Below, piece after piece: positions 1 to 64,000 of a stretch of DNA of 64,000 bases; the first letter of the stretch is position 1; every line of letters starts with the position of its first letter. Source of the stretch: Malacoraja senta (taxonomy: Eukaryota); NCBI GenBank assembly GCA_038087875.1, contig CM075988.1, forward strand, positions 23,686,001-23,750,000, in the 5' to 3' direction. The translations under genes and the position numbers were made by a program. Under the pieces are notes generated by a model. The model ran no database searches, had not been told where the DNA came from, and saw only the letters and a program-made list of their open reading frames with translations.

Positions 1-515
1 AGTGTGGTCTCTCTTCTATTGCGATAGCCAGTGGGTGAGATTTTTCCAAAGGCAGCCATATCTGGAAACACTCTAATCTATTTCTAAATGACCATTTACC
101 AACTAAAATACGCCAGATTATCAAAATACATCATGCATTGATTTGTGCAGTCACTTTGTAAAGTTTCCAGATTACATCATTTGCTGAATATTAAATATCC
201 AGTTCACAAATAAGCGAATGAGAACACGATCATCACTAATTACAACCAAAGTGGGAACTCGATTTTCCAGTTGTTCCAGTTGGTTGAGCTAATTGTAAAA
301 AGGTTGAACATCAATAATAGAGAAGTAGGAGTTAAGAATTAAGAATGTCAAATGTGGTAAAAAATAGATTTAAGGGAACCTTTACAAGCATCAACAATAG
401 GAAGGGGCTCAAGGGAGCACCATTCTAACAAAGTTGTTTTCAAAGGGTGTTGTTTTTAAACTGTTTTACATTGTAATTATGTATTATGTATTAAGACTAA
501 AATTAAAATGCATAC

Positions 516-598
516 CTGTCACAAGGAGGAAGTCCCATGGATCCATTTTCACATGATAAAACAGTTGCCAAAAGCAAGCACCAGGACTTCAGAGCCAT
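516..598 (-). CDS. TREH: Trehalase, first coding exon (signal peptide); rest of gene lies beyond the left edge
   Basis: ATG at 598 reads MALKSWCLLLATVLSCENGSMGLPPCD-AG|GTATG. Hydrophobic leader plus LPPCD(S) resembles the trehalase N-terminus (human LPPPCES, phase-2 intron). Lies downstream of DDX6 on the same strand, as in human. Confidence 0.8.
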
Positions 599-1519
599 AA
601 TTGACGAATGTTGCAAATGAAAGAGCCCAAGTTAGTTCAGCAACACTGAAAGAATACGGCAGGAAATCAAAGTACAAAGTTCCAAATAACAGGGGGAGGA
701 GACAACATCCCTGTCAAAGTTCAAGGTAACATTAAAATGAAACATTCCAATGAATGGCATTAAACCTATCATTTAATTTTCCTGCAAAATCCTCTTTCCA
801 TGTGTGCCGAAATCTCAAAACTTTTGAGAACTACCCCAAGTTGCAGCAATGCTCCCAAGTACCATGAGGTTTACATTTAGGCTGTCCTCCCAGCCTCTAT
901 ATCCCTGGCAGCAAGAAGATGAGCATTATTACACTTCATTTTGTCTCACAATATCAAGATCCAGGCAGCTGTGCTGAAGAATACACATGCGGGTTGAGTT
1001 TCAGTATACTCCTGTAGCAAAATAATGCAATCTCGATTATTCAAATCTGTCCCATGGCTAACAAAAATAAATTCATTCAAAAAACAGGCAAACAGGATAA
1101 AATGTGTATTTAATATTAAAAAGGTTGGTTTCAAATTATAAACTGCTTCATTTACACTATTTTGACAAATCCATTGGCAGAATCCAATCAAAGTTGTCAG
1201 AAGTGTTGTGGTTAATAGCATTGAGCAAGTACTCTGAAACCAGAGTTTATTTGCTGAAACGGATGTTATTTGCTGTTCCCAACAAAGTCAAGGCCATTCT
1301 GTTTGCATTGCATTTTCATGGTTCTGAAGATTCAAAAGACCTGTGACTTGAATGTCCAGCAGACGGGTGGGCACAGAATATGCAAACACCAATACTTGAA
1401 ATTTACACTTTACTCCCTTTAGCAGATGTTCTACAATAAATTATGCACAAACTAAAAAGTTTGTATGCCCTATTGCAAGGGGAGATCTTAATAACGATGC
1501 CTCTCATGAAAGGCACTCG

Positions 1520-1990
1520 CATAATAGTGCCATTAAGTTGGAAAGGAAGCAGAGAAGATTCAGAAGGATGTTCCATGACTTGAGGGCCTGAGCTAGAGGG
1601 AGAGGTTGGGCAGGCTGGGACTTTATTCCTTGGCACACATCATTCCATAGAGTTGATCTTATAGATGCATAATATGAGTAGGAAGATAATGTGAATGCAA
1701 AGGCTCTTTTTCCAAGATGGGGGAACATTGAACCAGAGGGAATAGAGTTAAGGATAGAGGGGCAACCTTTCCCCCCTCCCCTCCCCCCCCCCCCACAGAG
1801 GGTGGTAGGTATATGGAACAAGCTGCGGGTGGAGGTAGTCAAGGCAGGTACAATAACAACATTTAAAAGACATTTGAACAAGTATATGGATGGGAAAGAT
1901 TGAGAGATTTGGCCAAACATGATCAGGTAGGATTAGTGTAAATGGGGCAGCTTGGTTGGCACGAACGAGTTGGGCCAAAGGATCTGTATA
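1520..1990 (+). mobile_element. Degenerate CR1 LINE 3' fragment
   Basis: QRVVGIWNKL...TFKRHLNKYMD, typical CR1 ORF2 C-terminus. Confidence 0.8.
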
Positions 1991-2307
1991 ACATAGAAAA
2001 TAAATAAAAATGGCAAATATGCAAGACATTGAAAACAATATTTCCTTGGAATTTATACGACACAGCAGTAGATAAAAGTCCAATTAAAGAAAACGACAAC
2101 AAAAAGGTACATAAATTCATTTGATTTTAATTTTTTTTATCCTGGAGGTGGTGGGGTCGAGTGGGAAAGAAGTGATTCTAGATGTATGACGTCGCAAAGT
2201 TTTGATTGTTTTCAACCTTTCTCCACTTTTAAGATATTTGTTCCTCGTGGTGAATGCATACTAGGTATCTGCCAATAGTTCTCTCAAACAATATTTTTGA
2301 ATCACAT

Positions 2308-2403
2308 AGACAGACACAAAAAGCTGGAGTAACTCAGCAGGACAAGCAGCATCTCTGGAGAGAAGGAACGGGTGACATTTCGGGTTGAGACCCTTCTTCA
2401 GAC
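2308..2403 (-). mobile_element. Penelope-derived repeat fragment with hammerhead remnant
   Basis: gacacaaaaagctggagtaactcagc...cccttcttcagac, a unit seen about 20 times in the window. Confidence 0.65.
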
Positions 2404-2624
2404 ATATAATTCAGCCCCAGAAACTTGTTCCTCAATGGACAAATTCAAATCCATCCTTCTCAAATCCAGGGTAACAAATATACATCAGCACTTCCGATGC
2501 TCAGTTTGGTACTGACTCAGGCCAAACATTGAAATCCTGGAGTTCTGTCTCACACAGCAATAGTTGCATTACAAAGTTTATTGCTCATTCGGTTTCAAGC
2601 AGATCAATTAAAACACAGATACAC

Positions 2625-5600
2625 AATTAGATTCCAGTGAGTTTTTATTGAAATGAACAAAATGCAACTCTGTAGCTTTCTCTAAACAACCTCTCAACTC
2701 ATTCTGAATAAGTATCCAAATCTCTTCATAACCGGTCCATACAGCATCAGCTTTAAAGAAAAGTTCTGGTTCAAAAGTAAAGTTATTTTTATTTCACTGG
2801 AATATTCAAGCCAATTATACTCATAATAGGAAATCAAATGTTTTTTTTAAAGTAGACTCTGTTTCATACTTGCAACACTATTTGTTTCCACGTGTCACCA
2901 TTTAACAGTCCTATCATTTCAGTATCCTTAATGCAATGGGTTTAAATTATGCTTTTATTTTAAGCCGCCAATTTAAGGAACTTTGTTCAAATTGGGGAAA
3001 CATTAAGATTTTTTTTTCTTGAACACTGAAATGGGACAGGTTTGCCTTTATAATTTGTTTTAAACCCAGCCCTGTTGCACCCTCCCCCCTCCCTTTGGTA
3101 AAGATCCATATGCGTATGGCATTATTTCAATAACTCCTGACCCCAACCAATCCCATTCTTTCCCCCCCCCCTCCAAGAACAACATCTGCACAATGAAAAG
3201 AGCTCCATCCTGCCTAAAGATCTCCCACCACATACACCATCACCTTTCCAAACAAACTAAAATAGAGGGATGGGGGTATAAAAATTAAAGTTAAAATAAC
3301 TGACCATATTTGGTGTATATTAACAAAATGGTTTGACGTCAAATGGCCATGATGGGGCACCTTAGCATCCAGTTTCTATCTCTGTGAAATTTCCTCACTT
3401 ATCACACCACAGGTATGCCAGGTTTTAAGTGCTCACTGTCTGTGCAGATGAAGTCCTTGGAACAGCAGAACCACCCACCCAATTACACATATATAAATAG
3501 AATGAGATGACTTTCAGCTCATGTGTGAAGGGCTTATTGATGACATTGCAAGCCAATGTTTAGTTACTTCACACATCAGAAACATGCCGCGGAGAATAAA
3601 AAGGGAAAGATGCTTTCATCTCATTCCATAAACATTAAAATGTTAACCCCTCCCACCCCCCCAAAAAAAATTTGCCAAATTCTCAAGAAGCCAGTCATCT
3701 GCTATTAAACTTAGTATTTCACAGCACAACCCTTTTGTAGAATTTTTCCGCTTAACAACTCAGTGAAGATGGAGACTATTACTCTTAATTACTCTTAAGA
3801 GCTGTAAACGACTAAGTTCTTAAAGCAGTTTGTTGTAGACATCTGCTGTTACCTGCTACTTTCCTGGCTTACAAATTAGAAAAACATTGTTGAGGCGGAG
3901 ATCTGATTACACTCAACAACGGTAACAAAGCATCTTTCCCAATCTTAAACAGGTTTGTATACTCCGACATAGTCTTGCCATCCCCCGATGGCGACCAACA
4001 CCTGTAGCCATGAAGGGGATAGTCTAGTTAAGTGCCAACCCTTAAAAGGAGGCGCCAAGCATTTAATACTACTACACATTTCCAACTTATCTGTGTTTCA
4101 GAAGGGATTGTTAAACCATGGCACCAGGTTTGTTTGTTAATGATGGCAGTGCATACGCTCAAAGTCCAACACAAGCTTTGCGTCTGATGTGCACACTGCC
4201 GTCTGGTCTTTATTTACAAGGTGGGAAGTGAGTGTATGGAACAATCCCCTCGTCTTTTAAACTGTGGATGAAGAAAGTCACAATACAATTCCTCCTCTCA
4301 CCCACTCCCTAATCCCAACCTGCTATAACAGCTGTTTTAAAATGAAGTACCTGTAGAACTGGAGATGTTTACACAGCTGGTACCCATGCTCAAGTCTTTC
4401 CATTAACACAGCTTTCTGCTACTGACACTATCTTACAGCATTTTAAATCTTGTAAACCCTATAATTTTTGCACATTAACAAAATGGATGTCTGTCCAAGA
4501 GGCACCTACACATGCCTAGAATCTACTCTTCGAAAAGCAGGTGCAAATTTGTTAAACTCAAAAATCCCAATAACAAATAGTTGGCAATATAAAGCACAAA
4601 ATGTTTATTGCACTTAAGTGCAAGGTGCCTATTTATGCATGGATTACACTCGATGTATTCTAGTCCTGAACTACTTCTGCACTCTCTCATACCAACTCCC
4701 AAGTATTTGCAAAATGGATGTTCACTTCACAAAGCAAAAAGGAAGTAAATAATGGAAGAATCCAATGGTCCATCACCAGGGCCCCACCATATAACACAAC
4801 TGATTGGAATTTCAGGAGGATGAACCACCAGCAATCCAACACTCCAAAGAAGTCACCTCCGGGATTTATGGACTCATGGGTGTTTGCCAGCATCATAACT
4901 ACAGCAAGATTAGTTTTGAAAAATAATTAATTTCAAAGTATCCAAACTCCAGTTTCTCTTCCCTGGACTTCAGTACACAAGCTAGCATGAAATTCAATGG
5001 GGACATAGAGTTAGCCTGCTGATCTTTGACCAGCAGGATTTCAGAACTCAAAAGGATTCTTCCAGCAATGACTGTTCATTTAGATTCCAAATTAAGATGG
5101 TTTGTGAGTGCAGAAGTTGGTTAGAAGTATAGGTGCCTCTGAGACAGTTGTTACTCAGGCTGGAGGAAATTTGCAAACTATTTTGACCCATTGCTTCACA
5201 CTGCCTGTACATCAGGCCAATCGACCAGCACACTGTGAGGGGCACAGCAACAGGCAACAACACAAAGATTAGTCATTTACTTCCAGGAAAAAAAAGAAAA
5301 AAAAACTATTGTCCAATGTGTCAGTCAGATCATATACTAAAAATATTTAAATGGACACAGAACATGTCAGTATAACTGAAGTTAAACCAATATACACCTG
5401 AACACCCGTGGAAAAATCTTGAATTTTTAGATACAATACCATTACCAATACTCAAAAGGGTTCAAAAGTAGAGTTAATGGCATCCTACCATTTTCACAAT
5501 TATTGTTACTAAATAAAATCTCTAAATTTCAGCATAAAACCTACTTTATGAACGGGATGAGATCTAGATAATGGGCAGTGGGCAGGGAAGGCGTGAAACG

Positions 5601-7662
5601 AAAGAGATAATTTGTCCAAATAAATTGGCTCCAAAATTTATTCCAGAGGTCCAAATAACTTGAAATATACACATTTCTTACATGGATGTGTTTAAGGACT
5701 GGAGCGGTCAATACTAGTCCAGCAGGACCTACTTCTCCACATCAAAACAGTGACTGTCCATCACATAATGGGAACATTTATATGGGATAAGAGCAATATG
5801 CTGCTCAGACCATCACCATGTGGGTTGGACTGTGCCAAGCTCTTTTATTTTACAGACTTTCCTGCTGCATGTAACAAAACCAGCTCCTCAAAAATGGAAA
5901 CACTGAAAATGTTGAGAAATTGTACTGGGAAATTGGGTGTCTTTTAAAAAAAAAATTAGCCCCCTTCCAAATCCATGATCCTCTTGAACCCCAAATGGAT
6001 AGGCAGCAGAGTTCTTGGTGATGAAAATCTCAACAGAATGCATATGTCCAAATAAAAACGAGTTGTTCCAATCACCTTAACATTCGAAAGGGATGGATGG
6101 CTACAGCCATGGATGGCTGGGGCAAGTACGGCATTAGTTGCCAGTACAATTCTTACACCCATTTTATTTTTTCTTTGAGTTTTCAGTCACTAATGTCTCG
6201 ATTCAGCTGGCTGCTGCTCCTTAATTGGTTAATTATGTTTTTCTTGCTTCACAGCAAGATGGTACCTTTCCTTCAGCAAATGGGGGAGGAAGTGAAGAGG
6301 GAAGTATGCAGGAAAGAGGATTTATATCTAAAAAGATCTCATTTATCAATCAGTTCAGTGCTGTCTGGTCGTCAAAGGTTTTGTGTAGTCACTGTATCCA
6401 AATATTTCAATTCATAAATTGAGATTGTGTCCCATGTTACCAACTTCTAATTATAGATTGCTTGATGTATTTACATTGAGCTGACAGAAATCAGCTATGA
6501 TGTTGGTGCTGCATGCAACAGTGCCCTTCACAGCTTTAGTTCACAGCAACATGCTACCCATTTCCTACCAGCCCCAGTAACTAGTAATTATTTTTTATCA
6601 AAGGTAACAAGATGATAGAAAAAACGTATTTACATGTTTACAGGTGTATACACATCAATCTTTTGTGGGACACACTTCATCTTGCTGTCAGAAGGAAAAT
6701 GGATGCCTGTGTTTAGAAGTTTCCGAGTCCAAGTTCAGTTGCTGCAGAACAGTCTACATTCAAGTCTAAGAGATGGAAGGTAGGGAAGGAGTGGGATTCT
6801 TAGTGTTCTGCTAGGGTCATGCTTGGAGTCTTCTGGGAAACCTCCGTGAACAAAATTAAAATGCACAATGCAAGCTTTCCTTCTGAGCGCAAAAGCAACA
6901 AAATTAGCCCCAACATATTTAACATATATACATCAAGATGACATCTCATCTGGAGTTCCAGCTCAACTTCTCCAAGAAAATAGTCCCTTTCAAAAATTAA
7001 AAATATCTAAAATCTTGCAGATTCTTCACTTCCCCCACCAATACATTCCATTTTACTCTCACCAATGGAAACAGATGAAGTTAATGTCACATAAATCTTG
7101 AGTTACATCCCAATCCCTCCCACCCCCCCTAAACACCCCACCCTCCCCCTCAAAAAATGGATGACTATAACATAGGGATGGTATTCATATGGTCCTGCAT
7201 CACCTTAAGGCACTTTATACAAATACCATAAAATCTTTGTAGCCTAAGACTGACGAGTACGTGCACTGGGAGAAGTTGAGAAGCCATCAGATGAATATCC
7301 TGGTCAGTGGCTTCAGCAAAAACAAAAAATGGAGGGGTAAAAGGAGGGGAAGGAAGGAAAAAGAATACAACAAAGTGTGCTGTTCACTGTTCAGTTCAGC
7401 TCTTCAGTGCTACTTAGTCTAGATCTCCCGTGCCAGTTAGTGCAATAGTTGTCCACTCCCTGCACACAGTGCAAACCATACGAGCTCAGGAAGAAATGGT
7501 CCTTCACAAATCAGGAACTACACTTTGTGTCATCAAACAAAGGAAAATGGGAGTTTGGTGTTGTCTTAGACAAAGAAAAGAGAAGGGTATCCCAAGAAAT
7601 GATGTGTTCCGGAACAGGCAAAAAAAAAAAAAATCTTCAGTTTCTGTATTCTGTGATTGGGC
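2625..7662 (-). other. DDX6: DDX6 terminal non-coding exon (long 3'UTR); 3' end approximate
   Basis: Acceptor TTCTAAC..TTTTTGTATCCTCAG| at 7663, with branch point. About 5 kb with no recognisable transposons. AATAAA on minus at 4604-4609 and 2644-2649, the latter followed by a GT-rich tract. Confidence 0.7.
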
Positions 7663-8006
7663 CTGAGGATACAAAAACAGACTGTTAGAACTGAAGGACA
7701 ATGTCATGTCATGATGTTTTTAACAATTCTTAATAAACCAGGCCCTTGATAAAATAGATGTAGAATTCAGCCACGTGCTTGTGCCAATCAACACAAATCA
7801 TGGCTGATCATCCACTTTAGTAGCCTTCCCACCTCCTTCAATACCTTTGTTACTTTTAGCAATAAGAAATATCCATCTTCTACATAGATACCTTTAATAA
7901 TTTGGCTTCTATTGTCCTATGGTGGATATTTCAGCAAATTTTCCAATCTCGGGGAGGGGGGGGGGGGGGGGGATTCCTCACAGCATTTCTAAACTAAACA
8001 CTAAAG

Positions 8007-8360
8007 TAGGGATCGACAACCGACAGCCCACGGGCCGGATTCGGCCCGTAACCCGAAATCATCTGGCCCGCAAGCATTTTTTTTTTCAATTCAATTTCGC
8101 TACATGGGAACTGCTGCAGCTAGTCCCGGGGCTCGCAGGCGACCTGGGAACTGCAGCCTGTTCTGGGGCACGCAGGCGACCTGGGAACTGCAGCTAGTCC
8201 CGGGGATGCGAGGGATCTGGGAACTGCAGAAAACTAATTGAAAAATACGTGAAAACTAATGCGAAAAACAACACCAAGTGTCACACTAGTTGGTATGTAT
8301 CATTAGTATGTATTATTACTGATTAATAATTAAGTTCATATGTATTATTATTACGTCCAT
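8007..8360 (+). mobile_element. hAT/Charlie-like left end with internal ~37 bp tandem repeats (8114-8229)
   Basis: tagggatcgacaac...gggccggattcggcccg, MER20/MER1-like subterminal motifs; no right end found. Confidence 0.55.
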
Positions 8361-9305
8361 TTATGTGACAGAGGAGAGGATATAGATGGTTAGCAATGAG
8401 GAGCAACTCTTTCTACATTCTAGAACGATACTGGACTTGGAAACAGTTTTGGTGGGTAGATGTTGAACACAATGTTGCTTCTCATGATCAAGTCAGATAT
8501 CAAAATGGCAAAAGCCAGATAAATATCTGACATTACTCTGCAATTGAAGGAGCAGAGAGCTGCATGAGAACAGCTAAACTAAGAAAGAAAATGGATTAAT
8601 GGAGAACAAGATATCTTAAAAATCGAGGCAACAGCATGGTTGCGAGATCGGTTGTGGTAAAATGTGGTGTTTGGCACAAAGTTACCAATCAATTTTGGAA
8701 CAAAGTGAATTGAAAGGGGATTTTTTTTATTAATGCAAGCTGTAGCAAACCAAACAAATCAAGTAGGGCCCTCCATGAGCATGAGAAGATGAAGTAATAA
8801 AATGGCAAGATTAATGAAGTTACTGTGCTCATGAACTGGAGAAGATTATGTTGGAAGATAAATGAGAGACCTTGGTGAATTGATATGAAATACAAACTCA
8901 CTGAGAATGAGATGTAATTTGGTGCAGAGGCTGTGAAATGAAAACAGATCTCAGTAAATTTCATGAAACTTAAGTGGGCAATAAAGGTGGTTCTGATCGG
9001 AAAGCAAAAGGGTCATTGGACACCATGAGCCAAGAAGTTGCCTATAAAAAGGCAAGATGCCTACTGTAAGGTTGCACTGCCTTTCCTACAAATAGTAACA
9101 GGAATTCAAAAAAGAGAATCCTGGCCTGTCTCTTCAGATGGAAAACCCAAATGGCATAAGACACCTGGAAAGGGAAATGATTAGTAGGACACTTTATAGC
9201 GTGCATAACGCAGAGATCAATTCTAGATTTAAACTTAGCCTGACCATCACATTACTAGTGGGTGTTGTTAAAATTCTTTCAAATACTAACCAAATTAATC
9301 TGAAG

Positions 9306-9481
9306 TTACTGTTTATCCTCTCCGTCTGGCTCACTGTGGTATTCTGCAACATACAGACTTTTATCAATGCTGCCAGGGATGGGCTTGATCTCGGTTCCAA
9401 GCTGCTCCTCAATGGCCTTCAGATTAAAGCGGTCATCGTATGTGATTAGATTGATTGCCAGGCCCAGATGGCCAAACCGCC
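9306..9481 (-). CDS. DDX6: DDX6 last coding exon ([19 protein letters not shown]...EDKQ*)
   Basis: Acceptor ttcag|; TAA at 9306-9308; 176 coding nt; probable donor GTTAGT at 9290. Confidence 0.97.
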
Positions 9482-9737
9482 CTGAAGACAAAAATTGAAC
9501 ACATTAAATTTGGGACAAAACTATCAGTTGTTTAATTCGATCATTTTGGAAATATTGGGTTCACACAGATTTTTTTTTTAATCACACTGCCAAATCCCCA
9601 ATCAGGGTGCTGCTGATACAAATTAAGCACTGGCAAACACATTCCATTAAATATATATATATATACAGGACCTCACAAGGAAGAAAGAATAGCTAAAGAT
9701 TAACCTGGGAATTGACTGTAATGCCAAGCTGGAATTA

Positions 9738-9890
<153 letters not shown>

Positions 9891-10470
9891 TTAAAAATGT
9901 ATCTGATGAGTGGAAGGGGAGGAAAATAGGAGACACTGTGTGGAATTAGAATCTGACCCGTTACCTATAAATATATGTTCATTACTCATCAGAAGTATTT
10001 TTAAGGCCAAAAGATTTTGGATGAGAAATCACAACAATGGAAAAAGAGTGCACCTATATATATTTGCCACACTATTTGTATTGGTGGGCTCACATCCAGG
10101 ATGATTATGGGTTTGGCAATATAATTGAAACCCAAAGTACCAGCCGTTTCCCCAATTTAGGAGCTTCACCCTTTAGCTTTTAAAAGTAATCAGCGTAAAT
10201 CTACTCAAATGGTCATCACCTCCCTTACAAACCAAATTAAGTAATTAAATGTCTGAGAATTAATAAATTAGAGCCCACAAATTATATTCTTAGATGTTTA
10301 AATGGTATTTCCTGTTTTGTGCATGACTAGAATACTCTTCCCCTTCCAGTTGAAAACCATGTAATCTAGGAATACACATAAAATGACTAAAGAAGTTTCA
10401 CAAATGTTAACAGCAGCCAACCAAAATGTTCAACGCTGCAAGTAATAAAATGATTTTCTGTAGTACTTAC

Positions 10471-10534
10471 CAGTGCAAACCAAATTGCGACACATTCCAT
10501 TTCTAAAATCGTGGAACACACGGTTACGATGTTC
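10471..10534 (-). CDS. DDX6: DDX6 coding exon 10 ([21 protein letters not shown])
   Basis: aacag| acceptor, |gtaag donor, 64 nt. Confidence 0.97.
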
Positions 10535-10884
10535 CTGTTGAAAAGAATTGACAACTCATTTTAACAAATGGAGTTCATTCTAAATAATTTATAAAACAGT
10601 ATATTTAAAAACATATTAAAGTAGAAATTTGGTTATTTTATAGTACAATGTATTCCTCACATTATCAGTGCGAAGATCATTTAAAGTGCAAGAATCACAA
10701 CATTTTTAATCGTCTCTATATAAAGGTGTAGGAAGGAACTGTAGAAGCTGGTTTAAACCGATACCAGATACAAAAAGCTGGAGTAACAGGCAGCATCTCT
10801 GGAGAGATGCCATTCCTTCTCTCCAGAGATGCTGCCTGTCCCGCTGAGTTACTCCAGCTTTTTGTGTCTATTGTCTATATAAAG

Positions 10885-11015
10885 GGGGTGGAAGATTGCA
10901 ACCTTCACGTGGTCCGCCCTGTTTCGACTAATGCAATCAACTCGACGTGCACAAACGGAAGATCAAATAGAACAAGTTGTCTTTAGGCTGTGCACACCAC
11001 ACAAAAGAAAAAGAA
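10885..11015 (+). mobile_element. Ribozyme-headed short retroposon, copy 1 (intact HDV-like fold at 10885-10938)
   Basis: TSD gtctatataaag at 10873-10884 and 11016-11027; A/GAA tail; homologous to three other copies. Confidence 0.85.
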
Positions 11016-11594
11016 GTCTATATAAAGGAATCCCTATTAAAATTCTTCCATTTTAAGCCAAACTTAACAAGTCCCACCAAACAAACTCTAGTCCCAATCA
11101 CGATGAGAAATCTTGTTGTGAGTATTTTATAGGAAAATAAAAGCTTGTAATGTTAAACATTGATGGTCAAATTATTTTCCAAACGTGATCTCCACAGGTT
11201 CAAGGCATTTCAAGCACTGGAAAACAACAGACATTTGTGGAACATTGCCTCCCAGGAGCAAATGGGGGAAAACTTTGGGGGTGGAGGAGAGATGAGAGAA
11301 ATAGTAGAAAACCAAGATACTTGGATCCCTTAATTTTGTATTTAACTGGATTGGTTCCAGATCCTCAATCATATCTCCATCTGCTATTAAATGGGAAAGA
11401 AAATATGAAATGAATTTTCCCACCCCATGCCCTTCTAAAATGATTCAACACATTATAGCAAATCACAAATGTATATTGATCTCAACGGGCATTGCAGGAA
11501 ATGAAAAAACAACAACTTTGCATCAAAATCCATCTAACAGCTTTCATCAGTTCATATGAGCAAACATCTTCAATTTGTGTTCTTTTTAACTCAC

Positions 11595-11711
11595 CTGCCT
11601 CATTTTAGCATGAATGTAGAAACAGGAATAACCCAGCTGAGAGATTTTCTTGGCCAGCAGCTCTACTCGCTGGGAAGAGTTGCAGAATATAATTGACTGG
11701 TTAATCTGAAG
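11595..11711 (-). CDS. DDX6: DDX6 coding exon 9 ([39 protein letters not shown])
   Basis: ttcag| acceptor, |gtgag donor, 117 nt. Confidence 0.97.
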
Positions 11712-12496
11712 CTGAAAGTAATAAAATCTGTTAGTACAATGCAAGACAAATTTTCAAGATGCTAAACCGATTTATAACTACCTTGTTTCATTCTCACTCA
11801 GCTGTCACTATTCAAATCAATATCTTAATCACATTGAGATGCAGCCAATTTGATCTACAATCTTGCCAATGCTGCTCTTAAAACAGAGAGTAAGCAATAA
11901 ACACAAACAATGCCAGTCTAACTTCTGGTTGTACAGAATGCTCATGTTTTCCTACAGATCCCTATGGACTTGCATCCTGCAATTTCAATTTCTAAAATAG
12001 AACGATTCTTAATAACTGGGTCTCCTTCTGCAGCAAAAAATTAATCCGAAAGTGATTCCTGGTGCAAGCCTTTGATAAAATGTGTCAAGAGGCAACAATC
12101 ATTTGATTACTGATCAAAATAGACATCTCTACTCTTCTACAAAATATCAGAGTAATATAAAGGAATTGTCAATGCTGGTTTATTCCAACGATACACACAA
12201 AATGCTGGACTAACTCAGCAGGCCACAGAGCATCTCTGGAGAAAATGGATAGGTGACGTTTTAGGTCGGGACCCTTCTTCAGACTATCAGAAGACATTAC
12301 CTTTGATAAAGCTACTGTCCTTCAAAACTACTCTACATCAACTTTCATTTTGCATTTGTGCTCAGAACACATGCTTCAATTTCAATCAAAACATGGTTGT
12401 TGGCTGCTGGGCTTGTTTATGCTGTACAACAACATAGCTAAATATCAAACTATTGTCTTAGTTAATGTTGAAAATCAAACACTTGCACCATCTTAC

Positions 12497-12625
12497 CCGA
12501 GAAAAGAGTGTGTTGAGACAGTGCACTTTCTGCCGTTCAGTAACATACGCATAGTACTGGGTTACTCCTTTCAATGTCAGCTCTTCCATCAGATTAATTT
12601 CGTACGGTTTCTGTAAATGCGAATT
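12497..12625 (-). CDS. DDX6: DDX6 coding exon 8 ([43 protein letters not shown])
   Basis: ggcag| acceptor, |gtaag donor, 129 nt; within ORF 12458-12640. Confidence 0.97.
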
Positions 12626-13218
12626 CTGCCAAGACAACAAGTCAGTGCATTGTACTTCAGATTATCTGCTTAAAATCAGTTTTTAAAATTATGTAATAAA
12701 GCAGCCCAAAATAGGACTCTAAATGAAATGTTAACTCAAAATAGAGATTCAATAATAAATCACTGAAGGACATTCTTTCGGTTGCTTGCATCAGATCTAA
12801 AATGTTCTTGTCAGCTTTACTCGGGTATTAGCATACAGGAACAAAATGGAATAATAACCCAAAGGATGTCCTCCACATCATCCTTTAACTACAAGACAGA
12901 TACCAGGCTCTATTATTATTATTGGTAAGAGATCTACAAATAACGTGCAAATTCTTCATCAGCATTATGTTATGCAATTGTATAATGAAGAACTATTTTC
13001 ACATTTCTTCTCATGATGCTTCTTGGCAAAATGTCAAGAATGGTGCCAATTATAACTTCCAGAAAACAAGCTCAACACTATCTTCAATTTTCTTCCCGGC
13101 TTAAAAAAATGGTAAGCAGATGGCAACAGTATACTGCCCGAGAATACCTTAAAATAGCAAAAATTAAGACCTACATGCTAGGATGGCATGTTTTAAACTG
13201 AAGAAGCGAGTTTTATTA

Positions 13219-13368
<150 letters not shown>

Positions 13369-14470
13369 CTAAATAAATAATCCAGGAAGATTCAGTGTTA
13401 CAACTTTGCGATTGCAGAACAGAATTGCTAAACCAGGTATTTAGAGGTCAAAAAATGAATAGGACAAAATATTAATAAAGGGACGACTCTTCAGGCTTGC
13501 TGACTTTTCAGTAATTGGTCACATTATGGAACAGGCTCGCTAATGAAATATTAGAAACATACAGTATCAATTTATTATTGTACAAAGCAAGACTTTCCCC
13601 AAAAATATTTTGAACAGTAATTGAGATAAAGTAGATGCAGTATGCATGGAAAAGAAAATATATCCCCAAAGCTCCTCAATGCTGTTATCATATCGTTAAT
13701 TATTACAGAATTATTAAACCATTGAACTATTGGGATGGTTGAAGCAAACCTACATAAACACAAGCTTTTACAGTTTGCTTTACAATAATTCAGTAGTTTG
13801 ATGGCCACCATTACCAATACTAGCTCTAATCAAACCAAATGTAAATTCCATTGCTATTGTACCGGGATCTGAAATCATCCAGTAATAAAACTCAATTATA
13901 ATGGAAACATAAATGCTGGAAACATTCATGTCCGATAACACCTATGGAAAAAGTATTTCAGGTCTGTATTTTATATTGCAAGTATTTCCTATTTTTATTT
14001 CAGATTTGCAGCAGATGACATGAAAATTAGTCAAGTTGCAGACAGCAAGGATGTTTGTCAAAGGATGCCAGAAGATAAAAGATTAGTTGGAAAACTATCA
14101 AATGAAGTTTAATTCAGACAAGAGGTATTGCATTTTGTAAAGTGAAATGCAAGAGTAAAATATACAATAAATGGCAGCATCTTGTGGATAGGGTGGTAAA
14201 GGTGAAATATGGTGGGCTTGTCTTCACCGGTCAATGATAAAACCCAACTGTTTATCTCCATAAATGCTCGACAGAGGATTATCTACTTGTAAACTAACAT
14301 AAGTAAACATAAGCACTCTTTGTGAAGATATTAGTTTCATAGTGCATCAAGACTTCTAGATGAATAAAACTACTACATTATACAACTGCACCCAAAAGAG
14401 TTATTCTAAATTTCAAGTTAATCTCTTTTAAAATGTTATAGGAAGAACTTTGCATTTTTAACTAAGTTAC

Positions 14471-14565
14471 CTCATCAAGTACAATCATCTGTATGTTGTC
14501 CACTTTAGCCAAACCCTTCTTAATCAAATCCAGGATTCTTCCAGGTGTTGCAATCACCACATGGA
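14471..14565 (-). CDS. DDX6: DDX6 coding exon 6 ([17 protein letters not shown]...MIVLDE; first half of the DEAD box)
   Basis: tgcag| acceptor, |gtaac donor, 95 nt; DE|AD is split by the intron. Confidence 0.97.
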
Positions 14566-15051
14566 CTGCATTTAATAAAACAAATTCTTAACAGCAGTTT
14601 CAAGTACACATTCACAACTAAAGACGAAGGACACTAGATTAACTAGATTAGCAATCTTGTTTAATGTAACTATAACACAAATGGTAGAGTCTGGTTTGTG
14701 GATTGTTCAACTAAGCAGTTAAGATGCCTTCAGGTATATTAATGTGTCAGAATATAAACAATTAGATATACAGACAAAATTAAATGGCCATCTCCAGCTG
14801 CTCATTTTAATATTTCGATGTCCTTTCAGCATTAAATTGCCATTACCCAACATGTTAAAAAAAAAGGAATTAACAAACTTGTCTAAAGATATAACAAAAA
14901 CAAGATACTGTTTACAACAAAGATAGACAAAATGCTGGAGTAACTCAGCGGGTCAGGCAGCATCTCTGGAGAAAAGAAATAGGTGACGTTTTGGCACGAG
15001 ACCCTTCTTCGGTCTGAAGACGATTTTAAAATACCAGACGATCTTAGTTCA

Positions 15052-15261
<210 letters not shown>

Positions 15262-15679
15262 TCATCAGTATAGCTGATATTAATTGATAAATCAAATGAA
15301 AATGTTCAATAATTAACAACATTTCAATTATTTGCAAAAGCAGTCAAGTTTATCCAACAATGGGGACTTCACTTTATAGCTGCCTTCCAGAGGATTTTAT
15401 GTTGCTTGCAATGTCAAGCAAAATTCTATATTAGTTCTTGGAGCATGAATCTTTCTATGTTGGAGCTGGCAAATTCAGGTTGCTTTGTTTAAAATATCAA
15501 ACAGGCATGTTCAATCTGCCATAAAAGAGGCAACCTACCACCCAGAAATAATTTTGACTAGGATAAGAACAATTCTGTTTTCCTGAACATACACCTCCAC
15601 TCCCCCCTCCTCAAATCCCTCTCCTCATGCCCCACCTGGACTTGCACTCATTTCTCCCCCCTCCTCACTTTCCACCTAC

Positions 15680-16178
15680 AGGGAGTGCAGAGAAGGTTCA
15701 CCAGACTGATTCCTGGGATGTCAGGACTGTCTTATGAAGAAAGACTGGATAGACTTGGTTTATACTCTCTAGAATTTAGGAGATTGAGAGGGGATCTTAT
15801 AGAAACTTACAAAATTCTTAAGGGGTTGGACAGGCTAGATGCAGGAAGATTGCTCCCGATGTTGGGGAAGTCCAGGACAAGGGGTCACAGCTTAAGGATA
15901 AGGGGGAAATCCTTTAAAACCGAGATGAGAAGAACTTTTTTCACACAGAGAGTGGTGAATCTCTGGAACTCTCTGCCACAGAGGGTAGTCGAGGCCAGTT
16001 CATTGGCTATATTTAAGAGGGAGTTAGATGTGGCCCTTGTGGCTAAAGGGATCAGAGGGTATGGAGAAAAGGCAGGTACGGGATACTGAGTTGGATGATC
16101 AGCCATGATCATATTGAATGGCGGTGCAGGCTCGAAGGGCCGAATGGCCTACTCCTGCACCTAATTTCTATGTTTCTA
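15680..16178 (+). mobile_element. Young 5'-truncated CR1 LINE
   Basis: Open ORF2 C-terminus (QRRFTRLIPG...RGDLIETYKI...) plus 3'UTR and (TTTCTATG) tail. Confidence 0.92.
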
Positions 16179-16543
16179 TTCCTTCCTCTAGCTTCACAAT
16201 TCAATTGTCTCACACTATCTTTTCATCTCTGACATCCATCTGTCTATCAACCGCCACGCCCCTCCCCCTCACCTGTATCCCCTTATTAACCGCCATGCTT
16301 TGTCCTGCCTCCTGACCAGTTTCTCCTTTCCTTATCCAGATGAGCAACCCATGGTGTGACAATTTGCATTCTGACTACAAATCCCAGAAACCTCTACTGG
16401 ATCAGCACTCATAACTGAATATTGCCCTCAGTGGTTTTCCTGCCTGCCCTTTATCATCTGTCTAAATTAATTGGAATTACTGAAAGGGGTGACATTGGGA
16501 GAACATAGCTGTAAATGAAGATGTGGACAGAAATCACACAAAC

Positions 16544-16673
16544 CTTGAATGTAGTCTCTCTTCAGGTCCAGCCTTTCAAGTAATGGAATGAGGTAGGCTC
16601 CACTTTTACCTGTTCCGTTTTTGGCTCTGGCCAATATATCTCTGCCAGACAATGCAATTGGAATACTTGCCTC
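16544..16673 (-). CDS. DDX6: DDX6 coding exon 4 ([27 protein letters not shown]...; Walker A)
   Basis: cgcag| acceptor, |gtttg donor, 130 nt. Confidence 0.97.
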
Positions 16674-17032
16674 CTGCGAAACAGAGTTGAGAATATTAAA
16701 ATCAAATAAAAAAATTCATGCACCGTAGCCATCTGTACAATATCTCACCATCCTTTGGGCACCACAGCTCCTGTGATCTGGGTTTGGTCAAATCTCAGAA
16801 GCTGTGGGTGCAATGTTTGCAATTTTTCTCCTACAGCCCAAAGATGTGCTGGTAGACCAATTGGCTCGTGCAAACGGCAAAAAAGAATCAGAGGAGTTGA
16901 TAGGCATGTGCAAAGACAAGTAAATTGCAAAAATTTGAGAAATAAGGAGGACGAATAAGACTAATGGGATTGGAGAGATGAATTAACTCTGTTACAAGGC
17001 TGCAAATACAAGATGAAGGGGATATAACATAC

Positions 17033-17137
17033 CTGGATTGGAGATGGTTTCTCCCAACCCATTTCAAAAATGCCCATTAGCAACTCGCGCTTCAAACAAT
17101 AATCTTCAAATTCATTTCCTTTTGTGGCAGTTACATC
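17033..17137 (-). CDS. DDX6: DDX6 coding exon 3 ([36 protein letters not shown] motif)
   Basis: tttag| acceptor, |gtatg donor, 105 nt. Confidence 0.97.
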
Positions 17138-17454
17138 CTAAAGATCAAAAAAAATAACAAAGCTGATTTTGCAGCATGTCAATATACAATGTTACAGTAG
17201 TTAAAATATAGAATGTTATCATTTGGGCTACCTTGTGATTAATAGCATTAGATTGGAAGCTAATATGTAAGACAGGAGTAAAATAAATCTTGAAAATGTG
17301 AAAATCAAACAATGAAATCCTTGCAAGGACCATGGTTATCAAAGAGGTAGTTTCTAAAACATCATTAATTTATGCATGACACACAAGAATAAAAGTTGTT
17401 TTTAATACTTCTCACTACTAAGCCAAATTTACAGTGGGAGCACTCAATGGAAAA

Positions 17455-17905
17455 ATGGTGTTTGGCCCATATCCTCCTAGACCTTTCTTATCCATGTAAC
17501 TGTCCAAATGTATTTTAAATGCTGTGATAATACCAGCCTCAACTACTTCCTCTGGCAGTTTGTTCCATATACCCACCACCCTTTGTGTGAATAAGCTGCC
17601 CCTGGGGTGGAAGATTGCAACCTTCTTCGCCATGTTTCGACGAATGCAATCAACCCGGCGTGCACAATAAAATAAGATCAAATAGAACAAGTTGTCCTAC
17701 AACTTTAGGCTGTGCAGGCCATACGCAAGAAGAAGCAGAAGCTGCCCCTCAGGTTCCTATTAAATCTTTCCCCTCTCACCTTAAACCTATAGTTCTTGAT
17801 TCCCCTACTCTGGGTAAAAAGCTGTCCATTCACCCTATCTATTCCCCTCGTGGCTGTACAAACCTCCAAGATTATCCCTACACTCCTCCTACACTCCAAG
17901 GATTA
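17455..17905 (-). mobile_element. CR1 LINE fragment, host of retroposon copy 2
   Basis: FTQRVVGIWNKLPEEVVEAG...FKIHLD on minus. Confidence 0.8.
17604..17738 (+). mobile_element. Ribozyme-headed short retroposon, copy 2 (core partly deleted), inserted in a CR1 fragment
   Basis: TSD aagctgcccct at 17593-17603 and 17739-17749; (AAG)n tail. Confidence 0.85.
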
Positions 17906-18253
17906 TTTCTGTAATATAAAATCTTCTCAAAACTGATTACTAGAAAAGCCCATTAAAACTTTAGCTGTGGAATTTTATGTCATATTCTGCTACATGGATA
18001 AATGATCGAACCAATACAATTGCCTGCCCTAAATTGACAGAAATTAGTTGTGCAAATCAAGGTCAGAGAAGCACTAATAATGACAAGTTATCTGTCGCTC
18101 TACCTTATGGAGCCAAGACTTCACAATAGTAACTATTATTACCAGTAAATATTACTCACAATGTCCTGACTGGTGACAATTTAAAAAGGCAACAGGCAAT
18201 TTATAACAGTCTAAATTAAAGAAAAATAGCAGGCATGTTACAAGGCTTCTTAC

Positions 18254-18317
18254 CGAAGTTTTCATCCGCCTGTCTTTTGGAGGCAACTTTAAACTTTTCT
18301 TCCAGTCATCACCTGGT
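18254..18317 (-). CDS. DDX6: DDX6 coding exon 2 (PGDDWKKSLKLPPKDRRMKTS)
   Basis: tatag| acceptor, |gtaag donor, 64 nt. Confidence 0.96.
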
Positions 18318-19269
18318 CTATAGAGAATGAAAGAGACGAAATGCTTACATTAAGCCCCATTTTGTTAACCCCAAAGTTTTGTTTAGGCACAAAAGGAAGA
18401 TGTTCAGCTCAAAGTTTTGCAGGGTGACCACTATAATTACAATTCAAAGAAAAGTGCTGAAGAGACGGTTGGAGCCGATAAAATGATGAGCTTTAACATT
18501 TTTTAAAAATAATTTCTCAGGACCCAATCCTTTGCCTTTCACAGTAATGGGTATAAAAAAAGTAAATAAGGAAAATTATTACTGCTTTTAGCAGAATAGA
18601 TATTTTTACAACTCAAATGATAGAATGCATAATTGCTATCCTATGCCATTTCTCGCACTTGTCGTTTCTCATTTCTGGAAATGCCAGAAGGGTACAACTG
18701 CCGGCTCTCTACGCCCTACTCTTCCTCAAAAAATCTTATTACATATGGTTATGGCAAATGAAGGAAATCAGAGAATACCGATAACAGCGCTTCACATAAT
18801 TCACAGCTCAAATGTCAGAAATAGTTTAATGCAATTAAATAAAAACATTTAGCCAAAGTCTTGACAGGAAAAATAATTTTACGCTGGGTTATGCACATTA
18901 TTTTCATATTTTAAAAAGAAACTGGATGGTAATATGCAATTTAAAGTCACCTAAAAACTTCAAAAATACTGAGATAACTTGGGGAAACAGAACTCTCCTA
19001 CAACCTTGTCCTAGCCAATAATTTCAAATTACGGTTTTGTTTTTTATCAGTGGTTACATAAAACTATTTCCAAAAAGTTCTTAGATAAAAGCACCAAACA
19101 GATGGTATTTGGAAAAGATTACAGAACAGGGAAAAGGCAGTAAGATATTAAGTAGGATAATTAAGTAACTGCAATGTCAAGAGTGTTGACATGACAACGA
19201 GCAAAAAACTTAAGGAATGATCACATAAGAAATAATCAGCATTTAAAGGTGACAAAATAGGAAAGGTTG

Positions 19270-20215
19270 GCCCACAGGAATTTATGATGAATCCACGGTA
19301 GTTTGTCATCTAAATTAATGATTTACGTAGTTAATATGCTGAATAAATTTGCAGATTACAGGTAGGATGATATCAAAGAAAGCTATCTAAGTTTACAAAA
19401 GAATCTGGATCATCAAGGGATGTGGGCCAAGGAATAGCAGATGGAGCTGAACTCTGACAAGACCGGGGTGGTGTAGAACACAGGGACCTTCGGGTACATG
19501 TCCACAGTTTCCTTAAAGTGGTAGCACAGGTGGACAGGATAGCGAAGAAAGCATTTGGCATCTTTGCCTTCATCAGCAAATGCATCAAGTACAGGTGTTG
19601 GGACATCATGCTACAACTGTACAAAACATTGGTGAGACCACATTAGAGTAATCTGTGTAGTTCTGATCACACTGCTGAAGACCATTAAGCTACAGAGGAT
19701 GCAGGGAAAAAAAATCACCAGCATATTACCAGGACCCAAGGACTTGAGTTACAATGAGAGGCTGGAGGGACAGGGACTTGCTCCTACTGCAGCATAGGAT
19801 GCTGAGGGGTGACCTTATAGAGATCTATGAAATCATGATTAGGCCACTGTCTTTTTCCAGGGTAGGAGTCCAGAAATAGAGGCCATAGGTTTAAGGCAAG
19901 AGGGAAAAATTTGAGACCCGCAAAGCAATTTCGCCACACAGAGGGTGATGCATAAATGGAACTTAAGGCAAGAGGGAAAAATTTGAGACCCGCAAAGCAA
20001 TTTCGCCACACAGAGGGTGATGCATAAATGGAACAAGCTGCAAGAGAAATATGTGGTGGTGGATACAATGGCAATGTTTAAAATACATTTTGACAGGTAA
20101 ATAGATGGGAAATATGGACCTATTGAAGGCAATGGACCTAGCTTTGCTATAAAATCTGGTCGGCATGGATGAGTTGGGCCAAGGAGCCCAATTCTAAGCT
20201 GTACAAATCTTATGA
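19270..20215 (+). mobile_element. Degenerate CR1 LINE with an internal 72 bp tandem duplication
   Basis: CR1 ORF2-like sequence; 19891-19962 is identical to 19963-20034. Confidence 0.8.
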
Positions 20216-20487
20216 CTGCGAGATGAGCATTATTTCAATTACATCTGTGGGATCTTCCTGTTGCAAATTGACAAACTTGTTTTGGCATATTACAACAGCA
20301 ATTACATTTCCAAAAAGGACATTCAACATTCCGACTAAATACCCAAATCATTTGGCAATTTACATACTAATACACAGTAAATCAGAAGGCAAATTAAATA
20401 CATTAAGAAAATAATCCAACAAAAAAACGTGACAAACATTCACAATCAGAATAAAGCTATCTTTCAAAGATTTTAAAAGATACTTAC

Positions 20488-20696
20488 TTGATAGTACTGC
20501 TGGTTGTATGTGCTTGCTGCTGAGTGCCATTAAGTGTGCTGGCATTTTTTAGTTGCTGTAGCTGTTGATTGGTCTGTGCGACTTGCTGTGGTGGCACACC
20601 TCCTGGGACTGTACTGGATTTCAGTGGGCCTCTCAACTGCCCGTTCTGAGTAGACAAACCCATAATAATGGGAATTTCCGTCCTGGCTGTGGTCAT
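20488..20696 (-). CDS. DDX6: DDX6 first coding exon ([24 protein letters not shown]...); whole exon 20488-20971; spliced CDS 1461 nt = 486 aa DEAD-box helicase
   Basis: ATG at 20696, donor |gtaag at 20487, acceptor ttacag| at 20972. All 12 exons join in frame. Confidence 0.96.
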
Positions 20697-22702
20697 TTTA
20701 TATATATATTTATATATATAAATATATATGTATATGCAAGTTCAGTTTACAGCCCAATGTTCATACAGAAACTGTAATAGTTTAAACCTCTTCAAATGAA
20801 GAGATAATAAAGTTCGCTCAATATATACGAGTCCTCCCGTTGCAATCAAAGCAAGCACTCGTATGAGTCTTTTTAAAAAGTCAAGCAGTCACTTGCACTG
20901 ATGCTTCGTAGACAATATTCTTCCGCATAAGTCCTTTTTCAAAAAAAGGTATTGAATGTTTTCACTTCCACCTGTAAGCAATTAAACAACTTTAAAAAAA
21001 ATAAGTTTAGAAACAAGCATTTAAACCTACTAATAGCAGCAAGAGTCCCCCCCCACCATCTTCGACAATTTTGATTAAAACAGATTTGCATCTTTAGGAA
21101 GTTCAACAATCCCACCATATTGTGTTTATGCATTGCATTTCATGATCTGTTCTCATGCTGCCATTCCTAATTTTCATAATACTTCTGAATTAGGAACAAC
21201 TGATGTACACATTCCGATGTACTGCATTTCCTCAACACCAAATTCAACAATTCTTTTTACTCCAACATACATAACAATTGAAGATAGACACAAAAAGCTG
21301 GAGTAACTCAGAAGAGAAGGAATCATTTAGTCAATTCTGAATTTCATATACTGCATGATACTTATCCAATATCATAATTTGTCTTCTCGATTTATATGGA
21401 ATCAATATGGAACACGTTAACAATATGCTACTAGCAGCTAGGACAAAGCAACCTGGGAGTAAGTGACCCATTCACCAAACCATCATTTTCCATAACTTTT
21501 CTGGATTCATTTTGTAATTCTGATTAAAATTTATCAACTTGAAATGTCAACCATTTCTCTCACCATGGATGCTGCCCAAATTGAACTATTTTCAGCATGT
21601 TTTAAATCTGTGCTAGTTCTCCTTCAAAATCCGTTAGTTCAGAAAAGTTCACATTCAAAACTCAGGATGTTTTCAGCCAAAGAGGCCATTTTAAAGAGGA
21701 CTGACTTTCTGCCTCTACAATTCATTTTTCTGGCAAATAAAAACCCTAATATAACTCATAGGATTTAAAAAAATTAAACTATCTTAAAATTAGTTTATGA
21801 ACTTAACTTCAAAATTAGATAGCCAATCAAGGGCAGAATAAAATAATAACGAAGAAGTTGAGAGATTAAGACCCCAACATCAGTTGGAATCCTTCCCCAA
21901 AGAAATGGCAATAGACACCACTACAATATTGGCTCGAGGCAGCATGATTTTATGAAACACTATTTAGTATTTGAAGGTACAATTGGTTATATAGACAAGG
22001 TAACCGCTGAATAAATATCTAAATTAGTTGCAAGCAGTTCTTGTTGGAAAGCCAGACTGATGGCCCAAAGCACTTCTGAGAACCACTTAAGCCAATTCTG
22101 ATCTCCTGAACTTTCAAAAGAGGCCCTCACCCCCTGTGCTCTAACAAACAACTGCTCATGAAGTCCAGTAATAACATAAATCAGTTAAGCAGTAGCTACA
22201 CCAAGGGAAACCTGTCTGCTCAACCAGAAAGTTCAACCAGGTACAGAATCAGTCTTTCCTAATTAATGCTCCGAGGGAAAGGGGCAAGATTCAGATGACT
22301 TGCATTTTTTAAATCAAATTATTTTAAAAGTATTTCGTTCACTTAAAAACTTAAAGCAATTTAAAATTAAATCTATGTAACCTCTTTTAAAAAAACAAAA
22401 CAGTAATTACTGGTGAATTTTAATAGTATTAAGAGACAATTCTAGACATTCAGCCATCATTGGACATCTTCCATTTCAACAGGAAGGCCATGTGCCTGTC
22501 AGGGTCTTGAAGATCAAGAGCTGGCTTTGGGAATCAAGTTGCCATCCAAAAAAGTGTGGAACTGCAAGTACAACATTTGGTTGGGCAGCGGGCTCAAACC
22601 TCCATGAATCTGGGCAGATTAAGTGGGCAAGAAGGTGGCAAATGACCAGAGACCACTCGGGTTAAAAAAAGATAATGGGCAAACAAACATTAGCAATTAG
22701 AA

Positions 22703-22951
22703 GGGTAGACAAAAATGCTGGAGAAACTCAGCAGGTGAGGCAGAATATATGGAGAGAAGGAATAGGCAATGGTTCAGGTCGAGACCCTTCTTCAGAAGAA
22801 GGGTCACAACCTGAAACGTCGCATATTCCTTCTGAAGGGTCTCGACCCGAAACATCGCCTATTCCTTCTCTCCATAGATGTTGCCTCACCCGATGAGTTT
22901 CTCCAGCATTTTTCTCTACCTTCGGTATTTCCAGCATCTGCAGTTCTTTCT
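22703..22951. mobile_element. Palindromic Penelope-derived insertion with hammerhead remnants
   Basis: Head-to-head inverted units; 13 bp flanking direct repeat ttagcaattagaa at 22690-22702 and 22952-22964. Confidence 0.7.
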
Positions 22952-25900
22952 TTAGCAATTAGAAAGGTAAATGATACAATTGTCTTTATGACAAAAAAGG
23001 TAGAGCTCAAAAATAAAATTTAAAAAATTGGCAGGGCTTTAAGGTCTCTAATCCCAAGGAAGGTTGTTTACTTAGAGATGGTGCAATATAGTTTGTCTAG
23101 ATGATTCCAAATGCGACTGGGCAGGATTGATTGGCTCAGAAAAATGAAATACAATTTTATTGTAACACAAAATTTCAAAAGGACTACAGAGGTTAAATGC
23201 TTAAAGCAATTCATTTCGCTGGTCTAATTTAGTCACAAAATTCAAGACCAAAGTGAAACAAATCTTCTTCACTCAGATTATTTATCTTTGAAAAGTCGCT
23301 CACGTGGATAAGTGCAAAACCTCAGTTGTTGAATACCTTCAAAACAGGTTGAAAGACTAGGACAAAGTGAATCAAGGAAAATGATAATTGCACATCAAAA
23401 AGGATACATCATGATTTTATTGATATGTTGGCAACGCAGACACGAGATCTTATGGCCTACCACAGACTGCCTGTTTTTCTAAGCCTGTTGTTTCTCATAA
23501 ATCCTCAACCCAAAACATCACCCATTCCTTCTCTCCAGAGATGTTGCCTGAGTAACTCCAGCTTTTTGTGTCTATCTACAATTGAAAAATGATGCTACAT
23601 TGCAACTTGCTATTAAAATAACATAGCCAGAAATTAATTTAGGCTAAAAACCAGTGATAAATTGCCCAACATTGATAAATTGTTGGAAAATCTGCTATTT
23701 CCAAATCAGACAAGACCAAATTCTTGGCATTGGGGTTAAACACAAAAACCTTTCAGAAAGGAAAATAAATGAATGGGACATTTAAAGACCTTAAAATATT
23801 TAAAACATACCCAGCCATCTTGATTTTGCAATTCATTTCATAAAACATTATCATTTCATTTCATTAATTTGTCCAAACACTCAACTTATCTAAAACAAAT
23901 GTTGCAGAGTCAAAATACTATTAAGCTTGGTAAGCAAAACAGAATTCAAATTTAAAACAAAAATCTCATTTAAATGATTCTTTACAACTGCAAGGGAAAA
24001 TTGGCATAAAGACAATTACCTATTCACTAGGCACAGTAATTTTGAAGTCCAAATCAAATTTCCAACCATCGTTCTCATTTTATTAAAAAATCCAATTAAA
24101 TAAATGTCAGACAATTAATTTCTGAATTCATACCAATTATTTGTTGAGTCTCAAGTTATTGGCCAATAAAAATAACAAACATCTTCAGAAACATATCACT
24201 AGAATGCACCATCAGTGAAAAATATTGAATTACAAATTAACTAGTCATTTTGTCATTGCACCTATAATCAGTCCTTTGGTAGCATTATCCAATTAACTGA
24301 GCTCCTCCAGTCTTTCTCCTTGTACTCATCTTGCCAATTTTTACAATTATATTCCTAAAACTATTAACTCCATTTTCTTTGTACTTTCTAAATGAGCACA
24401 GTGCTAAAATCACTGATTGCAACTACTAGTCCAATCACATTAAATCCATCTTACTGATTCTACGGTCAAGGGAAAAAAATATTTTTCATTGATATTATTC
24501 ATGCTTTTCAGCATCTGTCAAAAATGTGTTCTTTACCTTCTTTGCTCAAAGAGAAACAAACTCAATTTCTTTGGTCTTTCCACTCAAGTCCCTTAACTCA
24601 CTTGCCATTCTCAACAGAAATTTACATTCACCCTTTAAGTCCTTGACTGTGCCCTATTTCAATGTACTTCTAAGACAGGCACATGCATGTATCCCATTCT
24701 CACACAAAAAACATAGAATCATGCAAAGGCAGGTTTCTAGTCCTGGTGGTATGGATCTTCAAGCAGACGCCCAACTGATGGGGATTCCTACCTCGTACCA
24801 CATTTTCAGGCCAAAAGTTCTCAATACCACCAGCATCATTCTTTGCTTCCTTCCAACTGCCAGGAGCTTATTATTTCAACCAACCTGCACATGGGATTAA
24901 GCTCCAGGTGTCAGTCTAAACCCTTTACATTGAGGGAACACATTTAATGCAAACCTTGTGAATCTTTTTGAATGCCGTCATCTTCTGCTAAATAACTTAG
25001 CAGTCTACCTCAAATTAGACCATTCACATCCATATTACTTGTTCTATAACACAAATGATACCTCGTTTATTGGTGAGGATGAATTCTCTGGATGAGAATC
25101 TTCCTATTGCATAATAACTCCTTAAGGATTATCTTTTGCTTGCTGGCGCAAGTCTCTGTTCCCCCTGTTGCTATGACTGGAAAATGGCACAAAATCCCTC
25201 CCCCACCAATGGTGCTCCTGCAGGAAAGAAATGTCCATGGCTCACCATCAATGCCACACCTAGGGCAAGTAGTACAACCTCTCAGAGACAAAATGTGGAG
25301 CTCATAGCTACACGTTCGCCATGAGTGTTATCCATTGCTGGGGAATTGGCAATACCTTTTGTTGTCAGAGTGCCCAGATTCTAGTTCTTTTTAAAAATCA
25401 ATCAACTTCTGTTGGATGCGATGGAAGATGTTTTCACCCTTTTTTGTTTGGCGAAACAGTTCTCCCCAGCCCAGAGATTTTTATGGCAACAAGCTGAAGG
25501 GCTGGAAATTACTGTTGAGCTCACCTGCAAGCATTAAGACCAAAATACCTTGAACGATTACAATAAATCAGTGCTCTGCAAGGTAGAGCCAATCAAGATA
25601 CCAGTGCATGTCAAGTCTAACTGGATTATGACCACTACCACCAAAAAAAAAATATCCTACTGATGCTCCTAAAACCAAACCCAAAATTGCTCTCCTACTT
25701 GCTGGGCTTATTTACTACAAACAAAACAATATCAGTTATTATCTTCTGACCTCTTAAAGCTCACAAGTTGTGATACAATTTATTTCTATAGTATAACTGC
25801 CTACTTGCTATTGGGAGTGCAATAACTTTACGTAATGCTGTGCTGAATGCAAACATTTACGACATTATTGAAATCAGTTCCCTAATCTTTCTAAATCAAA

Positions 25901-27399
25901 TCACCGAAGTGTCAAAGGGGTAAATTGTTCAGCTAAGAACTCTGCACTCATGCATTTCAATACAGGTGGAGAGTTTTGCTTCCAGTGTGGAAATTAAGAC
26001 CTAATATCATTGAAGTAACTCTTTGTTTTCATAAAGAATAATGGATCTTTGGAGTTATCTATGCAAGAGGCTTGTGGAAAGCCACAAATTTAGAGTTTTC
26101 AAATATTATGGAAATCAAAGGACAAGCAGTTAACACTAGGACGTGACATTGTGGCAATAGTGGAATTTAGGAATTTCATTAAATTCAAGCATTTTTCTAA
26201 TTATTCTCTACATCCATTCTATATATGTATGCCCTTGCATTTTCTTGTCAGACTGGCTACCAGTTATGATCACTTCTGCATCAATGAAATGGAAACAAAT
26301 TGCAATGCAAAAACAGCAGCATAATTACACTGATATACCTAAACAAACAATCCAGTCCTAATCACTCAAACGGCTAACTACTTTCACCAAGGAATATCAT
26401 CCTTTACTATGAGAATTTGTAAAATAGCCTTTCATCTTGTGGATAGAGTAGTCAGAGTGCATTGAAACTCATTAATATCATAAAATATTGAATCAAAAGC
26501 TGATAAGTATTTTTGTCAGATTCCTCATGGCTACGTAACTACCCACTGAATTATTTGTCCAACAAAAGTTTTAGTTGTCCGATTTCATTAGGACCAAACC
26601 CAAGATTATTATTAAACCTGCCCTCCATTTATACAGAATGGGAGGGGAACTCCTAACTGCCAATCAGAACAACAAACTGCAGCATATGGTATTGATAAGC
26701 GTTCATAGGATGACTCCACAATAACATTTTTAGAACTTGCCAAATTTCCACAGGGCTCCTGTACTAATGTATTCTATCCCCCACCCCACCCCCACGCCTA
26801 CAAAATAAACTGCAATGTAGGATCTACTAAAAGTGAGCACACATTTTGAATAAGAAACTACAGGATATAGTACAGGAAAATCCTCCTCAAATTCAAAGAC
26901 CACCCCATCCTAAATATAAATTTTTTAATGAAAAATTGAAATAAAAAGCAGACAAAATTGATCATTTGGATATTTCTTCCAGTTAAAAGCAAAATTTCAC
27001 CTAGCTTCAATTACTTTTCCCCAATTATATCCCATGAACCCTCTGACTTAAAAAATCCACAACCTGTGTTGACAAATAATAAAACCAGATTAAATTTTAA
27101 AATTGCTTTTAAATTATTCATCAAGTATTCATGAATGTAAATTATAAAAACTTGTCAAAATTATTCAGCAATCACCAAGCAGAGTAAATAATTTGCACGT
27201 CAGATTAATCCTATACAAATATGAACAATTCGAAATTAACGCAAGGGATTAATGGCTTCGAACTATTTCTCGTAATTAAGCCATTTTTTAAAAATAGTTC
27301 ATGTTATACTCAAAACACATTACACGTCACATTACAGTGACTTAGAGGCGGAAATCAAGATGGATTAGAAAAGACAGCGTCAAAGTGTAAACAAAAAAA

Positions 27400-28500
27400 A
27401 CTCACTTGAAAATATACATACACACAAAAAACGCAATTCGTTTTGCTACCAGACAGAGAAGGAAGCAACTGGGGTTTAAGGCGAGGAGAGGAAGAGTCGC
27501 GGGGTAAATGGGTCAATATTTACAACACATCTTTCTGGGCTTCCTCTGGTGTCCTGTCACCTCGGAGAGAAGGAGACGGCGCAAACCCAAACATTGCCCC
27601 CACAATGTACCCTCTCCTCTGTAGAATTGTCCTAGCACAAATTAAGCAATCATTTTTTCCCCCAGACATTTAAACCCAAAAAGCAGCAGTCGACAAGTAC
27701 GGGCGTTTAAAATCAATTTAACACTAGGCGAAGCTCAAGAAGGTTAAACGCATTTTTTTTAAGTACAAACAACGCCAAAGACTATTTTTGGGGCCTTGCA
27801 CCAAAGCAACGGCCAACGGAAGAGAAGAAAAAATAATCAACTTCCTACGCAGCTTTATAAATAATAGCCAGGGAGCTGTGGTTCACAAAAATAAAGGTAC
27901 ATCCTTGGCCCTGACGCTTCGAGAGAGTAGTTCAAGAGAAAATAGTTGTAAACGAACCCGTGATGGCGGCGATTTCGGTCCGATTTTGTCTTATATTTAT
28001 TCTCTTTTTTGTCTGTCAGCTCTGCCCGATTCCAACATGGCGTCTCCACTCTCAGCCCCCAACGTCATCAGCGGGCATCGAATATATCGCATCAATTATT
28101 AAAGCAATCGCACCCGCTTTAAAAAAACAACACTTGTTTACCTCATGAAATCCCCCAAATCGACCATACACGACAGAAAAAAATGAAGTGATTTCGAATT
28201 TAAGTTTAGTTTAGGGCGGTTGAAGAAAAGGAGGGGGGGGGGAGGGAAAGGGGGGCAAACCTGTCACGTGACCACCCTCTTGCCAAGCTGCATGTTGTCC
28301 ATTGACTTTATTCCCTGATACGATGAGAAGGTATTATTATTATTATTGCTTTCAGCTCTCTCTCTCTCTTTCGCGTGGTTTGTTCTCGTTTATCTTGTTT
28401 ATTTTTCCCCCCCAGCGTCACTCTCTGGTTTTTTTTTCCTTCTGTTGTTGGTGACCTTGTTGTTCTACGTTCGCGCCCTCTCCTGGTGGCTCCACTTTTC
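27400..28500 (-). promoter_or_regulatory. DDX6: DDX6 promoter / first non-coding exon region (CpG-enriched)
   Basis: CpG-enriched. YY1-type motifs (GATGGCGGC ~27962, AACATGGCG ~28034), GC box ~28213, GTCACGTGAC at 28263-28272. Candidate minus-strand donors at 28141 and 27405. Confidence 0.7.
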
Positions 28501-31500
28501 TTCAAAAGAGTTGGAGACAGTCAGTCGTGGAGATATTATTTAACTCGTCCACATTGCCCATTTTTGTATTTGGGGGAAATATCCGACAACAGCTCAGTCT
28601 TAAAGGTTGCCTAAGCATGAAGCGTGTTGTGACAGGGAAGACTTCAAACCGTGACACAGAGGAAGACAGACTGAGGTCCATGGAAACCATGTGTTGGGCA
28701 GTGGGAATAATTTAGGATTGTTCTAACAAAGATCTAGCACAGCATCTGTCAGCTGTTGGCTTTGTGTGCTTTTACTTTATACCAGCTTATTTTTTTTAAT
28801 ATACTGGTCTTATTTCTTAGATGTACCGCAAGACCGCCTGAAGTGTTACACATAGGACATATTTCAAAGTCTTGGGAAGAATAATCTAGGGTAAAAAATT
28901 CTAATATTGCAAATGCTGAAGGAGGTGTTTTATTATTAAAGGTGTGGTCTTTCAGATGAGATGTTTACTTAGTCTTTACCTGTAGGAAATCCCGGGAGTG
29001 CTGGCTAATTATCACATATATTGAATAAATAAATACAAGTCTAGTCGAGTTTTATTCTTGCACAAGTACAGCGAGATACAGGTACAATGAAAATCTTGCT
29101 TGCAGTGGCATTACAGGCACATAGGTTCAGAGAACACTGAAAACATAAATTATGCATAAATTAAAATAGACAGTGAAATTTAAAAAAAATGCAAAAGCAA
29201 TACATAAGTGCAAAACCCAATTAGAAAACAAGTCTATGGTAGTGCAACTGTGTGTAAGATATGGTATTCATGTATAGTCTTTGACCGGACAGTACACAAA
29301 CAAAAGCTCTTCACTGTACCTCAGCGCACAAGACAATAATAAACAAAGCTAATAGGTAATCTGTAGTGTTCCATTGCTGAGGTATGATTAAGGTTGCACA
29401 GGTTGATTCAAGAACCTGATGACTGCAGAAAAGTAGGCGTTCCTGAACCTAGTGGTATAGCACTTCAAGCTCCTGTACCTCCTGCCTAACAGTAGCAGTG
29501 AGAGGAGGCATGACCCAAATGGTGGAAATTCTTGATGATAGATGCTGTTTTCTTGAGCTAACGCTTGACATAACTGCTTTGTTGTTTGTGAGAACTTGCT
29601 TTGGGTGCATTGGTTATCACGTTTCTTCTGTTACATTAGTGACTATACCTCAAAACGACATCATTGCATGTAAAGTGCTTTGGAAAAAGCAAAATGTAAA
29701 GATTTTTACAATATTAAACACTGTATTTGTTGTTATATTGCATTGTGTGGTAGTTTGTTTTTGCACACATTGTATGCTGTGTAACTTATGTTGTAACAGT
29801 GACTATATTTCAGAAAGTACATATGTTTCTGTGGCTATGTGCTGCTAATTACTGATCAGTTCCTAAAATCTATTTTGTCATTCAGTGAGATCATGACCAT
29901 CGGCCTTTCATTGCTTCTGTGTTCCAGCGACAGATATTGTAATAGAAAATAATAAAAGTGATGTAATTTGAAATTACGTGAACTGTAGTGACTGAGTTTC
30001 TTTGGAATCACTACATTTCTAACACTCAGATTAGTTCTTGCTTTATTGACCACAGTTATTCTCAAACTGAACAACAGTACGCAGTGCAACAGTGCTTGAA
30101 GATGAAACCACTATGTACACTCAATTCTTAAAGGTACTCTTACATGTTAAAAAAAAACTCACAGCTTCCCCTTTAAAAGAAAGTGAACCCCATATAACCA
30201 AGTAATTATTTACATGTGAACTTATGGTTAATTATTTACAGTGGCACAATATATAAACAGTTATAAAATTGACTAGTTATAAATTCACTCAGTAATTGAG
30301 CCATAAAACTGCAGTTGGGAGGAATTCAAAGAAAAATAGAAAATGCTGTAAGCACATATCATGTCAAGTAGCATCTGAGGGAAAAGGTTTGTTTCAGGTC
30401 GAGAACCCTTCATCCAAATGGAAAAAAAGTGTGAAAACTATGTTTTAAGTGCAGAAGGGCATGTGCTGTAATCAGCATAGGGAATGTTGAAAAGAGAGTG
30501 CAGATTAAATTTGTCAATGTAACAATCACTTTATAAAACAGCAGCTTGAAAAATGAAAGAAAAATAGAAATAAATTGAAAGAGAAAAAAGCAGCTACCAA
30601 CAGAAATTGTTAAATTCATTATCCAGTTCTGAGGGCTGCAACATGCTCGAACAATGGTTGTTTTTAGTTGATCTTACATTGGGGATCATTGGATCAGAAT
30701 GATCAGCATCTTCTTGAGGTCACCTTTGTGCAAGTTACATAAACCCAAATACAAACTTTTAATAACTAATTAATAACCACAATAAGTACAATCAAAATAT
30801 GTATTTGTCATACTATTGCATATCATAAACTCAATGGCGAAGGCTTTAACCTTGGTTGTCTTTTAGTACTGTATGTTTTTCTCCATGCTGTTTTGTGTCC
30901 TGGCTATCTTTCTTCCAATTCTTAACCTTCTCTCCTTTTCATCTTTCCCATTATAGTCTTTGTTGGAGATCCACTTCTTTCCCTTTTATGGAATCAGTGT
31001 TCACTGGAACATTCCACCTCCAGTGCAGCTTTTTTGGGATGTCTAAGCCGCTAGCTGCACTTGGGTCCCAAAAAAGCAGGACTGGACGTGGAATGTTCAA
31101 GATTCAAGAGAGTTTATTGTCATGTGTTCCTGATACAGACCTCATTCTGGTCTTAAGTCTACTAGGCTATTTCCTTTCACTGTTGGTTGGCTTTAAATCA
31201 CTCCTGTCCACAACTTGTAACTGCCTTATTATTGCAGCCACTTCTTTCAGAATCAAAGGATAATGAGATGAAAATATTGTTATTTACTGAACTGAGCTCA
31301 CCAATGTCCAAAACTTTTTGGGAGTAGGGTGAATCTTTTAGTTGCCTGTACCTAGCAGAAAATTATTTGGTGCCAGAGTCCTGAAAAGCGCTATATAAAT
31401 AAAATGTATTATTATTATTATAGAGTTTACGTTTGTGGGATCAAAGCTGATGTTTGTCAATGTGTAACCATTGATGACCGACAATCTCTGTTCTGATGGT

Positions 31501-31959
31501 GTTTATAGTTTCATCTGGAAGACTTGAATGTTTAGTAGTGTGTATTTTACCAAACAAACTATTTGCTGTTACACTCCACTAAAGTAGGCAGCAGAGGGAG
31601 ATGAAATTTGCGACTTTGTGTTGTGTTGCATGAGCACAGAGGTTTTTGACACCACATAAGTGCTGAAGGCATATGTATACTCCTGTTGTCCTGTTACTAA
31701 ATTTGTTCCATGGTTGCTGCTGCATATTGCTCAGCTGCAATGACAACTGTCAAAATGCCACAAGGTCCTGAGAAACTGATCCATCTCCAGTAAGTGAGTG
31801 ACTTCAGTGTGTAACACACCACAGTGCTTATGGACACTAGGATAGATGATTGTGTTCAGTGAACTTTTAAAAAAAGTCAACAATGGCATGTAAGTCTCCG
31901 ATTGTAACACAACCATTTTAGGCAATTTTGGGAAAGTTCTTAAACTTCAATAGCTTTCT

Positions 31960-32420
31960 TACCCTAATACTGCCGTCGGACTTCTACAGAAGATTTTACA
32001 GATGCACCATGGAAGAGGCAAGTTGCATGGTAGCTTGGTTTGGCAACAGCTCTGCCATGACCACAAGTAATTGCAGTGTCCAAGATGCAGCCCAGTCCAT
32101 CACACAGACCAAACTCCCCACCATTGACTCCAATTACACTTCATGCTGCCTGATAAAAGCAGCCAACATAATCAGACTTGTCCCATCCCTGTCATTCCTT
32201 CTTCTCCTTGCTCCCTCCTGGCAGAAGGTAGAAAAGTTTTAAAGTGCACACCTCCAGACTCAGGAACAGCTTCTTCCCCAGTTATCAGGCTTCCCAACAA
32301 TTGTTCCATAAGCTAGGGTACTATCCATTTCACCTCTTCACCATTAAGGACATTAGACTTTGTGAATGGAACTGATGTGCTACAATACTGAGAACTATAT
32401 TCTGCACTCTGTATTTCCCC
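31960..32420 (+). mobile_element. Degenerate Rex1/Babar-like LINE 3' fragment
   Basis: FYRCTMEE..SCMVAWFGNS and a downstream RNSFFP-like segment; homologous to 40884-41334. Confidence 0.7.
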
Positions 32421-33107
32421 CTTTGCTCATGTATGAATCTGTTTATGGGTGTTGTGCCCTATTCTGGGCCATTTTTATCGAAGTTTGCCTTGCCTTGGCG
32501 TTTTTGGCTCTGTTGGACTGAGTAGCGGCCAACAAAGTAACATAGATACAAATCACAAAGGTAATTGAAAATTGCATGACTGCTGCTTATTAAAGAGAAC
32601 CAATTAATTATGAGAAAAGCATATTTGGATGACAAATACACGGCAGTCTGGTGATACGGCAGTACGATAATGATGACGGAGAAGGTTGTGATCTATACCG
32701 AAAAAAGTTTAATTTGAAATGTTCCTTTCAACATAGAACAAAGCCATTTGGGTATCAGAAGGAAAACAATCAAGTAACGAGCATGTTGCAAGCACCGGTT
32801 TCATAAACACCAGAGATCGCATGGGGATATTACACTTTAGGATGATGCTTATTGCAAAAAATAAATGTCAACATAGCTAGTTCTGGAACACATTCACACA
32901 GAGGGTTGCCGATATATATATATATATGACGAGTGCTTAAGAAGGTAGTTGAGGCAGTACAATAATCAACATTTCAAAAGATATTTGGTCAGGTACATGG
33001 ATTGGAAAGGATTAGAAGGATGTAGGCCAAATGCAGGCAATGGGGATCAACGTAGATGGGACATCTTGGTTGGCATAGGCAAGTTGGGCCAAAGAGCCTA
33101 ATTCCAT

Positions 33108-33616
33108 GTAGGAAGGAACCGCAGATGCTGGTTTAAACCGAAGATAGACACAAAAAGCTGAAGAAGGGTCTCGACCCGAAATGTCACCCATTCCTTCTCT
33201 CCAGAGATGCTGCCTGTCCCGCTGAGTTTTGTGTCTATCGTGAGCCTAATTCTGTGCTGTAAGACTCGAAGATAGGCATTAAGTGCTGGAGTAACTCAGT
33301 GGGTCAGGCAGCATCTCTGAAGCCGTTGGCTCAGAGATGCTGCCTTTGTGTCTATCTGTGATATGAAACAACATCTGCAATTCTTTGTTTCTACTTATTG
33401 TAAGACTATAAAGGTAGACACAAAATGCTGGATGAACAAGCAGCATCTCTGGAGAAAAGGAATGGGTGACGTTTCGGGTCGAGACCCTTCTTCAGACCCT
33501 CGACCTGAAACATCACCCATTCTTTCTCTGCAGAGATGCTGCCTGTCCCGCTGAATTACTCCAGCATTCTGTGTCCATCTTCGATGTAAACCAGCATCTG
33601 CAGTTCCTTCCTACAC
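33108..33616. mobile_element. Cluster of palindromic Penelope-derived repeats
   Basis: Inverted copies of the gacacaaaa..ctgaagaagggtctcgacccgaaa unit; direct repeat attgtaagact at 33397-33407 and 33617-33627. Confidence 0.7.
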
Positions 33617-35099
33617 ATTGTAAGACTCTAAGTTGATTGTAATATGGCAGGGGTTAAGAAGGTAACCACAGTATTTAACATGACAAAAAAAAAACTGCAA
33701 CCACAATCTTGATACTTTTCCTGCAACAAATGACTCCATATGCCAGGGGAGTTTTAATTTATTTTTATTTTTATTTTATTTTTTAAAATTGCTTTGTTTA
33801 TTTATTTATTTTTTATTTATGTCAGGGGTAGTCGTGAGCCTTTTCCCAATTTCTACAGGATTTTCGTTTCAGCCTTCCCCCCAGTTTGTATCCAACCCCT
33901 GCAGTGAACAAAAGCCACCATTGCCGTCCGGGCTGCGAGCTGCACCAATCTCCTCTGCCGCTTCCTCCCCGGACCCCAGCAACAGCAGCACGACGGCCAA
34001 TGAAAGCAGCCCAGTATTAAATACCAGCTCTGCCCTGCCCTGCCCACAACCATCCGAATATGATTCCCAGGTCAAAAACATTGCCTTCTCTCCAAACTCA
34101 ACGCCCAGAACTCCTCCATATTTCTCAGCCCTTAACATCAATCTATCTCAAATGTAAAATTATAATCTGAATTTGCATTAACTAATTTTTTTTGTGTGTG
34201 GGAGACGGTTCCATAGCTCCACGTGATGAAGCAGCAGCGAGCTTCTCCCAGTATGGCTTGGGAAAATCTTACTCTGAATTTTAGGGTCATTTTGCCTTTT
34301 TCGAGACTACCCTAAGTAAACAAAAAAAAGTTTATTTTAATATGGCCCGTCAGACTTTTGTATTTTAGTGATTAAAAGCTTCATTAACGTATTCTTTCTG
34401 GACAAGTTAGTGCATGGAATTCAAAAAACAATTCTGATGATTCTGCACTGGATTCTTTCAATACTGATATATTCCATGTAAGCTGCTACTGGGAGAGCCA
34501 AGTCTGGACATGTGATGTCACCAGATTTAGTACAGCTGTAGCAAAGCCACTTATACGCCTCCGTGTTTAAAGGCTAATATCTGTTCCTCATTTCCTTTGT
34601 TGGTGCCCTGTACGTGGCGACTCTTTGCACACTTGTGTATTGTATGCGAAACAAAGAATTTCACTGTACCAGGTACATGTGACAGTAAAGTATCAATCTT
34701 TCATTTTTGTCACATTTTAGTGACTGTATATGGAATTCCCTTGGACTTCCGCTACTTCTGATCATTTCTTTAATGTATGACTTCACATTTGCTTCAATTG
34801 AAATACTTTTTTCCTGTTATTTAATCTGTCAATGTCATTTTACGTTTTATGCTCCCTTGTGCTCTTTTTACGATGCCACACATCTTGGATGTACGGGACA
34901 AACAGGAGTGTCCTGGTGGGCCATTGTTACCTGTAGGAAGGCACTGTGGATGCTGGTTTACACCAAAGATATTCACAAAATGCTGTAGTAACTCAGTGGA
35001 ACAGGCATCAACTTCGGATAAGAGGAATGGGTGATGTTTTGGGTCGAGACCCTTCTTCAGACTCGGTTTTATCTTCTACCCAAAATTCATAAACAGAAC

Positions 35100-35650
35100 T
35101 GCCTGAGCCCTTGTTACTGTCTGCTCTTGCCCCACTGAATTTATATCCCACTACCTTGACTCTATCCTATCCCCTTGACCAGGACTGTGCATGCTTTCCA
35201 CCATTTTGACAACTTTCAATTTCCAGCTTCACCTTCACTATGGAAGTCCAATCTTTAAACCTCTGTCTCCCATCAGGAAGATAGCAAAGCCCTCTGCTTC
35301 TTATTGCAACAAAGATCCCTTCTACTAACACTCTCATCTGCCTGGATGAATTTGTTCTAACTGCTCTTTGACTCTTCTCACCTGCTACAAATCAAAAGTA
35401 TAGCCATGGGCACCTGCATGAACTCTAGCCATTACTGTTTGTTTTTCACAGACCCTGTTCCAAACTTTTTCTGGTACCACTCCCCAATTCTTTCTCCATT
35501 ATATCATCAACTGCTTTGCTGCTGTTTCCTGCACTCGTGCAGAAGATGCCAATTTTATCACCTTCGCTCCCACTTTCTACCCCATGTCAAATTCACTTCC
35601 ACCATTTCTGACACTTCTCTCCATTATCTAGATCTAGATCTCTCTCTCTC
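35100..35650 (+). mobile_element. Decayed Penelope-like reverse transcriptase fragment
   Basis: VAMGT.....YCLF and HVKFTSTISDTSLHYLDL resemble PLE RT motifs; frameshifted. Confidence 0.6.
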
Positions 35651-36559
35651 CATTGAATTATATGTGCATGCATGATATCAGGATAACACATGGATACCCC
35701 TTCTGTCGTGGGGTAAACTGAGACTGACACCCCTCCCCAATCTTTGCACATCCCCCAAGCCTTTTCATTCGTCACTCTAATTTCATGATGTAGTTTGTGT
35801 TTTTATGACTGTTGGCAGATCAATTTCCCTCCTGGGATAAATAAAGTTCTATCGTATCGATCATATCGTATTGTATAATACATATGTTACATACAACTGT
35901 ATAACACAAGAACAGACCCTTCAACTCTCAAAATCTGTGCCAAACAAGATGCCAATTTAAAGTAATCCTACCCACCTGGACATGGTCCATACCCCTCCAC
36001 CAACTGCCTGTGGATGTGCCTTCCAAATGCTTCATGAATATTGGTCTCATATCTGCTTCCACAACCTCCCCAGGGCAACACATTTTAGGCACTTACCTAA
36101 AAGTAAGTTAGGTATTTGTTTTCTTTGTAACTTAAAGCACACAAAGTTGTTCATAACCCCGGTTGATCTCTGCCTTGAAAATACTTAGTGACTAAATCTT
36201 CACAACCCTCTTCCAATTTATGTTATCAGTGGCTGACCACTTACATTGGACCTCAATCTGTCATGTCATGGGCTCAGTCTACTTAATCTCTCCTATGTAT
36301 GACAAATGCACCATCCCAATAATCAAACTTCTTTACATTCCCTTTATCTCAAGCATATTATTCCTTTGGCAGGGAAACTAGTCTTGTGTACAATATTTTC
36401 AGATGTGATCCCAACTTTAATTGGAGCAAGATATTTCTACTCTTGTGTTCAAGTCCTGTTACAATTAAAGCCAACATTAATTTTGCTTACCTAATTGCTT
36501 GTTTTACCTTCATCATAACTTGGAACGATTCACATTTCAGAGAGAAATCTAAAGATCCC

Positions 36560-37215
36560 TCTAAAGAATCTAGAATTCCCTCTAAAGATCGACATCTTTA
36601 ATCTTCTGCTATTTAAAAATACCCCAATTTTTTTAATCCAATGTATGACCTCATATTTTGCCACATTATATTTTCATCAGCCAGATCATTTCTTATCCAT
36701 TTATCCTGTTTACATCTCCTTAAAGCCTCCATTGATCTTCTTCTCAGCCTACCATGGCAAGTAGCTTTGTACCACCTACAAAACCTGGCTATATTGCACT
36801 CGAACCCCTCATCCTGATCATTCATACAGATTGCAAACAATTTTTGCCAAGTTCCAGTTTCTGCAGCACCCCAATATTCCCAGCTTCCCAACCTCAAAGT
36901 GACTTGATTATTCCTACACTCTGATTTTGTCTATTAACCAATCTTTAAGTTATGCCAGTGCATCTCAAATGTCATGTACTCTAATTTTGTTTTAAATTTT
37001 CTTGTGTGGCACTTTAGCAAAAGCAAGAAAGTCTCCACTCATCGCATTAACTAGTTCGCTCTTATCTATTCCATTAGTTATAACCTCAAAAGGTTCTGAT
37101 AGATTTGCCAAATATAATTTCCCTTTCATAAATCCATGCTTATTCCAACTATTATTGTCTAAGTATCCTGTTATCACTTCCTCAGCAACAGACTCCAACA
37201 TTCCACCTGCTACTG
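36560..37215 (-). mobile_element. Old CR1 RT fragment
   Basis: HGFMKGK...NL...AFAKVPH on minus. Confidence 0.7.
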
Positions 37216-37651
37216 ACGCATGTGTTTAAAAATGTTTTTTTCCCCCTTGCAAGATATGAACATTAGTCCTGTTTATCTCATTGCAGAGATTCTACCTGGC
37301 CTGCAATATACTTCCAGCATTACCTGTTTGTATTTGAAGAAATGTTGGATAAGGCGACTCAAAGCATGTTCAGAGGTGAATTATTTTGTATTAGGCCCAA
37401 GGAAATTCATGGCCGAGTCACTATTATGGTGCGCATTATATTGGAATCCATAAGAATCACATTGGAATAATGCAGGCATCTCAGGGTACAGCAGTAGACT
37501 TGAGGAAGGTAGTAGAGAGTAATGGGCAAGGAAGGCCAGGCAAAGTTGCACTAATATCAATTTAGTAATGATAATTAATCTGCGTTTTTCTAAGGATAGT
37601 GGTTTAAGGGATGAATATTGGATGTGGAGAGGATGTTTCTACTGGTGGGAG

Positions 37652-39308
37652 CAGGGCCGGATTTAGATGAAGAGAGGCCCTAGGCTATTCCACTTGTGAG
37701 GCCCCTCCCAATCCCCCACCCCCACGACGAGAGGAAGATTGAAGAGTCCACCAGATTGACACCGATGTGCAGCCGAGTGTGGCCAATGAGATAAGAGCTG
37801 GAAAGATGCGCTTTTTAATTTATTTCTTTATTGCCAGTGCTAGTGTCGAGTTATCAGCTTAAAACACGATTACTCTGAAATGGTGGGCAAGGAAAATTAC
37901 TGAAGTGTTGTTTAGAGACTACAGTGCGTTGTGACAGCATATGTAAGAAAGGCCTATGACAGTGTCAAAAATATTATACACCAGGCCCGTACGAAGCTTT
38001 TCAAAAAGGGGGGTGGCATGGCAGGATTACAAAAAAATTATGTGAAATAAGTGCATGCAGCGCATATCACAAGTGCGAAGCTCAAAGACCCTTGCCGCTC
38101 TGGGGTTTTAGATGCTCTCTGGTGCATTCTGAGCCTTATTTTGGAGCATTTTTGCACCAAACTTATGACCAATATTTCAGAAATAATTTTGGTTGAGTCA
38201 AGAGTAATGAGTGGTTTGAATGGGATGATTGGGATCATTGTTGTATAAATTTTTTTAAATCAAGAATTGAAGCTGTCCTTGTTTTAATAATCAAGTTGTA
38301 CTGTAAAATGTTATGTAAAATGTTATAAAGGAGCATGCAAACACTGCAAATAAAATACTGTAAGTTTATGCAGTAAATAAAACCTTTTTTAGAAAATGTT
38401 TTGTGTGTTAATTTGATTGCCTGTTACTGTTCGACTGTGTTAGTGTGTGCACATTAAAAATATGTTGCAAAATGAAAGTCTGGAACTATGAATTACATAT
38501 TTTTCAGTATTGTTATCAAGGAAAAGAAAGCAGTTCCAATTGTTTGATATTATTCATATGGAGGAGAAAATATAATTGCTCTAAAATCTACCTTAATTTT
38601 GCACTCACTAAAGATAATCCCCCTTTCCCTCTCCCCCTTCCTCCTTCCCCCTCCCTCTCCCTCCACCTCTCTCTCCATCCCCATCTCTCCCCCCTCCCCC
38701 CCTTCCCCTCTCTCTCTCCCCTCTCTCTCTCCCCCCTCTGTCTCAACCCCCCCTTTCCCCCTCTTACATCCCCACTCTCTCCCTCCCACGCAGCGAGGCT
38801 CCGACTGCGCCGCAGACACCGCAGCCCCACCCCCCCCGGCCCGGAGAAACGGGCACTCCTGCAACGCAATATTCCACTACTTACCTGGAGTAGACACCTA
38901 GGATCTTTGGTAGACACGAGGCATCGAGGTGTGGAGTGCAAATGGAGATCTGAACCCGCCCGGGCCCACTGCGCACGCGCGGAGAGAGAGAGTCATTTTG
39001 CGTCGCAACTGCGTCACCGCCTTTCCCAAATTGCGCAGGCGCGGATGGTCACAATTTTTTTCCCCAAAACTTCCAGCGGGCCGGAACCAGAATTTCGGGT
39101 AATTTCTGTCAAAGTGGAAACGCTGATAGCACTCCAATTTTTTTTTTCTCCGGATTTTTTTAACTCTGGGGAAAAAAACACCTTGGCCGGAGCCCCCTAG
39201 ATTTTGAGGCCTATGAAGCCTATAGGTAAATCCGGTCCTGCCGAGGCCCCCCTAGATCTCGAGGCCCTAAGCTTAAGCTTGTGAAGCTTATACGTAAATC
39301 CGGCGCTG
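37652..39308. mobile_element. Non-autonomous hAT DNA transposon (1657 bp) inserted in CR1
   Basis: TIRs CAGGGCCGGATTTA / TAAATCCGGCGCTG; 8 bp TSD (g/a)gtgggag at 37644-37651 and 39309-39316; CR1 host continues on both sides. Confidence 0.85.
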
Positions 39309-40266
39309 AGTGGGAGAGTCAAGAATTAGAGGTCATACCCTCAGAATTAAAGGTCGTTCTTTTAGGAAGGAGATGAGGAGGAATTTCTTTAGTCAGAGGG
39401 TGGTGAATCTGTGGAATTCTTTGCCACAGATGGTTGTGGAGGCCAAGTCAATGGATATATTTAAGGCAGAGATAGACCGGAGGGAAATTGTTCTGCCGAC
39501 AGTCACAACACACAAGGTACACAGAAACTTGAAAGTAAAAGTGAAAACAAAAAGAAAAAGACAAGCGACTGTTATCTGGCTGCCTGTGCACAGTGCCTTC
39601 ACCGGAACAAATAAACAAACGAACACAGGCTTATGCCCTGGGCAGAGGATACTAAACTACAGTGCCCGCCACCCTACCCCTTTGTTCTCCCACCGCCCCT
39701 CTCAGCGGTCATCCCATGCCGGGTCCCCATTCTTCACGGCACCCCCCCCCCCAGGTCCCCATTGTCTTCACTTCCCCCCTCACGCTCATCGACCATGAGG
39801 CCCCACCGCCATCGGGGCTCCCGTTGTCGCCTAGGCTCATGTTGCCACCGAGACCCCACTGCCGCCGAGACTCTTGCCGCCAAAGTTAAGGCTCCTCCGG
39901 CCCAGATAGGCCTCGCCACCCGGCTTCACTGCAGTCCTCTGGGAGGCCTGTCGAGCGAGTCGGGCCTACCGTGGCGCGTTCCGGTCTTCGGTTGTCATTC
40001 TGGTCGGCGGCGGTGCGGTGTTAGGCGGGTGAATCGGGCCCGCGCGACTCCCTGGGACACTCCCGCCGCACATGCGGTTCCCCGGGACACTATGTCCATT
40101 CTTCCCCTTTTTGCCCGTCAAGATAGATTCTTGATCAGTACGGATGTCAGAGGTTATGGGGAGAAGGCAGGAGAATGGGATTAGGATGGAGAGATAGATC
40201 AGCCATGATTGAATGGTGGAGTAGACTTGATGGGCCGAATGGCCTAGTTCCACTCTTCTCACTTAT
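39309..40266 (+). mobile_element. CR1 3' fragment interrupted by a GC-rich insert (39478-40120)
   Basis: GESRIRGHTLRIKG...FKAEIDR, resuming at 40121; similar to 61130-61460. Confidence 0.85.
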
Positions 40267-40346
40267 GATGATATTGGTCAGATTGCGGGTTAAAAACTCC
40301 ACTGCCCTTCCACGTGGGCGGTACAGGCGCACAGCTGGTAGATCTG

Positions 40347-40695
40347 TGGGACGACAGATGGCGCAATGGGCTAAGTGTTCGGCTGGCAACCGGAAGGTAG
40401 CCGGTTCGAATCCCGCTTGGAGTGCATACTGTCGTTGTGTCCTTGGGCAAGACACTTCACCCACCTTTGCCTGCGTGTGAATGTGCGTGAATGTGTGTGA
40501 GTGATTGGTGGTGGTCGGAGGGGCCGTAGGCGCAAATTAGCAGCCACGCTTCCGTCAGTCTGCCCCAGGGCAGCTGTGGCCACAGAAGTAGCTCACCACC
40601 ACCGAGTGTGACTGAGGAGTGAATGAATAATGCGATGTAAAGCGCCTTGAGTATTAAAAAGGCGCTATATAAATCCCATCCATTATTATTATTAT
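40347..40695 (+). mobile_element. Young tRNA-derived SINE with L2-type tail (teleost AFC-like)
   Basis: A box TGGCGCAATGG, B box GGTTCGAATCC, core GTGTCCTTGGGCAAGACACTT, tail GTAAAGCGCC..GCGCTATATAAAT(ATT)n; TSD tagatctg. Confidence 0.85.
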
Positions 40696-40883
40696 TAGAT
40701 CTGCTGCCTCACAGCACCAGAGATCAAGCTTAGAATCGGATCTTGGGTGCCATCTGTGTAGAGTTTGCATATTCTCCCTGTGACCATGTGGGTTTCCTCC
40801 GGGTGCTCCCACATCCCAAAGACATGCGGATTTGTAGATTAATCGGCTCCTAGTGTGTAGGGCATCGATGAGGAAGTGGGATA

Positions 40884-41521
40884 CTCCGATGACCTCTCTT
40901 GGACCAACAATACCTCAACTCTGGTCAAGAAGGCTCACCAGCGTCTCTTCTTCCTGAGGAGACTAAAGAAGGTCCATCTGTCTCCTCGGATTCTGGTGAA
41001 CTTCTACCGCTGCACCATCGAGAGCATCCTTACCAACTGCATCACAGTATGGTATGGCAACTGCTCTGTCTCCGACCGGAAAGCACTGCAGAGGGTGGTG
41101 AAAATTGCCCAACGCATCACCGGTTCCTCACTCCCCACCATTGAGTCTGTCCAAAGCAAGCGTTGTCTGCGAAGGGCGCTCAGCATCGCCAAGGACTGCT
41201 CTCACCCCAACCACAGACTGTTTACCCTCCTACCATCCGGGAGGCGCTACAGGTCTCTCCGTTGCCGGACCAGCAGGTCCAGGAACAGCTTCTTCCCTGC
41301 GGCGGTTACACTACTCAACACTGTACCTCGGTGACTGCCAATCACACCCCCCCCCCCCCCCCGGACACTCCTCCCACCAGGATTTATTAAATTAGATTTA
41401 TTTATTTACTGCTCATATTTATGTCGCTCTTCTAGGGAGATGTTAACTGCATTTCGTTGTCTCTGTACTGTACACTGCACAATGACAATAAAGTTGAATC
41501 TGAATCTGAATCTGAATCTGA
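40884..41521 (+). mobile_element. Young Rex1/Babar LINE 3' fragment
   Basis: Open ~150 aa ORF (KKAHQRLFFLRRL..FYRCTIESILTNCITVWYG..LLPSGRRYRS..RNSFFP); (TCTGAA)n tail. Confidence 0.9.
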
Positions 41522-42179
41522 ATAACATAGAAGTAGTTTGACCAGGTGATCGATGGTCAATATGGACTCAGTGGGCCGAAGGGCTTAATTCCATGCTGTA
41601 TCTCTAAAACATTAAAGAACAAAAGAATGGCCTGTACTGGAAAGGACATTTGCAGTCATCAAGAAGTTTTAAATTCTACTCGTACATAAAATGCAACTAG
41701 TTAGATATGTACCAATATGAAGGCACACAAAAATGCTGGAGAAACTCAGCGGGTGCAGCAGCATCTATGGAGCGAAGGAAATAGGCAACGTTTCGGGCCG
41801 AAACCCTTCTTCAGACCAATATGATAATGGCCTTATATTATTGGCTTATGGTGAATTTTGAAATATCTTCTTGGTATAGTCATACTCACACATAGAGTAA
41901 TATCCGTGTATTCCAGTACGCTGCCTGATAATTTGTATGCCAACTAAGAAGGCATATGAACGCTCATTTTAACACCATACCTGAAAGGCATCATGTCTGA
42001 TCATGCAGGTATCTCTTACCACTGGATTATTAATTGCCTGGGTTATTAATTCAAGGCATCAGAGAGGGACTTGAATTTACAGCCGTTTGATTCAAGAGGA
42101 CTGTTGCTTGAGGTGAAGCTGCACCTTAACCACTTGCCTAGTAAATCATTTGAGGGGTTCTAATAATGAGTGAGCACTC

Positions 42180-42320
42180 TTCTTCTTCTTCTTTCGTGTG
42201 GCGTGCACAGCCTAAAGTTGTTGGACAACTTGTTCTATTTGATCTTCCGTTTGTGCACGTCGAGTTGATTGCATTAGTCGAAACAGGGCGGACCACGTGA
42301 AGGTTGCAATCTCCCACCCC
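42180..42320 (-). mobile_element. Ribozyme-headed short retroposon, copy 3 (intact HDV-like fold at 42267-42320)
   Basis: TSD agtgagcactc at 42169-42179 and 42322-42332; (TTC)n tail on the plus strand. Confidence 0.85.
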
Positions 42321-45023
42321 AAGTGAGCACTCCAATCCACACAGTTTGTGTGTTCGGCATAAGTACAGGGTTTTGAGGGTTTCTGACTCTGTCTCATCCT
42401 TAACTAATCAGCATTAGAAGCCGAGATTATAGCAGCTAACACAGACTCTTGTTACTTTCCTTGCCGGCTAATTAGTTGAAAGTCCCATTTTTTAATCTGA
42501 TCTCCGTGTAGTTCTTCTTCGGTGCACTCAAGACATCAGGCGAAATGAGAAACTCGTTTGTGTGTGGCTGTAGGCTCTGAGATTAGTCAAGATAGAACGC
42601 AACTGTGTCATTATGCAAATCACTGCAGGGAAATGGATATTCGTGTATTGTTTCAAATTATCCAAAGATCATTTCAGTGGTGAAATCAATTAAACAGGAA
42701 CACCGGTGATTACTCAGCTCTCGCTGTGTCTGCCACAGTCTTACTGAAGATACGAATCAATTAATAATTGAAAAAAAAAATCTACATCTGGTCTTTCTAT
42801 CAACTTTTCCAGAATGATTAAAGAGAAAACTCTGCAGTCTATATATAACTGCAGTTTTTGATGTTGATTTTCAATGCCTTCGGGTCAACAATGTTTGAAC
42901 AATAAATGTTAGCTTATTCTTAATTGTCCATATTTTAAAACTAAATGAACATAGAGAATGACAGTTTCAAATCTACAGCGAGAAAGTCAAGATTCCAGGA
43001 ATCCTGTTTAGTCTAAAGCAGGTAAGTTGGAGGGAAATGAAAACAAATGATTAATTGTGTCAACCAAAGGCAACTACTGCAGAAGAAGGAATTTACAAGA
43101 TTACTAAGGCCCTCCTTAAAGTGTGATAATGCAGAAAATACTGCATTATCAGAGAAGAATGATTCTGCAACATTGAGTAGAATATTACACAAGTAACTAC
43201 CTGAGCCGCTCTTCATAGATCTCTGACCTTCTCAGTCAATGCCAGAGTTCAGGATCTGCTGACCTCATCTCAGCCTCCAAACATCACCTGCCCGAGCTAT
43301 CTCCTGTCCCCTTTTTGCCCTTCTGATTTCCTTCTTAAATCTGCTCCTCAGTTCCCAAAACTCACGCCAGGCTACGTTTGATCCCAGCATCCTATGCCTG
43401 TCCCATGCCTCCTCTTTTTCCTGAGCAGAGCCTCAATTTCTGTTGTCATGCATGCTTCCTAAAGAAGGTGACCCGAAACGCCACCCATTCCTTCTATCCA
43501 GAGATGCTGCCCGTCCCGCTGAGTTACTCCAACATTTTGTGTCTATCTTCCTTAATCCCTCCTGCGTTGCCATTATCTAGTGGCATATGTGCATGCTATT
43601 ATGTGCTTGGATGTGCAACTAAGTCCTGTCGGTGTTTAAATGTGTGCCGGTGTTTGTTATTAGAATACTTTGTGAATCCTCAGTGAAAATTAATGTTTAA
43701 TTGTTGTATTTCCTTATGTTATGTTGTGTTTTTAATTAAATCTCTGTCGCTGTTAAAGTTTCAGCTGATTAGTGTAATGAGAACACAGCAAAATGGAAGC
43801 ATCTCTTTAATGGCCCCATTTCATTTTCTCATCCCCTGACAGGGGGAAGAATTGTACGGTGAGGCGGAATTCAAAGAAAGGAAATCCTTTTATGTTTATT
43901 ATCTTTTTATATTTAAGAAATATAAAAGAAGATACCTAATTTCTGTCAACTGTGAAATAACTAATTGTGAATCCACAAGGGGGTGACAAAGAGAGTCTTT
44001 TGAACGGCGATGTTCCAGAAATTAAATCTCCTACAGACAGTAACATAATGAGTACACAGAGCTCATAATTCACTGCTAACCACACTCATATTGTTCACAA
44101 TATTATGGGAGATTTAAATCTAAATCATTGTTTACCATGCACACACTGATCTTGAAAAGCAAAAGAATGCATTTCATTCTGAAATAACTGTTTTTTCTCT
44201 CCAGCAATAATCTTCAGAATATTTCCAACAGTTTCAGTTTTTGTACAGCACACATTCTTATGTTTGTCGTCAGTCTTAAAATTACAAATCCTTTTAGGGT
44301 TCCTCTCCTTCCCATCCTTGTGACATTTGGCATCACAAGCGCACGGGATTTCTACATTCATTATGGACTATTGTGCATCCGGGATTTTCATGCCTCCACT
44401 ATTGGCAGTTGTGCCTTCAATACCTTGGAGCCCATTATGGAATTTCCTTTGTCGGTATCTCTTTCCTCTCTTATGATGCAGATAAAAATCCACATGCTGA
44501 AAAAATAGTTTGCACAATGGCACAAAGCAGTGGTGCACAGATAACAGTTGTGTTCGTGTGAAATAAGAGCTGTGTGAATGTGGAGTGTCGCAGTGCCAGT
44601 CACTGATATCGATTCTTGGTTTTGGGTGAGATTTTCCATGATTTCCCTTCTTCCAGCATCAAACTTGCCAACTCGTCAGTTTATGTCAAAATTCATGATT
44701 AGTGACAATTATTCAGATATTAATGTTGATGCGAAAAATAATGTTGATTATTCAATCGTTAAGTGAGCCAGTTATTGCTGTCGACAAAAGCACAAAAAAG
44801 TTACTTCATGGGTCTGTTGCACTGAACCAGTATTGATAACCAGACTGATTCTACATGCTGACAGGTCACTTTTAATTGCTCACACTGAAAATTGATTGTT
44901 CTTTGCATCCTCAAACATGTTGCTGCAGTCACTACGAACCCGTAATAGCCCGTCCTCTTCATGGATGTTAAAGAGACCTCTCGGGCACCATGTGCTCATA
45001 GGAATCACATCACAGGAGGCACA

Positions 45024-45077
45024 GGGGTGGGAGATTGCAACCTTCACGTGGTCCGCCCTGTTTCGACGAATGCAATC
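45024..45077 (+). ncRNA. Minimal HDV/CPEB3-like self-cleaving ribozyme (predicted)
   Basis: P1 GGGGUGG/CCGCCCU (G1-U wobble), P2 GAUUGCA/UGCAAUC, P3 ACC/GGU, L3 UUCACGU, J4/2 CGAA with the catalytic C at 45067. Confidence 0.8.
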
Positions 45078-45164
45078 AACCTGGCGTGCACAATCAAATA
45101 AGATCAAATAGAACAAGTTGTCCTACAACTTTAGGCTGTGCACGCCATACGCAAGAAGAAGAAG
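45024..45164 (+). mobile_element. Ribozyme-headed short retroposon, copy 4
   Basis: TSD acaggaggca(c/t)a at 45012-45023 and 45165-45176; (GAA)n tail. Confidence 0.85.
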
Positions 45165-45659
45165 ACAGGAGGCATACAAGAGAGAAGGCATCACCTTGCC
45201 TACCTGAGAATCAATGGGCGCCAAGCTCTTATCCACAGACTATGCACAAAGTATTACTCCACTGTGCCTTAAGAAATCTGGAGTAAAGCTTCATGCACAT
45301 GCCTGCATTGCTCTCACAGTTGAGCTCAAGCTAATCCATCCTTGCGTTGTTGATGGCTGCTGCATTAGACAGGTCTAATCAACACTTTATCCCACAAGTT
45401 GAGACATCTTCTACTTCGCCATCAGTCCGCAGGAGCAGGCAGGACACTAGGATTTTCTGACATTGCAGGTCTCCCAAAATTGCTTATTGACTGCCCCTCA
45501 TGTGGTCATTGCAACTCCCATTCTCAACAGACAAATGTTAGAGAAATGCATTCTGTCAATATGTATAACAGTAGAGCATCAGAGGATTGTTCTAATGGTT
45601 AATTCTAAGTATGTAGGCCAAGTTTTGGGAGCTAGTGAGTATCACCATCACAGTTAGTG

Positions 45660-46300
45660 AGGATACATGACAAAACATCCTCCAGAATAATGCTCAGCAC
45701 CTCACACAAGGATGCGTTCTCAGCCCCTTACTATACACCCGATACACTCACAACTTTGTGGCCAAATTCTGCTCTAACTCCATTTACAACTTTGCGGATG
45801 ACACCACTGAATCTGAAACAACGACGAGACGGAGTACGGGAAGGAGATAGAGAGACATGGTGTCATGACAACAACCCATCCCTCAATGTCAGCAAGACAA
45901 AGGAGCTAGTTATTGACTTAAGGAGGCTTGTTGGAGTACATGGCCCAATCTGCATCGATGGTGTTAAAGTGGAAATGGGCAAGAGCTTCAAGTTCCAAAA
46001 TGTAAATATCACCAACAATCTGTCCGAGAGGAACCACGTTGACACAACAACCAAAAAAGCACACAATGCCTCTACTTCCTCAAAGTACTAATGAGGTTTG
46101 GTATGTCCCCATCAATTATTATCAACTTCTAGATGCACCATGCGAAGCATACTATCGTGTTGCATCACAGCTTGGTTTAGAAACAGTTCCACCCAAGACC
46201 GCAAGAAATTGCGGATTCACACAGACCAGACTCCCCACCACCGACTCCAACTACATTGCATGCTGCCTTGGGAAGGCAGCCTTTCCGATCAAAGACCAAT
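45660..46300 (+). mobile_element. Degenerate Rex1-like LINE fragment
   Basis: FADDT..WCHDNN.SLNVSKTKELVID motifs, frameshifted. Confidence 0.75.
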
Positions 46301-46486
46301 TTAGAAATGCTTGCAGCAAAATGTATTAATGGTTATTTAGAATAATAACAATACAAAGTAAAAGGGTTATGCAAGCCTGAAGGGTTAACAACAATCTCTT
46401 CTTGATTTAAAGGCAGCAGCTGCACATGGTTATTGTTTCACTTGATCAATAAGTACTCTGTCAAAATTGCACCAAGCCTGTTATAG

Positions 46487-47915
46487 TCATAGAATGATAC
46501 AATGTGGAAACAGGCCCTTCGACCCAACGTGCCCACACCGGCCAACAATGTCCCAGCTACACTAGTCCCACCTGCCTGCACTTAGTCCATATACCTCCAA
46601 ACCTGTCCGATCCATGTACCTGTCTAACTGTTTCTTAAACAATGGGATAGTCCCAGCCTCAACTACCTCCTCTGGCAGCTTGTTCCATACACCCACCAAC
46701 CTTTGTGTGAAGAAGTTACCCCTCGGATTCCTATAAATCTTTTCACCTTGAACCTATGTCCTCTGGTCCTCGATTCCCCTACTCTGGGCAAGAGACTCTG
46801 TGCATCTACCCAATCTATTACTCTTGTGATTTTGTACACCTCTATAAGATCTCCCCTCATCCTCCTGTGCTCCAAGGAATAGAGACCCAGCCTGCTCAAC
46901 CTCTCGGAGGTAGACACAAAATGCTGGAGCAACTCAGCGGGACAGACAGTTTCGGGTTGAGACCCTTCTTCAGACTTTCCTACTACTTAACCTCTCCCTA
47001 TAGCTCACACCCTCTAGTCCTGGCAACATCCTCGTAAATCTTTTTTGAACCTTTTCAAGCTTGACAATAACTTTCCTATAACATGCCCAGACTGAACACA
47101 ATATTCTAAATGCGGTCTCACCAACGTCTTATACAACTGCAACATGACCCCCCAACTTCTATACTCTGACTGATGAAGACCAATGGGCTAAAAGCCTTTT
47201 TGACCATGCTATCTACCTGCGATTCGACCTTCAAGGAACCATGCACCTGTACTCCTAGATCCCTCTGCTCTACAACACTCCCCAGAGGCCTGTCATTTAC
47301 TGTGTAGGTCCTGCCCATGTTAGACGTCCCAAAATGCAACACCTCACACTTCTCTATATTAAATTCCATTAACCATTCCTCAGCCCACCTGGCCAATCGA
47401 TCCAGATCCTGCTGCAATTGTTCACAACCACCTTCACTATCTGCGAAACCACTCACTTTTGTATCATCAGCAAGCTTGCTAATTTTGCCCTGTATGTTCT
47501 CATCCAAATCATTGATGTAGATGACAAACAGTAATGGGCCCAGCACTGAACCCTGAGTCACACCACTAGTCTCAGGCCTCCAATCCGAGAAGCAACCTTC
47601 ACCCTCTGCTTCCTTCCATGGAGCCAATTTGCTATCCATTTGCTATCTCTCCTTGGATCCCATGCGATCTAACCTTACAGAGCAGCCTACCATGCGGAAC
47701 CTTGTTGAATGTCTTACTGAAGTCCATGTACACAACATCTACAGCTCTGCCCTCATCAGATTTGTAAGACATGACCTCCCACATACAAAACCATGCTGAC
47801 TATCCCTAATCAGCCCTTGCTCATCCAAATGCCTGCATAACCTATCCCTCAGAATACTCTCGAGTATCTTTCCAACTACACATGGTAAGCTCACCAGCCT
47901 ATATAATTTCCAGCT
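46487..47915 (-). mobile_element. CR1 LINE RT and 3' end, with a Penelope-derived insert at ~46908-46975
   Basis: GVTQGSVLGPLLFVIYINDLD, ADDTK, QHGFVCGRSCLTNL. Confidence 0.92.
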
Positions 47916-47918
47916 TTT

Positions 47919-49643
47919 TACTAATCGCAAAGGGACAGGCAGGCCAAGGAAGACCTTCACAGCTGATGACAGAAGAATTCTCCTTATAATAAAGAAAAAT
48001 CCCCAAATGCCAGCCAGTAAAGCAACAAAGTAGGTATGTTACAATACTTACCTTCAGCGGCGCTGCAATTCTGCCACTGGCCGTGTGCGCGATTTTGGCG
48101 CCTTTAAGGGGGGCGGGGTTAAAACGCGGGCTTCTCCTACCTTGTCTTGGTTAATATTTCGTTGGAGTGCAAGCGTTTGCTGAAAAATCGTTCCGACGGG
48201 CGTTTTGTGTATTTTTTATTTTTATTCGATCGACAATGTCAGCGCTGGAGTCATTTTAAAATCAGCTTCTGAAGCAGTCAACGCCGACAACGGGGACGGA
48301 TTTCACACACGGGACAGGTAAACGAAAGTAGTTTATTTTAATGTGTAAAAGTGCTTCTTAAGAAGCCTTTAATTCACATTTTTTAATGCGAAACGGTAAT
48401 TCTTTTCCCCGAACTAACGGCAGAATTTTTCATGCCGATACGGGGTTAAATTCACCGCAAATCAACGTTCCAATTGATCGCGTTCCAGAAAACCCCATTC
48501 GCAAGATTATTTAAATGCCCATTAATTTACAGGTATTAAACATTAAATTCCTTCCATTTGGCCTGTAAATCCATGACAATGAGATTTAAAAATTATGTTA
48601 TATTGTGAATTCTTGTGTGAATGTTATTTGGACACTTAAGGCTATTTAAAAATGTTAATCTATTCTTAAGAAATAGATAGATGTTTAGATCTAGTAATTG
48701 AAATTTGTAATTAGCTACAATTAGGTAACTAACTAATTATATGCTTTAATTTCATGTCATCTAAGTAAGATTGTTTCATATTTGTTTCAGAATGCTTCAA
48801 TCTATAATAACTGAAAATTTATTTCAGTTCTCTTAATTTTTAAGAAAGTTATGGGCTTTTGACTGTCCTCGATCACAGCTTTTGTGTTAAGTCAATGGAA
48901 AAGCAATAGGGAACAAGATGCTAATTTCCGAGTATGAAAATGGCCATGACTTATTTAATGCTGAAGATATGAAAGTGAATTAGGTGTCAAATTCAACTTC
49001 ATTTTATGCTTTATCTGATGGGATAAATTACAGACTTTATTTTTTAAATCTCAATTTTTTTGTAACATTGCTAAACAAAGGAGTTTTTCAAAGCTAAAAA
49101 ATGGTCAATTCTTGAGTGGCCAAGTCAATCACCCAATCTGAACGCAATTGAGCATGTCTTTCATATGCTGAAGAGAAAACTGAAGGGACTAGCCCCCAAA
49201 ACAAGCATAAACTAAAGATGGCTGCAAATTCCTTGTATCTTGCAAAACATACTTGGCTAATAAAGTATGATTATGATGATGATTATGATTATGATACAGG
49301 CCTGGCAGAGCATCACCAGAGAAGACACCCAGCAACTGGTGATGTCCATGAATCACAGACTTCAAGCAGTCATTGCATGCAAAGGATATGCAACAAAATA
49401 CTAAACATGACTACTTTCATTTACATGACATTGCTGTGTCCCAAACATTATGGTGCCCTGAAATGGGGGGGACTATGTATAAACACTGCTGTAATTTCTA
49501 CATGGTGAAACCAAAATGTATAAAAATAGCCTTTATTAAAATCTGACAATGTGCACTTTAACCACATGTAATTTTTTTTTCTATTACAAATCTCAAATTG
49601 TGGAGAACAGAGGGAAATAAATAAATGATGGGTCTTTGTCCCA
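47919..49643 (+). mobile_element. Internally deleted Tc1/mariner transposon with nested insertions
   Basis: GRPRK motif at ~47938; WPSQSPNLNAIEH (Tc1 WPSQSPDLNPIE) at ~49117; Tc1-like 3' sequence with a repeated ttgtccca/tgtcccaa motif. Confidence 0.85.
48031..49073. mobile_element. Non-autonomous DNA transposon (1043 bp) inside the Tc1 copy
   Basis: Imperfect 14 bp TIRs TAGGTATGTTACAA / TTGTAACATTGCTA; flanking direct repeat aacaaag. Confidence 0.75.
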
Positions 49644-51042
49644 TCCCAGGGACTGCCGATCGTGAGAAACATTATCAGTGAAAGTTTCAGAGTGAAACAG
49701 CAATGTAAAATGTTCACTTCTGAATGTTTCATCTTGCACAGTGCGTATATTTCCACCTGGCAAGCTCTTCACAAACGGGCCAACAGATATGGCATGTGAC
49801 CGTACCCAGCTCAGTGCTGCAAAATAAGCCATCTCCTGGCAGCTGCAAGAAGACTACTGCAAAGGAAGGAGTATGCAGAGGGTGCAAATGTCAACAAAAC
49901 AGTCTTTGCAAGAATCAACCTATATCAATCTTGTGAGATTATAACATAGTTTGTCTGTAACTCGTTTTCACATTGCCCACAACTAACATTGGCCCGTTTC
50001 CTTTATCAGCGTTACTTTTTTGCATATCTTTCATTCATTTGTTCTATATCACCGTCTATATCTCTCGTTTTCCTTTCCCCTGACTGTCAGTCTGAAAAAG
50101 GGTCTCGACCCAACACATCACCTATTCCTTTTCTCCAGAGATGCTGTCTGACCCGCTGAGTTACTCCAGCTTTTTGTGTCTATCTTTGGTTATAATGTAC
50201 CAAACAAATCATTGTGTCCCAGCACTATACATCACCCTGCAAAACCCCAATAACCTCAGCCTCATCAACCAAACGTGACCATTTATTCCTACTGTTTTCT
50301 CTATTAACCAATTCACTTCCACACCAACATAATTGTATTTAATTATTGCCTATGTGATTCATTATCAAGTCCTTTTGAAGGTCTAAATGGACCACATCAA
50401 CTAGCCCACCATATCTATATTGCTAGTTCCAATTTAAAAAATCTCTCACAGATTTTGAAACATGGAGAGACACAAAATGCTGGAGTAACTCAGCGGGACA
50501 GGCAGCACCTCTGGAGAGAAGGAATGGGTAACGTTTCAGGTCGAGACCCTTCTTCAGACTGTTACAGGCTTCCCTTTCCCCTGACTCTCAGTCTGAAGAA
50601 GGGTCTCGACCGGAAACATGGAGTTCCTTTCATAAATCTTCGATGACGGCCCAACATTTTAATTATTTTCTTATTTGCACTTTACCATTTTGTTAACAAT
50701 AGATTCCAGTGTTTTCGCTACTACTGATATCAGACTAACTCTGCTGGTCGTGAAGTATCTGGGTGTATTTTGAAGTTGTACAGGATGCTAAATGTTTCCT
50801 GATTTGACCTGCTGCTGACAATGGGATTGGCTAAAATATATATTCATTATGCAATCAAGAAATTAAAAAAAGGGAAAATTCACAATATTTAAATTCGACA
50901 AACAGGAAGGTTGTCACGAGTTCAAAAAAATCAGATATGCGAATTGAGTAGCACTTCTGCATTCTCAAAGTTGACATCAATACATTAATGAAACTCTCTG
51001 TGAGTTGCCACCTCTTCAACACAGTTGAATGCCTTGATATAA

Positions 51043-51081
51043 ATGTCAGCAATGAGGTTTGACGTGATTGACTTCTATACT
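51043..51081 (+). CDS. CXCR5: CXCR5 first coding exon (MSAMRFDVIDFYT)
   Basis: 39 nt from ATG to a |GTAAGT donor, phase 0. Joins in frame to the acceptor at 55719, the usual short first exon of CXCR genes. Confidence 0.7.
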
Positions 51082-53710
51082 GTAAGTAATCTTCATCTTG
51101 TTTTATGGACCGTGATGAATGCTATTGATAACTAGTTGTGACAAAAATGTTCTGATTGCCTTTTAACTTAACTTTCAAAACCTTTAATTGTTTCAGTATA
51201 ACTGATTATTAAGCACGAGAAATGAAGACGATACACATTTGCAAAGTGCAACTATTAGATTTTGAAAGCAACAATTTATTTAAACTTTTTATTTCTATTC
51301 ACATTGATGGTTTTGGTATGTGATTAATGATTTAAGCTAATTTCTGAAGGGTGTATTGTTCATGGGTTTATTCCCCGTTCAGTTACTTAAATTGTTCATT
51401 GCTAAAGTTACGCATTAGGCTCACATTTGACCTCTCCAACTGATTGTAATAGTCTCGACCCGAAACATCGCCTATTTCCTTCGCCTCACCCGCTGAGTTT
51501 CTCCAGCATTTTTGTCTACCTGTAATATTATATTTAGTCCTTTACACCAACAGAACCATTTCATGGAATTTAAATGGGCAGATTGAGTTAAAATATTAGT
51601 CAGCACATTCTTACTGCATAATGGAACAAGTTTGAGGGTGAAAAGTCCCCAATTTCACCATTACTCTCATTTGTAAATATAATTTGCTTGCTAAACCACT
51701 TATGCAATATAATCCCATAAGTTCCCTCTAACAGGTAAAGAAACCATAGGCATAATTTTGGAAGATTTATTGTCAGTGGGTCCAAACCTGTGATCTCCAT
51801 TTACTTGGCTCACAGGAGCATAGGTACTCCACGTACAAATATATTGTTGGGTGTATTCAGGTATTATACTGTATAATATGAACCAATCTCACACATTGCA
51901 AGTTTGTGCTGCTAGATGTGTGATAACAAATCTGTGTATTATTACCAAAAATGGCATTTATGCTTAGTTTATTGTCACGTGTACCGAGGTAGAGTTTCCT
52001 GCGTGCTTACCAGTCAGTGGAAAGCCAATGTATGATTACAATCGAGCCATTTACAGTGTAAAAATACATGATAAGGGAATACCGGTTAGTGCAAGGTAAA
52101 GCCTTTTAGTATGGACAAATCTTGCATTGTTTCATAGGTATAAGCTTATGATCTTATATCAACTCTGAAATCAAGACTGCCCATTCCATCTTTGTAACGT
52201 CTACCTAGTCTGACCATGTCTGGGCTTATGTACTGCTAGAACCCTCATCAATACATATGTTTTTTACAGACTTTGTTATTTGAACACATGTCTGGCTGGC
52301 CTCGCATCTTTCACACTACATGTACTTCAGCCTATTCCAAATGCTACTGGTTATATCCCAACGGACCTGCATTGGCTCCAAGTTTGGAAAAACCTGATTT
52401 TAAATATATATTATTTTAGTATTTACCATCAAGAAAGAGTATGTCAGACATACTGACACAACATTAAATCAAGATGAAGGATGACAAATCTGCAGTACCA
52501 AAAATAACCAAGATCAATGAAAGGAATTGACTAAAGATAGACACAAACATCTGGAGTAACTCAGCAGGACAGGCAGCATCACTGGAGAGAAGGAATGAGT
52601 AACGTTTCAGGTTGAGACCCTTCTTCAGACTGGAAGTCATGGGAAAGGGAACGAGAGATATAGGCAATGACTGAAAGATATGCAAAAAAGTAACGATGAA
52701 GAAGGAAACAGGCCATTGTTAGCTGATTGTTGGGTGAAAACGAGAAGCTGGTGCGACTTGGGTGGGGAAAGGTTCTCGACCCGAGACGTCACCCATTCCT
52801 TCTCTCCAAAGATGCTGCTTGTCCCGCTGAGTTAATCATTACATAATTTAGCAATCAATGTAGTCTTTTCTATCAGGAAAGTGATATTTATTAAATTAAT
52901 TAGACTCTGAGGATGTGGTTAGAAGGATGGATATATATACAAGAAGCAGCGATGTATCATATTTGAATTTACAAATTGATTTCAATATGGTGCCTGTAGT
53001 TTAGTTTTAGTCTTAGAGACACAGCGCCGAAACAGGCCCTTTGGCCAACCGAGTCGGCGATCCCCGCACACTAACACTACCCTACACACACTAGGGACAA
53101 TTTACATTTATACCAAGCAAATCCCTCTGTGCTGCATTGCCCTAAGTCCTGTATCGTCTCCTTCAACATTTCTGTCTAATGTTCACAATGTCCTTCCTCA
53201 ACCGCTCCCAATGGAAAACTTTTAAGGAATGAATTTGAGAATTTGCAAAGATATATTTTCTTGTGATGACTAAATTTCACATATTGAGATTCAGATGGAG
53301 TTTATATTCTAAACACATATGCCGATCTAAAAGCCACATAAATGCTTTAATTGTTTCTGCTTCAGTCACCATCCATGGTGACCACCACTCTCTGTGTATA
53401 AAAACATGCCCTGTATATCTCCTTTACACTTTCTTCCTTTCATCTTAAAGCTATGCCCACTAGTATTTGATATTTCCATCCTGAGAAAAGATTCTGATCA
53501 TCTATCCTATCTGAGCCTCTCATAATTTTATAAACTTCTATTAGGTCAACCCTCAGCCCCAACGCTCCACAGAAACAATCCAACTTTCCACAACCTCTCC
53601 TTGCTGTCCCCTCCCCTTCATCAGCCCTCTGGTTGTCTCCTCCCCTCCCCCAGCCCTCAGGCTCCTCCTCCGCCTTTTTCCTTTTTTCCTTTCTTCTCCC
53701 CACCCCCTAT

Positions 53711-53746
53711 CAGTCTGAAGAAGGGTTTCGGCCCGAAACGTTGCCT
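53711..53746 (+). ncRNA. Minimal type-I hammerhead ribozyme motif in a Penelope-derived repeat
   Basis: CUGAAGA-A-GGGU(UUCG)GCCC-GAAAC-GUU. Confidence 0.65.
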
Positions 53747-54075
53747 ATTTCCTTCGCTCCATAGATGCTGCTGCACCCGCTGAGTTTCTCCAGCATTTTT
53801 GTGTACCTTCTCCTGATAGCTAATATCCTCTAATATCCTCTAATCCAAGCAGTGTCCCCATAAACATCATCTGCACCCTCTCCTCATCCTTCTAGTAATG
53901 GGGTGGCCAGAACTCCACACAATACTCCAGATGTGGCCCTAATGAAAGTTTTATAAAGCTGCAACAAGACATCCTGTCTTTCATACTCAGTGCCTCGATC
54001 AGTGAATGCAAGTGCACCATGTGCATTCTCTACCACTCTTCTTCTTGTGTTGCTGCTTTCAGGGGGTTGTGGAGT

Positions 54076-54577
54076 TGATATTGAGGGAGTGCAGCGTAGG
54101 TTTACAAGGTTAATTCCCGGGATGGCGGGACTGTCATATACTGAGAGAATGGAGCGGTTGGGCTTGTATACTCTGGAATTTAGAAGGATGAGAGGGAATC
54201 TCATTGAAACATATAAGATTATTAAGGGTTTGGATACGCTATAGGCAGGAAACAAGTTCCCGATGTTGGGGGAGTCCAGAACCAGGGGCCACAGTTTAAG
54301 AATAAGGGGTAAGCCATTTAGAACGGAGATGAGGAAACACTTTTTCACACAGAGACTTGTGAGTCTGTGGAATTCTCTGCCTCAGAAGGCGGTGGAGGCC
54401 GGTTGTCTGGATACTTTCAAGAAAGAGCTGGATAGGCTCTTAAAGATAGTGGAGTCAGGGGATATGTGGAGAAGGCAGGAACGAGGTGCTGATTGTGGAT
54501 GATCAGTCATGATTACATTGAATGGCGGTGCTGGCTCGAAGGGCCAAATGGCCTACACCTACACCTATTGTCTATTG
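54076..54577 (+). mobile_element. Young CR1 3' fragment nested in the older CR1
   Basis: IEGVQRRFTRLIPGMAGLSY...; (CTATTGT)n tail. Confidence 0.9.
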
Positions 54578-55718
54578 ACTTGGACCCCAAGGTAACTCTG
54601 TACATCAATGCCATTCATAGTCTTGCCATTAACTTTAACTTTACTTGACATTTGATCTCCCAAAGTGCACCAATTCACTCTTTCCCAGATAAAACACCAT
54701 CTGCTATTTCTCCACCCATATCTGTAACTGACCTTTATCATGCAGTATTCTATGACAGCCTTCTTACTGCCCGTAATTCTACCAACGTTTGCGTGCAAAC
54801 TGACTAACTAACCCATCTACAATTTCGCCCAAGTCTTTTATATATATATCAGAAACAACATAGGTCTCATCACTGATCCCTGCAGACCACCACTGGTCAC
54901 AGGCCACCAGCCAGAAAGACACCCTTCCAGCACTACTCTCTGTCTTGCATGGGTAATCCATTTCTGAATCCAAAGTACCAAGTTACAATGGAGCCAATGC
55001 ATTTTAATCTTTTGTACAAGCCTACAATGAGGGATCTTATCAAATGGCTAATTCAAGTCTATGTTGGCAACATCCACCCGTGTCCTCATCACCTCCTCAA
55101 AAAGCTCAGTCACATTTGTGAGGCATGACTTTTGGTGATGAGAAGACTACTATCCAGATGAGTACACCAATCGAGACACAAAGTGCTAGAGTAACTCTGC
55201 ATATCAGGCAGCATCTCTGGAGAAAATGAATAGGTGACGTTTCGGGTCGGAACCCTTCTTCAGACTAAGTACACCAAATATTGGTCTGTGGGAGCCTTGA
55301 CTTTACGACTTTACTCACACCCAACCTCCACCCAGTTGCAGGTTTGAACAGGATTCAATTATTATATTTGGAATTGTGGCTGAGTTTCTCCATCCTAACT
55401 GCAAGGTTCATAAGAGCCATTTATTCTGTTCTCTCCCCAGAACAGGACTTCATAGAGCGACAGGTCTAAACTGGGACCTGGAATACGCACATATAACTTG
55501 GAACTATCTGACAGATCAGGCAGCATCTATGAAGGGAGAAAGAGAATGAACATTTCAGGTTGACAACCTCATCAGAATTTCCCTTCAAATAATCTTATTG
55601 GGGGGAACAAGGGAGTGAGGCATTTATTTATGTGATGTTTTATTTGACATTCAGATCCGTAAGATAAATATTAAAGACCCATTCTGATGTTCATTATTTG
55701 TGTCTTTACTCCTTTCAG

Positions 55719-56777
55719 TCCTGGAACTACTCCTATGGGAATGACGAGGTCACTGAGTCTCCTGAAGCAACTTACTGTCCAGAACTTGAGGAAACGCCGC
55801 ACTATTTCCGAAAGATTATTGTGCCAATAGGTTATTTCCTGGTCTTCCTGCTGGGGACCATTGGAAACAGTCTGGTATTGGCGATTTTGTTACGTTACAA
55901 GGGTCCAAGGTCTCCAACCGACAGCTACTTGCTTCATCTGGCCGTGGCTGACCTCCTCCTGGTCTTGGTCCTCCCGTTCTTTGCCCTCGAGAGTATTTTT
56001 GAGTGGTTCTTTGGTATTTTCCTTTGCAAACTTCTAGGTTCCATCCACAAACTCAACTTCTTCTGCAACAGCCTGCTGCTGGCGTGCATCAGCGTTGACC
56101 GCTACTTGGCGATCGTCTACGCAGTTCAGACCCATAAAAGGCACAGTGCCAGGTATGCCCACCTGGTTTGTTCAGCTATTTGGGTGACAGGTTTCCTGCT
56201 ACAGATTCCGAATTTAATATTCTTGCAAGTTGAGGTTAATGATTATGACAATGAAACCAAATGCATTTATACATCAGCTATGGCCCACGACTGGCTGCTT
56301 TTTGAACAGTTTCTCTACCACGGAATTGGCTTTGCCTTACCTCTCGCAGTGATGTGCTACTGTTATGCAATGGTAATCAAAACATTATACAAGACCCAGA
56401 CCTTTGGGAGGCACAAAGCCATTAAAGTTGTGCTCACAGTCACCGTGATGTTTTGCATTTGTTGGGCCCCCTACAATGTGGCAAAGTTCATAAAGACATT
56501 GTGCAAACTGCAGGTGATTACAGCAGACTGCGATTTCTACAGAAAGCTCACATTTACCATTGTGGTGTCAGAGAGCACTGGATTCATCCACAGCTGCCTG
56601 AATCCAGTTCTTTATGTGTTTATTGGGGTGAAGTTCAGAAACAGCATCCTGAAACTCTTCAGAGATCTGTGCTGCATCAGTCAGACAACCTTCGACAACT
56701 TCCTTCACCAGAAAATTGGCGAAAGGAATAGGAGCAGTTCTGTCTTTGACAATACCACATCATGGTCCAATCTTTAA
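55719..56777 (+). CDS. CXCR5: C-X-C chemokine receptor 5, main exon (7TM GPCR)
   Basis: Acceptor cctttcag| at 55718. GN, LAVADLL, HKLNFFCNSLLLACISVDRYLAIV, CWAPY and NPVLY motifs; lacks TxP, like CXCR5; sits next to DDX6. Confidence 0.92.
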   Translation, partial: SWNYSYGNDEVTESPEATYCPELEETPHYFRKIIVPIGYFLVFLLGTIGNSLVLAILLRYKGPRSPTDSYLLHLAVADLLLVLVLPFFALESIFEWFFGIFLCKLLGSIHKLNFFCNSLLLACISVDRYLAIVYAVQTHKRHSARYAHLVCSAIWVTGFLLQIPNLIFLQVEVNDYDNETKCIYTSAMAHDWLLFEQFLYHGIGFALPLAVMCYCYAMVIKTLYKTQTFGRHKAIKVVLTVTVMFCICWAPYNVAKFIKTLCKLQVITADCDFYRKLTFTIVVSESTGFIHSCLNPVLYVFIGVKFRNSILKLFRDLCCISQTTFDNFLHQKIGERNRSSSVFDNTTSWSNL

Positions 56778-57696
56778 AACAGCCCAACAAGCACAAAATG
56801 CTGATCAAGATGCCCCATTCAAGCTAGCCCCATTTGCCCACATATCCCCCAACCCTTCTTCTCCATGTACCTGGCCCAATGTCTTTCCAATGTCGTTGTC
56901 GTATCTGCCCCAACTACTTCCCCTGGCAGCTCATTCTTTCTGCCCACCAGCCCCTTGGGCTCGAGAATGACTTGCTTGCTTCCACTCGAAGGATGTCAGT
57001 TCTGGGATGACTAATGAGGCCAATGTGGGAATTGCAGAATCTTCTGCATATTGGAAAGGGTTGCTGTCATTAAGTACCATTAATCTGCCCAGTACCTGTT
57101 TGTTTATGATAGACAAATGTTCCTGCCTTCAGTTGGATTCCAACTGTCCACTGCGCAGTCAGACAAGGGGCTGAGTTACCTTGAGTTATGAAGTAAATTG
57201 GGTCATTAAATAAAGCATCATGACCGCTTGTAAATATGCCACAGTTTTGGGTGAAAACGATCTCATAAAATGATTACATTGAACAGTGGAAATCTTTGAA
57301 AAGCACCTAGAATTTTACAGATGCATGGAAATACAAAATAGTTAATATCATCAACATCACCAAAAATGGAAGAAACGTCAATAAAACTTTTGCAAACAGC
57401 CTCAAGGCAGGAAATTGGTTCCAGTGTCTACAATGATGTTTGTGAAAATCTCTTGATGAGTATGCAGAATCCTTATGCGGACAGAACATTAACTTGGAAC
57501 AGGAATTGCTATTTGGCCTTGAAGTCACCTGTGTCTGTCATATACACATCACACCATGAAGGAGTGTGTAATTCTGCCTGTCTGGAATGTAATGCTGGCA
57601 CTGCCAGTGAGGGTGCGATGATTGTAAGCTGATGGCAAGAATTTGCGTAGATAGATAGACTATAAGAAACTGCTTAAAGCTTTGCGATTTAATCTC

Positions 57697-57702
57697 AATA
57701 AA
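57697..57702 (+). promoter_or_regulatory. Candidate CXCR5 polyadenylation signal
   Basis: AATAAA ~920 nt after the stop, followed by a T/G-rich tract. Confidence 0.5.
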
Positions 57703-58603
57703 AGTACACTTGCATTGTTGATGCATTTTGTTATTCAGTGATAAAGGACATATCCTACACTGTTCAGAGTCTTGAATTCTTTGTGTACATTTGGTCCTCC
57801 AACCTCGCCACTGTGTTGCTGGTACATTGGGGACCACAGGTTCTTCTGTTTGAAATTTCTGCTGTACATTATTTACAAACTTGCACTGATATGGCAACTT
57901 TAACAAACTCAGAATAACTTGCACATCACTCTGTAAAAACCTATAGTGGACATAAAGTATTCCTGTTGAGTTAAAAGATCAATCCACACTTAAATATTCT
58001 CTTCAAGAGAACCACTCCTTCTCAGAGGCCACAGCATTATAGCAGTCCGAGTAGTAACTCCGCAGTAATTATAGCCTGGCATTGCATGAGGACACCAAGT
58101 GGAACACCCATGAAGACGTCAGTCTGAAGAAGGGTCCGATCCGAAATGTCCCCTATTCCTTTTCTCCAGAGATGTTGCCTGACCCGCTGGGTTACTCCAG
58201 CATTTTGTGTTTATCACTGGAGAAGAGTTGATAGACATATTTGTTTAAAATAGTCTACAGTGCCCTTGAGGGGAGGGGGGAGGGGGGAGGGGGGAGGGGG
58301 GGGGGGTGCTATAGGCTTGAAAACAGTGCGTAAGTTGAACATATGCCAGGCACCTAATGCAACTGAACTAGCTGCCATTTGAAATAAATGAGGGTAAATC
58401 AGATTATCAAGTTCTCCCTTCCATCTATACAATGCTTTACCTGAAATGCATGATGCTAACCGGAGAAGTATGAAACAGAGAAAATTAACTGTTTATGCTC
58501 TGTAAGTGGAAAAATATATCACAGAAACATCTAAACATATAACGCAATAGCTACAGGCACGCATTTGCACTTTCTTTCCGATAAGCAAAACGGAACTTAC
58601 TTA

Positions 58604-58953
58604 TAGCCCTGTCCCACGGTGCGAGTTTATTCCAAGAGCTCTCCCGAGTTTTAAAAAAATCTAACTCGTGGAGAATGAACGTAGCGGGTACGTCGGAGCT
58701 CGGGGACGTCTCTTAGCGGCTCGTAACGCTAACGGCAGGTACTCGGGAAGACTCGCTAACGGCAGGTAAGCACGGGAAGACTCGCTAACGGCAAGTAAGC
58801 ATGGGAAGACTCGTGAAGATTTTTCAACATGTTGAAAAATGTCCACGAGAGCCCCGAGTACCGACGAGCGGCCATTACCGTAAATCTCCGAGTTCGAATC
58901 AGGGCAAACTCGGGAGAACTCTTGGAATGAACTCGTACCGTGGGACAGGGGTT
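58604..58953. mobile_element. PIF/Harbinger-type MITE, copy A
   Basis: ~45 bp TIRs (tagccctgtcccacggt.. / ..accgtgggacaggggtt); flanks TTA and TGA. Confidence 0.8.
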
Positions 58954-59196
58954 TGACAAGATATCTTTGAAAGCTGATGTGTAAGTTTACCAGGCATAAA
59001 TAGCAGTAATTAGACTAGTAAATTAGACTAGTAAATCAAACATGTGTAAAACACAAGGTGCTGTGTTTTTGGATACTACATTGGGGAAAGGGGAAGTATA
59101 ATGAGACATGGATGCCCTTGTAGACGCCGTCGCTGAAAGCAATTATTCAGGTGAAGCAAACGGTTGGAAGAAGATAGACACAAAATGCTGGAGTAA

Positions 59197-59516
59197 AACC
59201 CCTGTCCCACGGTACGAGTTCATTCCAAGAGCTCTCCCGAGTTTGCCCTGCTTCGAACTCGGAGATTTACGGTAATGGCCGCTCGTCGGTACTCGGGGCT
59301 CTCGTGGACATTTTTCATCATGTTGAAAAATCTTCACGAGTCTTCCCGTGCTTACCTGCCGTTAGCGAGTCTTCCCGAGTACCTGCCGTTAGCGCTAAGA
59401 GACGTCCCCGAGCTCCGACGTACCCGCTACGTTCATTCTCCGTGCTTACCACGAATTTGATTTTTTTTTAACTCGGGAGAGCTCTTGGAATGAACTCGCA
59501 CTGTGGGACAGGGCTA
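59197..59516. mobile_element. PIF/Harbinger-type MITE, copy B (inverted relative to A)
   Basis: Exact TAA TSD, shown by the split host repeat gagTAA|element|TAActcagc. Confidence 0.85.
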
Positions 59517-59599
59517 TAACTCAGCGGGTCAGATAGCAGCTCGGGAGAAAAGGAATAGGTGACGTTTCGGGTCAAGACCCGACTTGGAAGAAGGTGATG

Positions 59600-60180
59600 T
59601 GTTGGCCTTCAGTACAGGAGGATCAGAGTATGGGAGCAAGGAGGTGCAGTTGCAGTAACTTGCACAGGACCTTGGTGAGACTATACCTGCAGTTTTGCGG
59701 GCAGTTTAGATGACTTATCTGAGGAACAATGTTCCTCCCATAGAGTGAACGCAATGAAGGTTTACGACACTGATCCCCGAGATGGCAGAATGGATGGATG
59801 AGAGGAAATTGGGTTAGGTTGGCCTATGTTCACTGAGTAAAAGAATGAGGGAGGATCTCATTGCCACCCAATAAACAGCCAAGGGGACTGGACTAGCTGC
59901 AGAAGCATTGTACCCCAAGGCCGGAGAGCATTGAACCAGGGATCAAAGCCTCAAGGTGTGTGCGATGCCCTTTTGATTTGAAGCCAGAAATTTATTTCTC
60001 CAGAGGATGGTGAATGATTCTCCAAGCAGCAGAGTGGAGGCCAAGCTGTTAAATGTACTCAGAGAGCTGGATATATATCTTAATGCAATGGGATGAAGGG
60101 ATAGAGGGAGAAATGGAAAAGGCCACTAATGAGAATGAATCACGTTGAATGGGGAAGGGCTTATACCTGCTCCAAAGTCC
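59600..60180 (+). mobile_element. Highly degenerate CR1 fragment
   Basis: Residual CR1 ORF2-like sequence. Confidence 0.6.
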
Positions 60181-60383
60181 AGATTTTCCATTTTTTTGGG
60201 GGTTTGCGTTCAGGATTTTCACTGTACCTCGCTACACGGACAAGAAATTAAATGGAACAAAAGGATAGTGGATGACACAAAGAATGTGGATGAAAGGTTA
60301 ACGGGTCTCCTGAAAGGAACAGCTCCTGGAAGTTTGTTTTGAGGCAATTAATCTTTGCAATTATCTAAGAAGGGATGATGTCT

Positions 60384-60705
60384 TTTAGTTTAGAGATAAA
60401 GCGTGGAAACAGGCCCTTCGGCCCACTGAGTCTGCACTGACCAACATTCACCACGTACACTAACACTATCCAAACACACCAGGGACAATTTACAACCTTT
60501 ACAGAAGCCATTTAACCTACAAATCAGTACGTCTGGAGTGTGGGAGGAAACCGGAGCACCCGGAGAAAACCCACGCGGTCACGTACAAACGCAGGTCTTG
60601 GTGAGAACGTACAAATTCCATACAGACAGCATCTGTAGTCAGGACCGAACCCGGGTCTCTGGCGCTGTTGGGCAGCAAACCTACCGCTGCGCCACCGTGC
60701 TGCCC
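60384..60705 (-). mobile_element. HE1-like V-SINE
   Basis: On minus: gggcagcacggtggcgcagcggtagg..., B box gggttcggtcc, V-domain, tail (taaac)n. Confidence 0.8.
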
Positions 60706-61129
60706 TTGCTTTTGGAAGCAGACAGTGACCAGAAGGAATGTGCTGGGTAGAAGCAGCCTTCTACCCAGTATAAATAGCCCCCCTGAAGGACATGGGAAAC
60801 AATCAAGTATTGATTCATTTATTCAAAGGAATGTCTTCTTATGGTCAGATATTGATCGGATGCAAGTGTGTCCGAGGCACTTGATGGTCACAAAGGAAAA
60901 GTGATATCAGAAGCAGCAGATCATACACCTTTTTGCTTTGGATTACAAACCTCTATACATGGGCCTCCACAATGCATTAAAAAAAATGCCATGCTTTGTT
61001 CGGTGGGAAAGTGCTGATCGCAACACAGCTGGAGAGATTGTACGTGACCAGGCTTCTCTCTCTCTCTCTCTCTCTCTCTCCCGCGGAAGGGAGATCAATG
61101 GAATAAAAAATAATTTGTTTGACTCAAGA

Positions 61130-61460
61130 ACTGAATGGGAGAGTGGGAGAGTCTAGGACTCGTGGTCACAGTCTCAGAATTTAAGGACGTTCCTTTAGGA
61201 AGGAGATGAGAAGGAATTTCTTTAGTCAGAGGGTGGTGGATCTGTGGAATTCTTTGCCACAGATGGCTGCGGAGGCCAAGTCAATGGATATTTTGAAAGC
61301 AGAGATAGATTCTTTATTAGTACGGGTGTCAGGGGTTATGGGGAGATGGCAGGAGAATGAGGTTAGGAGGGAGAGATAGATCAGCCATGATTGAATGGCG
61401 GAGTCGACTTGATGGGCAAAATGGCCTAATTCTGCTCCTATTACTTATGACCTTATGAAC
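61130..61460 (+). mobile_element. CR1 3' fragment
   Basis: Similar to 39309-40266. Confidence 0.85.
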
Positions 61461-62031
61461 TTAATTTTGTGATAGTCTATTTTGCTCCATAACGCTGCAC
61501 ATGATACCTCGAAGAGCACCCATTGTTGTGTTGTTAATAAAAAGAGAGGACAAAATCAAATCAACAATGTTGGTACTACTCGGCAGTTCAGGCAACACAA
61601 GAGGAGAGGAACGGAATTAATGTCTTCAAGTGAAATTGTATCGGAATTGAGTTTTAAAAATAACAATATTTTTGCATTAAGCACTTTGATTACAACTTGG
61701 ATTTTTAAGCAGGAAATGAGAGCTGCCGAATGTTAAGGATGTTTTTCATGTCACGGGTACTCGGCAGAGAGCTCAGGGCCACCACACGGAGGATGCACCT
61801 GCAAGCTGTTGATGAGCCACATTTGTGAAAACAAAAGATCAAGGAAAACACCTATGAAAAATAAATAAGTTTGCACAAGAAACCTAAATGTCATATTTCG
61901 CTTGAGCAGCTTCCAACCCAGCAGTATGATTTTGATTTCTCTAACTTTAATACCCTTGCTTTCCCTCGCTCTCCATCCCTCCCGCACCCTTCAGTGTTGT
62001 CTATTGTCATGTGGACCGAGGTACAGTGAAA

Positions 62032-62580
62032 ATAGACAATAGACAATAGGTGCAGGAGTAGGCCATTTGGTCCTTCGAGCCAGCACCGCCATTCAATGTG
62101 ATCATGGCTGATCATCCCCAATCAGTACCCCGTTCCTGCCTTCTCCCCATATCCCCTGACTCCGCCATCTTTAAGAGCCCTATCTAGCTCTCTCTTGAAA
62201 GCATCCAGAGAACCTGCCTCCTCCGCCCTCTGAGGCAGAGAATTCCACAGACTCACCACTCTCTGTGAGAAAAAGTGTTTCCTCGTCTCCGTTCTAAATG
62301 GCTTACTCCTTATTCTTAAACTGTGGCCCCTGGTTCTGGACTCCCCCAACATCGGGAACACGTTTCCTGCCTCTAGCGTGTCCAAACCCTTAACAATCTT
62401 ATATGTTTCAAAGAGACACCCTCTCATCCTTCTAAACTCCAGAGTGTACAAGCCCAGCTGCTCCATTCTCTCAGCATATGACAGTCCCGCCATCCCGGGA
62501 ATTAACCTTGTAAACCTACGCTGCACTCCCTCAATAGCAAGAATGTCCTTCCTCAAATTAGGGGACCAAAACTGCACACA
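62032..62580 (-). mobile_element. Young CR1 3' fragment
   Basis: Open 151 aa ORF 62122-62577; (CTATTGT)n tail. Confidence 0.92.
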
Positions 62581-62755
62581 AAAGCTCTTGTTGCGCCCTC
62601 AGAACAAGCATCCTTTGTGTGCCTCTTGTCACCTCCCCCCCCCCCCCCCAGCCAACAATGAACCATTCTACATTGCCTTGATCATCGTCTACTTTGATCT
62701 GTCGTTTTTACACCTTACCCATCCATATCTCTAGTTTCCCTCTCCCCTGACTCTC

Positions 62756-62790
62756 GGTCTGAAGAAGGGTCTCCACCCGAAACGTCACCC
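62756..62790 (+). ncRNA. Minimal type-I hammerhead ribozyme motif in a Penelope-derived repeat
   Basis: GGU-CUGAAGA-A-GGGU(CUCC)ACCC-GAAAC-GUC-ACC. Confidence 0.65.
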
Positions 62791-63204
62791 GTTCCTTCTC
62801 TCCACAGACGCTGCCCGACCCGATGAGTTACTCAAGCATTTTGTGTCTATCTTTGTCAAAAAGAATAACGTCATTGCACATTTTATTTAAGACCTTGGCT
62901 TCCTTAAAAACTCCACAGATATTTTTTTGTTTCTTCTCTTTTTTCTCTTTCTTTCTTTATTTCATCTATATCTTTTTAGTTCTATTTAGTTTAAAAAAAA
63001 AAAAAAAAGTATTGGAGACATTGTAATAATAATGGACGATATTAGTAATTTAAAAATGTAAGACTGGTATCGATTTTAATATGATATGTATCTACCTCCA
63101 ATAAAAAATAATTTTCAAAAAAATAAAACAACAAAAAAAAAACTCCACAGATATTTTTAAACATTCAGAAGAGCAGAGGGAGGCTATTCTGCCCCTCAAG
63201 CCTG

Positions 63205-64000
63205 TTTAGACTTTAAACTTTAGAGATACATGGCAGAAACTGGCCTTTCGGACCACCGAGTCGACATTGAAACCTGTCTGTGGAATTCTCTGCCTCAGAG
63301 GGCGGTGGAGGCAGGTTCACTGGATGCTTTCAAGAGAGAGCTAGATAGGGCTCTTAAAAATAGCGGAGTCAGGTGATGTGGGGAGAAGGCAGGAACGGGG
63401 TACTGATTGGGGATGATCAGCCATGATCACATTGAATGGCGGTGCTGGCTCGAAGGGCCGAATGGCCTACTCCTGCACCTATTGTCTATTGTCTATTGTC
63501 TTTAAAAGTGTTCACCCCATACACTACTTGCACTATCCTACACACTGGGGACAATTTATAATTTTACCAAAACCAATTAAGCTACAAATCTACATGTTTT
63601 GAAGTGTGGGAGGGAACCGGAGCACCCGGTCATGGGGAGAATGTACAAACTCCGTACAGACNNNNNNNNNNNNNNNNNNNNNNNNNNNNNNNNNNNNNNN
63701 NNNNNNNNNNNNNNNNNNNNNNNNNNNNNNNNNNNNNNNNNNNNNNNNNNNNNNNNNNNNNNNNNNNNNNNNNNNNNNNNNNNNNNNNNNNNNNNNNNNN
63801 NNNNNNNNNNNNNNNNNNNNNNNNNNNNNNNNNNNNNNNNNNNNNNNNNNNNNNNNNNNNNGTGGGAGGAATCCGAAGATCTCGGAGAAAACCCACGCAG
63901 GTCACGGGGGAGAACGTACAAACTCCGTACAGACAGCACCCGTAGTCGGGATCGAACCCGGGTCTCCGGAGCTGCATTCGCTGTAAGGCAGCAACTCTAC
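63205..64000 (-). mobile_element. HE1-like V-SINE sequence with nested CR1 3' end (63273-63500, plus) and an assembly gap
   Basis: V-SINE body and B box gggttcgatcc on minus near 63950. Confidence 0.75.
63662..63861. other. Assembly gap (200 N)
   Basis: Run of exactly 200 N. Confidence 1.

What the first reader, a model, noticed from the sequence alone, without database searches (positions are those of the whole stretch)
45024..45164. SINE-like retroposon family headed by a minimal HDV/CPEB3-like self-cleaving ribozyme instead of a tRNA head
Seen: four copies of a ~140 bp element (10885, 17604, 42320 minus, 45024). Each has its own 11-12 bp TSD, a (GAA)n tail and the same 5' start GGGGTGG, and I see no canonical pol III A/B boxes. 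Nucleotides 1-54 map onto the HDV double pseudoknot. P1 is GGGGUGG/CCGCCCU with a G1-U wobble, P2 is GAUUGCA/UGCAAUC, P3 is ACC/GGU, L3 is UUCACGU, P4 is reduced to a UUCG loop, and J4/2 is C(G/U)AA. Established: the mammalian CPEB3 ribozyme has the same L3 and a CGAA J4/2; HDV ribozymes cut just 5' of G1; R2 and RTE retrotransposons use such ribozymes to make their 5' ends. Inference: the element is cut out of host read-through transcripts by self-cleavage and copied in trans by a LINE, probably RTE-type given the GAA tail and long TSDs. I do not know of this family being described in cartilaginous fish, but cannot exclude it.
Basis: partly seen in the sequence, partly recalled or inferred. 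Interest (0 to 1): 0.92.

Follow-up and report, generated by a model that had tools for sequence, protein, structure and literature searches.

The report
Ribozyme-headed SINE and its parent LINE
A short mobile element present in thousands of copies in this animal genome begins with what looks like a tiny self-cutting RNA of the hepatitis-delta type, inherited from its parent jumping gene, which would let it cut itself out of any host transcript; the principle is known from insects and trypanosomes, and cutting has not been shown here.

Summary
The window holds four copies of a ~140-nt retroposon, each with 10-13 bp target-site duplications, a (GAA)n tail and a GGGGTGG start. The genome holds 8,201 matches to its 28-nt core against 0 for the control.

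Nucleotides 1-54 meet a strict HDV-like double-pseudoknot descriptor. Shuffled sequence gave 0 hits in 1.92 Mb. The predicted cut site is exactly the element's 5' end. L3, J1/4 and J4/2 match the Rfam CPEB3 consensus, but the hit is weak: 18.6 bits against a threshold of 35.

New here is the parent element. It is a ~3.1-kb single-ORF LINE (AP endonuclease plus reverse transcriptase) with RTE-like architecture. It has the same 54-nt head at its 5' end and the same last ~45 nt and (GAA)n tail. The "SINE" is therefore an internally deleted LINE, like the R2 SIDEs of Drosophila.

No pol III boxes were found. The copies show no covariation because the family is too young. No RNA data could be used, and cleavage is untested. 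I call it a new member of a known kind, of moderate interest, with about 0.78 odds that the head is a working ribozyme.

The parts
45024..45164 (+). Full copy of the ~141-nt non-autonomous retroposon (subfamily A, J4/2 = CGAA)
   Evidence: flanked by 10-bp TSD ACAGGAGGCA
45012..45021 (+). Upstream target-site duplication (ACAGGAGGCA); 45022-45023 CA are extra bases at the 5' junction
   Evidence: the same 10-mer recurs at 45165-45174
45165..45174 (+). Downstream target-site duplication
45024..45077 (+). Predicted minimal (P4-less) HDV/CPEB3-like ribozyme, cut predicted between 45023 and 45024
   Evidence: Strict descriptor hit. Rfam CPEB3 18.6 bits, E 0.0095 in a 191-nt search, full model, cut site aligned to 45023/45024
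45024..45030 (+). P1 5' strand GGGGUGG (pairs with 45053-45059 CCGCCCU; G1-U36 wobble)
   Evidence: (the MFE of the 54-mer forms P1+P3)
45033..45039 (+). P2 5' strand GAUUGCA (pairs with 45071-45077 UGCAAUC)
   Evidence: (P2 forms in the MFE of the whole element)
45040..45052 (+). P3 (ACC/GGU) closing L3 UUCACGU; C22 of L3 can pair with G37 (45060) as a one-pair P1.1
45067..45070 (+). J4/2 CGAA; C45067 is the predicted catalytic cytosine
   Evidence: Aligned to GCGAAU of the CPEB3 consensus. C is kept in all 34 copies not chosen on this position (and window copies). The second position varies G/U/A
45078..45102 (+). Rest of the segment derived from the LINE 5' UTR (head positions 55-~79), including GGCGUGCACA
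   Evidence: Alignment with LINE 5' end L096
45121..45164 (+). Segment shared with the LINE 3' end: last codons, stop codon TAG (in CTTTAGG), ~20-nt 3' UTR with UGUGCACGCC, and the (GAA)n tail at 45153-45164
10885..11016 (+). Copy of subfamily B (J4/2 = CTAA), with a 7-nt deletion in the body; 13-bp TSD GTCTATATAAAGG whose last G overlaps G1
17604..17738 (+). Copy of subfamily A with a 6-nt deletion in L3/P3 (fold destroyed); TSD AAGCTGCCCCT
42180..42320 (-). Copy of subfamily B on the minus strand; TSD GAGTGCTCACT; one extra T at 42321

Best explanation
The element is a short internally deleted derivative of an RTE-like LINE of this genome. It keeps the LINE's first ~80 nt and its last ~45 nt plus the (GAA)n tail.

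The first 54 nt of both LINE and derivative form a minimal, P4-less HDV/CPEB3-type self-cleaving ribozyme.

Proposed cycle:
1. A copy lying in any transcribed region is read through by the host polymerase (inferred).
2. The ribozyme cuts just 5' of G1 and sets the RNA's 5' end, with no promoter of its own needed (inferred from the fold and from R2, RTE and L1Tc precedents).
3. The LINE's reverse transcriptase recognises the shared 3' end and copies the RNA into a new site by target-primed reverse transcription. This leaves 8-15 bp target-site duplications and a copy that again starts at G1 (the products are observed, the steps inferred).

Because the head travels with every copy, each intact copy in a transcribed place can be a new source.
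For: Fold:
- P1 7/7, P2 7/7 and P3 3/3 pairs, a G1-U wobble and a C-N-A-A J4/2, found by a strict descriptor in 3 of the 4 window copies.
- The same descriptor gave 0 hits in 15 dinucleotide shuffles (1.92 Mb, both strands).
- The CPEB3 model is the best Rfam match. It aligns end to end, puts the cut at 45023/45024, and has identical L3, J1/4 GU and CGAAU.

Position:
- The predicted cut site coincides with the 5' end defined independently by TSDs.
- 16 of 44 TSD-bearing copies start exactly at G1 and 15 more within G2-G4.
- Contigs of four public runs break at 45024 into unrelated flanks.

Parent LINE:
- The same head sits at the very 5' end of LINE copies, followed by a 52-nt leader and the ATG of an endonuclease-RT ORF.
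- LINE and SINE have the same 3' end.
- Chimeric copies join the head to LINE interiors.

Change among active lineages:
- LINE, SINE-A and SINE-B heads differ at position 8 (J1/2), position 32 (U5-A in 7 of 7 LINE or chimera rows, U5-G in 53 of 61 SINE rows) and position 45 (the N of C-N-A-A). All three changes keep the fold.
- The next 25 nt of the leader differ at more places.

Against a pol III head:
- No A or B box within 2 mismatches.
- The LINE leader has a TTTT run about 40 nt after the head.

Precedent:
- HDV-like ribozymes process R2, RTE, Baggins and L1Tc RNAs (passages).
- R2 SIDEs are exactly a 5' ribozyme plus a 3' end (abstract).
- P4-less minimal HDV-like ribozymes exist (passage).
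- RTE elements have very short SSR-type 3' UTRs, including (GAA)n (passages).
Against: - No cleavage assay and no usable RNA data.
- No Rfam family reaches its gathering score in the window. CPEB3 scores 18.6 bits against 35, and scaled to the whole window its E-value would be about 3.
- Three LINE 5' copies, which carry C>T changes in L3 or P1, gave no ribozyme hit at E up to 10.
- No covariation: 0 of 18 pairs have changes on both sides in 68 rows, and the observed scores are not above the shuffles.
- Nested folding energies are not better than shuffles: z = +0.92 for the 54-mer and -1.49 for the whole element.
- P4 is absent, and P1.1 can be only one C-G pair next to a U-U, so activity could be slow or need high Mg2+.
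- L3/P3 contains CACGTG, an E-box. A promoter role for the head cannot be excluded.
- No intact LINE ORF was seen: the longest open frame is 681 aa among the copies scored.
Confidence: 0.78

Rival explanations
1. The head is (also or only) an internal RNA polymerase II promoter of the LINE, as Pr77 is in L1Tc. The uniform GGGGTGG start would then be a transcription start site, and the HDV-like fold would be inactive or incidental.
For: Uniform 5' ends fit a fixed start site as well as a cut site. The head holds a CACGTG palindrome at +22 to +27. In L1Tc the same 77 nt are both promoter and ribozyme (abstract). No covariation or cleavage data support the fold.
Against: A 17-pair double pseudoknot with the CPEB3 core, starting at exactly nucleotide 1, is not expected by chance (0 hits in 1.92 Mb of shuffles). 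A promoter role would not explain why the three differences between lineages all keep the fold. The two roles can also coexist.
Confidence: 0.1
2. The head is a ribozyme relic. It worked in the ancestral LINE, but the P4-less form in today's copies no longer cleaves at a useful rate, and the short element spread by some other route to a defined 5' end.
For: P4 is reduced to nothing and P1.1 to one pair (alignment). The Rfam score is far below threshold. The LINE copies seen are all broken.
Against: SINE copies are young: 96-99% identical to the window copy for subfamily A. They still start at G1. 25 of 57 sampled genomic SINE copies outside the window keep all 17 pairs plus G1, C44 and A46-A47. 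Minimal P4-less forms are known.
Confidence: 0.08
3. It is an ordinary pol III SINE (tRNA-, 5S- or 7SL-derived head) whose head happens to resemble the fold.
For: With 3 mismatches each, an A-box-like word at +5 and a B-box-like word at +37 can be found. There is no TTTT inside the 141 nt.
Against: No A or B box within 2 mismatches. ARAGORN finds no tRNA in any copy. The head is the 5' UTR of a 3.1-kb protein-coding LINE whose leader has a TTTT run, so it did not arise as a pol III gene.
Confidence: 0.02

Closest known systems
R2 SIDEs (Short Internally Deleted Elements) of Drosophila (Eickbush & Eickbush 2012, PMC3414825; abstract read)
   Same: A non-autonomous element made of the parent LINE's 5' HDV-like ribozyme joined to the parent's 3' end, and spread by the parent's target-primed reverse transcription. 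Template jumps to other RNAs are seen at 5' junctions.
   Different: R2 is site-specific (28S rDNA), uses a restriction-like endonuclease and has a large ribozyme (about 184 nt per the review passage). SIDEs are rare. Here the parent is an AP-endonuclease LINE that inserts genome-wide, the ribozyme is 54 nt without P4, and the derivative has at least 8,201 copies.
HDV-like ribozymes at the 5' ends of RTE and Baggins LINEs (Ruminski et al. 2011; known to me only through review passages; the paper itself is not held)
   Same: A promoter-less APE-type LINE is transcribed as part of host transcripts and released by a 5' HDV-like ribozyme. The parent here has RTE-like architecture, down to a (GAA)n-type 3' UTR.
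   Different: Those examples are, as far as I could read, from insects and other invertebrates. I could not check whether a vertebrate or a P4-less case is described there. RTE clade membership of this LINE was not tested by phylogeny.
Mammalian CPEB3 ribozyme (Rfam RF00622)
   Same: Best Rfam match, full-length alignment. Identical L3 UUCACGU, P1 3' end CCCU, J1/4 GU and J4/2 CGAAU, and a G at the cut site.
   Different: 18.6 bits against a gathering score of 35. P2 is unrelated in sequence and P4 (16 nt in the model) is missing. CPEB3 is a single-copy intronic ribozyme, not part of a mobile element.
L1Tc / NARTc / SIDER of trypanosomatids (Pr77 with the L1TcRz ribozyme; abstracts)
   Same: An autonomous LINE and its abundant truncated non-autonomous relatives share a 5' HDV-like ribozyme that frees them from co-transcripts.
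   Different: A different LINE clade and host. There the 77 nt are also a proven promoter; here a promoter role is untested.
Minimal (P4-less) HDV-like ribozymes from metagenomes and phage theta ribozymes (PMC10879173; passage)
   Same: About 50-nt double pseudoknots lacking the P4 domain.
   Different: Those come from metagenomes and phages (next to tRNAs). This one heads a retrotransposon in an animal genome.

Membership tests
HDV-like (drz) self-cleaving ribozyme | Nested double-pseudoknot order: P1 5' - J1/2 - P2 5' - P3 - L3 - P3' - P1 3' - J1/4 - (P4) - J4/2 - P2 3' | tested here: met
   Strict descriptor (P1 7 bp, P2 7 bp, P3 3 bp) hits 3 of 4 window copies and gives 0 hits in 1.92 Mb of shuffles. 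93.6% of cells are paired against 21-42% when partners are slid, although the structure was derived from these sequences. P4 is absent, as in the minimal forms.
HDV-like (drz) self-cleaving ribozyme | Cut site directly 5' of the first P1 nucleotide (G1, closing G-U wobble), with no upstream sequence requirement | tested here: met
   Met at the sequence level only. G1-U36 is present, and the retroposon's own 5' end as defined by TSDs is G1. That the wobble is typical of the family is recalled, not from a call. Actual cleavage was not tested.
HDV-like (drz) self-cleaving ribozyme | Catalytic cytosine in J4/2 followed by N-A-A | tested here: met
   C44-N-A-A aligns with GCGAAU of CPEB3. C44 is kept in all 34 copies not chosen on that position (window copies). 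N varies G/U/A.
HDV-like (drz) self-cleaving ribozyme | Match to a curated Rfam HDV-type model at or above its gathering score | tested here: not met
   0 hits at gathering in the window. CPEB3 scores 18.6 against 35 bits and HDV-F-prausnitzii 14.4 against 44. No hit for three LINE 5' copies.
HDV-like (drz) self-cleaving ribozyme | Covariation supporting P1, P2 and P3 | tested here: inconclusive
   0 of 18 pairs have changes on both sides in 68 rows, and only one-sided changes occur, such as U5-G32 to U5-A32. The copies are young and decay neutrally, so the test has no power.
HDV-like (drz) self-cleaving ribozyme | Mg2+-dependent self-cleavage giving 5'-OH and 2',3'-cyclic phosphate ends | not testable with these tools
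   No listed run is on record as RNA, and only contigs were available.
SIDE-type non-autonomous element (internally deleted LINE) | The 5' end is the same as the parent LINE's 5' end (ribozyme) | tested here: met
   SINE positions 1-~79 align with the LINE 5' end in L096, which runs on into the ORF start.
SIDE-type non-autonomous element (internally deleted LINE) | The 3' end is the same as the parent LINE's 3' end | tested here: met
   The last ~45 nt plus (GAA)n match the LINE, including its stop codon.
Classical pol III SINE | Internal A and B boxes, or a tRNA/7SL/5S-derived head | tested here: not met
   No A or B box within 2 mismatches (consensus recalled). ARAGORN finds no tRNA in the copies.
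RTE clade of non-LTR retrotransposons (the parent LINE) | [quoted passage not shown] | tested here: met
   Exo_endo_phos_2 E 1.9e-8 and RVT_1 E 3.6e-14. A 106-nt 5' UTR, an ORF pieced from three broken copies at about 990 aa, and a ~20-nt 3' UTR plus (GAA)n.
RTE clade of non-LTR retrotransposons (the parent LINE) | Phylogenetic placement of the RT domain within the RTE clade | not tested
   No reference RT sequences were at hand, and the protein atlas tool was unreachable.

The most novel reading that the evidence does not exclude
Thousands of copies of a working 54-nt, P4-less HDV-type ribozyme are scattered through a vertebrate genome. Each could cut any host transcript that runs through it in sense. 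Their catalytic core (L3, J1/4, J4/2) is letter for letter that of the mammalian CPEB3 ribozyme. On this reading the family is a living relative of the kind of RTE-type retrotransposon head from which the single-copy CPEB3 ribozyme was domesticated.
Probability: 0.12. Interest if true: 0.85.

Novelty: new member of a known kind. Interest (0 to 1): 0.5.

Why it matters
If the head cleaves, this is a clear vertebrate case of a LINE and its high-copy derivative that need no promoter of their own. Any copy landing in a transcribed region can free itself and move again. That would explain how a 141-nt element without pol III boxes reached at least 8,201 copies.

It would also place the minimal, P4-less form of the HDV fold, so far reported from metagenomes and phages, in an animal retrotransposon.

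It would put thousands of potential RNA-cutting sites into host introns and UTRs.

The core shared with the CPEB3 ribozyme gives a concrete, testable lead on where that mammalian ribozyme came from.

If the head does not cleave, the finding is an ordinary LINE/SINE pair.

Tried and rejected
- **Whole-genome DNA search with the 141-nt element** found nothing, because very common words are skipped. Pattern searches replaced it.
- **RNA evidence:** no RNA holder listed. All 24 runs are contigs, 18 of them only guessed to be RNA. Laying four of them shows presence and boundaries only, with no starts or ends of molecules.
- **A LINE with the same head directly followed by non-SINE sequence:** the search gave 94 hits, almost all SINE copies with small indels, and no recurring LINE continuation. 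The LINE was found through the tail instead.
- **First LINE copies fetched:**
  - L091+L039 is 5'-truncated.
  - L092 is 5'-truncated.
  - L093 is rearranged.
- **Ribozymes in other RTE-like LINE families of the genome, as a source of covariation:** eight 5' regions were fetched. A relaxed descriptor gave only AT-rich 5-bp-P2 hits that I regard as noise. Two families have other 5' ends.
- **Covariation on 68 aligned heads:** no signal. Rows left out before the count:
  - L016: the anchor was not found.
  - L081 and L082: the 5' half is replaced by unrelated sequence.
  - L094: has a 50-nt insertion.
  - L095: lacks the head.
  - L101: identical to L100.
- **Nested folding z-scores:** uninformative for a pseudoknot.
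- **Rfam on LINE 5' copies:** no ribozyme hit.
- **Protein atlas for clade and taxa of the LINE:** tool unreachable three times.
- **Papers:** Ruminski 2011 and Webb 2009 are not held.
- **Earlier findings of this scan:** nothing on this genome or sequence. One unrelated rejected case in another genome had no bearing.

Full report
**1. The observation**

They lie at 45024-45164 (+), 10885-~11016 (+), 17604-17738 (+) and 42320-42180 (-).

- Each is flanked by its own 10-13 bp direct repeat, ends in (GAA)n-like repeats and begins GGGGTGG.
- Two copies have 1-2 extra bases between the repeat and G1.
- The copy at 17604 has a 6-nt deletion that removes part of L3 and P3.
- A 28-mer of the head and a 21-mer of the body occur 3 and 4 times in the window, against 0 in 100 shuffles each.

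The window lies in a 1.94-Gb assembly.

- The 28-mer (up to 2 mismatches) matches 4,104 + 4,097 = 8,201 times there, and the reversed control matches 0 times.
- All 30 of 30 loci fetched around exact matches are complete copies with their own flanks.
- A sensitive blastn of the element against the window plus those loci found 34 hits, all nearly full length, and no fragments.
- Subfamily A copies are about 96-99% identical to the window copy.

**2. The 5' end**

I found 63 copies with an anchor in the window, L001-L030 and L061-L090. For 44 of them an exact repeat of at least 8 nt could be found on both sides; for 19 it could not with this strict method.

| Start of the 44 copies | Count | Note |
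|---|---|---|
| Exactly at G1 | 16 | Includes two whose offset is an artefact of an internal deletion |
| At G2-G4 | 15 | In most, the last bases of the repeat are G, so the start is ambiguous with G1 |
| 1-8 extra bases | 10 | |
| 4-7 bases missing | 3 | |

Repeat lengths are 8-15 bp, mostly 11-12.

Contigs of four public runs from four coded organisms cover only 45018-45170. They break at 45024 into flanks that do not agree with each other.

**3. The fold**

Positions 1-54 give:
- P1: GGGGUGG/CCGCCCU, with a G1-U36 wobble.
- P2: GAUUGCA/UGCAAUC.
- P3: ACC/GGU.
- L3: UUCACGU.
- A 7-nt linker in place of P4.
- J4/2: C-N-A-A.

A strict descriptor written for this topology finds the three intact window copies and one AT-rich single-copy hit at 1476-1412 (-). 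It finds nothing in 15 dinucleotide shuffles of the window, that is 1.92 Mb counting both strands.

Rfam results:
- No hit at gathering thresholds in the window.
- In a 191-nt search the best match is the CPEB3 ribozyme at 18.6 bits (threshold 35, E 0.0095). It aligns over the whole model, places the cut at 45023/45024, and has identical L3, J1/4 GU and CGAAU.
- HDV-F-prausnitzii scores 14.4 bits.
- Three LINE 5' copies with C>T changes gave no such hit.

RNAfold forms P1+P3 for the 54-mer and P2 for the whole element. The energies are not better than shuffles, as expected for a pseudoknot.

**4. The parent LINE (new in this stage)**

I searched for the element's tail preceded by something other than the SINE body. 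That gave 53 hits, of which about 18 share one other upstream sequence.

3' end:
- The upstream sequence is coding. The ORF ends ...DLQL-stop, and the stop codon is the TAG inside CTTTAGG.
- The 3' UTR is therefore about 20 nt plus (GAA)n.
- The last 560 nt have at least 508 candidate copies, of which 40 were scored at 91-100% identity.

Walking upstream through broken copies gave:
- The RT domain: RVT_1, E 3.6e-14 and 6.2e-9.
- An N-terminal AP endonuclease: Exo_endo_phos_2, E 1.9e-8.

5' end. Nine genomic matches to the ORF start were found. Their upstream sequences show the following:
- L096 starts, right after unrelated flank, with the full 54-nt head, then 52 nt of leader, then ATG.
- L102 starts at about G2-G3.
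- L097-L099 start at positions 8-11.
- L100 (identical to L101) starts at about position 12.
- L095 joins at about position 66.
- L094 has the head with a ~50-nt foreign insert between P1 and P2.

The SINE aligns with the LINE's first ~79 nt and last ~45 nt. About 15-20 nt in the middle are of unclear origin.

The LINE pieces add up to a ~990-aa ORF and a ~3.1-kb element. This is the RTE architecture as described in PMC2887409, which also reports a (GAA)n-type 14-bp 3' UTR in an insect RTE (passages). RT phylogeny was not done.

No intact ORF was seen. The longest open frame among same-family matches was 681 aa.

**5. Signs that LINE RNAs and head-bearing RNAs meet**

- L049 is a TSD-flanked copy made of head positions 1-~62 joined to the last ~450 nt of the LINE, at a short shared word.
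- L093 has an inverted SINE head and a partial forward head fused to the LINE interior.
- Several LINE 5' ends are preceded by an inverted piece of the LINE's own 3' coding region.

**6. What varies**

Across four runs, the only sites in the head with at least 10% other letters are position 32 (G>A) and position 45 (G>U or A). The body has four such sites.

| Head position | 61 SINE rows | 7 LINE or chimera rows |
|---|---|---|
| 8 | G41 / A20 | |
| 32 | G53 / A7 / C1 | A in all 7 |
| 45 | G32 / U18 / A10 / C1 | |

(Counts.)

All three positions tolerate the change in the proposed fold: J1/2, U5-G to U5-A, and the N of C-N-A-A. This fits constraint on the lineages that stayed active, but the numbers are small.

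No pair shows changes on both sides (0 of 18 pairs in 68 rows), and the observed scores do not exceed the shuffles. The covariation test is therefore uninformative.

Of the sampled SINE copies outside the window, 15 of 29 (chosen on positions 10-37) and 10 of 28 (chosen on positions 34-54) keep all 17 pairs plus G1, C44 and A46-A47.

**7. Rivals**

- **Pol III head.** Not supported. There is no A or B box within 2 mismatches and no tRNA-like head. The head belongs to a protein-coding LINE whose leader has a TTTT run.
- **Pol II internal promoter in the head.** Not excluded. It could coexist with a ribozyme, as in L1Tc (abstracts). The head contains CACGTG.
- **Inactive relic.** Possible, given the missing P4 and the minimal P1.1.

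**8. Comparison with what is known**

- R2 SIDEs are exactly a 5' ribozyme plus a 3' end (PMC3414825, abstract).
- Minimal P4-less HDV-like ribozymes are known from metagenomes and phages (PMC10879173, passage).

In the held library I found nothing that ties an HDV-like or self-cleaving ribozyme to a SINE or non-R2 LINE of cartilaginous fish:
- required only 3 of 6 terms, and none of its 20 listed rows held 'HDV-like' or 'ribozyme'.
- 'HDV-like' + 'shark' gave 2 papers, one a CPEB review and one on R2.
- 'self-cleaving' + 'ribozyme' + 'cartilaginous' gave 3 papers (2 listed), one on R2 and one unrelated.

The key primary paper (Ruminski 2011) and Webb 2009 are not held. Dfam and Repbase could not be searched, so prior description cannot be excluded.

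**9. Verdict**

The element is an internally deleted RTE-like LINE, and both carry a minimal CPEB3-like HDV-type head at the exact 5' end. The mechanism is the known one, so I rate it a new member of a known kind.

The points of interest are the vertebrate host, the P4-less form, the very high copy number and the CPEB3-identical core. Catalysis remains to be shown.

Noticed in passing
window 45082-45091 with 45137-45146; LINE 5' UTR in L096 and 3' UTR in L092:5107-5116: A 10-bp complementarity links the LINE's 5' leader (GACGTGCACA, just after the ribozyme) to its 3' UTR (TGTGCACGCC). In SINE subfamily A it is perfect (GGCGTGCACA), and it is the dominant helix in the predicted fold of the whole element. 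It could bring the two RNA ends together.
   Followed up: partly
L095, L100 (identical to L101), L102; L093:2080-2160; L049:1050-1560: Several LINE 5' ends are directly preceded by an inverted piece of the LINE's own 3' coding region. One copy has an inverted SINE head plus a partial forward head fused to the LINE interior. One TSD-flanked copy is the head joined to the last ~450 nt of the LINE. These look like template switches or inversions during reverse transcription.
   Followed up: partly
L094:625-680: One LINE copy carries a ~50-nt insert resembling a tRNA-derived SINE head between the P1 5' strand and P2 of the ribozyme (J1/2).
   Followed up: no
window 40351-40425 (+): ARAGORN calls a tRNA-Ala (anticodon GGC). 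It may be a gene or the head of a tRNA-derived SINE.
   Followed up: no
window 1412-1476 (-): The strict HDV descriptor also hits an AT-rich single-copy stretch (P1 GCAATAG). It has no repeat family around it and is probably chance.
   Followed up: partly
L103/L104 and L105/L108/L109 (other LINE families of the same genome): Two other RTE-like LINE families (about 33-48% protein identity to the parent LINE) have different, conserved 5' ends without an HDV-like motif. One starts GTGGTGCAGCC..., about 93 nt before its ATG.
   Followed up: partly
runs X1-X24: The 141-nt element is held near-identically (share of words 0.67-1.00) in 24 public runs labelled with 9 coded organisms from 11 studies, so the family is probably shared by several species.
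   Followed up: partly
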